Shown: in pieces, positions 1-59,172 of the stretch
Layout of the letters: each line of letters begins with the position of its first letter
Position numbering within the stretch: the stretch's first letter is position 1
Source: Octopus sinensis
Taxonomy: Eukaryota
Assembly (NCBI RefSeq): GCF_006345805.1
Contig: NW_021832982.1
Location: 1 to 59,172 of the forward strand
Reading direction: 5' to 3'
DNA: 59,172 nucleotides
Notes under the pieces: generated by a model
What the model was told of the DNA's origin: nothing
Database searches by the model: none
Seen by the model: only the letters and a program-made list of their open reading frames with translations
Position numbers and translations under genes: made by a program

Positions 1-562
1 GAGGGGTGAGGATGATAAGGGTGATGCTGGTGGTGGTTGGTGTGGTGGTAGGGTGCTTCTGGTGGAGTTAGTGGTGGTAGTGGTGGTGGTGGTGGTGCGA
101 GCGTGGTGGAGGCGGCTGCGGTATTTGTGGTGGGGGCTTGATGGAAGCTGTTGTGGCGGTGGTGGTGACGATTGTGTTAATGGTGGTGGCGATGGTGATG
201 GTGATGATGGTGGGAGAGGGAGAGACGGTGGGGGGTGTCAGTGGTGGTGGAGTTAGAGGTGGTAATGATTGTGGTGGCGGAGGCTTAAGTGGTGGTGGTT
301 GTGGAGGTGTACTTGTAACCACGATGGTAGAGGTATAATGGTAGAAGCTTGCAATAATGGTAGTTGTAACAGTGAGTTGATAATAATGGTGGAATTTCTA
401 ACGATGATGATGATGATGATGATGATAATGACAATAATGATGATGATGATGATGATAATGACGATGATGATGATGATGATGACAATGATGGTGATGATAA
501 TGATGGTGATGGTGATGATAATGATAACGATGATGATGATCATGATCATGATGATGACAATA

Positions 563-596
<34 letters not shown>

Positions 597-900
597 CGAT
601 GATGATGACGATGATGATGATGATGACGACAGTGATGATGACGATGGCGTTGATGGTGGCCACATCTGCAATCGTAACCAGTATTGGTATTGCCGTTGTT
701 TGTATTTATAAAGGTGTTGGCGTTGGTGATTGCAACGTTGGTCGCAGTGGTGTATAAAAGCCATAGCTGTAGCGATTCTGCTATAGCAGAAAATGATAGC
801 GCTGGCGATGATATTGGTGATGATAGTGTTGTTATTGTTGTTGCTGCTGTTAGAAATGGTGGTGGTGGTGGTGAAGTCGAGTAAAATATGAATGGCAATA
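1..900. repeat. Compound (GGT)n/(GAT)n microsatellite field
   Basis: Long degenerate GGT runs and near-pure GAT runs (about 400-645). Confidence 0.95.
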
Positions 901-1604
901 CGGCGGTGACAATGGCGCTAGGTATGTTAGCGTTGAAGGCAATGGCGACGTTGATGGCGGGAGGATTCGAATGAATATGAATTGTAGTATTGATGGAGGG
1001 GGGAGAGAGAGTTGCTATGTATGGTTAGATAACGTGTTGGTGATGGTGAGATGAAGAAGAAAGGAAAAAAAAAAGATGGGTGTATTAATGGCGGCATTGT
1101 AACGACAACGACGGTGATGGTAGTATGAAGAGAATGATTGGAAACGGTGGTGGGAGGGAAGAACAATTGTGAGGGGGATCGCGCGCGCGGGAACGGAATG
1201 GAAGAAGCAGACGACAACGAGTTCATTCCTTCTGTTCGAATATTTTCTGATATTGATCCGTTTTTTCCCTTCTTCTTTCTGTCTCTCACTTTTCTTTCCT
1301 TCTCTCTCCTTCTCTCGCTTAAATTATTTTGTCTTTCTCTCTCACTTCAATTCTTTTGTCACTCCTTCGTTTTCTCCTTTCCACTCCTATATTCTTTTCT
1401 GTATCTTTGTTTCACATCTCTCCCTCTCTCTCTCTCTCTTTATCTCTTTTCTCTGTCTCTCTTCGTCTCCTCACTCTCTTTCTCTTTCTCTCCTTCCCTC
1501 AGTTCCTGTCTTTGTCATCTCTCACAAATATTACACCAAAGTCTTATGCTCACTATACATCCTCACCACTGGCGCCAAGAGCACCACCTTCAGCACTAGC
1601 TCCA

Positions 1605-2194
1605 ACACCACCTGCACCATCACCACCACCACAGCCACCACCACCAGTACCACCACCACCACAACCACCACCACCACTACCACTTCACAACCACCACCAC
1701 CACCACCACCACAACCACCACCACCACCACCACCACCACCACCACCACCACCACTACCACTTCACAACCACCACCACCACCACCACCACAACCACCACCA
1801 CCACCACCACCACCACCACCACCACCACCACCACCACCACTACCACTTCACAACCAACACTAACGCCACGTCTGCACGGCTCCACTTCTACAATTACCGC
1901 AACTACCACTGGCACGTTAATCAATACCATCTATATCATTGCCACCACCGCTTAAAGTATCCTCCTCCTCCTCTCATCATCATCATCATCATCATCACCA
2001 CCATCACCATCATCACCATCATCACCATCACCGCCACTGCGATATCTCCAAAAATGTCAACACGATTACCATTCCTAATTTCAACACAACAACCATTACC
2101 ATCATCCTCTCCACAACAATAAACGGCAACCATCGCCGCCGCTACCACCACCACCACCACCACCACAACCACTACTACTACCACCATTACCATT

Positions 2195-2228
<34 letters not shown>

Positions 2229-2230
2229 AC
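1605..2230. repeat. Compound (CAC)n/(CAT)n microsatellite field
   Basis: Near-pure CAC run 1605-1850; CAT runs 1975-2030 and 2190-2228. Confidence 0.95.
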
Positions 2231-3052
2231 AATGTTGCTACCCCATATTATACTGTTGGCGACGTTCCCAAAATTGATATTTCCATCAATCTAAATTTGC
2301 CTCTGTGTTGTTGGTGCAACTGTCAGAAACAACAGCCAAATGTGCCTCAAATGAGAGACTTAAAAATTGAGACACGTTAGATAATGAAAATCCAGATGAG
2401 CAATACTTAAAAGAAGCGCGAGATGTCCATGGTTGTAACACGTTTGGCCATAGGTCTTCTCAGAGCCACTGCTACGGACAAACAACGAAAACTAACGCAA
2501 ATTTAATCACACTCAGCACACCACCACCACCACCACCACCACCACCACCACCACCACCACCACCAGTACCTCCAACAGCACCAACAGCAGCACGAGCACC
2601 ACCATTTCCACCACAAACCGTCATCAACTTCCTTAACAATGGCCGATGATCTCAATAAGAGATACGCAACATGGCTGTTCAAGCAGTTAGAAATAGCATC
2701 TATATCTCTCTCAAATTACATTCTACGGTTTCTTAAAAAACAAAACAAAGCAAAGCAAAACAATGGATAATGTAGTTCTAGAAATACAAATTGAAGTAAA
2801 GGTCACAGTTGGAATGCCTTTTATAATGGATTTATTCAATGTACTTCGAGCTGAGTCTAAACAACAACACTGTTACCGGTGCCATTGTTTACACCAAAAC
2901 CATTGCCAAAAATAAGGAACCTCTACATTTTTTACCGATGGACCCCTTTGATTCCTGTTATACTCAGGTGGTCCCTCACAATCATTCAATGTTTAAAAGA
3001 GTCCTATTATTATATTTTTATGATTAGATATTATTAGGGAATGTATAAAAAT

Positions 3053-3321
3053 ACAGTTCTATATTTAAGAGATGAAGAATTATGTACAGTATTTACATTA
3101 TTTACACTCGACGGATATTTGTCCTCATCTTGTTTGTTGTTAACACAACGTTTCGGTTGATATACCCTCTAGCCTTCTTCAGATGCCTTGGGGAAATTTC
3201 GAACCTGGGTTCTCATTCCTAAGGTATTTTTCGATGTTATCATTATTGTTACTGTTCAGGTCACTGCTTGGAATCGAACTCGGAATCTTGAGGTTAGTAG
3301 CCTGCGCTCTTAACACTACGC
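3053..3321 (-). mobile_element. tRNA-derived SINE with hammerhead-like motif, copy 1
   Basis: Minus strand reads GGCGTAGTGTTAAGAGCGCAGGCTACTAACCTCAAGATTCCGAGTTCGATTCC (A/B boxes), then the body, then CTGAAGAA..CCGAAACGTT. Homologous to 3503-3712. Confidence 0.8.
3142..3187 (-). ncRNA. Minimal type I hammerhead-like motif
   Basis: GGCAU-CUGAAGA-A-GGCUA..CAACC-GAA-ACGU-U-GUGUU. Core boxes are present; stem I relies on wobble pairs and stem II is degenerate. Confidence 0.6.
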
Positions 3322-3334
3322 CGTATGTATACAC

Positions 3335-3413
<79 letters not shown>

Positions 3414-3502
3414 TATATGTATGTATGTATGTATGTATATGTATAAAACGATTAAGATAGAAATAAAACAGGATAAGCATATATGTGTCTCTGTGACTGT
3501 GT

Positions 3503-3712
3503 GTGTAGTGGTTAAGAGCGCGGGCTACTAACCCCAAAATACCGAGTTCAATTCCAAGCAGTGACAATAATAATAATATCGAAAAATACCTTAGGAATGA
3601 GAACCCAGGTTCGAAATTTCCCCAAGGCACCTGAAGAAAGCTGGAGAGTAAATCAACCGAAACGTTGTGCTAGCAACAAACAAGAGGAGGACAAATATCT
3701 ATCAAATGTAAA
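3503..3712 (+). mobile_element. tRNA-derived SINE with hammerhead-like motif, copy 2
   Basis: GTGTAGTGGTTAAGAGCGCGGGCTACTAACCCC..GAGTTCAATTCC head; same body as copy 1. The tail is interrupted by a Helitron. Confidence 0.8.
3626..3671 (+). ncRNA. Minimal type I hammerhead-like motif
   Basis: GGCAC-CUGAAGA-A-AGCUG..CAACC-GAA-ACGU-U-GUGCU. Stem I GGCAC/GUGCU pairs. Confidence 0.62.
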
Positions 3713-4219
3713 TCTATATATATAAAACTGTAGTTGTATGAGTGTCTGTCCCCTTCGATTTAGATTCCATAACTCCTCACATTTTGCGGTTGCGTGCAGT
3801 TTAACCAAATTCGGGTATCTTATAGTCGTGATTCATATCGAGCCCGTCTGGCTATTAGCGCGCGTCAACGATGAGTCTACGATTTTAAAAATAATTTAAC
3901 ATCATTTTTTATTCCATTTTAATGCATAATTTCGTGTGTGTTCGATGGCGGCGGAGTTGGCGTCCACGCTCACAGCTGCACCTGTTGCTTCTCCCCCTCC
4001 CTCCCTCGTGAAGCTGTGGGGAAGGGAGTGTAAAGAAATCAACGTCGTAAAGCGTTGTCAAGGAGACCAGCGTTCTTTTAGACAACGACTTCATGGCTTG
4101 AAGACACCAAACAGAAATGGCTAAGAAAGCCCGAATTGGCATAAGGGAAGTAACTCTCTAAAAATGCTTATATAGTTATTTCCCTTACAAACCCGAGCAA
4201 CGCCGGGCGATACTGCTAG
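3713..4219 (+). mobile_element. Non-autonomous Helitron
   Basis: 5' TC terminus; 3' hairpin CCCGAGCAACGCCGGG then CTAG. Inserted between A and T with no TSD; the SINE tail resumes at 4220. Confidence 0.88.
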
Positions 4220-4732
4220 TAATGTATAAAAATGTTTTGATATTTTGTGTATTGTCAAAGCATAATCAATTTATTGGAGATATATTTTAACAACAAAATC
4301 TTATGTGGATCCCCGCTTGAAAATCACTGATCCATATGATCGTTCGAGCTTTCAGGCGTGGCAGTAAAAATGTTTCTCAAATAACATCATGGATAATCGT
4401 CATCCAAATAGAGACACGAGAGATACGTAATGTAATCCAGCGCTTCAGAAAGAAACGGGATGGTTGTCAAGGAATGATTTCGATCATAGCAACAATGTTG
4501 ACGTCATAAAAATCACTTCCATCCATACTTATCAACTAACTTGTAGCAACCTCATCATCATCATCATCATCCTCATCATCACCACATTTCTACCATCAAA
4601 TCTATCACTTACCACCAACATCGTCGCTGCAGTTTAACAATGACACCAATAATATCATCTCCGCACCATCACGTACCTCTACCGTCAAATGCATCGTCGC
4701 CGCCACCAACTCCATTATTACAATCATCATCG

Positions 4733-4766
<34 letters not shown>

Positions 4767-4865
4767 CATCACCACCACCACCACCACCACCACCACCACC
4801 ACCACCACCACCACCACCACTATTAATACAAGTGATTCTAATCCACGTACAAGGCCGGGGATGAG

Positions 4866-5031
4866 ACGTTCTGAGTTCAAATTCCGCCGAGGTCGACTTT
4901 GCCTTTCATCCTTTCGGGGTCGATTAAATAAGTACCAGTTACGCACTGGGGTCGATATGATCGACTTAATCCGTTTGTCCGTCCTTGTTTGTCCCCTCTT
5001 TGTTTAGCCCCTTGTGGGTAGTAAAGAAATA
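4866..5031 (+). mobile_element. SINE family D (Meta/MESC-domain-like), 5'-truncated
   Basis: GAGTTCAAATTCCGCCGAGGTCGACTTTGCCTTTCATCCTTTCGGGGTCGATTAAATAAGTACCAG, a motif repeated more than 10 times in the window. Confidence 0.8.
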
Positions 5032-5417
5032 GATACTATCGACTCCGATATTTGACAAGTACTTTATTTTATCGACCCCCCTCCCCCACCTCGCCGAAAG
5101 GAGGAAAATCAAAAATTGATTCGAGAGAAATTTGAATTCGGGACGTAAAGAAATGAACCAAATATCACATAGCATTTTATTCGACGCACCGATTATTCTG
5201 CATGCCTACCGCCTCCTTACCATCACTAATTATGGTTTCTGATTTACATACATACAAGGCTAGCAATTGTGAGGTCGGTGGGCGGTGGGCGGTGAGAGGT
5301 GAGAGGTGAGTTGATTCCATCAACCTGAATTCTTAATTGGTACTTTATTGTATGGTGATGGAAAGGATTAAAAGCAAAGTTGATTTGGGTGAAATTTGAT
5401 CTCAGAACGTGAGGAAA

Positions 5418-5577
5418 CGCAGGAGTGGCTGTGTGGTAACTAGTTTGCTTGCCAACCACATGGTTCCGGGTTCAGTCCCACTGCGTGACACCTTGGGCAA
5501 GTGTCTTCTACTATAGCCTCGGGTCGACCAAAGCCTTCTTAGTGGATTTGGTTGGCGGAAACTGAAAGAAGCCCGTA

Positions 5578-5643
<66 letters not shown>

Positions 5644-6101
5644 TTACGAAAAAAAACAAAAGACGAAGACAGGTGGTGTACAAAACAAACAGCTGTATTA
5701 GTATAACGCTCAAGAATAGAAAAAAGTCTTTTACGTTTCAAGCCTACGCTCTTCTACAGAAAGGGACCCAGAAAAAAGGAGAGGAAAAAGGAGAGAAAAA
5801 AGGAGAGAAAAAAGGAGAGAAAAAAAGGAGAGAAAAAATGTGTGTAGTGGCCAACGATATATCATGGCGATCTATCATATATATCTATATATGTTTGTGT
5901 GTGTGTGTTTGTGCCCCCAACATCGCTTGACAACCGATGCTGGTGTGTTTACGACCCCGTAATTTAGCGGTTCGGCAAGAGAGACCGACAGAATAAGTAC
6001 TAGGCTTACAAAGAATAAGTCCTGGGGTCGATTTTCTCGACTAAAGGCGGTGCTCCAGCAGGGCGCAGTCAAATGACTGAAAGAAATAAAAGAATAAAAG
6101 A
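5418..6101 (+). mobile_element. SINE family A (CORE-like, internal TA/TG microsatellite)
   Basis: GGAGTGGCTGTGTGG..GGTTCAGTCCC head, CCTTGGGCAAGTG core, GGCGGTGCTCCAGC..GACTGAAA tail. Interrupted by a Penelope pLTR. Confidence 0.88.
5641..5877 (-). mobile_element. Solo Penelope-like pseudo-LTR with minimal hammerhead motif (5727-5764)
   Basis: Colinear with 26970-27190. Minus strand reads CCTTT-CTGTAGAA-GAGC-GTAG-GCTT-GAAACGT-A-AAAGA. Confidence 0.75.
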
Positions 6102-6529
6102 TAAAAAGAAAAAAGACGGAACAAATACCGCAAGGCATTTATTCCGACGAGGGGTTTATCGATCGAAGACATCGACCTCAGCACTCTACTGGTACTTCAT
6201 TTTGTCGACCCCCGAAAGGATGAAAGTTAACCCGGTTGGAATTGAACTTAAACTGTAAAGAGATACAATGAATACCTGAAGGGATTTTTTTCCTATGCTC
6301 TAGCGATTCTGCCAGCTTGTCGCCATTAAAATGCTTTTTTAATTATAGCAGAAAGCCAGATATTTCGGGGAGTTAGTCCAGTACATCGACTTTAGTATCT
6401 GACTGCTACTTTATTTTATCGATCCTGGAAGGATAAAAGGTAAAATCGATCTCCACGGGATTTGAACCTAGAACATAGAGATCTGCAACATTTATCGCAG
6501 GTCATTTTGCCCAACGCTCTAACAATTCT

Positions 6530-6938
6530 TATTTCTTTATTGCCTACAAGGGGTTAAACACAGAGGGGACAAGCAAGGACAGACAAACGGATTAAGTCGA
6601 TTATATCGACCCCAGTGTGTAACTGGTTCTTAGACCCCGAAAGGATGAAAGGCAAAGTCGACCTCGGCGGAATTTGAACTCAGAACGTAACGGCAGACGA
6701 AATACCTATTTCTTTATTATCCACAAGGGGCTAAACATAGAGGGGACAAACATGGACAGACATAGGTATTAAGTCGATTATATCGACCCCAGTGCTTAAC
6801 TGGTACTTAATTTATCGACCCCGAAAGGATGAAAGGCAAAGTCGACCTCGGCGGAATTTGAACTCAGAACGTAACGGCAGACGAAATACCGCTAAGCATT
6901 TCGCCCGGCGTGTAACGATTCTGCCAGCACACCGCCTT
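6530..6938 (-). mobile_element. SINE family D, tandem dimer with 18-bp TSD
   Basis: Two head-to-tail units flanked by CAACGCTCTAACAATTCT at 6512-6529 and 6941-6958. Confidence 0.88.
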
Positions 6939-7759
6939 CACAACGCTCTAACAATTCTGCCAACTCACTGCCCTTAAGAATAGTTTATAGACTAAGCAAA
7001 ATGCCTGAAATTTGAGATGTGGGGCGCGGTATTTAGCCGATCGTATCGGCCAAAGTGCTTGACTGTACTTTATTGTTACTGTCCTCGAAATGATGGAAGG
7101 CAATAGTTGACCTAAGCAGCATTTAAACTCTGGCTCTAAAGAACTGGAATTAGTACCGCATAGCATTTTGACCGACACTCTAAAGATTGTGCCAATCCAC
7201 CCCGCTTGATAATGACAATAATCACCCCGTTGACCATCGTATTCCTCTCAGTCAATAACGTGACCATCACTATGTCCAGCATCACCACTACCAGCAGCAC
7301 CACCACCACTGCCACCACCATCAGCAGCCACACAACCACCATTATCAACTTCACCATCACTATAATCACTATAACGGCTTTAAGGGAAAGGACACGTTGC
7401 TGCACGTGGTCCTGGATGGAGACTACGTTTAAATGGTAAGACGTGGACACGGCTGAAATGTCTTTGATCAAAGGCCTGCTCGATCAAAATTGATCCGTAG
7501 CGAAACTGCAGCACCATCGCCACCATTACTATCAATGTCACTCGACCTACTTAAAAATAATAGTCAAATAGCCCTCAAATCACATTGTAGCGTCTTTAAA
7601 ACGGAAGGATACATTACATAATATAGTCTCAGGTAAAAAAAAAAATTGGGATGGTCATGCCTGGAATGCCTTTTATCATAATCATCGTACCCGAAGCTTA
7701 ACAACAGCAGCAGCAACAACAGCAGCACAACGAAGACAGCAAATAATGCACCAAGTACA

Positions 7760-9860
7760 CCACCACCACCACCATCACCACCACTTACACCACCACCACC
7801 ACCACCACCACTTACACCACCACCACCACCACCACCACCACCACCACCACCACCACCACCACTTACACCACCACCACCACCACCACCACCACCACTTACA
7901 CCACCACCACCACCACCACCACCACCACCACCACCACCACCACACCACCACCACTTACACCACCACCACCACTTACACCACCACCACCACTTACACCATC
8001 ACCACCACCACCACCACCACCACTTACACCACCACCACCACCACCACCACCACCACCACCACTTACACACCACCACCACCACCACCACCACCACCACCAC
8101 CACCACCACTTACACCACCACCACCACCACCACCACCACTACCACCGCCGCCACAAATAACATGAACATGTACATAGCTTGATCTGCTAGCAAACGCAGC
8201 CAAATTCCCCGGAAACCATAATCCTACAGTTTTAAAAGAAAAAAAAAAAAAAGAAAGGGTAGGAATAGTTTTATCTGAATAAGAAACGAGGCAGCCAAGG
8301 TTTAAGTATCCTTGATCATGGTTCTGCTTTGTGGCTAAAGTCTGGATCAGGCACGACTTGAGGTAAACGACAACAACATCAACAACAGCAACAACATCTA
8401 CAGTGAGCCAGGCAATATATGTTATGACCATTTAACATTTAACACCGTCAACAGCAACATAATAACGCCACATCGTCACCACCGCCGTAACCACCACCAC
8501 AACCGTCGCAACCATCACTATCACCAGTATCATCACCAGCAGCATCATCACTGCTACTCAAATACCGCCAACAACAAAGCTATAACGCTCCCATTACCAC
8601 AATCACCAGCAGCATCACCATCACCGCTACATTTCCGCTGCTCACAATAAGGATATCACACCACCACCACCACCACCACCACCACCACTATCACCACCAA
8701 CAACAACAACAATAACATCAATAACAGCAACGACAACAACAACGAAAACAACCATCTTTACAACCGCCACCACCACCACCACCATCATCACCACCGATGT
8801 AGCAACCATTAGTATCGAAAGCAATGCTATGACGCTGCTACCACAGCCATCACCACCACCGACACAACCAACGCCATCACCTCGGTAACGATATAACTCC
8901 ATCGCAACCACCATCTCCATACCACCACCACCACCACCACAAACAACAACAGCAACGCTACAACGCCTTCACATTCAGCACAACCGCACCACTGCTAACA
9001 GAAACATCGCTACGACGCCACCACGACCACCATCGTAACACCACGGCTACCACCGCTACCCATGTCATAACAATCACCATCACACTACTACCAACAGCTA
9101 CCAACGCTCTTCTACGTACAGCAACGCTGTAACGCCTTCATGCTGCCAACAACAATGCTATAACGTCACCACAACCACCATCACCACACCACGGCTAGCA
9201 ACGACAACGCTACAACGTTACTACAACCGCCATCGCCACAACGCTCCTACCAACAGCAACGCTACAACGCCTTCACTCAGTACAATGACATCACCGCAAC
9301 CGGCAAGAACGCTACAACGCCATCACAACCACCACCGCCATACTAACAGCTGTGTACTGACGGCAGCAATGTAACAACGCTTTCACAACCAAAGCAGCCA
9401 AACATCCACCGTCTGTACGTTACTGATACCAACAACATTTTTACCACCACAATCATCATTATCACCGCTACTTTCCCTCTACCAACAACAAAGCTACGAT
9501 ACCATCACAAACATTACTACCACCACTACAAGTAATAACGCTTCCAGCAACAACGCCATTGTAACCAACAACACCTTAGTAACACTACCAGCCGTAACAC
9601 TATATCGCCTTCACAACCATCGCTACCGTACAACCATTAGTATAAGCAATACTACAAAACTATCTCAACCAAATATTGCTCAAATTACAATGGAAAGGCA
9701 ATGGATGAAGATGGATTTGTCACTGCTTGAACGTCCCTCCTCATAGATTTCACAACAGTAACACTACAACGCCAACGTAATTACCGCTGTTTCTCGATCA
9801 CACGGACAGCCACGCTTACAACGCTATCACAACCACCACCACCACTAACGTATCCATTCT
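7760..9860. repeat. (CAC)n array with periodic ACTTAC interruptions, followed by a decayed CAC/CAA field
   Basis: Pure tract 7760-8150; degenerate AACAACGCTACAACGCC-like units to about 9860. Confidence 0.85.
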
Positions 9861-10417
9861 GCAGCGTATTGGCAAAGGCGTTTCAGTGACGGATGACATA
9901 CCTTGCACAATTAATACTAGTTTCCTTGCACTGTGAGTTCAATAACAGTCAAAATGACCTTCGTCTTTTGTACGCCTGGGATTGATATAAATAAAGCACC
10001 AGTCGAGGCCAGTTTCATTAGATTGCCTTGCCGCATTTGTTCCTCCCCGCTCTTCAAGTTCTGAATTCAAATCCAGTCATTCACTTGAATAGTAGACTTG
10101 ACTCGTCGCTCTGTTGCAAACCCCGCCGGTTTGGTTCTTGGGTAAGTTAGCTCCGTCCATTCTTTTGCAAAGATTCGAGTTAAGTTTCCAGTTTGAAGAT
10201 GAGAGGCTGACAGCCTTTCTCTCTTCCATATATTCTCGGAGAGCCTAAAGAGGTTCACGGGCACTGATCCCTCCTATCCCCCCTGCTGGTGATCAAATCC
10301 TTTATCAGGCCTGAGATTTGGTGGTGGGGGGGGTCGAGCTAGCCAATTACATCGAACCCTTAGTGCTTAACTGGTACTTATTTCATCGATCCCGAAAGAA
10401 CGGAAGGCAAAGTCACC

Positions 10418-10449
<32 letters not shown>

Positions 10450-10459
10450 AAACAATAAT

Positions 10460-10496
<37 letters not shown>

Positions 10497-11709
10497 GCAG
10501 CAGCAGCAGCAGCGCTACTATTTACTATTCAAAATACTACTATGAATGGTAGCGTAACAACGCTATCAACACTATCGCAACACGATCACTACAGCGCAAT
10601 AACATCATCACCACCGCCGCCGCCATACTATCACTACCACCATCATCAGCAGCAGCAGCAACGCCGTAACACTATCGTTACCAACCGCAGTGTAAACCGT
10701 TAGCGTCGTTACCGCCGCCTCACAACCACAGCCCAACAGCAGCAGCGCAATAACGCAGCTACCATCCCAACTGTCACCACCTAACACCAACCACCACCAC
10801 CATTACCACCACCATTACCACCACCACCACTGCCACCGTCACCGCCGCCGCCGCCACCAACACCGCCGCCGCCACCAACACCGCCGCCGCCACCGCCGCC
10901 ACCGCCAGTAACCTGAGTAACGTAACGCCACAGCCATCCTTACAAACTCTTATTTATACCAATAGCGCCAGCGAGAAAGCGTCTATGTGGTCACTAGTTC
11001 TGCTAGATATAGCAGTCAAATATCCTTGAAATTACTAAGAAAAGACGCAGTAGATCATGTAGTCCCAGATACAACGTCGCATGAAATAAGATGGGTTTCG
11101 TCTCAGCTGAAACGTCTATCCTCACTCATACTCAAAGGTTTTCCCGGATCAGGCTAACCTGGGGCTGAACAACAACAGCCAAAACCATGAGATCAATAAC
11201 ATCACTATCAACCGACAACCCTCTACCACCACCACTACTACTACTGCTACTACTACTGTAACAATGTTACTACCATGACTACTATTATTATTATTATTAT
11301 TATTACAATAGCCATAATTACCTCCCTTGCCTTGTGCAAGCAAACATAAATACATGTGTATTCAAAAATATGTGCACACGTACACTTATAAACAAAATTA
11401 GGTAATGCGTACATACGCACATATACACACGTGCGAATGAACACATAGAAACTCTCATGTACACAATCGTCACATACGCAGCCCCCCCCTCTCTCTCTCT
11501 CTTCCGTTTACAAAATCACAGATGTTTACTTATAGACATGCATACGCATTCATGTATAGATGAAAGAGAGAAAGAAAAGATAGATAAAGATAGACAGACA
11601 GACAGAGACATAGAAGGGAGGGACAGAGCGAGAGAGGGTAGAAGACACAAGGAGGAGAGAGACGCATGTATATTTGATTGGTTAATAGGTTCGCTTCGCA
11701 GCTTATGAG

Positions 11710-11998
11710 TGGAAGTGCAATAGCCCAGTGGCTCGCGGTCGGAGGATCGCGGTTTCGATTCCCAGACCGGGCGTTCTGTGTGTTTATTGAGCGAAAACAC
11801 CCAAAAGCTCCACGATGCTCCGGCAGGGGCTGGTGGCGACCCCTGTTGTACTCTTTCGCCCTAACTTTCTCTCATTCTTTCTTTTTGTTTCTTGAGTAAC
11901 GCTGCGATGTACTGGCGTCTCGTCCAGCTGGGGGGAACACATACGCCACAGAAACCGGGAAACCGGGCCCATGAGCCTGGCTAAGCTTGAAAAGGGCG
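11710..11998 (+). mobile_element. SINE family B head with V-domain-like tail
   Basis: tRNA-like head ..GGTTTCGATTCCCAGACC; tail GCTGCGATGTACTGGCGTCTCGTCCAG shared with 18253-18482. Confidence 0.78.
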
Positions 11999-12070
11999 AC
12001 GTTTTTTTTTTATCGCAGCTATGAGGTCCTGCGTTCGTTCCCACTACAAAGCAATTTGGACAAAAGCCGT

Positions 12071-12260
12071 TCCTGTGTAATAAGAAGTTTGCTTCCCAAT
12101 CATATGGTCCTGGGTTCAATCCCACTGCGTGACACCTTTGCGCAAGTGCCTTCTGCGATAACCTCAGGCCGACCAAAGCCAAGTGAGTAGATTTTATAGA
12201 TGGAAACTGAAAGAAGCCCGTCGTGTATATATATATATATACATATATATACATATACAT

Positions 12261-12297
<37 letters not shown>

Positions 12298-12552
12298 CAC
12301 GCGTGTATGTGTGGTGTGTGTAGTGTGTTTGTAAGTGTATTGATCCCCATCACAATTTGATAACTATTGTTGGTGTGTTTACGTCCCCGTAACGTTAGAG
12401 GTTTGGCAAAAGGATTCCATACCAGGTTTTAAAAAATTGCTGGGGTCGATTCGTTCGATTAAAATTCATAAAGGTGGTGTTCCAGCATGGTTTTTTTATG
12501 GGAACGTAAACACACTAACACCGGTGTCAAGCCTGATGGTGAACACAAACAC

Positions 12553-12604
<52 letters not shown>

Positions 12605-12785
12605 CACACACACATATATATATATATATACGATGGGCTTCTTTCAGTTTCCGTCAACCAAATCCACTCACAGGACTTTTGGTCGGCCTAAGGCTATAGT
12701 AGAAGACACTTGCCCAAGTCACCACGCAGTGGGACTGAACCCTGAATCATGTGGCTGGGGAGTAAATTTTTTACAGTCTCACCTA
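12071..12785. mobile_element. Two SINE family A copies, tail-to-tail (+ 12071-12490, - 12500-12785)
   Basis: Family A head, core and tail motifs in both orientations. Confidence 0.8.
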
Positions 12786-13295
12786 CACGTGCGCATGTGC
12801 GAGTGCGCGCGCGCGTATTTATAAGTATATGTGTGTATAGTTCTCCATCTTTTAATGATGTCTTTGTTGTTCGATCAACTGAATAACCTGTTCATTGAAC
12901 AATCAAAGTGGCTGAGTATTCCACAGACAAGTATAATCTTAATATAATTTTCAGAGAGACTCAGCGTGACAATTCTTGGATTACATTGCATAATCCACCC
13001 GATGGGCTTAAATGCAGTTTCTTTCAACCCAAGATCGCTACTATGGTATGGGGCAATTCGGTTTTATTCTCTTACTCTTTTTACTTGTTTCAGTCATTTC
13101 ACTGCGGCAATGCTGGAGCACCGCCTTTACTCGAACAAATATCGACCCCAGGACTTATTCTATCGGTCACTTTTGCCGAACCGACTAGTTACGGGGACGT
13201 AAACACACCGCCATCGGTTGTCAAGCGATGGTGTGGGGGACAAACACTGACACACACAATACACACACACACACACACACACATACACACACACA

Positions 13296-13342
<47 letters not shown>

Positions 13343-13424
13343 GGTCCCGGGTTGAGTCGGGGTTAACCACAGTAAATAAGGTACTCAATACATAGCAGAG
13401 TAAATTAATTTATTTTATAGAAGG

Positions 13425-13475
13425 AGCTTCTACAGGACTAGAACTGTTTCATTCAAATGAAATCATCAGGAAGCT
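13425..13475 (-). ncRNA. Type I hammerhead ribozyme (complete topology)
   Basis: AGCUUC-CUGAUGA-UUUCAUUUGAAU-GAA-ACAG-uucuaguc-CUGU-A-GAAGCU. 6-bp stem I, intact core, 4-bp stem III and GUA cleavage triplet; stem II is weak. Confidence 0.8.
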
Positions 13476-13522
13476 TCCTGATGATTTCATTTGAATGAAC
13501 AGTTTCTAGTCCTGTAGAAGCT
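13472..13522 (+). ncRNA. Mirror-image hammerhead copy (GAAA box one A short)
   Basis: AGCUUC-CUGAUGA-..-GAACAG-uuucuaguc-CUGUA-GAAGCU. Confidence 0.6.
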
Positions 13523-13552
13523 CCTTCTATAAAATAAATCAATTTACTCTGC

Positions 13553-13607
<55 letters not shown>

Positions 13608-13934
13608 GACACGGGCTTCTTTCAGTTTCCGTCTACAATATCCACTCATAAGACTTTGGTAGGCCCGAAGCTATAGTAGAAAACACTTGCCTAAGGTGCC
13701 ACGGAATGGGACTGAACTCGGAAGCAAGCTTCTTACCACACAACCACTCCTGCGCCTATATTGATGAAAATGTCCAAGACGTTTGTCCAAGTAGTAGGAT
13801 AGAAACCGGGACCTCATTACTGTGAAGTGAATTTCCTAACTGATCAACCACACATACGTCTCCCCTTCTCCCTCCCCTCCCTCTACCTTCATCTCTTTCA
13901 TTATATGTCTTGTGTGTATGTGTGTGTGTGTGTA

Positions 13935-14305
13935 TACTCTTTTTACACTTGTTTCAGTCATTTGACTGCGGCCATGCTGGAGCACCGCCTTTAATCGAGC
14001 AACTCGACCTCGGGACTTATACTTTTGTAAGCCCAGTACTTATTCTATCGGTCTCTTTTGCCGAACCGCTAAGTAACAGGGACATAAACACACCAGCAAC
14101 GGTTGTCAAGCAATGCTAGGGGGACAAACACAGACACACAAACACACACGAGGCCATAGTAGAAGACACTTGCCCAAGGTGCCACGCAGTGGGACTGAAC
14201 CCGGAACCATGTGGTTGCTAAACAAGCTACTTACCACACAGCCACTCCTGCGCTCCTGTAAGTAAAGTGTGTGAATAAAAGTATATGTGTGAGTGGTGGT
14301 GGGTG

Positions 14306-14362
<57 letters not shown>

Positions 14363-14363
14363 T

Positions 14364-14397
<34 letters not shown>

Positions 14398-14813
14398 TAT
14401 ACACATAGGCGCAGGAGTGGCTGTGTGGTAAGTAGCTTGCTAACCAACCACATGGTTGCGGGTTCAGTCCCACTGCGTGGCATCTTGGGCAAGTGTCTTC
14501 TGCTATAGCCCCGGACCGACCAATGCCTTGTGAGTGGATTTGGTAGACGGAAACTGAAAGAAGCCTGTCGTATATATGTATATATATATATATATGTATG
14601 TGTGTTTGTGTGTCTGTTTGTCCCCCTAGCATTGCTTGACAACCGATGCTGGTGTGTTTACGTCCCCGTCACTTAGCGGTTCGGCAAAAGAGACCGATAG
14701 AATTGGTAATGGGCTTACAAAGAATAAGTCCCGGGGTCGATTTGCTCGACTAAAAGGCGGTGCTCCAGCATGGCCGCAGTCAATTGACTGAAAAGAGTAA
14801 ATGAGTAAAAGAG
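13935..14813. mobile_element. Two young SINE family A copies, head-to-head (- 13935-14253, + 14407-14813)
   Basis: Near-consensus copies; the second is full length with an (AAAAGAGT)n-type tail. Confidence 0.9.
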
Positions 14814-15306
14814 TATATATATATATATATATATACATGTATGAGTGTGTGTGCGAGTAGAGAGAGACAAGGGTGGGGAGGTGGAGATACATGCACATAA
14901 ACTTAAGCACATACGCATGTAAACCTACGCACGCAAACGCATTGATAAATACATGCGTACAGACTTAAATTCACCCACACGTACATATATACACACGCAA
15001 CCGATACCCCCAGCTGGCTTAAGCAGTCACCTACCTCCCCAAACTATCTATCCTATTTTTACCCCTTCTCCACCGGCAACATATCCTCCCCACCCATCAT
15101 ACATACATAGATACATACATGCATACATACGCATGTATATACACACATATACAGGCTTACACATATACATGCTTACATACACATACAAGGGTACATACAC
15201 ACACAAGCCCATATATGTATTTATGTGTATGTAGGTGTACATTTATTAGTGTGTAAGCATAAATATATATTTATAGATGTATACACCCACAGATTATACA
15301 CATATA

Positions 15307-15356
<50 letters not shown>

Positions 15357-18197
15357 TATATCTATATTATATATTATATATATTATATATATATTATATA
15401 TACATACACACACACACACACAGATATCTATATATATATATATACATATATATATATGTATATATATATATATTATATGTATATATAATGTATATATATA
15501 TAGATATATATATATATATATATATATATCTATATATATATATATATATATACCATACACCATATATATATATATATATATACACATACACACATACAGA
15601 TATCTATATATACATGCATACACACATATATATGTGTGTGAGTGTGTGTGTGTGTGTTGTGCGCGGCGTGTATACTATCATACTACATGGACATACACAA
15701 ACATAGACAGACATGCATTCACGCACACACACACACACATATAAATTGTGTGCTTTGTACACACATGCATTCGCTAACATACGTACGTACACATGTCATA
15801 GATGTGTGTGTGTGTGTGTGTGTGTGTGAGTGTGTGTATGCGTTTTCATAAATGCAAACACCCATTCTTACATGTACATGTCTGTGTATGTGTGTGTGTA
15901 TGTGTGTGTGTGTGTGTGTGTGTATGTGTGTGTGTGTGTGTGTGTGTGTATTTGTATGAACATACACATGAAGGGACTCCTACACACACATGGAACGCAC
16001 ACATCTATTACCTCCCTTCCTCCCGGCATGGCCTCCCTTTCCACATGACCTCCCTCCTCTCGTCTGTCGACTGTACTCGCCCTCCTTCCTCACCCTACAC
16101 TGTAAGGAAGCTTCTCGCCCCACGACACACCGGTTCTCCAACACCTCAAACCCATCAACCTTCCTATTCCCCCGCCCCACGCCAACACACACCAACCTCC
16201 CAATTTTACCACCCATACCCTCTCAGTTCCTCTCACCCCTACACTATAACCGGACCCCGCCAGTTCCTACCCTAAGAAAACTCCCCCTTCCCACCCTGCC
16301 TCTCTTTCATTCCTTTTTTTTTCCCTCCACCTTACCCAAAGGAGCCTTTTACCCCACCCCACCCCACAACATCCTGCCTTTTCTTCTCGCCTCCACCCTG
16401 ACTCCTGCCCATCCCAAAGAAGCCACTTATCAACTTTACCAACTTTTCCCCCTCCATTTCTCTTTCATTCACACACACAAGCCCACACACACGCACATGT
16501 GTACGCACACACACACATGCACACTCTCACACACACACAAACATACGCGCGTGCGTGCACACACACACTCACTCTCTCTCTCTCTCTCTCTCTTCCCTAC
16601 AACTACCAACCCACTCCAGAGTAAAGCGTCCCATTTTTTTTAAACTCCAAACCCTAACCAATTTATCCTCCCCTCCACATTTATCTACCCAGAATAACTC
16701 TCTATCTACACCATGCCCTAACCAATTCTGCTTTACCGCCTATGTACCCACTTCTTATCAACCCTAGGCTTTAACCAATTCCTTCCTTCTCTACAGTTAC
16801 CCTCAACAAGGAACCTCCGGTTTCAAGTCCCGAACTAGTATCTTTAGCTTCTGCATTTATCCACCTTAAAACCTCCACTTTACCAATGTCCAGTATAAGC
16901 AAACCCTACCAGATTCATACCCCAGTACCTTATGCTAAAATAGGTTTGTGTCACAAGCCAACGCGGAAGCCTCTAACACAGTCGATTAAATAGCTAGAAA
17001 TAACAGCTAAATGTTCCTCAAAAATCACACACTACCATCTTTTAAAAACAATCCATAAGATAATATGGTCTGAGATACGTTATGCCTGTAAAAAGATGGT
17101 ATGGTCAAGACTGGAACACCTTTGATCAGAAGTCTACTCTGTGAGGGTAAAATTAGATCTGAACAATAACAACAAAGAATTTCGTCTAACATCTCCATAT
17201 TTCTCCAATATAAAGAATTGCTTCCTGTCCTTGGTTCATCCTTTCTATCTAATGCTATAAACATTTCTTCTCATCTCCATATTTCCTACTTTTAGGAACC
17301 TTCTCTTTACTCATTATTCCTCTCCGCTACCTCTTTATTCCATGTCCTAAGCAATTCTTCCTCACCTCCATAATTATTCACAATAAAGCACTTTCTATCT
17401 ATGTTCATAGATTTATGCAATATCTCATAACGTGAATATTTACCCAACATAAGAAACTTGCTCCATTCTCTTTATTTCACCTCTTTATTCCATGTCCTAA
17501 ACAATTCGCCTTCACCACCATAAGCATCCATAATAAGACTTTATATCTATGCACCTTGATCTAAGTATTATCCGCTCACTTCGTTAAAAAAAAACCTACC
17601 CCATTCTTCATCTGTTCTTCATCCCCACACTTAGCCACTCCTAGGAAACTCCTATCTACTACATGCCTTGAATAATTCTTTCCACGCTTCCGTATTTACT
17701 GTCAATGGGATACAAGCCAACGAGGAGCCTCTACGCGGTTAAACTGCTAGCAAATGCAAGCAAATCTTACTTCCGTTTTTTTTTAAATAAGGAAATTTGC
17801 ATTTGATAATGTTCTAGATACATCATGTCCAAAAAAATACGGATGTTCACGGCTGGAACGTCTTTGATAATAAGTTATTTCGAATTAGATCTAACTTTGG
17901 GTCAACAACAACAATGTCAAAATAAACTCATTTTTACCTATCCTATGCTCAAGATATTTGCTTCTCACATTCACAATTACTCAACATTTGGAATTTCCTA
18001 AGTAACCCATCCTTAAATAAGTTCTCCCATACCGCTGAATTACCTCCTTCTAGACTCTCTTCTATATACTCCAACCAATTCTTCCTGAACACAGCAATTA
18101 TCCACCCCATGGCTCCTATCTTAATAATCATTTCCATAGCTCAAAAAATTATTTCTAAACATCTATATTTTCATACCATTGGTATCTCTATCAACAC

Positions 18198-18773
18198 CAG
18201 TGATTCTCAACTGGAGTCCATATGACTCCTGAGGGTCCATATAAGATTTTTGTGGTTAAGGTGTCAGCATCATGATCGTAAGATTGTGGTTTCGATTCCT
18301 GGAAGAGGCGATGCGTTGTGTTCTTGAGCAAAACACTTCATTTCACGTTGCTCCAGTCCACTCAGCTGGCAAAAATGAGTAACGCTGCGATGGACTGGCG
18401 TCCCGTCCAGCTGGGGAACACATACGCCATTGAAACCAGGAAACCGGGCCCATGAGCCTGGATAGGCTTTAAAAGGGCGCATTTATTTTAGTTATGCAAC
18501 AAAATAGTAAACTCGGGATCCACAATAATATTTCAAGGCTCCCAGAAAAAATATTTGCTTTAGATGTATGTATTGGTGTGTATTACAAGAAAAAGTTAGG
18601 CTTCTTTAACATTTTACAGTTCAATCTACACAAGTCGTGTGAATAGCAAAATAGGAATTTTGAAAGAAGTTTCTATAAAACTAATTTTTAAACATTGAAT
18701 GATTATGGGAATGCACAAGAATAAAATAATAGGGATCCATAGAAAAACTGGGTGAAGACCCCGGATCTACACA
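18198..18773. mobile_element. Degenerate hAT (Charlie-like) MITE containing a SINE
   Basis: Left end CAGTGATTCTCAAC; right end GGTGAAGACCCCGG, a decayed GTTGAGAACCCCTG-type TIR. Confidence 0.45.
18253..18482 (+). mobile_element. SINE family C (CORE body) with V-domain-like tail
   Basis: GGTTTCGATTCC B box, TTCTTGAGCAAAACACTTCATTTCAC core, GCTGCGATGGACTGGCGTCCCGTCCAG tail. Confidence 0.82.
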
Positions 18774-18885
18774 ACCTAAACAAATCATTTTCATCCCTGT
18801 AGTTGCCCATCTCAACATAGCTTCTACCCGCTCACATTCACAGAAACCTATAATTGTGTTACTCTCATCTACCTCCTACTGTAAC

Positions 18886-19122
18886 CTATTTCTTTACTAC
18901 CCACAAGGGACTAAACACAGAGGGGACAAACAAGGACAGACAAACGGATTAAGTCGATGACATCGACCCCAGTGCGAAACTGGTACTTAATTTATCGACC
19001 CCGAAAGGATGAAAGGCAAAGTCGACCTCGGCGGAATTTGAACTCAGAACGTAGTGTGTAGTAGACGAAATACGGCTACGTATTTTGCCCGGTGTGCTAA
19101 CGATTCTGCCAGCTCGCCGCCT
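18886..19122 (-). mobile_element. SINE family D, full length
   Basis: GGCGGCGAGCTGGCAGAATCG head through to the AAAGAAATA tail. Confidence 0.88.
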
Positions 19123-19442
19123 TAACCATTTATTCATTGTGTTTACATTTTCCTTTCCGAAGCACACTTTTCTTTATTACAACCCCTTTTCTGTCGTCTC
19201 CTCAACACACATTTACTCATCAAACATAAGCTAACTATCTGCCCCATAGCATAACCAAATCTTTATTTTGCCAAAACCTCGTTAAGGAACCGATTTAATG
19301 GATACTTGAACTGATTCCCTCTCTCTGTCACAAATAATTACCAGCCACAATCACTTCCTCTCGCCCTCAAACTCAACTAATATATTCTCATACCTTAAAC
19401 TTTTACCCCACCATATAGGACTTACTATTTACCCTAACCTTA

Positions 19443-19748
19443 TATCGCGGTATCACGGTATCGACCAGACTATCGGATGTTGTTGTACATCGCTAGTCAC
19501 AATGCGCTTTGCATTGCTTTAGCTTTCGAATGATGCCACCTCGCTGGCTTGGCGAACAGGCCAACGTTCCCTCTGATACGGAAGCTAGTCGTACGCAAGG
19601 TTACTCATTTACAGTTGACTGGACTGGAGAAACGTAAAATGAAGTGTTTTGCTCAAGAACACAACTCGCTGCCGGGTCCGGGAATCGAACCCATAATGAT
19701 CTAGCGATCGTGAGTGCAATACCCTAACTATTAGGCCGCGCGCCTTCA
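19443..19748 (-). mobile_element. SINE family C with tail type b
   Basis: Family C head and core joined to the GCATTGTGACTAGCGATGT..ACCGTGATA tail. Confidence 0.78.
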
Positions 19749-19876
19749 CACTGACCTCTGATATTTATTCCTTAATCGCTCCTACACTTACACATTAAAA
19801 TCATTGGTCCTGCTTTATACACCATATTTTATATATTTCCTTCTCACTTTTATTCTTAACCACACTTCTAAAAAAG

Positions 19877-20192
19877 ACTCCGCCGGTTACGACGACGAGG
19901 GTCCCAGCTGATACGATCAACGGAACAGCCTGCTCGTGAAATTAACGTGCAAATGGCTGAGCATTCCACAGATACGTGTACCCTTAACGTAGTTCTCGGG
20001 GATAATCAGCGTGACACAGAGAGTGACAAGGCTGACCCTTTGTAATACAAGTACAACTCATTTTTGCCAGCTGAGTGGACTGGAGCAACGTGAAATAAAG
20101 TGTCTTGCTCAAGGACACAACGCGTCGCCGGGAATCGAACTCACAACCTTACGATCATGAGCCGAATGCCCTAACCACTAAGCCACGCGCCC
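19877..20192 (-). mobile_element. SINE family C with tail type a
   Basis: Family C head and core joined to the CCCCGAGAACTACGTTAAGGGTACACG..GTCGTAACCGGCGGAG tail. Confidence 0.85.
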
Positions 20193-21401
20193 TCTTAACC
20201 ACACTAAGGATTCTCACATTTACCCTACGTCCTCAAGAAGGCTTCATCTCCTCTACACTTATCCACGGGTCTAACCCACTCCCAAATCAATTCTTTGTCA
20301 CTTTTATATTTACCCGCTCTAAGGAACCCCTGCCCAAAGTAATATCTTTAAAACATCTACCCTCCACACGCCTCACCAATGTTTTTCGCCCACCTCACAC
20401 TTTCTTTCCAAGACGTAACGAACCTTCCAGCTTTCTACCCCAACGTCCTACCAATAACGGGTTGCCACTACTTCTCATCACCACCCTCAGCCCAAGTCTT
20501 ACCAATTCTCTCTAACCTACCCTATCCAAAAGCCATTCCTACTCCGGTCCTAACTATTTCTTCCCGCCATCCAGTTACATTTCTTTTTTTTTTTGAAAGT
20601 GAAATATAAAATATCAACAACAACAAAAAATTAAGTCCTACCCCACGTCGTGCAGGGTCCCCGTTTCTTACTCCACACCCATATTTATCCTACATCATTA
20701 CCAATTCTACCCCGTCTTACCCACAACTCAAAACACAAAACATATACCACCACACCCCAAGCCCTTCCAATTCTAGCTATTCCTTACTCTAAAACAAAAT
20801 AAATAAACAAACAAATAACTACCCTACGCCGAGTAGATTCTTTTGGGCTCCCAAACCCTACGGAACCTTACACCCCACCCGACTAACATACCTCTACCCT
20901 TCGCTACTCCTCCCCGTTACACCATTTTATTCTTAGCTCCCAACAACAACAACACACAACCGCATCTTAAATGTTGCATATTCCCTCTTTTTCTCTCTCT
21001 TCCTTTCTTTGTCTCTCTCTCTCTCACTCTTTCCCTTTCTCTCCCTCACACATACACACATGCACACTCACATACTCAAACACTCTCTCTCTCTCTCTCT
21101 CTCTCTCCACACACACACACATACACAAGTACGCACACATTAACGTTATTTCTATTTCTTTTTCATTTCAACGATTCTTTCCTTGTTCGTCTGCCTGCCT
21201 GCCTGCCTGTCTTACACTTGACTCTCTGTCTGTCTGTCTGTCTGCATGCCTGTTTGTCTGTCTGCCTAGATAGGCAGACATACAGACAGGCATGCAAAGC
21301 AGGCAGTCAGGTTGTCTGTCTACCTTTTCAGTTCATAATGTCGCCTTTCTTGGGCGTGTGTCTTTTTGTCTGTTTGCCTACTGGTATCTTAGACTCTAGT
21401 G

Positions 21402-21455
<54 letters not shown>

Positions 21456-21516
21456 TATCCAATGACTTTCTGACTGTCTGTCTGTTTGTTTGTCACTCTG
21501 TCACCTATTCCTTTTC

Positions 21517-22131
21517 TAGGGGCTAAACACAGAGAAGACAAACAAGGACAGACAAACGGATTAAGTCTATTATATCGACTCCAGTGCGTAACTGGTACTT
21601 ATTTTACCGTGGAGGCGCAATAGCCCAGTGGTTAGGGCAGCGGACTCGCGGTCGTAGGATCGCGGTTTCGATTCCCAGACCGGGCATTGTGAGTGTTTAT
21701 TGAGCGAAAACACCTAAAGCTTCACAAGGCTCCTGCAGGGGATGGTGGTGAACCCTGCTGTACTCTTTCACCACAACTTTCTCTCACTCTTACTTCCTGT
21801 TTCTGTTGTACCTGTATTTCAAAGGGCCAGCCTTGTCACTCTCTGTGTCACGCTGAATATCCCCGAGAACTACGTTAAGGGTACACGTGTCTGTGGAATG
21901 CTCAGCCACTTGCACGTTAATTCCACGAGCAAGCTGTTCCGTTGATCGTATCAGCTGGGACCCTCATCGTCGTAACCGACGGTGTGCTCCTACTACTTAT
22001 TTTACCGACCCCGAAAGGATGAAAGGCAAAGTCGACCTCGGCGGAATTTGAACTCAGAACGTAGCGGCAGACGAAATACGGCTACGCATTTCGCCCGGCG
22101 TGCTAACGTTTCTACCAGCTCGCCGCCGCCT
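21517..22131 (-). mobile_element. SINE family D split by a family B insertion
   Basis: Tail 21517-21609; head 21994-22131. Confidence 0.82.
21610..21993 (+). mobile_element. SINE family B with tail type a, 14-bp TSD
   Basis: GGAGGCGCAATAGCCCAGTGGTTAGGGCAGCGGACTCGCGG head; TSD TACTTATTTTACCG at 21596-21609 and 21994-22007. Confidence 0.9.
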
Positions 22132-22514
22132 TTGTCACTCTGTCACCGTCTGTCTGCCTGTATGCTTGCGTGACTCTTTCTGATTGTCTCTTTGTCACCC
22201 TGTTTTACTGTCTTCACCTGTCTGTCTGTGTGTCTGTGTTCTACTCTGTGTGTCTCTCCCTCTCTCCCCACCACTTCTCCCTTTCATCTCTTACTGCACC
22301 TATCTCTAGATCTCTCTCTATAGCTCTCTGTCACTCTCTGAATGTCAGTCAGTCTCTGTCTGTCTGTCAGTCTGTCTATCTCTGTCTCTTTTTCTCTTAT
22401 TGCCACTGTTTCTAAATCTCTCTGTCACTCACTCACACACTCTCTCTCTCTCCTCTCTCTCTCTCTCTGTCACTCTATGCTCATCTGTCTGTTTCACTGC
22501 CCCTGTCTCTCCCT

Positions 22515-23075
22515 CTCTCTACAGCTCTTCTCATTCTCCATCTCCCTCCCTCTCTTAATGCTTGTGTCTCTAAATCACTCTGTCAGTCTCTCTCTGTCTG
22601 ACTTTCACTTTATCTCTGTCTGTCCGTCTGTCTCTGTTTTTGCTTGTCTCTCTCTCTCTCTCTCTACCTCTATAGCTCTTCTCTCTCTCCATCTCCCTCT
22701 CTTAATGCTTGTGTCTCTAAATCACTATGTCAGTCTCTCTCTGTCTGACTTCCACTTTATCTCTGTCTGTCTGTCCGTCTGTCTCTGTTTTTGCTTGTCT
22801 CTTTCTCTCTCTCTCTCTACCTCTACAGCTCTTCTCATTCTCCATCTCCCTCCCTCTCTTAATGCTTGTGTCTCTAAATCACTCTGTCAGTCTCTCTCTG
22901 TCTGACTTCCACTTTATCTCTGTCTGTCCGTCTGTCTCTGTTCTTGCTTGTCTCTTTCTCTCTCTTTCTCTCTCTCTACCTCTACAGCTCTTCTCTCTCT
23001 CCATCTCCCACTCTTAATTCTTGTGTCTCTAAATCACTCTGTCAGTCTCTCTCTGTCTGGCTTCCACTCTATCGC
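22515..23075. repeat. About 150-bp pyrimidine-rich minisatellite, about 3.6 copies
   Basis: Unit marker CTCTTAATGCTTGTGTCTCTAAATCACTCTGTCAGTC recurs near 22552, 22698, 22856 and 23010. Confidence 0.92.
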
Positions 23076-23093
23076 TGTTTGTCCATCTCTCTG

Positions 23094-23129
<36 letters not shown>

Positions 23130-23397
23130 CCTATCTGTAACTCTTTGCTTATCTTTCCTCCATCTCTATCTTCTGTCTTATAACTCAGTCCCCGTGGTAG
23201 TCTATGTTTGCCTTACTTATCTGATATCTCTCTCTATATCTCTTTTGTCTTTAAACCTCTGTCAATCTGTTTGTCCTTCATGTTGTTTTAGTCTATCTGT
23301 TGAGCTATCTCTACGTTCTCTTAGTTTTTGTATTATTTTTCTACCCTATATTTCTGTTTGCGTGCCTGTCTGTCTCTATCTGTATTTATGTAACTGT

Positions 23398-23495
<98 letters not shown>

Positions 23496-23499
23496 ATCT

Positions 23500-23952
<453 letters not shown>

Positions 23953-24976
23953 ATATATAATATATATATATATATATGTCTGTATATATATATATATATA
24001 TATAATATATATATATATAATTATAAAATACAAAATACACAGTTATATTTTGAGATAGCTAGTAATAACAATACTCAAAATATAATACAGACTGGAGTTG
24101 TAGTGCTCCAAATGAGCTATAATCCACTTCTTAATTTGAGCGGATGCAATACGAGCAGGAACTAAAGGAACATTTACTAAGTTCCACACACAAAGATCAA
24201 ATACATATATATATTCATATATTCGTTTATATCTACAGAACGGATATAAAATAATTAATAATATCAGGGTAATAAATATTTTAGAAATTTTTTATGCGAC
24301 TTCGTTGAAACAGTCCTTCCCGCAAAGCAAATTAAATAGAAAAATTATTATGAACGTTAGGAAAACGAGCTTATGAAAGGAGACAGTATAAGCATGTGTT
24401 GTCTTTAGGAAGGTAACGGGCAGAAAGACAGATTCTCTTTCGTCACTTGTCAGCGACGAGAGAGTCGAGGAGGAGGAGTGAGTGAGAGAGAACGGTGAAG
24501 AGGAGTGGAGAAGAATAGGGAAGGGTGGGAGAGAAACTCCTCTCATAAGCTCGTCTTCCTAGCGTTCATAATAATTTTTCTATCGTCTTGGCTTAACAGC
24601 CCTCACCGTTTGTTTTTGCTGTTTTGTTCTCACTGTCCTGTTCTTGTTACCACTTTCACCCTTCGCAAAAGTCCCAAATTTTATTTAATTTGTTTTGCGG
24701 GAAGGACTGTTTCAGCGAAGTCGCGTTTTGTCCTTGCCTTCGGACGCGGAGAAGATGAAACAGGGACAACTGAAGAAGGGGAATATTCTTTATGTTGCAT
24801 GTCTCTTTTCTCTGTTTGCTTTTTTCGTTGTTCGAAAAAAAGTTCGTTTCTGTGTTTTTGTTTTTATGTTTTCGTTTCTCATTGTGTTCAACGTTTTTTT
24901 TTATGTCCTGTGCCCATATATGCATGTATATATACATACATATATATGTACGTACACATATGTATGTATATATGCA

Positions 24977-26239
24977 TTGACACCTCCACACTCATTCGTC
25001 TGGCCGAACTTGTCCTTACTCTGAACTGCTTCTCGTTCGCGGGCGAGTTCTACCATCAGGTCTCGGGAGTGGCCATGGGAACGCGAATGGGCCCCAACTA
25101 TGCGAACCTGTTCGTTGGCTATGTTGAGGCCCAAATATTCTCTAATTTCACTGGTCCCACTCCCGAACTATATGGTCGTTACATCGACGACATTATCGGT
25201 GCCACCTCACTCTCCCGCGAACATCTAGATTCCTTCCTCTCTTTCGTCCAATCTTTCCATCCAGCCCTCCACTTCACTTCCACTATCTCCAACACCTCTT
25301 TGTCTCCTTCCTCGACATTTCGGTTGGCATTCTTCACTCCACTCTTACCACCTCCATTCACTACAAACACACAGACTCACACTCATACCTCAACTTCTCT
25401 TCCTCCCACCCAGGAACACACCAAGCTTTCCATCCCCTATTCCCATTCCTCCGTCTACGTAGGCTCTGTAGTGACGACCATGACTTTGAGACTCAGTCTC
25501 AACGTATGGCTCACCACTTCACCCTACGTGGAGATACCCCCTCACCACTATCCACACCGCCCTTGCCAGAGCACGGTCCGTGGACCGTGTATCTGCTCTC
25601 TCTCCCCGAGCCCGCCCTGTAGTCTCCCGCCTCCCTTTTCCCCTCCACCACCACACCACGACCCTACGTCTCCAACGCACCATTCTTCGAGCTTTCCGTC
25701 ATCTCCAGTCCGACCGTCCACTTCACACTCTTCCCTAACCGACCCCCCTCCCCTCTTTCAAACGAGCCCACACACCTTCGAGACCTTTTGGTCCATAGCT
25801 CCTTCCCTGACCCTACCTCCCAACCCGGCTCGTCCCCTGATCCCGCCCACGTTGCCGCACTTGCCTTACCTCTCCAACACCACCCGCCTCACTAGCACCC
25901 ACCATCGACCCTATCCCATCATCCACTCCTTCACCTGCACCTCCAGCAATATTATCTATTGCATCTCTTGCTCTCTCTGCAATTCCTGTACATCGGACAA
26001 ACGGACGCCGCTTGGCTGACCGGTTAGCGGGAACACCTTCGTGACATGCCACCTTGCGAACGACAACACGGTCTCACGCCATTCCGCTCCACCGGTCACT
26101 CCTTGCAACACCTATCTGTGTTCGGTTTGTCCTTACACAGAGGCCATCCGGATTCCCGTTGCGCCGTGAACAGGAATTAATCTTCTCTCTTCGCTCTTAT
26201 ACGCCATTTGGTCTCAACTCTCCCCCCCTCCTCATCTAA
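24977..26239 (+). pseudogene. Penelope-like element ORF (RT plus GIY-YIG endonuclease), 5'-truncated and frameshifted
   Basis: GVAMGTRMGPNYANLFVG, RYIDDII, IHYKHTDSHSYL, LRLRRLCS and FTCTSSNIIYCISCSLC..YIGQT motifs across shifted frames. Confidence 0.93.
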
Positions 26240-26882
26240 CCCCCCTCTCCCCCTCCTCACCTATCCTTTCCCCCGACCCCTACTTCTCAGTCCTTCATCC
26301 TTTCACCCCTACTCCCCTTCCCTTCTTCCTCTTTCTCCCTCCCTCCTTCCCTCTTCCCCTTCCCTCTGCTCCCTCACTCCCCCTCTTCCTCTTTCCTCCT
26401 TCCTCCCCCTGCTCCCCTTCTTTCTCCCCTCCTCTTCTCCCCCTCCTCTTCCTCTTCCCCCCTCTCCTCCTCCCTTCCCCCCTCTTCTCCTCACTACACC
26501 ACACGACTTCACACACATCACATCATATATGATTGTGCCCTACTAATACATACACCAACTAATACATACTAATACGTACTAATACATACTAATACATACT
26601 AATACATACACCAACCCTATACATACACACGTCCAGACCCCTCATACGCACTTATACTCTCTCATACACACACACACACACACTTATACGTACTAATACG
26701 TACTAATACATACTAATACATACTAATACATACACCAACCCCATACATACGCACGTCACACCAATCCTACGCACTAATACTCTCTCATACACACACACAC
26801 ACACACACACACCCTTATACATACTAATACATACACCAACCCTATATACATACACACGTCCAGACCCCTCCTACGCACTATT
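26240..26882. repeat. C/T low-complexity tract plus (TACTAATACA)n and about 120-bp minisatellite
   Basis: Directly visible tandem units between the Penelope ORF and its 3' end. Confidence 0.85.
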
Positions 26883-26959
26883 AGCTGGTCCTTCAACCAT
26901 ATTATCAACCCTATTATCTCCCCTTATTTCGCTCTCGCGTCTCATGTTTGATCTTTGAC

Positions 26960-27190
26960 CTCTGGCCGAAATCAGATCGCCATGTTGATTCGTTAGCTAC
27001 TGCACGCATTTTTTTTTCTCTCCTTCTTTCTGTGTTTTTTTTTTTCTCTCTGTGATCTTTCTGTTGAAGAGCGTAGGCGCGAAACGTTAAAGACTTGTTT
27101 TATTTATATTTCCTGAACGCCATACTAATACAATTGTTCGTTTGTTTTCCACCTGCCTCGTCTTTTGTCTATTTTCATAAAGCTTCCCGT

Positions 27191-27191
<1 letters not shown>
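26960..27191 (+). mobile_element. Penelope pseudo-LTR with minimal hammerhead motif (27056-27093)
   Basis: TCTTT-CTGTTGAA-GAGC-GTAG-GCGC-GAAACGT-T-AAAGA; ends in (TA)n. Confidence 0.78.
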
Positions 27192-27251
<60 letters not shown>

Positions 27252-27283
27252 GGTATGTATGTTGTATGTATGTATGTATGTTC

Positions 27284-28219
27284 ACACAAGGTGCTATCAA
27301 AACGTCCCCGGTCTAGTTATGTTTAATGAAAAAATAACTTATTTACCTAGGTTTTAACATCATCTCCTTCGAAATAGTCACGTTACACAACAATACACCG
27401 GTCCCAGTGTTCCTACCATTTTTGGAATCCAGTCTGGAAGTCGTTTTCCGTAAGCGAGTCGAGGACCTCCTGCGATTCTCTCCAGATCTCGACAACGGTG
27501 TAAAAACGGCGACCTTTCAGCTGTATTTCCATCTTGCAGTAGAGATGCAAGTCTGAAGGGGGCTAAATTTGTCGAAAAGGGCCGGGGGAAGCAGCGACAC
27601 TATGTTATTTATGGCGAGAAACTGACGAGTAAGGAGAGTTCGATGACAGGGTGCATTGTCGTCGTGAAGAATCCAATTCTTCTCGCTCCACACATCCGGT
27701 CGCTTTGCCCAATGTCCTCCTTCAAAAGCTTCAAAACTTCGTAGTAGAACTCTCGATTGATGGTCTGGCCCGACGGGGCGGGGAGGGGGAGAATTCTTGA
27801 TGCTTAATACCACATTTACAGGAGTGATGCTCGTGGCAGGTCTTCCAGATTGCTTAGCGTCTTCGAGTGATGTTCTTCTGCTTTTAAAGCGCATGTGCCA
27901 CTCGAAACATTGCGTACCACCCATTGCCTCGTCACCGTAAGCTTACCGAAGCATGCTCAATGTCTCTGTAGCAGACTTCCAAAGTTCAACGCAAAATTTC
28001 ACGTTGGCTCTTTGTTCCTGTCCATGACAAAATCGCAGACTACAGCATACATGTGATGATAAAAAAATCCCGAATTTCATAACTTGCGAAGTAAACACAG
28101 CAATGTCACTCGGCACACTGACTCACGGAGGTCACTGGTAGACCTTACTGCGTGCGCAACTATATGCTGCCATCTGTTGGCGCGCTACAGAACTAGTCCA
28201 GGAAGTTTTTGATACCACT

Positions 28220-28221
<2 letters not shown>
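27284..28221 (-). mobile_element. Internally deleted mariner element
   Basis: TIRs TATCAAAACGTCCCCGGTCTAGT / ACTAGTCCAGGAAGTTTTTGATA; transposase motifs FEWH..SGRP and WILHDDNAPCH. Confidence 0.9.
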
Positions 28222-28274
<53 letters not shown>

Positions 28275-28336
28275 GTGTGTATGTGTGTGTGTGTGTGTGT
28301 GCGTGTGCCTGCGTGCCTCTGTGTGTGTGTGTGTGT

Positions 28337-28637
28337 ATTTTCGTTTTCTTACCATTTTCTCCTCTTATTCCTTTCTGTCGAAGAGTGTAGGCACGAAATG
28401 TAAAGGTCTTTTCCATTTTCCCCGAGTTAAAATAATACACTTGTTTGCTGTTTCTACACCTGTCTTCGTCTTTTGTATTTTGCAAATTTGAACTACATGT
28501 TTCTCTCCGTGTTTCTTTTCTGTGTATCTTTCTGTTGAAGAGCGTAGGCTCGAAACGTAAAAGCCATACTAATACAATTGTTTGTTTGTACTCCACCTGC
28601 CTTCGTCTTTTGTTTATTTTCATAAAGATTTCCGTTA
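28337..28637 (+). mobile_element. Partial-tandem Penelope pLTR with two hammerhead motifs (28370-28406, 28527-28563)
   Basis: Two consecutive units homologous to 27030-27190. Confidence 0.75.
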
Positions 28638-28638
28638 T

Positions 28639-28692
<54 letters not shown>

Positions 28693-29610
28693 ATCACATT
28701 CAACACGTTCGAATACATTCGAATGTGAGAAGACCTTCTGCTGCGAAAATAAGCCAGGGAGAAAAACTCTCTTCCAAATGATGTGTGATGACACATATTT
28801 GACGGTGAATGACATCCCTGGATCATAAGACGCATGCATTCTCATTAAAATAGTATGTTGTACGTATGTTGATGTGCTGATGTGCGTCAAGTTTGATCAA
28901 GTTAGAATTGTATAAATAATGCCGCACGAAGCAGTGTTTGAATAACAATATACAGTTGAATAAAATCTATAGGTAACACATTCGAATGTATTCGGTGGTG
29001 AGAAAATGTAATGTTTTTCCAACTGAGCTATGAGTACATACATTACGTCAACCCTACCTTGTCCACTAATTTATCTACTATAAATCACAAATAATTACAA
29101 ATATCAAAACAGTGCTGCAGCTTTCACAAAGACTACATCGACAGATCATCAATAAAATCAAGAATAAAAGAACTAAAAATGAAAGCATGAAAATGGGAGG
29201 TTACAGGTTGTCCTCGTAGCAAACTCCAGTTCTGAAAGTCCTAGTACTATATTTGCAATAATCCCAAACGAACAGATATAAGTATAACATCCATCCTCAA
29301 CCAAGTGCAAACGGACACAAAAATTAAATGTACATCAAAATAGCAACCAGAACGCTAACCCCAAATGACTGTATTGAGCTGCACATTACCCACGATAAAA
29401 TTAGATTAGCAATTGTTTTAATAGGAAGGTGCCCTGAACTTGTACGACTTGCAGCCTCACGCCACCCCACCCACTACTTACACAGTAATCAACACCATAC
29501 ATACAACTTAGCCCGGCTATTTTTACCTGAAATATTTGGTTTTGCAGGCGAAGACAGAACAATACACACATATATAAAAACATCAAAACACACACACACA
29601 TACACACATG

Positions 29611-29658
<48 letters not shown>

Positions 29659-30905
29659 CATGCACACACTCACACACTCACACAAACGCACACACACACA
29701 CACAGACACACAGACACACACACACACACACTCACTCACTCTCTCTCTCTCACATACGCAAACACACTCACACACACACATAAACATACACGCACACACA
29801 CATTTACTCTCCCACACACATGCACACATGAACACATATATACCGAAATAACTAGCATATAAGACGCAGATCCCTGCCCCCGACCAAAAAAAGTTTCAAA
29901 AATTCCCCTAATCTATAAATGAAGTTAGACCTATCTTCTATGCTTTAATGCATTAAAAACTTCCTTTTTTTACCTGAATATGCGCTGCTGAAATTGAGAT
30001 ACATCTAAGATGGCCGTCAAATACGGTAATTATTCTAAGTTGATGATTCGCTGCATCACTGCTCCGAGTTGCTCACATTTGTGCCGTTCTGGTGAGAGGA
30101 TTAATGAAACGTTTAAAGGGCTGTGATTACAAGTTATTATACCCCCTAGTTATTTTTCATTAGTCATCTTTGGTTAGATAATATTATTTGTACAACCTCA
30201 GCTATTGTTTCTAATTTATTCCTGTCAATCTTCGTTTAAACACTTAATCAAGTTGGGATTAAAAATTAAATATAAGATAAAGAATATTCTACATAACCCA
30301 CAACATAGAACAAGCTAAGTTTCTGAATAATATTTCTTATGAAACCATGACGCAGTAATCACTCGGTAGATACATAAATATTTATATTGTTATACTGATT
30401 ACGCAGATAGCAAATCCCGTTGCTGCAATTCTCGTCAGCTAGAGATTTGTGGCTAGATTGTTTCATCTCTGCTCGATAATTCATCTTTTATTTATTTATA
30501 CATTTATCAATTTATTTGTTTGTGTGTTTGTTTATTTACTTCTTTCTTTTATCTTGTATTTACAAATCTATACTAAATGGTATTGTTTACACAAAAAATT
30601 TCTGAATTTTTCTTATGAATTTTATCATTGTTCTCTATACTTTACGCACTGTTGTTCATCTATTCATTTTTATTTAGCCATCCATCATGCTTGCAATTGT
30701 AGATTATCGCACAAATCTCATTGTAATTATATTTTAGATGTCCCCATTATAACTCATCAACATTTTGTTGAATCTATGTTATTGCAGATTCATAGTCCAG
30801 TGTTATATATTTGTAAACTTATGTTATATAAGGTGGGTGACACGGAAGAGTTGCTAGAGAATCGAATAGAATGAATGCCTTGTGGCTTTTGTTACAACTC
30901 TCGAG

Positions 30906-31325
30906 GGCGGTGAGCTGGCAGAAACGTTAACGCGCCGGGCGAAATGCTTAGCGGTATTTTGTCTGCTGCTACGTGCGGAGTTCAAATTTCGTCGAGGTCG
31001 ACTTTGCCTTTCATCCTTTCGGGGGTCGATTAAATAAGTACCAGTTACGCACTGGGGTCGATATAATCGACTTAATCCGTTTGTCTGCCCTTGTTTGTCC
31101 CATCTGTGTGTAGCCCCTTGTGGGTCGTAAAGAAATAGGTATTTTGTCTGCTGCTACGTGCTGAGTTCAAATTCCGCCGAGGTCGACTTTGCCTTTCATC
31201 CTTTCGGGGTCGATTAAATAAGTACCAGTTACGCACTGGGGTCGATATAATCGACTTAATCCGTTTGTCTTTCCGTGTTTGTCCTCTCTGTGTTTAGCCC
31301 CTTGTGGGTAGTAAAGAAATAGGTA
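30906..31325 (+). mobile_element. SINE family D, tandem dimer with TSD
   Basis: Flanked by TTGTTACAACTCTCGAG at about 30889-30905 and about 31327-31343. Confidence 0.88.
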
Positions 31326-31691
31326 TTTGTTACAACTCTCGAGTTCCCATCCTATCAACTTCAATACTGCTTCTCATCCTTTCGGCATTGTGAACACTGG
31401 ATTGGCAGGCGATATCTGTTCCAGTTCTTTGGGTTCTGAAATAAATTCTACAATTTATTGAGGTTCCATCAATAATAATTTTATGGCGAGTCCAATGTAA
31501 AATAGCAACTACCTATGGTAGTTAAGTCAATGAAACCTACATGATATGAGTTAATCAGAAGAGTGTGTGACAAAGATTTTGTTTTAATTATGTACGTGTG
31601 TGCCGTGTATGTCTGTGTATATATACATGCATACATATGTGTGTATGTGTGCGTGTGTGTGTATAAATAGATATATATATATATATATATA

Positions 31692-31987
31692 TCACCGTGA
31701 TCACCGTGACCGACCAGGCCATCAGATGTTATTACACATCGCTGGTCACAATGCGCTTCGCATTGTTTTAGCCTTCAAATGACGCCACCCCGCTGGCTAT
31801 GCGTGCAGGCCAACAGAAGAAAGAGTGAGAGAAAGTTGTGGCGAAAGAGTACAGCAGGGGTCGCCACCATCCCCTGCCGGAGCCTCGTGGAGCTTTAGGT
31901 GTTTTCGCTCAATAAATACTGGGAATCGAAACCGCGATTCTACGACCGCGAGTCCGCTGTCCTAACCACTAGGCCATTGCGCCTCCA
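31692..31987 (-). mobile_element. SINE family B with tail type b
   Basis: Family B head plus GGGGTGGCGTCATTTGAAGGCTAAAACAATGCG..(CACGGTGAT)2. Confidence 0.85.
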
Positions 31988-31996
31988 TATATATAA

Positions 31997-32045
<49 letters not shown>

Positions 32046-32066
32046 GAGAGATAGATAGATAGATAA

Positions 32067-32098
<32 letters not shown>

Positions 32099-32108
32099 TA
32101 GATAGATG

Positions 32109-32139
<31 letters not shown>

Positions 32140-32478
32140 TTCTTATTGCGCTCTGTTCCCGAGTAACACTTTTTACTCAAGCATATTATATTAATTTCAA
32201 ATTTTGGAACAAACACATCAATTTTTGAAGGAAGGAGTAAGTCGATTACATTGACCCCAGTGTTCAACTGGTATTTATTTTATCGACCCCGAAAGCATGG
32301 ACGGCAAGGTCGACCTCAGTGGAAATTGAAGTCAGAACATGAAGACAGAGACGAATGCCGCTAAGCATTTTGCTTGGCCTGCTAACGATTCTACCGTTCA
32401 CAGTTCTTGCTATGGCATATAATATTGAGTAAGTATATGTATATATATATTATATATATATATATATAATATATATAT

Positions 32479-32518
<40 letters not shown>

Positions 32519-32744
32519 CGTGTATGTGTTCGTGTATGTATGTGCATATGCGCATATGTGAATATTCGCTTTACTTCATTACATAATTATCTCTAATTAT
32601 ACTATTGCTCTGCATGTAAATAATTGTCATAATGACAATTATGTTCTATGCAAATAATCTGCATAAATTATATTTTCTGTTGTATCTATGAGAAAAAAAA
32701 AAATATATATATACACACATATATATGTGTGTGAGTGGTTTGTA

Positions 32745-32820
<76 letters not shown>

Positions 32821-33587
32821 ATGTACATGTTAAGCATATAACGATTATTTCTATAGACACGCACACACATAAACACACAAATATATATAATTATATATAT
32901 ATGAAATATATAACAGTATCTCCCTCCTTTCCCATGTGGTATATGTAAGAGTACATGTGTATATACACGTATATACACATGATGCGTATTTGCATTACGC
33001 ATAACGTACATTATATGCCAGCAATATGACTCAGACATTTTGGCATTAGATATTTATTCGGCGAAATTTGATGAATCTATACTATAGAAAACAACATCAT
33101 AGAATTACACAAAAGAATGACCGTTTATCAGAGATCACGATAATATCCAAACGGGAAACATAAAAGCGGCGTCCATAGCATGGAATACTGCGAGGAACGT
33201 CCACGTAACATTTGATGCAAAACCTGCAGCTTTTGTAACCTTATTATATTGAATGGTTACACTTGATTACGTAATAATTATGAAAGCGGTTTGGTTCTCA
33301 ATGAAAGAATAGACACAGTTTAACTGGAGTTTTGGATAGACGAAACAGTAGAAGTGTTTCTAAGTGTTCATCTCTCGAACCAACTGAAATAAAGATAAGT
33401 ATTTTTGTTATACTACTTATATGAGTGACAAATAAACGTGGGTAGCTGTTTCGTATTTTATATATTTAGAAATATCCATCAACTGGTGATAATTTATGTT
33501 GAGAGCAGGACTGGAAAATATAGCTAGTAGCGACTTTCATGTCTGTATCAAGTTGCTCTGTACTCCATGTTAATAATAATAATAATA

Positions 33588-33676
<89 letters not shown>

Positions 33677-34228
33677 TTCCCTAATGCAGTACGAGATAGT
33701 GGCTCTCAATGCTTCTGATCTTAACTGATTGGACGTGTTATCATGTGCATTGTTTTGTCTTGGTATAAAACATGGACTACAGCAAATATTCTGCTCAATA
33801 CCACCGATTTGCTTGTCAGTTGTTTGACCTTAACCAGTTGAGCATGTCCCTTAGTGGCTGACGATATGTGCATCTGATCACGAGCAGAAGTAGTGAAGGA
33901 GCATCATAAACGTGTGTTGAAAGGAATTCTTACAGGTTTGGATAATTCACCTTTGGAAACATGGGTGGTTCATTCAACATCCTTAAACAATCCTTATTCA
34001 AGGACCTTTGAGCGGGATGGGCTACTCGACCAGAAGAAAATTCTAACTGGGCCCTACCTGCAAGGTCATGCGCTGTTTATCTTGATATGAGATCACCATG
34101 TCGCGCACATATGGTTGTGATGCATGTGCCTGGTGTACCCTTATCAGACGGGTAGTCATGATGGGTATAACGGGTTTTGTATATTTTACCCCAGTGTCAC
34201 TTTGATGGCATGCACTGCTCTCTTACTC
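33677..34228 (+). mobile_element. About 555-bp non-coding element in a (TAA)n array, copy 1
   Basis: Three highly similar copies in the window, each starting directly after (TAA)n. Confidence 0.85.
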
Positions 34229-34232
34229 AATA

Positions 34233-34291
<59 letters not shown>

Positions 34292-34334
34292 AATAATAAT
34301 AATAATAATAATATTAATAATAATAATAATAATA

Positions 34335-34408
<74 letters not shown>

Positions 34409-34416
34409 GGCGGTGG

Positions 34417-34471
<55 letters not shown>

Positions 34472-34552
34472 GTTGATGATGGTGATGGTGATGGTGATGG
34501 TGATGATGACGATGATGATGATGATGATGATGATAATAATAATGATAATAAT

Positions 34553-35795
34553 ATTCCACTTGCTGTTCGTGGACGACTTGAAGTTATTCACAAAAAGTGA
34601 GACAGAACTTGACAGCCTAGTCCAGTTTGTGCGGATTTTCTCCACTGATATTAAGATGGAGTTTGGACTCTCAAAATGTGCTACGATGGTGATGAGATGA
34701 GGAAAGCTTGTCAGGATAGAAGGCATAGGGTTGCCAAGTGGTGAAATGATGAAGGCAATTCAACCTCAGTCAAGCTGTAAATAACTGGAAATACTTGAAG
34801 CAGATGGAATTAAGCACAACATGAAGGAAAAAGAGTACCTGCGGCGAGTGAGAAAAATACTGACAACATGAAGGAAAAAGAGTACCTGCGGCGAGTGAGA
34901 AAAATACTGACAACATGAAGGAAAAAGAGTACCTGCGGCGAGTGAGAAAAATACTGACAACATGAAGGAAAAAGAGTACCTGCGGCGAGTGAGAAAAATA
35001 CTGACAACATGAAGGAAAAGAGTACCTGCGGCGAGTGAGAAAAATACTGACAACATGAAGAAAAAGAGTACCTGCGGGTGAGAAAAATACTGACAACATG
35101 AAGGAAAAGAGTACCTGCGCGAGTGAGAAAATACTGACAACATGAAGGAAAAAGAGTACCTGCGGCGAGTGAGAAAAATACTGGCTTCAAAGCAGAAGAC
35201 AACAAACATATTTTCGGCAATAAACTTGTGCGCAGTCGCAGGAGTTCGGTATGGCGCTGGAATCCTGAAGTGGACAGAAGATGAGCTAAAGGAGATTAAC
35301 AGGAAGTCAAGAAAGACTTTAGGCAAAGATCATGCCTCCATATTGATATGACTGTCCCGATCGATATATACGTACCTGTCAAGACCTACCAAAAACTGAG
35401 CAAGTTCTTGTAATAGAAATTAGCAAAATGTGGAACCTGAAGACTAAAACAATACCTGTTGTCATAGGTGCCCTGGGAATGATAGGAAAAGGGGCTGATT
35501 GCTACCTAGCTCAGATACCAGGAAACCCCAGAATGGCAGAAATTCAAAAGATAGTGCTCTAGGGAACTGCCCATATCCTTCGCAAAATACTGTCTATGTA
35601 ATCTCAAATTTTAAAACAAACACGTAATTTTCTTATGGTTTCTTAAACATTCTCTAGAACAACACTATGTACAAAACCAAATATATGGCACCCTCCGCAT
35701 AACACAAACATGAACTTCTAACTTGTTGTCTCTTGGGGTATCTGGGTAAAACTTGGAGCCAACTTGTATAAACGCAAAGCATAAGTCAAACATAA
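34553..35795 (+). pseudogene. R4/Dong-like non-LTR retrotransposon fragment (RT C-half fused to RLE C-terminus, 3' UTR, TAA tail)
   Basis: LLFVDDLKLF..DIKMEFGLSKCA, AINLCAVAGVRYGAGILKW and EISKMWNLKTKTIPVVIGALG..GTAHILRKILSM*; contains stops and frameshifts. Confidence 0.88.
34817..35183 (+). repeat. 47-bp tandem repeat, 8 copies, inside the RT remnant
   Basis: CAACATGAAGGAAAAAGAGTACCTGCGGCGAGTGAGAAAAATACTGA starting at 34817, 34864, 34911, 34958, 35005, 35051, 35094 and 35138. Confidence 0.97.
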
Positions 35796-35830
35796 AATAA
35801 TAATAATAATGATAATAATAATAATAATAA

Positions 35831-36386
35831 ATGCCCTGATGCAGTACCAGGCAGTGGCTCTCATGGCTTCTGATCTTAACTGATTGGAAGTGTTATCATG
35901 TACATTGTTTTATCTTGGTATAAAAGATGGGCTACAGCAAATATTCTGCTCAATACCACAGATTTGCTTGTCAGTTGTTTGATCTTAACCAGTTGAGCAT
36001 GTCCCTTAGTGGCTGACGATATGTGCATCTCTGATCACGAGCAGAAGTAATGGGGGAGCATCATGGCCATGTGTTGAGAAGGATTCTTTGGGGTTTGAAT
36101 AATTCACCTCTGGAAACATGGGTGTTTCGTTCAACGTCCTTAAACAACCCTTATTCAGGGACCTTTTGAGCGGGATGGGTTACTCGATCTGAAGAAAATT
36201 CTAACTGGGCTCCACCTGCAAGGTCATGTGCTGTTTATCTTGATATGAGATCACCATGTCGCGCACATATGGTTGTGATGCATGTGCCTGGTGTACCCTT
36301 ATCAGACGGGTAGTCATGATGGGTATACTGGGCTTTGTATATTTTACCCCAGTGTCACTTTGATGGCATGCTCTGCTCGCTCACTC
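35831..36386 (+). mobile_element. About 555-bp non-coding element in a (TAA)n array, copy 2
   Basis: Same sequence as 33677-34228, with TAA repeats on both sides. Confidence 0.85.
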
Positions 36387-36446
36387 AATAATAATAATAA
36401 TAACAACAACAACAACAACAAAAACAACAATAACAATAACAATAAC

Positions 36447-36503
<57 letters not shown>

Positions 36504-36715
36504 CTCTATCTTTTTACGGCTACTTTCATTCTGACCCTCAGAACTTATTGGTGTCGTGCTGCTCATATTCAGGCATTCTTGACTCTCACATATCTCATTT
36601 CCTCTTGTCCCCCAAAAAGCTGTCATATCTACTATCCTAGACTCCGATTAAAGCTCATACTGATCCTCCCAGCTTACCATCCAAAACGCCGTCCCCTCAG
36701 GAAAACCCTTCCTAT

Positions 36716-36762
<47 letters not shown>

Positions 36763-36898
36763 TTCTGTAGTCACTGACTTGCTGTGATTCAAGAACAAAC
36801 ATTAACCTACATCCGTTTCACTAGTTTGGAACGTCTGCGAAGGCCATCGGTTTATCTCTTTCCTCCATACCAAATCATTTAAATAATTGTAGATCAGA

Positions 36899-37284
36899 CT
36901 CTCTTTACTCTTTTATTTGTTTCAGTCATTTGACTGTGGCCATGATGGAGCACCGCCTTTAAGTCGAAGAAATCGACCCCAAGACTTATTCTTTGTAAGC
37001 CTAGTACTTATTCTCTCGGTCTCTTTTGCTGAACCGCTAAGTTACGGGGGACGTAAACACACCCGTATCGGTTGTCAAGCGATGTTGGGGGATAAACACA
37101 GACACACACATACATATATACGACGGGCTTCTTTTAGTTTCCGTCTACCAAATCTACTCACAAGGCTTTGATCGGCCCGAGGCTATAGTAGAAAACACTT
37201 GCCCAAGGTGCCACGCAGTGGGACTGAACCCAGAACCATGTGGTTGGTAAGCAAGTTACTTACCACACAGCCACTCCTTCGCCT
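36899..37284 (-). mobile_element. SINE family A, full length
   Basis: Complete head, core and tail. Confidence 0.88.
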
Positions 37285-38106
37285 ATATTTTGCAGATGCC
37301 TATTTTGCAGAGAGGGTCAGTAACTCATTAATATATAATCGTTATTCAAGAGGTCCTTCCGTTTTTTAAAAAGTAGGGTGTGGTATTTGACAGATAGACA
37401 CGACTGCTATTTCTATCAGATCCCGGACAGTCACTTATAGGCTCTTCTTACTAATATCTGGGTATATGATTGTGTAGATGCATTTATTTATTATGTATGT
37501 ATCAGTGTTTTTTTCCCCCTTCCAAGTATCTATTCAGAAATAGCATAGCCAAGTAATCATCAGTATTTCAGATCGCACAATAGAGATTGAACGAATGGTT
37601 CACATAGAAACAATGATAAAGACGCAATGACTCTTGGATCAATATTATCAACTTCTGAATCTAGGAGAAGAAAATATTTCAATAAATACCATCGATTTAT
37701 GCCTGTTCCAGCCAGTCTGTATTCTTGTAGAGAAGTTAAAGCTGTGCAACATATAACTGAAGAAAAATAAAGTGGGTAGGGTAGGAGCGGAAGATTTATG
37801 GCTGATAACAAATAACTTAAAAGATGGAAAATAAAATCACTGTTAAATACACATACACGACACACACACATTCACATATAGACATACATATGCATACACA
37901 AACACACACACATATTCTTATATATATATATATATTCATATACATGCATGCATACATAGATATATAAATATATATATATATATATATGCATATACATACA
38001 TTAATATATATATATGCATATATATATATATATATAATACACACGTATTACTCATACAAACATATATATATATATATATTATATGTATATATATATATTA
38101 TATGTG

Positions 38107-38151
<45 letters not shown>

Positions 38152-40345
38152 ATTTCCACATTCACCTCCAAACCCACTATCCCGTTCACTTAGTCATATG
38201 CGGCGTATATGTATGTATATATGCATGTATGTATGTATGTATGTATGTGTGTGTACGTATGTATGTAAACATATCTGATTAAATGTACAGGCGCATTCGC
38301 GGAACTCATACACAAACATATACATGGACATACGCACTTCTACTGCCAATATATAACGTCCATGTACAAACATACGGAACTACACACTTACATATGTAAA
38401 TGTATACATACTTATCTACAAATATACATACATTAATACAGAAATACCCATCTCTGTCTCTGTCTCTTTCTCACACACTACTCAAATATATACATACATG
38501 TATGAATACACATACACATAAAAGTGCGCATACAAACGCATACATACATAATAGACGTAAGTGCATGGAAACAAATACATATATATAACCAGACGTGCAT
38601 AGAAACATACTCACATATACATAAATATACGTAACATAAAAGGAGCTGGTTTGTTACAATGCCATAAAATGAATTTAATGTCTGTTGTGTTTATTTTTGT
38701 TGTTACTTAGCCCCGGGTCAAACATGATTGAGCAGACCAATGATCAAAGTCAATCCAAGCCGGCCCATTTAGCCTATTAACGAAAGTATGCGATTACATT
38801 ATCTAATGGTCTGATTTGAAGGACATTTGGTTGCTATGTCGAACAGTTTGGATGCCCGAATACAAACTCTCGTACTGGTTCATAGAGTATGGAGGGGAAA
38901 CTGAACTGCAAGAAAAAATTTCTTGGTAAACCAAGATCAAGTTTCATCTCTTTTAAACTAAATGTCTTATCTGTGTGTTTTATCTTTCTGTCGACTGTTC
39001 TTGCTTCTCTCTAAGGGCAACAGGACCAATCACAAGTCGGTATTGATTCAATTGATTGTTTCCCCTTTCAAATTCGAAGTCATGTGTCATTTGTGTGAAT
39101 TTTTTTTTTATCTCAAATACTTACATTCATGGTTGTATTCTTAAGGCTACTGCAGGCTAGTGTTTCGTATTTATGCATCACTACTGCATATACCGACGTG
39201 CCTGTTACCAAGTATCACTTCAACGACCGAGATAACTCTAAATTGATATCATAGGGTAGTGCAGTTCAAATTCAGTTCAAACTGACGCGTGAAGTTTGAA
39301 ATGGAGAGTGACAATCCCATTGCATCCCTTGACAGTGAAAATTGGAACTTTTCATGTATACTCTTCTCTTTGTGCTTAACTGGCACCTTTACGATCTAAC
39401 AAGATTACAAGACTAATCATGGCGCCACATTCTACGTCAGTTCTAATTTGAAGCTGAGTTTAAAGAGAATATTTCATGTTTTCTGGTAAGGTATGTTTTG
39501 GCGCAGATGTGTTGCCGTCGTTGATTCGACGCAGACTTATTTGACATAAGACGTTTTAATGTCTCTCGTTCGTCTCTCTCTCTCCCTCCCTCCCCTCTCT
39601 CTCTCCCTCCCTCCCCCTCTCTCTCTCCCTCCCTCCCCCCCTCTCTCTCTGTTTATTTGTGTGAGTAAATTTTTCTTTAAGTGTAAGAGAGGAAAAGTGT
39701 TTATGTCGATCGCGTTTGATTAATAAATTGTAAAGGCTTTCTCTCAACCTTTCTCTCAACCTTTCTCTCAACCTTTCTCTCTCTCTCTCTCTCTCTCTCC
39801 CTCCCCTCTTTCTCTCTCTCCACCCCCTATCTTTCTAGTTCTCTTTCTTTCCCTATATGTTTATTTCTGCACGTCGCCTGCGTATGTATATGTTCGCTTC
39901 CAGTGCCAAAAAGCACTGTTATAGTTATACCAGAACTAATCCACTAATACTATGAAAACTACAAACATTTTAAAATAGTCCCCCCCCATCACCTTATCAC
40001 AAATCAATTGTACAATGTTAAAGCAGATTTAACGAAATTGTAGTTTAACTATGTATTTATTACTAATATTTGATTTCCCATATTTTCTGTCTCTTACCGG
40101 TTTCTGTCATTATACTACGACCATACTGGGACACCGCCTTAAAAGGTTTAGTTGAACAAATCGACTCTAGTGTTTATTTTTAAGTTTTGGTTCTTATTCT
40201 ATCGGTTTCTTTGGCTGAATCTCTCATTTACGGGGACGTAAATAAACTAACACTGATTGTCAAGTGGTAGTTCTGGAAAAACACAAACACCATGTCACAC
40301 ACGTACACACACACACGTACATACACACACATACTCACACACGCA

Positions 40346-40377
<32 letters not shown>

Positions 40378-40424
40378 CACACACACAAACGCGCTCACAC
40401 ACGTGTAACTATACACGTACTGCT

Positions 40425-40578
40425 GACATTTTTTCCCTCTTTTCCTTTCCGACGAAGAGCTATGCTCGAAACGTCAAATACTCTCTCCTTTTACTGAGCA
40501 TCAAACTAATACATTCATTGTGCACGTCCTCTTGTTGCCTGTTATTGTTAATTTTATTGTTCGTTCATTTGCTTTGAG
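40425..40578 (+). mobile_element. Diverged solo Penelope pLTR with hammerhead motif (40444-40480)
   Basis: TTT-CCGACGA-A-GAGC-TAT-GCTC-GAAACGT-C-AAA, followed by CTGAGCATCAAACTAATACA as in the other pLTRs. Confidence 0.65.
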
Positions 40579-40610
40579 TATATATATATATATATATATA
40601 TATATACTGA

Positions 40611-40862
40611 GACTCCCTTCGGTCATGACTGACCATGGGATTGCACCTAGAAAGTTACCCTCCAAAGCACAAGTCCGGGCAAGGCTGTTTATGGAAGACC
40701 AGCAGTCGCCCATGCGTACCGGCCACCCCTCTCCAAGAGAAAGTCAAGGGCCGATACAGCTCGGCACCTGTAACGTCGCAACTCATTTCTACAGCTGAGT
40801 GAACTAGAGCAACATGAAATAAAGTGTCTTGCCCAAAAAGCACAACACCCATGCGCCTTCAC
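40611..40862 (-). mobile_element. SINE family C core with a fourth tail type
   Basis: GGGCAAGACACTTTATTTCATGTTGCTCTAGTTCACTCAGCTG core plus an unrelated tail. Confidence 0.7.
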
Positions 40863-41538
40863 CATATATATATATATATATATATATATACGTGTGGGTG
40901 TGAGTGTAAGGACGGCGGGCTTACCCGTAGTTTCCGTCAACCAGATTTACTCTCAAGTCACAGGTGCCATATTTTCCTGCTTTTTCTCGTAGACATTTGA
41001 GTCTACAAGTCAAACTAGTGACTGGTGCTGATAAAAATAGCAGCAGAATGTTCCTCAACTCACACCCTACAGTCTTGGAAAAGCGAAGAGATCGTTTAAT
41101 GTAGTGCTAAGTATACAAAAAAAAACGACGAGTTGGTCACAGCAGGAACGCCTTTGATCATAAGTTACGCTTTTAAACCTGAGTGCCAGCCTAGACTAAA
41201 CAACACGGCCCCAATGACGGCGACAGTTATGTGAAGATGCCAATATAAACAAACCGCTTTGGTAATTAATATGCGAAATCTCCGATCAAGAGAAACTGCA
41301 CCTAAATTTGTGAATGAGTAGCTGTCTGTCCACCTGTCTGCCTGCCTGTCTGTCATCCTACCTGTCTGCCTCTCTATCAAACTGCCTTTTCTGACTGTTT
41401 GTCTGTCTGTCTGTCTGTTTTTCTCTCTGCCTGAGACAGACATCTGTCTGTCTGTCTCAGCTTCATTGTTTTTAAGTGTCTCGTTGATTACTTGCATATT
41501 GGATTTCCTGATTAATTGATTATGTGGCTGTTTGATTG

Positions 41539-41577
<39 letters not shown>

Positions 41578-42047
41578 TCAGTGTTTGATTGCTTGATTGA
41601 TTGATCGATTGTTTGATCGATTACTTACTTGACTGGGTGTTTGATTGCTTAATTACAATGACTTCAGGATAAGTTAATTGCTTAACTTAATTGTTTGATT
41701 GGCTGGAAATCCGTTCAATTGCCTGCTTAAAAGGAAGAGCGTGTGGATGTCGTCACTCTTCCTCTGTGGGCGCATATGTACGCATGTGTGTGTGTCTGTG
41801 TCTGTGTGCGTGCGTGCTTGATGTATGTATGCATGAACCTGCATGCATGCGGGTGTATCATGTATGTGTGTGTGTGTGTGTGTCGTGGGGGGGGGGGCAG
41901 TTAAAGAGTCAGGCTGAATTCATTACACTATTTAGGGCAGTCGTCCTACGCTCAGAATTGAAATAATCCCAGCGGGCCTAAATTTTGTCTTTCAACCCTC
42001 CAGAATACACTCTGTATGCTTAAAGTGTCTATATGTTATAGTTGTTA

Positions 42048-42087
<40 letters not shown>

Positions 42088-43189
42088 TGTCTGTGTGTGT
42101 CTGTGTGTGTGTATGTGTGTAATTCATGCTTGCGTGTATGCAAATTGCGTTATTCTGTTAAGTGTGTTTAGCTTATTTTTATGTACTACGTGAAACACTG
42201 TTGTTTTATAAGAACCTATAATGAACGCATACTTGTGTTAGTGTAATTACATGCTTCAGTTTATGTCTAAGCACATATGTGAACGTATATATTTAGGTAC
42301 AAATATGTGTGTGTGTGTGTGTGTGTATACACATACAAACACACACATATGTTTGTATGTATATGTATATAGATTTATGTAGATATTTCTTCACATGTGG
42401 TTATTGTGTGAATGAAAAAGTAAGAAAATTTAACAAAATATAAATGATAATGAAATGCTAATATTTACACGAAATTATAATTTCTTTTCTGAAAATGATA
42501 ATTTCTGTCGTTTTCTTTATTTCTTGTATTTTCTTCTTCTCTTTTTGAAAGAGAAGAAGGAGGAGAAAGAATGTGGTTGATGGTGTGTATCCTCTCTGTG
42601 TTATTTCACAAAAGACATTTTAGCGACATCAGCTCAATGATAACACCATTCATTCTTCAAATTCTAAAAAGCTGGTTCATTCCATTGTTTGGCAAAAACA
42701 TACCAAACATTTTTTATGTGTATATAATATGTGTGTGTATGTCAGTGTGTGTGCGCGCGCGTATGTTAATATGTGTGTGTATGCATATTAAAATTATATA
42801 TCTCTTAATGCATGTAACCACAATCATTATGTGTGTGTATGTTTGTGTGTGTTTATTGAATGTATATCAAAATTATATCTCTTAAAAGTATGTAATCATA
42901 ATTATAGTATGTATGTATGCTATACAAATATTACATAAATACACACGTGTGTGTAACTATCAATGTGTATAATTATATAGATATATAAAACATAAATAAT
43001 AAATATTACATACTTATACATACATATTACAAATGAACATCCATACATAGATTTTATGCAAGAATATATTGAATATATATATTGTATATGACTACATATG
43101 CAAATATAAAAGACGTATTGTACGTAAAATGTACATTAAAATTTATAGGCTATTTATGTGTTTACTTATGTATGTATATTGTGTGTGTT

Positions 43190-43229
<40 letters not shown>

Positions 43230-43251
43230 CGTGTGTGTGTGTGTGTGTGTG

Positions 43252-43294
<43 letters not shown>

Positions 43295-43312
43295 TGTGTG
43301 TGTGTTTGTGTC

Positions 43313-43347
<35 letters not shown>

Positions 43348-43948
43348 ATTTTTATTAGTTTTTACTTACTGGATTGCGGTCAAGATGAATCAACCCTTTC
43401 AAGAGTTTACTCGATTGTATCGACCAGCTTTCTTAAGTGAACCATGTCTATTTATCGAAAACATACGTCACGTGACATATAGGGAGATAAAAAAAAACAT
43501 AAGCGAGAACAGTTTTTTCAGATCAGTCTAAAGCATAAAATGCAACACACGCACACACACGCGCGCACACACATGCGCGGGCGCACACACATGCGCGGGC
43601 GCACACACATACATAGACACATATTTATATATAATGAGGGTCCCTCATTTCGAATTTCATCGAGTGACTATACGATCTGCCCATTGAATTAGCGCTCAAA
43701 GTCGTTAAGCATTCTACAGGCACAGTATCCAAACATGACACATCTACCTTTCTATCTATCGAATAGGGAGCAAAAAATCATGTAACAAACTTCATTTGTT
43801 AACAAAAAATCATGTAACAAACTTCATCTGTTTCTGCTATAGAACGCGATGCACTGATCATTGGGAATCAGCTTCGTCTGAGATTCATGTATATATTGAG
43901 TTCTGATACCAGATTATTAGTGTCAGTATGCCTAAGCGAAATTTTAAA

Positions 43949-43979
<31 letters not shown>

Positions 43980-43980
<1 letters not shown>

Positions 43981-44525
43981 TAGGTTGTCCGGAAAGTTCG
44001 TGCCGATTTATAGTTGCTTACCTTTCGACTTATTTTAGAACATGACTGAGTCCATAAAATATGATTTGACTACACCTCCATTTAGAGCACAGTTTAAGCT
44101 ATCTTTTCGTGGGAGAAAGTTTATGTTCCTATAACCTGTGCTAATTCTGTAACCCTTTAAAATGGAAGATAAGAAAGTTCATTTTTGGCACTTGATGCTT
44201 TGGGAACCAGACAAAAATTGCTGCAGCTCGGCTGGGATGTGTTACCCCACCCTCCATATTCACTAGATATTGCTCCTTCGGATTTCCATTTATTCAGGTC
44301 TCTGCAAAATAGTCTTAATGGTAAAAATTTCTTTCAATTCCTTGGATGACGTAAAAAGATACCTTGATGAATTTTTTGCCATGAAACCACCTCAATTCTG
44401 GGAAGAGGGTATTTTCAAGTGCAACAAAATGGTTTATATTTTGTTGATTAAAAATGTAACGGCAAGTATTTATTAACCTTTTTCTTTCCTTTAAAATCGG
44501 CACGAACTTTCCGGACAACCCAATA
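43980..44525 (+). mobile_element. Deleted mariner element
   Basis: TIRs GGTTGTCCGGAAAGTTCGTGCCGATTT / AAATCGGCACGAACTTTCCGGACAACC in TA context; peptide LGWDVLPHPPYSLDIAPSDFHLFRSL. Confidence 0.93.
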
Positions 44526-44804
44526 TAAATGTGTGTGTAGTCACAGCGTGGCTGAATGGTTAATAAATTCTCTTCCGAATCGCATGATTCTGGTTTAAGC
44601 CCTACTTCGTGCAATCTTAGCCAAAATGCAATGTGTGCGGAACTGAATCACCAGAAAATTCATAGAAGCCTGCAATCAAATTTTGCCAAAATCTTGGTGA
44701 TACCTACGCCAACTTTTCAAAAAGTTTTGATCGTTCTCAATACAATCAAGATCTTATGCAACTGAAATCCGGCTGGGTTTTTTTTTTGGGCGGGGGGGGG
44801 GGAA

Positions 44805-45349
44805 GGGGTCAGCTGAAAGCAGTTTTGGCACAAAATTGGCAGACACGCATCTCATACCCAAATCTTCAATGATAATGGACTGAACGGAACCGTTACTAAT
44901 CTGCACATCCTCTGATAAATCACGGACGGTGATTCGACGTTTTCCCCTCACAGCTGCACGCACATCTGCGATGTTATTCTCAATTCTGCTGGCTGCAGGT
45001 CCTCCAGAACGTTCATCAATATCTACATTTCTTCGGCCATCTTGCAAACGTCTGGACCACTCATACACCTGTGTGAACTCATACATCCCTATCCATAAAC
45101 TTTCTGCAACTTTGCGTAGCCCTCTGAGCAGATATCACCATGACAACTTTCTCTGTCAATGTGACGATCACACACTACACACGTTCTTCCTAAGCATTGC
45201 TGTAAACAGCGGAAGTGAGCTAGAACGTTAAAACTTAGTGCGCATGCACAGGAAAGTTCAAGGTCGATATATGCCTAGCGGCTTTACTCTGCGTGCTGTA
45301 ACTTCGTTTCTATGACAACAGTCCGGAAACTTATTGATGAGACCGCGTA
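44805..45349 (-). mobile_element. Mariner 5' half
   Basis: TACGCGGTCTCATCAATAAGTTTCCGGACT end; peptide QVYEW..DERSGGP..RRITVRDL..FVPKLL. Confidence 0.88.
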
Positions 45350-45467
45350 TTAAACACACACACATACACTCACACGCACACACACATACACACACATATT
45401 CTTTTATTCTTTTGCTTGTTTCAGTCATTTAGACTGCAGCTGTGCTGGAGCACCGCCCTTAGTCGAA

Positions 45468-45931
45468 TACAACGATCATTCGTCATATCGCGATACACCT
45501 ATCGCGCCCTCAGTACATTGCGGATTTTTCTGGCTAATATATGTAAATTTATATCGCGGACTCCTCAGTATATCGTGGGCTCTGCAGCCGATCGGTACTT
45601 ATTTTCTTTTTAAAATCTATTATTTATGTGGTAAAATAAGCATTTTCACGCCTAAAATCAATAAATTAATAAGTAAAAAGTGCAGCACAGTATTGCACTG
45701 TATAACAAACACAATAATGAAAATATATTAAAAGAAAATACGTAGTGTACCGTAGATGAGTAAACAAAGATTCGTACCTACTGTATGAAAAGCGAAGATC
45801 GGGGGGGGGGGACGAGTATGTGATGTTGTTTTGCATTTATAATAAAATAAATATACTGTTTCTACTTCGCGGATTTTCACCTATGGCGGTTTTAGGAACA
45901 TAACACCCGCGTTAGTCGAGGGGTTACTGTA
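45468..45931. mobile_element. Tigger/pogo-like MITE
   Basis: Right end CGCGTTAGTCGAGGGTTTACTG-TA; decayed left end TACAACGATCATTCGTCATATCGCG. Confidence 0.6.
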
Positions 45932-45979
45932 TGTATGCATGTATGTATGTATGTATGTATGTGTATATATATATATATA

Positions 45980-46228
45980 TTTCCCAGACCGGGCGTTCTG
46001 AGTGTTTATTGAGCGAAAACACCTAAAGCTCCACGAGGCTCCGGCAGGGGCGTGGCGATCCCTGCTGTACTCTTTCACCACAACTTTCTCTCACTCTTTC
46101 TTCTGTTGGCCTGCTACTTAGCCAGCGGGGTGGCGTCATTTGAAGGCTAAAACAATGCGAAGCGCATTGTGACCAGCGATGTGTAACAACATCTGATAGC
46201 CTGGTCGGTCACGGTGATCACGGTGATA
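45980..46228 (+). mobile_element. SINE family B, 5'-truncated, tail type b
   Basis: Matches 31692-31987. Confidence 0.85.
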
Positions 46229-46393
46229 TATATATAAAGCTTTGGTTGGCGCGCCTCTGTAACAGAAGGACACTTGCTCAAGTACTACGGAGTGGGACTG
46301 ACCCCGGGACCATGTGACTGGGAAGCAAGCTTCTTACCACATATCCACGCATGCACCTCTCTCTCCCATTTTCTCTCTCTCTCATTCTCTTTC

Positions 46394-46482
<89 letters not shown>

Positions 46483-46716
46483 TGTTGTATTTCGGGATGG
46501 TCATTTTTTCTTTTTGTTTTTGCCAAATAAACGAAGGCACTATATATTCGTTCTTCACACGTTTATTACTCTTCTTATTCTAACTCATGTCCATTGTCAG
46601 GAAATCTTTCGTCACACATCTATGACCTCTTCAGCGACACTTTCCGTCTTCAGTTTATCAAGAATCTTTCAACACAAATTCATATAAAATATATGTGTTG
46701 TGTGTGTGCGTGCGTG

Positions 46717-46795
<79 letters not shown>

Positions 46796-46838
46796 TAGAG
46801 AGAGAGAGAGAGAGAGAGAAGAGAAGATAGATAGATAG

Positions 46839-46951
<113 letters not shown>

Positions 46952-47342
46952 AGGCACATGGCTTAGTGGTTAAGGTGTTGCACTCACGATCTCGAGATCG
47001 TGGGTTCGATTCCCAGACCGGATGTTGAGTTGTGTTCTTGAGCATAGCACTTCATTTCACGCTGCTCTGCGATCATTTCGACATCTCACATGTGGCACCC
47101 AGTTGCACCTGTACAGGTAATGTCGATCTGATTGAGGGAATGAGCTTATGCCTACACAAACATTTGATCATTATAAACAGGCGCAGGAGTGGCTGTGTGG
47201 TAAGTAGCTTGCTAACCAACCACATGGTTCCAGGTTCAGTCCCACTGCGTGGCATCTTGGGCAAGTGTCTTCTGCTATAGCCCCGGGCCGACCAATGCCT
47301 TGTGAGTGGATTTGGTAGATGGAAACTGAAAGAAGCCTGTCG

Positions 47343-47373
<31 letters not shown>

Positions 47374-47605
47374 TATGTATGTGTGTGTGTGTTTGTGTGT
47401 CTGTGTTTGTCCCCCTAGCATTGCTTGACAACTGATGCTGGTGTGTTTACGTCCCTGTCACTTAGCGGTTCGGCAAAATAAACCGATAGAATAAGTACTG
47501 GGCTTACAAAGAATAAGTCCTGGCGGTCGATTTGCTCGACTAAAGGCGGTGATCCAGCATGGCCGCAGTCAAATGACTGAAACAAGTAAAAGAGTAAAAG
47601 AGTAA
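46952..47605 (+). mobile_element. SINE family C (fifth tail type, 46952-47178) followed by full-length family A (47179-47605)
   Basis: GGCACATGGCTTAGTGG..GGTTCGATTCCC head, then a consensus family A copy. Confidence 0.85.
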
Positions 47606-47923
47606 ATCATCTGTGTGATTGTTCGATAAGAAATCGTCGAACCCTCATACGTCGTCTAACGACGGGAAGGTCCATATATATGTATATATAAATTGCTCGA
47701 AATACGGACTAGAAAAACAGCCGACAACGGATGAAGTGTCGTTCCTTGTGTTACTTGTCTTGTTTTCCATTTGTTTCTTTCATTGCTTGCAAAAAAAGGC
47801 CCTTATTCCATGTCCTCGTACAGTGTATTAATTGTTGTTCATGTTTTATGACGCCCTGTGCCCACATATGCAATGTATATACGTAAACATGTAAGTATGT
47901 ACGTATACGTATGTATGTATATG

Positions 47924-47954
<31 letters not shown>

Positions 47955-48113
47955 TATATATATATAATATTATATATATATATCTATATATAATATATAT
48001 ATATTAGTTTATATATAATATGTATATATATAGATATATATATATATATATTATATATATAATATATATATATATTGATAATAGATGATAGATAGATTAG
48101 ATTTAGATAAGAG

Positions 48114-48161
<48 letters not shown>

Positions 48162-48246
48162 TTAACAATAGATAAGATAATTGAATAGACCGTATTTGTA
48201 TCTCGGAAACACCTTGTTAATGCCTAGACTCAAGTTCTTTTTATAG

Positions 48247-48303
48247 GATACCACCGATGTTGTTCACTCAGGAAGAGATCGACCCATCTTGGCACCTGCA
48301 TCG
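48247..48303 (+). CDS. Candidate 57-nt internal exon of an unidentified gene
   Basis: TTCTTTTATAG|..TCG|GTAAGC; length is a multiple of 3 and frames are open (DTTDVVHSGRDRPILAPAS or IPPMLFTQEEIDPSWHLH). Unique sequence. Confidence 0.3.
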
Positions 48304-48868
48304 GTAAGCGCAATACTTTGAGATCGCATAGAGCCAGAGCAGATACGGCAAGGTATTTGATTCAGGTCTCTAACAATTCCACTTGTCTCCCGAGATGGAC
48401 TTGTACGTTGTTTCCCATTAACCAAATTGCATTCACAAATTAATGGTGAGCTCAAAGCTAAAAAAAAAAAAATTAAAACTGACGCAAACATGTCTTAAAA
48501 TTAAAACTGACGCAAAATGGCGGTGCCCCAGCATGGCCACAGCTCATGAGCTGAAACTGGAAAAATCAAAATCAAAAAATCAGAATCATGTCTGTGTGGT
48601 TAAGAAGCTCGCTATGTTGTTTCATGTTCAGTCCCACTACACACCACCTTGGGCAAGTATCTTCTACTTTAGCACCGGGTTGACCAATGTCTTGAGTGAA
48701 TTCGGTAGAAGGAAACTGTGAGGAAGCTCGTCGAATATGTGTGTTTTGTGTGTGTTTTATTCGTTTATAAAGCCGGTAGATTAAATACCAGTTTTAAAAA
48801 ATAAATACTAGTATAAATTTGTTTGACCAAAGCCCTCAGGGTGGTGCACCAGCATGGCCGCAGTCCAA

Positions 48869-49236
48869 TCTCTATATATAAAGCTGAAGTTGTCTGTGTA
48901 TGGCAGGTTTGGTAGCCTTCAACTAACACTATCTGCGGCACAAGTTGACCAAAATTGAGAGTATGATAGAAGGCTTGCTCGTCAATAATTAGAAGATAAA
49001 ATTCAAATCAGACCATGTTAACACCAAAAATTATTTACATAAAAAAGGTGCTTTTTTTCTATGAATTTTTTACGATTTTTTTACTGCTGTGTCGCCATTT
49101 TTCTGTGTATTTCAACCAGATGAAAATGTTCACTTAAAGAGAATAACAAGCTACATAATACAAAATTTTTACTTTTCAAAACTTCCAATTCTAAAGGGTC
49201 GAAACAAACCCGAGCAACGCCGGGTAATACTGCTAG
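48869..49236 (+). mobile_element. Non-autonomous Helitron in a SINE A tail
   Basis: A|TC..CCCGAGCAACGCCGGG..CTAG|T; the host reads GCAGTCCAA|TAACTGAAA. Confidence 0.88.
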
Positions 49237-49766
49237 TAACTGAAAGAAGCAAAATTTTAAATAATCGTGCGACATGCTTCGCAGTGGAGTAGAACTCGAG
49301 ACGACGTCGTTGTTGAGAGGACTTCTTACCTATAGAACGCTACGATAGGAGCGATTTGTAAAAATATTTTTGTGGTTAGAAGAATGACTATAGTGTCTGG
49401 GAAGAACAAAAAAGAAAAAAGACATTAATTACCAGAATGTGCTGACAAACACAACAAAAGACATAATATTCAATAAAACCTGAAGCTCTCTGCTGCAGCA
49501 GCCGTTCAAGAATTTGGACCTGGAGATCTCCATTTCCAGCGACTTCGAGGGCCACCTTCCAGTGGTGTAAGGGCGTCACCGAAGAGCCCTCGACTACAAC
49601 AAGACGACCAAAGTTTGTTTTTTCCAAGGTCTGGGGTCTCCCGCCCTTAAGTCCTATACCATCACCCAATCACCCTTACCCGTCTTGTTGCTTAACAACA
49701 GTAACAGCAGCAGCAAAATTCACACATACATACATACATACATACATACATACATACATACATACA

Positions 49767-49798
<32 letters not shown>

Positions 49799-50134
49799 AA
49801 TGTGTGTGCTTATGTGCTTATGCCCTTTTATACCCAGTAACTAAATAAGAAATATCTTTTGGTGAGTCGATGAGGAAACCTCTACAAGATGGCGCTCGAG
49901 TGGCCAAATCTTACCGAAATTAAACCTCATCGTCTTAAAAAAAAAGGAATTACATATTGGATAACGACCGAAAATAATTATCGTGGCTATAACTCCTTTA
50001 ATCATAGTTCTCCTTTATTTTCGCTGAACTGGACTAAAGAATACTGCTTCCTAGAGCCTGCTCTGAACATGTCTGTCGTCTAATAATTTTCTACTTGCAT
50101 AAATTAAGTTTGAATGTTACTTGAATATCAATAT

Positions 50135-50800
50135 TGCTGTCAAATTTTGGCACAAGACCAGCAATTTCAGGGTTATGGGTAAGCCGATTACATCGACTCC
50201 AGTGCTCAACTGGCAATTATTTGATAGATCACGAAAGGACGAGAGGCAAAGTCGGCCTCGGCGGAAGAATTTGAACTCAGAATATAAAGACAGACGAAAT
50301 ACCGCTACGCTAACGATTCTTATTTCTTTATTGCCCACAAGGGGCTAAACATAGAGAGGACAAACAAGGACAGACAATGGGTTTAAGTCGATTATATAGA
50401 CCTCAGTGCATAATTGATATTTAATTTATCGAACCTCCGAAAGGATGAAAGGCAAAGTCGACCTCGGCGGAATTTGAACTCAGAACGTAACGGCAGACGA
50501 AATACCGCTAAGCATTTCGCCCGGCGTGCTAACGATTCTACTAGCTCGTTGCCTTACTTGAATATCTATATTACCAATCAATATTACCAATGTTATTAAG
50601 GTGGTGATCATGCAGAATTGCTAGCACGCCTGACAAAATGCTTAGCAGCATTTTGTCCGTCTTTTCGTTCTGAGTTCAAATTCCTCTCATCCCTTTCCTG
50701 GTCGATAAAATAAGTACCAGTTGAGCACCGGGGTCGATGTAATCGATTTATTTCCTTCCCCACCGAAATTACTGGACTTGTGCCAAAATTTGAAACCAAT
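50135..50800. mobile_element. Cluster of nested SINE family D copies
   Basis: Two minus-strand copies (50135-50555) and one plus-strand copy (50580-50800). Confidence 0.8.
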
Positions 50801-51225
50801 GTTACCAACGTTAACTAAGCTATACTGCTATGTCTCGAGCACCAGACGTTTTATGGGTACCGTCACTCTTCCTCATACTAATTAATAAAATATAAGATAG
50901 AGAACACACACATATGCACATACACTTGAGAGTATATTCGTACTTCCTTACGAACCTTCTCTGCTGTAATGTATGTGAGTGCACATTTATATACTTCTAT
51001 GTAGAAATGGAACAAAACTTCGATAGAAAATACATAGATATATTTCATTTTCAACATTACAGATATTGTTATTACCATTAATATCCTAATATTATTAATG
51101 TTCATCTTTTCTTTCACAAATGTGGTTAATTTCTTTTAAAACTGGTATCTTACCGGTAATCTAAATGGTTTTTCTATTTGTGTTGCTTTCCTCGATAGAT
51201 ACTGCGCACTCTATTCATTTAGATG

Positions 51226-52044
51226 TTAAGCCTCATTGCTCCTGAGTCTCTGAGTGCTTCTTGTGCAAACGACAAAATTTGAATTCTTCGAAAGCATCTT
51301 TTCATTTGATTTTGATATTTCCGTGGAATTTCTATCACTATTTGTTAAACTTTGTTGACTTCTTAATGCGTAAAACGGTTTGCTTCTCTCTATCTTTGGA
51401 ACATAATTTCTCGTTACCGAAAATTTCTTTACTACATCGATATTTTGAGAGCGAAAATCGTTGAATGTCTCGTTGTTAGTTTTCTTCGAATTCGTTTTGA
51501 GATTGATGTATTTTTTTCTCGTTAAACTAGTGATTTTGACTCTTTGTTTCCTACGTTTCCATAATTTCAAAATTCGACAGCAATGGCGTAAAATACCTAC
51601 AAGACTAACAAAAAAGAAGAAAATTGTACAGCTATTCAATGTTAACATTTTTTGATTAACTTCTAACAGGAATTTCCAGAGGTTTATTATGGCAAAACAC
51701 AACAACATAACAATCAACCATAAATCGCATTTGAATTGTTGTTTCTCTTCAGTTGTACCAGGATTTTTAACAAATTCCATAAACGATACAGAACGTCGCC
51801 GAAGAATATATTTAAAGCCACATATTTCACACTTTTGGGCACTGGAATAGACCAGCCAACGTTCTAAACATGACACATGTACTTGTCCTACTGAACCGAT
51901 GCAGTAACAAGGAGAGATAAGTCTCTTGCTAGGTTTGCCTACTTCAAGACATATGCGACAAAAAGAGGTACTGTTATAAAGCCATTCACTGGTCGCATCA
52001 GTCTTACAACTTTGTTTGGTGAAAGACCTTTCTGCATCTTTCAT
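51226..52044 (-). CDS. MARCH2/3-like: Membrane-associated RING-CH (RINGv) E3 ubiquitin ligase, MARCH2/3-like, single exon, 272 aa
   Basis: C4HC3 pattern CRIC..PCYC-x7-HVSCLERW..CEIC; linker FVKNPG..EK..KCD; two hydrophobic segments and a basic WKRRKQRV motif. Uninterrupted 819-nt ORF with A at -3. Confidence 0.9.
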   Translation of the reverse strand: MKDAERSFTKQSCKTDATSEWLYNSTSFCRICLEVGKPSKRLISPCYCIGSVGQVHVSCLERWLVYSSAQKCEICGFKYILRRRSVSFMEFVKNPGTTEEKQQFKCDLWLIVMLLCFAIINLWKFLLEVNQKMLTLNSCTIFFFFVSLVGILRHCCRILKLWKRRKQRVKITSLTRKKYINLKTNSKKTNNETFNDFRSQNIDVVKKFSVTRNYVPKIERSKPFYALRSQQSLTNSDRNSTEISKSNEKMLSKNSNFVVCTRSTQRLRSNEA

Positions 52045-52149
52045 TTTCGAGAAGATAATGTGAAATATAAAATCGATATAATATGAGTAAATGTTGAGCT
52101 CTGATTAGAAATGTACATGAGATTAACTACTTGGTGATCAAAATGCATT

Positions 52150-52230
52150 TGAGAGCGGTTTATATCAGACATCTAACATCGAGTCTTTCGTAACGTCAAT
52201 AGCAGTATATTGTTTATTGTGACGTCGCTA
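52150..52230 (-). promoter_or_regulatory. Putative promoter of the MARCH-like gene
   Basis: TATAAA on the minus strand at 52159-52164; CRE-like sites TAACGTCA (52191-52198) and TGACGTCG (52220-52227). Confidence 0.4.
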
Positions 52231-52509
52231 ACGAAAAATTGTGTTAACCACAGCATGTAATATAAACAGGAAGGCATATTTACTACTATCTGAATAATCA
52301 TGGTTTATGATTTATATATAAGAGGACGAACAAAATACATGTACACAAAATGTCTATGTATAAAGATTCAGGAATATGAATTTGCTTAGAGAATCCTGTA
52401 TAATTTAATCTGATTTCAGATGCAAATAGAACATCTATCTATCTATTATTCTGTCTATCCGCCCGTTCGTCTGTGTCTCTTTGTCTATTTCTTTTCTATG
52501 TGTGTGTGT

Positions 52510-52569
<60 letters not shown>

Positions 52570-52939
52570 TGTGCGGTTATGCGTACGTGCGTATTTGTGC
52601 GTATTGTATATGTTATGTATTGTATTGAAACACGACTATATTTTCTGTTTTCGTATGAGTTTCTTTACATTTCGTTTGAAACAATAAAGGTCCCTAATAC
52701 GCCATTAACGTTTCTAGACTTTTGCGGTGTCGTATTCAGGATGTGGACTGTTATTGACGCGTGTAACTGCTTCTTTTATTCTAGGTTTAAGTGTAGATTT
52801 ATCGCCAGAATATTTTGATACTCTATCACAGGAATTTAAAATTTAATCGTAAAGGTATTCAAGAATCACAGTGAGGTTAATAATGATGTATTTCAGAGTT
52901 TTAAAGTTCCAAAAGACTTGCGAAATGTTTATAAGAAAA

Positions 52940-53335
52940 CTAGCAGTATCACCCGGCGTTGCTCGGGTTTGTAAAGGAAATAACTATATAAGCATTTTTA
53001 GAGTTATAGCCAAAATATAGCAAAAAAATGCATTAAAAATGGAAAAAAAATTATGGTAATTTTTTTTTTAATCGTTGACTCATCGTAGACATTTTTAGAG
53101 AGTTACTTCCCTTACATAATAGCGAAAAAAATGCATTAACATGGAAAAAAATGATGGTAATTTTTTTTTTAAATCGTAGACTCATCGTAGACGTGCGCTA
53201 ATACCCAGAAGGGCTCGATATGAATCACGACTATAAGATACCCGGTTTCGGTTAAACTGCACCGCAAAATGTGGGAGTAGTTAGGAATCTGAATCGTAGG
53301 AGACAGACACATAACTTGACTTTTATATATAAAGA
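52940..53335 (-). mobile_element. Non-autonomous Helitron, same family as 3713-4219
   Basis: TC..hairpin..CTAG termini; shared internal GGGTATCTTATAGTCGTGATTCATATCGAGCCC. Confidence 0.88.
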
Positions 53336-53429
53336 TATGCTGAAGAAGAGAAAGAAAAAAGAGAGAGATAAAACTAAAATGTGTCTGAAATATTTTCTGG
53401 TCCTAAAAGAAAAGCTAGTGTGCAAGATG

Positions 53430-53900
53430 CTGTCCTAGCTATGCTCAAGATGTATTTTTGCCAGGACAGATCCTCGGTTATAGTAAGAGCAACTGTTGGA
53501 GCTCTAGTTAAGCCTCTGTTGGAGTGACTGTTGGAATACATGTAGGTTCGGTGTGTGACGTCTCGTTAGAGTATGGATAATGCATAGTAATGACGGTTCG
53601 TATCATGTCTCTGAGTGGGCGTTGATGGATGTGGCGGCAAGGACGTCATGCATGTATAAAATGAAGAGAATGAGAGGCAGAACAGAACCCTGGAGAACAC
53701 CAGAATTTATTGAGAATTGGCAGAAAGAAATCTGTCAACACAATGCTGCCTGGTAACCGAAAAAAAAAACGTTTAAAATTTTAATAAATGAACTTTATTA
53801 CCGATGTTTCGTTCTTTCGTGTGATTGTAGAAAGCCATTGGTACAACCATAACAGCAGATGTTACAAAATATGGCTGGAAAATCTAGTGGGGTAGTACTC
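53430..53900 (-). pseudogene. Old LINE reverse transcriptase remnant
   Basis: FSINSGVLQGSVLPLILFILYMHDV, a decayed SGVPQGSVLGPLLF.LY.ND motif. Confidence 0.75.
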
Positions 53901-53967
53901 TAGCTATTTCTCAATTTCTTCCCTGGTTTGTCGAATTCGACTCTTTTAAATTTTATATTTTTCATTT

Positions 53968-54900
53968 CAGGAGTGGCTGTGTGGTAAGTAGCTTGCTAAC
54001 CAACCACATGGTTCCGGGTTCAGTCCCACTGCGTGGCATCTTGGGCAAGTGTCTTCTGCTATAGCCCCGAGCCGACCACTGCCTTGTGAGTGGATTTGGT
54101 AGACGGAAACTGAAAGAAGCCTGTCGTATATATGTATATATATATATATATTATATATGTGTGTGTCTGTGTTTGTCCCCCTAGCATTGCTTGACAACCG
54201 ATGCTGGTGTGTTTACGTCCCCATCACTTAGCGGTTCAGCAAAATAAGTACTGGGCTTACAAAGAATAAGTCCCGGGGTCGATTTGCTCGACTAAAGGCG
54301 GTGCTCCAGCATGGCCGCAGTCAAATGACTGAAACAAGTAAAAGAGTAAAAGAGTAAAGAGTATTTGAGGTCATCATTAGTGGTCGTCATTTGAGATCAC
54401 TCACATTTTTCTGCAATGTCGTTTGATAGAGTTAATATAATGGGTTTTTTTTTGGTTTTTTTTGACAGTCCTTTTCGAAAGCATCTGCATTTCAGAACCT
54501 CGTAGAGAGAGAAAGGGAGAGATAGAAAGAGAGAGAGAGAGTGAGAGAGCGAGAGTGAGAGAGAGTAAGGAGGTATTTTCTGTCTAGTAAATTCCCTTGC
54601 AAGACATTGATTGGTCAACCTAGGGCTATAATAGGGAGACTAAACCCGAAACCACGTAGTTTAGAAGCAAACTACTTGACCATACAGCCACGCTATCTTT
54701 TATCCTTTACCTCTTCCAATCATTAGACTGTGGTCAGGCTGGGGCAACGTCTTGAAGAATTTTTAGTCGAAAGAATCGACCCCAATACTTCATTATTTTG
54801 TCAAGCCTGGTGCCTATTCTATCGGGCTGTTTTGCCGAACCGCTAAGTTACGAGGACATAAACACACCAACACCGGTTGTCAAACGGTGACAGGGGAAAA
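53968..54900. mobile_element. SINE family A copies (+ 53968-54362; older minus-strand pieces 54575-54900)
   Basis: Family A motifs. Confidence 0.82.
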
Positions 54901-54960
54901 CACATACACAAAGATAAACACACACGCACACGAACGCATGCATGTATGTATGTATGTATG

Positions 54961-54994
<34 letters not shown>

Positions 54995-55630
54995 TGTATG
55001 TAGTATGTATGTATGCATGTATGTATTTATGTATGCATGTATGTATAAGTCGCAACCGGGTGCTATTCCGTTTCTGCCAATTTTCCACGGAGAAACATAA
55101 GGTAAAGCTAAAATAAAAATAAAAATAAAAATAAAATAAAATAAATACAAATATAAAGGTCAATTTATAGGAGAGTAAACAGCATTTCATAAGATATTAA
55201 ATATCTTCATATCTTTCGCTTGCTTGACCCGTCCCTCCTTTCTGCTTAAATCCTCTCCTGCAACATCTGTATCCGATCAAACATTGTATGCCCACATCAA
55301 TATTTTAGCAGCTCCCATCTAACACGTAAACAAATAAATTACACAGGAGCTTAAATCGCCATTTCACTTTGTTTGACATTGCCACTCTATCTTGAAACTT
55401 TGACACTATGTCGGCGTTAAGTTGTTATGAAATTTCAAGCGCATTTTTATTTATTTTTCATTGATATCCCCCCCCCCCACATAGCAATAACTAAATAATA
55501 ATAGAAAAACAAAAACAGTAAGTTAGAAAGAGTGATATAGGGAGATACGCATATATATATAGAGGGAGATAGACACATAAACACACACACACATATGCAT
55601 ACGCATATCTAGATAGAAAAACGAAAGAGC

Positions 55631-55669
<39 letters not shown>

Positions 55670-55766
55670 CTCTTTATATATAATTTTATATTCGGGTAAC
55701 ACCTTGTAGTTTGATATACATATGTGTGTGAGTGTGTGTATGCGTATTTATATATATATAATTATA

Positions 55767-55817
<51 letters not shown>

Positions 55818-56328
55818 ATATATATATAAGATAAATATATGTAATTATATATAATATATATATATAATATATATATATAATATAATACATATATATAAGA
55901 TAAGTAGATATGTATTATACATATATGTGTGGAAGAGCGAGATAGAGAGAGAGAGAGAAAGAAAGAAGAGTGAGAGACAGAATGAGAGACAGAACAAGCG
56001 ATCAGAGCTGCAGGAATAATCGTCGTATGAATGAATGCATGTAAGTGTATATGTTGTTGTCAAGCGTTTATTGAAGTGATATTTCTAATGTGGAAGCATC
56101 CATTTAATCTGCAACAGAAATGCCTTTGACGTTACATTGGTCTTGTGCTCTTCCCAATTCAACAGTGGTTATCCATAAAGTATGCATGTTAGATATGTCA
56201 TCTTAAACTACCGAAAATCGTTATTGTTCAATGATGAATTTGTCGTAAATTATCGATGAGTTTATATAGAGAAAGAGAAGTAAAAGAAGAGAATGCGTAA
56301 ATGGAGGATATATGAGTATGAATAGAGT

Positions 56329-56355
56329 AATGATGATGATGATGATGACGACGAC

Positions 56356-56388
<33 letters not shown>

Positions 56389-56416
56389 GATGATGATGAT
56401 GATGATGATGATGAAG

Positions 56417-56492
<76 letters not shown>

Positions 56493-56680
56493 CATTATTA
56501 TTATTATTATTATTATTATCATTATTATTATTATTATTATTATTATCATTATTAATTATTATTATTATTATCATATTATTATTATTATTATTATTATCAT
56601 TATTATATATTATTATTATTATCATTATTATTATTATTACATTATTATTATTATTATTATTCTTATCATTATTATTATTA

Positions 56681-56718
<38 letters not shown>

Positions 56719-56730
56719 TATTATTATTAT
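56329..56730. repeat. (GAT)n/(TTA)n microsatellite
   Basis: Directly visible. Confidence 0.95.
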
Positions 56731-56789
56731 TTCTTTAATTTGCCACAAGGGCATCAGATACTGGGTAATATTACAAGGACAATGATAGT

Positions 56790-57029
56790 AATATTTTCAA
56801 TTTTGACACAAAGCCAACAATTTCGGAGTAGGAGTTTGTCCAGCCCGTACTTTTTTTACTGAATCCGAAGGAATGAAAGTCGACTTCACCAGTATTTGAA
56901 CTCAGAACGTAATGACGGACGAAATGTCGCTAAGCAATTACCCGGCGCATTTCGCCCGGCGTAGTAACGATTCTGTCGGTTCGCCGCCTTAATGATAACA
57001 ACAACAACAACAACAACTACAACAACAAC

Positions 57030-57078
<49 letters not shown>

Positions 57079-57603
57079 TAATAATAATAATAATCCATTC
57101 CACTTAAGGCACAAGGCCTGAAATTTGAGGTGGTGGAGACTAGTCGATTACATCGACTCCAGTATTTCACTGATCCGTAATTAATCGAACCCGAAAAGTT
57201 GAAATGCAAAGTCGACCTCGGCGGAATTTGAACTCAGAACGTAAAGACGAGCGAAATACCGCCAAGCGTTTGGCCCAGCACGCCGCCTTTATAATAATTA
57301 TAAACCTTTCTACTATAGGCGTAAGGCCTAAGATTTTTTGGGGGCGGGGGATAGCCAATTACATTACCCACCACCTCTGCAGTACACAACTGATACTTAT
57401 TTTAATAATAATCCTTTCTACAATAGGTACGAGGTCGGAAATTTGGAGGAAGGGGATATTCGTTTACCTCAACCCCAGTACTTAATTTATTGACCCCGAA
57501 AGGAAGAAGGCAAAGTCATCCTCCTTGGAATTTAAATTCAAAACATAGTGACGGGCGAAATACTGCTAAGCATTTCGTCTAGCGTGCTAACCATTCTACC
57601 ACC

Positions 57604-57605
<2 letters not shown>
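56790..57605 (-). mobile_element. Run of older SINE family D copies
   Basis: Three or more degenerate TTTGAACTCAGAACGT..GAAATAC units. Confidence 0.75.
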
Positions 57606-57640
<35 letters not shown>

Positions 57641-57681
57641 AATAAAATAATATAATAATAATAATAATAATAATAAAAATT

Positions 57682-58155
57682 TGCCCTGATGCAGTACCAG
57701 GCAGTGGCTCTCATGGCTTCTGATCTTAACTGATTGGAAGTGTTATCATGTACATTGTTTTGTCTTGGTATAAAAGATGGGCTACAGCAAATATTCTGCT
57801 CAATACCACAAATTTGCTCGTCAGTTGTTTGACCGTAACCAGTTGAGCATGTCCCTTAGTGGCTGACGTTATGTGCATCTCTGATCACAAGCAGAAGTAG
57901 TGGGGGAGTATCATAACCGTGTGTTGAGAGGTACTGTTTGGGGTTTGAATAATTCACCTCTGGAAACATGGGTGTTTCGTTCAACATCCTTAAACAACCC
58001 TTATTCAGAGACCTTTTGAGCAGGATGGGCTACTCGACCAGAAGAAAATTCTAACTGGGCCCCACCTGCAAGGTCATGTGCTGTTTATATTGATACGAGA
58101 TCACCATGTCGCGCACATATGGTTGTGATGCATGTGCCTGGTGTACCCTTATCAG
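57682..58155 (+). mobile_element. About 555-bp TAA-associated element, copy 3, 3'-truncated into (GAA)n
   Basis: Same start as copies 1 and 2 after (TAA)n; breaks at CCCTTATCAGA. Confidence 0.85.
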
Positions 58156-58693
58156 AAGAAGAAGAAGAAAAAGAAGAAGAAGAAGGAGGAGGAGAAGAAG
58201 AAGAAGAAGAAGGAGGAGGAGGAGGAGGAGGAGGAGAAGAAGAAGAAGAAGAAGAAGAAGAAGAGAAGAAGAAGAAGAAGAAGAAGAAGAAGAAGAAGAA
58301 GAAGGAGAAGAAGAAGTGCCGAAAAGATTGAGAATGAAGAGTATGGAAAGACAGATGAAGCAGAAGCATAAGAAGAGGATTGGGAGTAGGACGACTGGGG
58401 GGGAAAGGAAGACAAGCGGGGGGTAAATAAATGGAGAAAGAAGAAGAAAAGGAAGAAGGATGAGGAAGGGGCAGAAAAGAGGATATACAGAAGAAGAAGC
58501 AAGAAAAAGAAAGAAGGTAACGATGAAAAAGAGGACAGTTCCGTTCAACATTGCTTTCACGTATTGATTCCTTTACGAGGAGCTTTATTTATTTGATCCA
58601 AGCAGGCAGAGTGACAAACGGTTTAGTGACGAAGAGAAATGGAGAAGCCATATTCGTAGAATCATTTAAGCAGAGCTTTATTTACTTATTTGT

Positions 58694-58728
<35 letters not shown>

Positions 58729-59108
58729 TGATAGAAAACGCCGGTGTACATAGATGCACTCATATGTTTGTTTATAATTATATACGCACGTGAGGACAAA
58801 TAGATATATATATACGAATTGATTCTCACACACTATCACGCGCATATACAAAATATATACAAGTCATATAAACGCGTAGATTAACATATACAGGCTCGTA
58901 TATATATAACTTATATCCATTTCAAAGTTCACATTAAACATACACGAGGGACATAGATAATATACACAACTATAAACCAAGCCTACAATTCAAAATATAT
59001 ATATATATGTGTGTGTGTGTGTGTCTGTGTGTGTATGTATGCATGTATGTATGTATATATGCGTGTGTGTGTGTATGTATAGGTATATATATATATATAT
59101 ATATATTA

Positions 59109-59150
<42 letters not shown>

Positions 59151-59172
59151 AATGGACAAACGAAAGAAGAGC

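Follow-up and report, generated by a model that had tools for sequence, protein, structure and literature searches.

The origin of a palindrome carrying a hammerhead ribozyme motif on each strand

The DNA analysed here, referred to as the window, is a stretch of 59,172 nt from Octopus sinensis, in which a small palindrome set in (TA)n carries a hammerhead motif on either strand. The question raised by this locus is what such a unit is and how it is formed. The preliminary description proposed either a snap-back product of reverse transcription, initiated at helix I, or a tiny ambisense, viroid-like retrozyme whose transcript switches between a hairpin and a ribozyme. Comparison with the sister copies of the same genome indicates that the object is ordinary retroelement debris, not a singular ribozyme switch.

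The palindrome in the window

The axis falls between positions 13473 and 13474, and the two arms, 86 nt each, occupy positions 13388-13473 and 13474-13559. A deletion, an insertion and a mismatch set them apart; over the central 26 bp they match perfectly, and this core is the longest non-simple perfect palindrome of the window, where the runner-up measures 10 bp. The spacerless palindrome is real, as first described, and the greater length of one arm and the (TA)n surroundings are both visible in the sequence. The one-sided tail measures 48 nt in this copy versus about 70 nt in typical ones. The short arm is a long outlier, stopping at another TA-like patch, while most copies stop near +66 at AATAAA. 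The features are collected in Table 1; signed positions, there and in the text, are counted from the axis along the arm, +1 being position 13473 on the minus strand.

Table 1. Features of the palindromic unit, with their positions in the window and the evidence on which each is based.
Feature	Position	Strand	Basis
(TA)n target, left part	13295..13339		(TA)4 after the long arm in 88/90 sister copies of the tail-picked sample
Long arm: pLTR of a Penelope-like element, from putative RNA start (-2) to distal end (+134; +138 with the ATAT common to the target)	13336..13475	-	match to L031
Type I hammerhead motif, 51 nt; predicted cut 13431/13430	13425..13475	-	fold and conservation
AGCT overlap of the arms: palindrome axis, first bases of helix I, putative capped RNA 5' end	13472..13475		junction counts, extra G, upstream TATA in sister copies
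Short arm, -2 to +86, with hammerhead copy missing one A of GAAA	13472..13559	+	arm comparison
Tail, on one arm only, 48 nt	13340..13387	-	arm comparison
(TA)n target, right part	13553..13606		both unit ends adjoin (TA)n

A fold-back artefact of sequencing or assembly would be compatible with the two indels of the plus arm and with the location of the unit on an unplaced contig of 59 kb. In the plus hammerhead one A is missing from GAAA, as previously noticed, and a T is inserted five bases further on; these indels are possibly assembly errors, and similar ones are present in other copies. Against an artefact stand the stereotyped, asymmetric ends found at hundreds of loci, their recurrence in a second family, and short-read contigs with identical ends. 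In contigs from two DNA runs, loose (TA)n ends are found at +66 and +138; since the same two ends, together with (TA)n, appear there, the arm ends are not an artefact of this assembly. Moreover, the 28-nt centre of the palindrome has 240 exact copies in the genome versus none for a reversed control, which answers positively the question whether other loci invert at the same centre. An artefact is regarded as practically excluded by these data.

The parent element

The 134-nt arm was used to search its own 2.7-Gb genome, and all of the 40 matches scored (the best 40 of 581 candidates) were identical to it. The long arm is also 100% identical, over 141 nt, to the 5' pseudo-LTR (pLTR) of a full-length copy, L031, which is made up of a 5' pLTR, an RT ORF, a long 3'UTR and a 3' pLTR; a 154-nt repeat is found at 2763 and 8971, with the ORF between. 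The ORF of L031 contains the motifs RWR (an RWK variant), DKT and YRDD as well as a C-terminal GIY-YIG, and the last frame holds CxxC and CxH; a CxCX5C linker was found in the sister copy L251. In Pfam searches the GIY-YIG endonuclease of L031 remained below cut-off (E 0.07), though the motif is clear by eye, and the RT part matched no family. Matches of the element RT in a protein atlas fall in eukaryotic RT-like clusters.

These motifs match the published description of the Hydra clade of Penelope-like elements (PLEs), including a supplement alignment compared by eye (PMC8557442), and the parent thus appears to be a young member of this clade. Exact short strings of the octopus families, both the present one and a second described below, were searched in the supplement of that paper and not found. 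By eye, a related family resembles Hydra-1_Obim, in keeping with an octopus as the probable host. As in insertions of endonuclease-bearing (EN+) PLEs, the pLTR flanks a RT-GIY-YIG ORF in the full-length copy, and an inverted truncated copy, a one-sided tail and a hammerhead within the pLTR are present. The unit of the window is almost certainly a PLE insertion stub. The earlier suggestion that it represents PLE pLTRs in inverted arrangement, made during reverse transcription, is borne out by the identity to L031 and by the sister copies. Genome-wide, the tail motif was counted 3077 times, the hammerhead core of one subfamily 578 times and the pLTR-ORF junction 54 times.

The hammerhead motif

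The minus-strand motif is a complete type I hammerhead, as claimed at the outset, formed by helix I (AGCUUC/GAAGCU), CUGAUGA, GAAA and helix III (ACAG/CUGU), with cleavage predicted after GUA. Its minimum free energy fold has the type I topology, with helix II mispaired across one core base. The core elements CUGANGA, GAAA and UH and the three helices are kept under variation, and the young family offers no compensatory pair changes; a Rfam scan of the window gave no match at the gathering score. The base of helix II closes with a U.U pair, and helix III consists of 4 bp with an 8-nt loop. An axolotl motif with a comparable U.U showed weak activity, 22% being cleaved in one hour as a monomer (PMC7229834). 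Loop III centres on CUAG, possibly allowing a dimer of the kind described for metazoan PLE motifs in PMC4209133, where palindromic loops III and dual motifs on opposite strands, 100-700 bp apart, are reported.

Recurrent subfamily changes were found at none of the 38 core and stem positions versus 4 of the 13 free positions (N7 and loop II only; Fisher p 0.003). Since these changes avoid core and stems, they are a sign of selection on the hammerhead in the donors. The motif appears to form the first 51 nt of the element RNA. None of 90 long arms starts at the predicted ribozyme cut site, consistent with the copying of an uncleaved template; nine symmetric junctions lie 2 nt from this site, a faint hint of cleaved templates.

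Arm ends in sister copies

Two samples were analysed, after removal of duplicate loci: 67 loci with 116 arms, taken from the first 100 hammerhead-core matches listed, and 87 loci chosen by the tail alone, with 90 long and 49 short arms (the tail-picked sample). The arms have two fixed distal sites, at +134-138 and at about +66. In the first sample 58/116 arms end at +130 or beyond, and 55/116 at +50..75; in the second, 46/49 short arms end at +58..74, at AATAAA.

At the opposite side, starts accumulate at -4..+5, where 63/116 arms of the first sample and 36/90 long and 32/49 short arms of the second are found. The same pile-up is seen in seven lone arms read by eye (L089, L093, L099, L111, L124, L129, L131), used in place of the counts of solo arms (13 long, 10 short), which are inflated by partners lying outside the fetched stretch. 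In six direct junctions (L164, L167, L171, L176, L199, L201) a unit that ends in leader or ORF is directly joined to the next, whose first base is at -2 or -1. Many templates or cDNAs do pass the start site, because 35/90 long arms run upstream past -20. Arm ends are identical in long-range inverted copies, and therefore belong to the insertion reaction. Initiation of reverse transcription at helix I, as first proposed, is not what the copies indicate: it is from the (TA)n junctions (+134-138 and about +66) that the arms are begun, and at -4..+5 that they stop.

At the +66 end, short arms such as those of L043, L046, L048, L145 and L147 show repeated ATAA units or runs of A, which suggests slippage, or a telomerase-like addition of repeats, during priming. 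At a further locus, L378 (G000:C1:61056200-61057200), the junction holds several copies of the first 10-15 nt of the putative RNA, as if the RT had re-primed repeatedly at the RNA 5' end.

Junctions near the axis are highly variable, with 30 different sequences among 34 inverted junctions (one locus being counted twice), which argues against propagation as a unit. This bears on the proposal that the palindrome is itself transcribed and propagates on its own, as an ambisense retrozyme or a MITE-like element that alternates between hairpin and ribozyme. Many near-identical copies and a hammerhead on both strands would suit such an element, as would the putative RNA contigs, where pLTR depth is far above ORF depth, as it is in DNA, and the existence of true retrozyme-like tandem arrays deriving from the same pLTR (L194 and L208, see below). 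However, besides the variety of the centres, which are re-made at each insertion, the short-arm ends are variable, the TATA promoter is missing, and long-range inverted copies have the same arm ends. The unit is a single head-to-head pair, not a series of head-to-tail tandem monomers such as defines non-LTR retrozymes, and, differently from a viroid-like ambisense RNA, it is a linear genomic insertion whose plus core lacks one A in the assembly. For a transcript across the whole unit the predicted hairpin has -139 kcal/mol, compared with -9 for the ribozyme motif, so that the hairpin overrides both ribozyme folds and no balanced switch is expected. The ambisense retrozyme is thus a very improbable reading. 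Among the putative RNA contigs, one has a fold-back loose end near the axis and another a junction back to the axis; they were not counted as evidence of expression.

The junction at helix I

Symmetric junctions were counted by using exact patterns of 22, 24 and 28 nt. There are 240 at the axis AGCT, versus 9 at AGCT +46 and 1 at CTAG +33, both internal 4-bp palindromes contained within both arms; a 4-bp palindrome alone is therefore insufficient to produce a junction. Within the axis only AGCT is needed, because two subfamilies carry TAGCTT there.

Uncut copies have a TATAAAT whose first base lies 29 nt ahead of -2. Along the promoter TATAAATG, recurrent changes affect 0/7 TATA positions versus 10/21 spacer positions (p 0.03). 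In addition, the letter preceding AGCTTCC is G in 35/62 cut, non-symmetric arms versus 1/98 uncut copies; when the 12 arms whose partner could supply the G are removed, 23/50 are left (p 0.001), of which a few more are possibly templated. Over the whole genome, G or C precedes the start 1022 times, with 71 G versus 29 C among the first 100 listed. Reading of 30 such loci, which partly overlap the preceding tally, gave 12 G explicable by the partner, one natural variant, and, among the letters left without explanation, 9 G and 2 C. In L1, full-length 5' junctions are marked by an extra G, which comes from copying of the cap (PMC11702581). These features lead us to place the putative capped start of the element RNA at -2, about 30 nt behind TATAAA.

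The stop might instead reflect a structural or processing boundary, i.e. a RT stall or a 3' splice site at helix I, with a non-templated C added by terminal transferase activity. Reverse transcriptases do add non-templated bases at template ends, and an AG is found at -2/-1. An intron is reported to end at helix I in the Penelope element of D. virilis (PMC4209133). Against this explanation, the arms retain the AG and the letters that precede the extra G are different from copy to copy, as is not expected of a spliced exon or leader; a stall would be expected on the 3' side of helix I, and a conserved TATA is located at the right distance. Splice-site and spliced-leader readings of the start were rejected on account of the variable upstream letters, and a boundary of this kind is on the whole improbable.

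One cDNA or two

In 8/44 inverted pairs it is the short arm that extends further upstream, by 7 nt or more, and in four of these eight the whole hammerhead is contained in the short arm only; in some pairs each arm holds sequence absent from its partner. In L376 the extra G is present on both arms, with one letter between them; facing G/G pairs are 4 among the 100 matches listed, L376 being the one read. In L047 (G000:C1:76370638-76373665) all changes, 7/7, are A>G and are confined to the short arm (p about 1e-10 after correction), which we take to be the mark expected of ADAR-edited sense RNA. This arm looks like a hyper-edited RNA fixed in the genome by reverse transcription; it is the one such case among 258 arms, and none was found in 139 further arms.

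Subfamily markers of the two arms were compared over 108 pairs, and 54 were shared and 8 discordant, several of the latter at alignment edges; one private change is shared by both arms (L053). Since markers are nearly always shared, both arms come from one donor, or from one RNA read twice. Shared markers are also predicted by copy-back, and count in favor of a snap-back model, in which one cDNA reaches the 5' end of the RNA, bends back at AGCT and serves as its own template until the second target strand is captured at an AT-rich patch. The perfect symmetric junction is, with its 240 instances, the commonest single form, and self-priming has been proposed from junction palindromes (PMC3846280). 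The copy in the window is perfectly symmetric and as such cannot discriminate between models of formation. On the other hand, a loop-less fold is sterically impossible, and lone short arms, the 8/44 mutually non-nested pairs, the G on both arms of L376 (with 4 facing G/G among 100 listed) and the arm-specific A>G changes require a second cDNA, copied from sense RNA. Simple snap-back copying, one of the two readings originally offered, is contradicted by the non-nested pairs, by L376 and by L047; it is unlikely as the general route, and may account for some symmetric copies, that of the window included. Asymmetric pairs could partly derive from later deletions in unstable palindromes.

The reading based on two cDNAs fits the biochemistry of an Anolis PLE, for which both target strands are cut and extended in vitro, two internal start sites bound the tail, the RNA template is uncleaved and a dimer is predicted (PMC11167929).

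A model for the formation of the palindromes

Two target-primed cDNAs, running off the capped 5' end of the RNA and joined at AGCT, are the probable source of these units. The model builds on what is read directly from the copies, namely the identity and copy number of the element, the two fixed distal ends, the proximal pile-up on the base that opens helix I, the extra G and the variety of the junctions. The GIY-YIG endonuclease would cut the (TA)n target, and both strands of the cut target would each prime a short cDNA on the start of the element RNA, at +138 and at about +66, through TA microhomology. Each cDNA would then run off the capped RNA 5' end at -2, the cap being presumably copied as C and read as the extra G. 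The two cDNA ends would meet at the self-complementary AGCT, where a 4-bp annealing, or end-joining, followed by fill-in, may complete the insertion. The product would be a promoterless, dead-end stub, from which the TATA is left out. The hammerhead on each strand would be a by-product of the ribozyme occupying nt 1-51 of an RNA which is uncleaved when copied.

In a broader and rather doubtful version, the pLTR would be a true U3-R-U5 LTR, in which a TATA precedes a capped RNA that opens with the hammerhead, AATAAA lies at +60 and the 5' leader contains the priming sites. Two target-primed strong-stop cDNAs would be made by a dimeric RT; their transfer to the 3' pLTR would generate long and partial-tandem copies, and failed transfer would generate palindromes. 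Retroviral minus-strand strong-stop DNA is a short run-off cDNA from the RNA 5' end, to which the present arms can be likened; to our knowledge, neither a tRNA primer nor a RNase H is known for PLEs. Were this version true, PLEs would add retrovirus-like strand transfer to target priming, and the hammerhead, lying next to the cap, would serve as a switch for decapping or for RNA dimerisation.

A second family and other hammerhead loci

The same anatomy is shown by a second family, which has 48% protein identity to the first and a largely unrelated pLTR sequence, and supports the generality of dead-end palindromes. Its hammerhead core was counted 2755 times in the genome. Among the first 100 matches listed, 15 head-to-head pairs lie at most 35 nt apart, 10 with gaps of 18-24 nt, and 104 exact symmetric junctions were found at the CTAG opening its extended helix I. 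Arms end at +67 (AATAAA) and +138. The TATA is weaker and non-consensus; an initiator-like CCATTCT is located at -19..-13, where one full-length copy starts, and no extra G was found in the 12 junctions read. Several members of this Hydra-clade family (L239-L250) have open ORFs of 705-712 aa and were apparently active recently.

Two loci, L194 (G000:C16:42874000-42878800) and L208 (G000:C9:87418500-87424500), contain tandem arrays, with units of about 248 and 422 bp respectively, of the TATA, hammerhead and ORF start of the first family, flipped head to head in mid-array; judged by their sequence, they are retrozyme-like arrays derived from a PLE pLTR with the TATA kept. A separate hammerhead family (L286-L315, L248), with 1362 exact cores, forms tandem arrays of about 480 bp, often with a central head-to-head inversion, and has a palindrome at the 5' strand of helix I. 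It was considered as a test of the model and discarded, being organized in tandem arrays.

Within the window, a head-to-head inverted pair is found at about 3100-3713, with CTGAAGA...GAAA cores at 3182 (minus) and 3631 (plus). Over this region the pair is 75% alike; it may represent an older insertion of the PLE type. Positions 33629-36410 and 57636-58156 are pieces of a repeat in common with L032 (88-91% identity), and a 47-bp tandem repeat, in 8 copies, is located at 34816-35183.

Comparison with known systems

Inverted pLTRs, tails and junction palindromes of EN+ PLEs are already published (PMC3846280, PMC8557442), as are back-to-back hammerheads. Inverted and tandem products are called unexplained in PMC8557442, and self-priming on an antisense template was proposed for inverted products in 2013 (PMC3846280), a route that the present copies disfavour. 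The proposed link of the junction to a capped RNA start, the evidence for two sense-templated cDNAs and the cap run-off or strong-stop reading were not found in the open-licence literature searched. In the thousands of young sister copies the PLE insertion reaction has left a fossil record, which points to two sense-templated cDNAs off a capped RNA and bears on how PLEs build mirror-image ends. The copies yield exact coordinates, in two families, for the putative RNA start and for two priming sites, and the question can thereby be tested directly; they also put the hammerhead at the apparent extreme 5' end of the RNA, a concrete lead on its role. Hundreds of scattered perfect hairpins could also feed RNA editing or small-RNA silencing.

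Like the inverted pLTR insertions with tails described for EN+ PLEs (PMC8557442, PMC3846280), the present units have a head-to-head, 5'-truncated inverted copy, a tail at one end, a junction palindrome and a microsatellite target. They differ in being about 200 bp long and present in thousands of copies, with a tail of about 70 nt (30-40 in the published ones) and a junction fixed at a site with TATA and cap-like marks. The parent shares with Hydra-clade PLEs (Craig et al. 2021, PMC8557442) the RWK-like, DKT and YRDD motifs, the CxCX5C linker, the C-terminal GIY-YIG with CxxC and CxH, a canonical hammerhead and the (TA)n target; it is about 6.4 kb long, with a long simple-repeat 3'UTR, whereas the published elements are mostly under 3 kb. 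Compared with the PLE hammerheads of Cervera and de la Pena 2014 (PMC4209133), the type I motif in the pLTR, the opposite-strand pairs and the palindromic loop III are in common, whereas here a longer helix III (4 bp, 8-nt loop) and a U.U closure of helix II are found and the motif apparently occupies nt 1-51 of the RNA.

The Anolis Poseidon element PAc, studied in vitro (PMC11167929), is similar in the extension of both strands, the two internal start sites bounding the tail and the uncleaved template; inverted junctions and 5'-end run-off are not addressed in the part of that paper covered. In L1 twin priming (PMC11702581) the second target strand likewise primes a second cDNA, and a cap-derived G is found, but a non-overlapping upstream segment is inverted, while here both cDNAs would copy the same segment. 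Finally, non-LTR retrozymes (PMC7229834; bioRxiv 10.64898/2026.07.22.740005) are, like the unit of the window, small, non-coding, hammerhead-bearing and PLE-derived; they form head-to-tail arrays giving circRNA, whereas the unit described here is a single head-to-head pair without a promoter.
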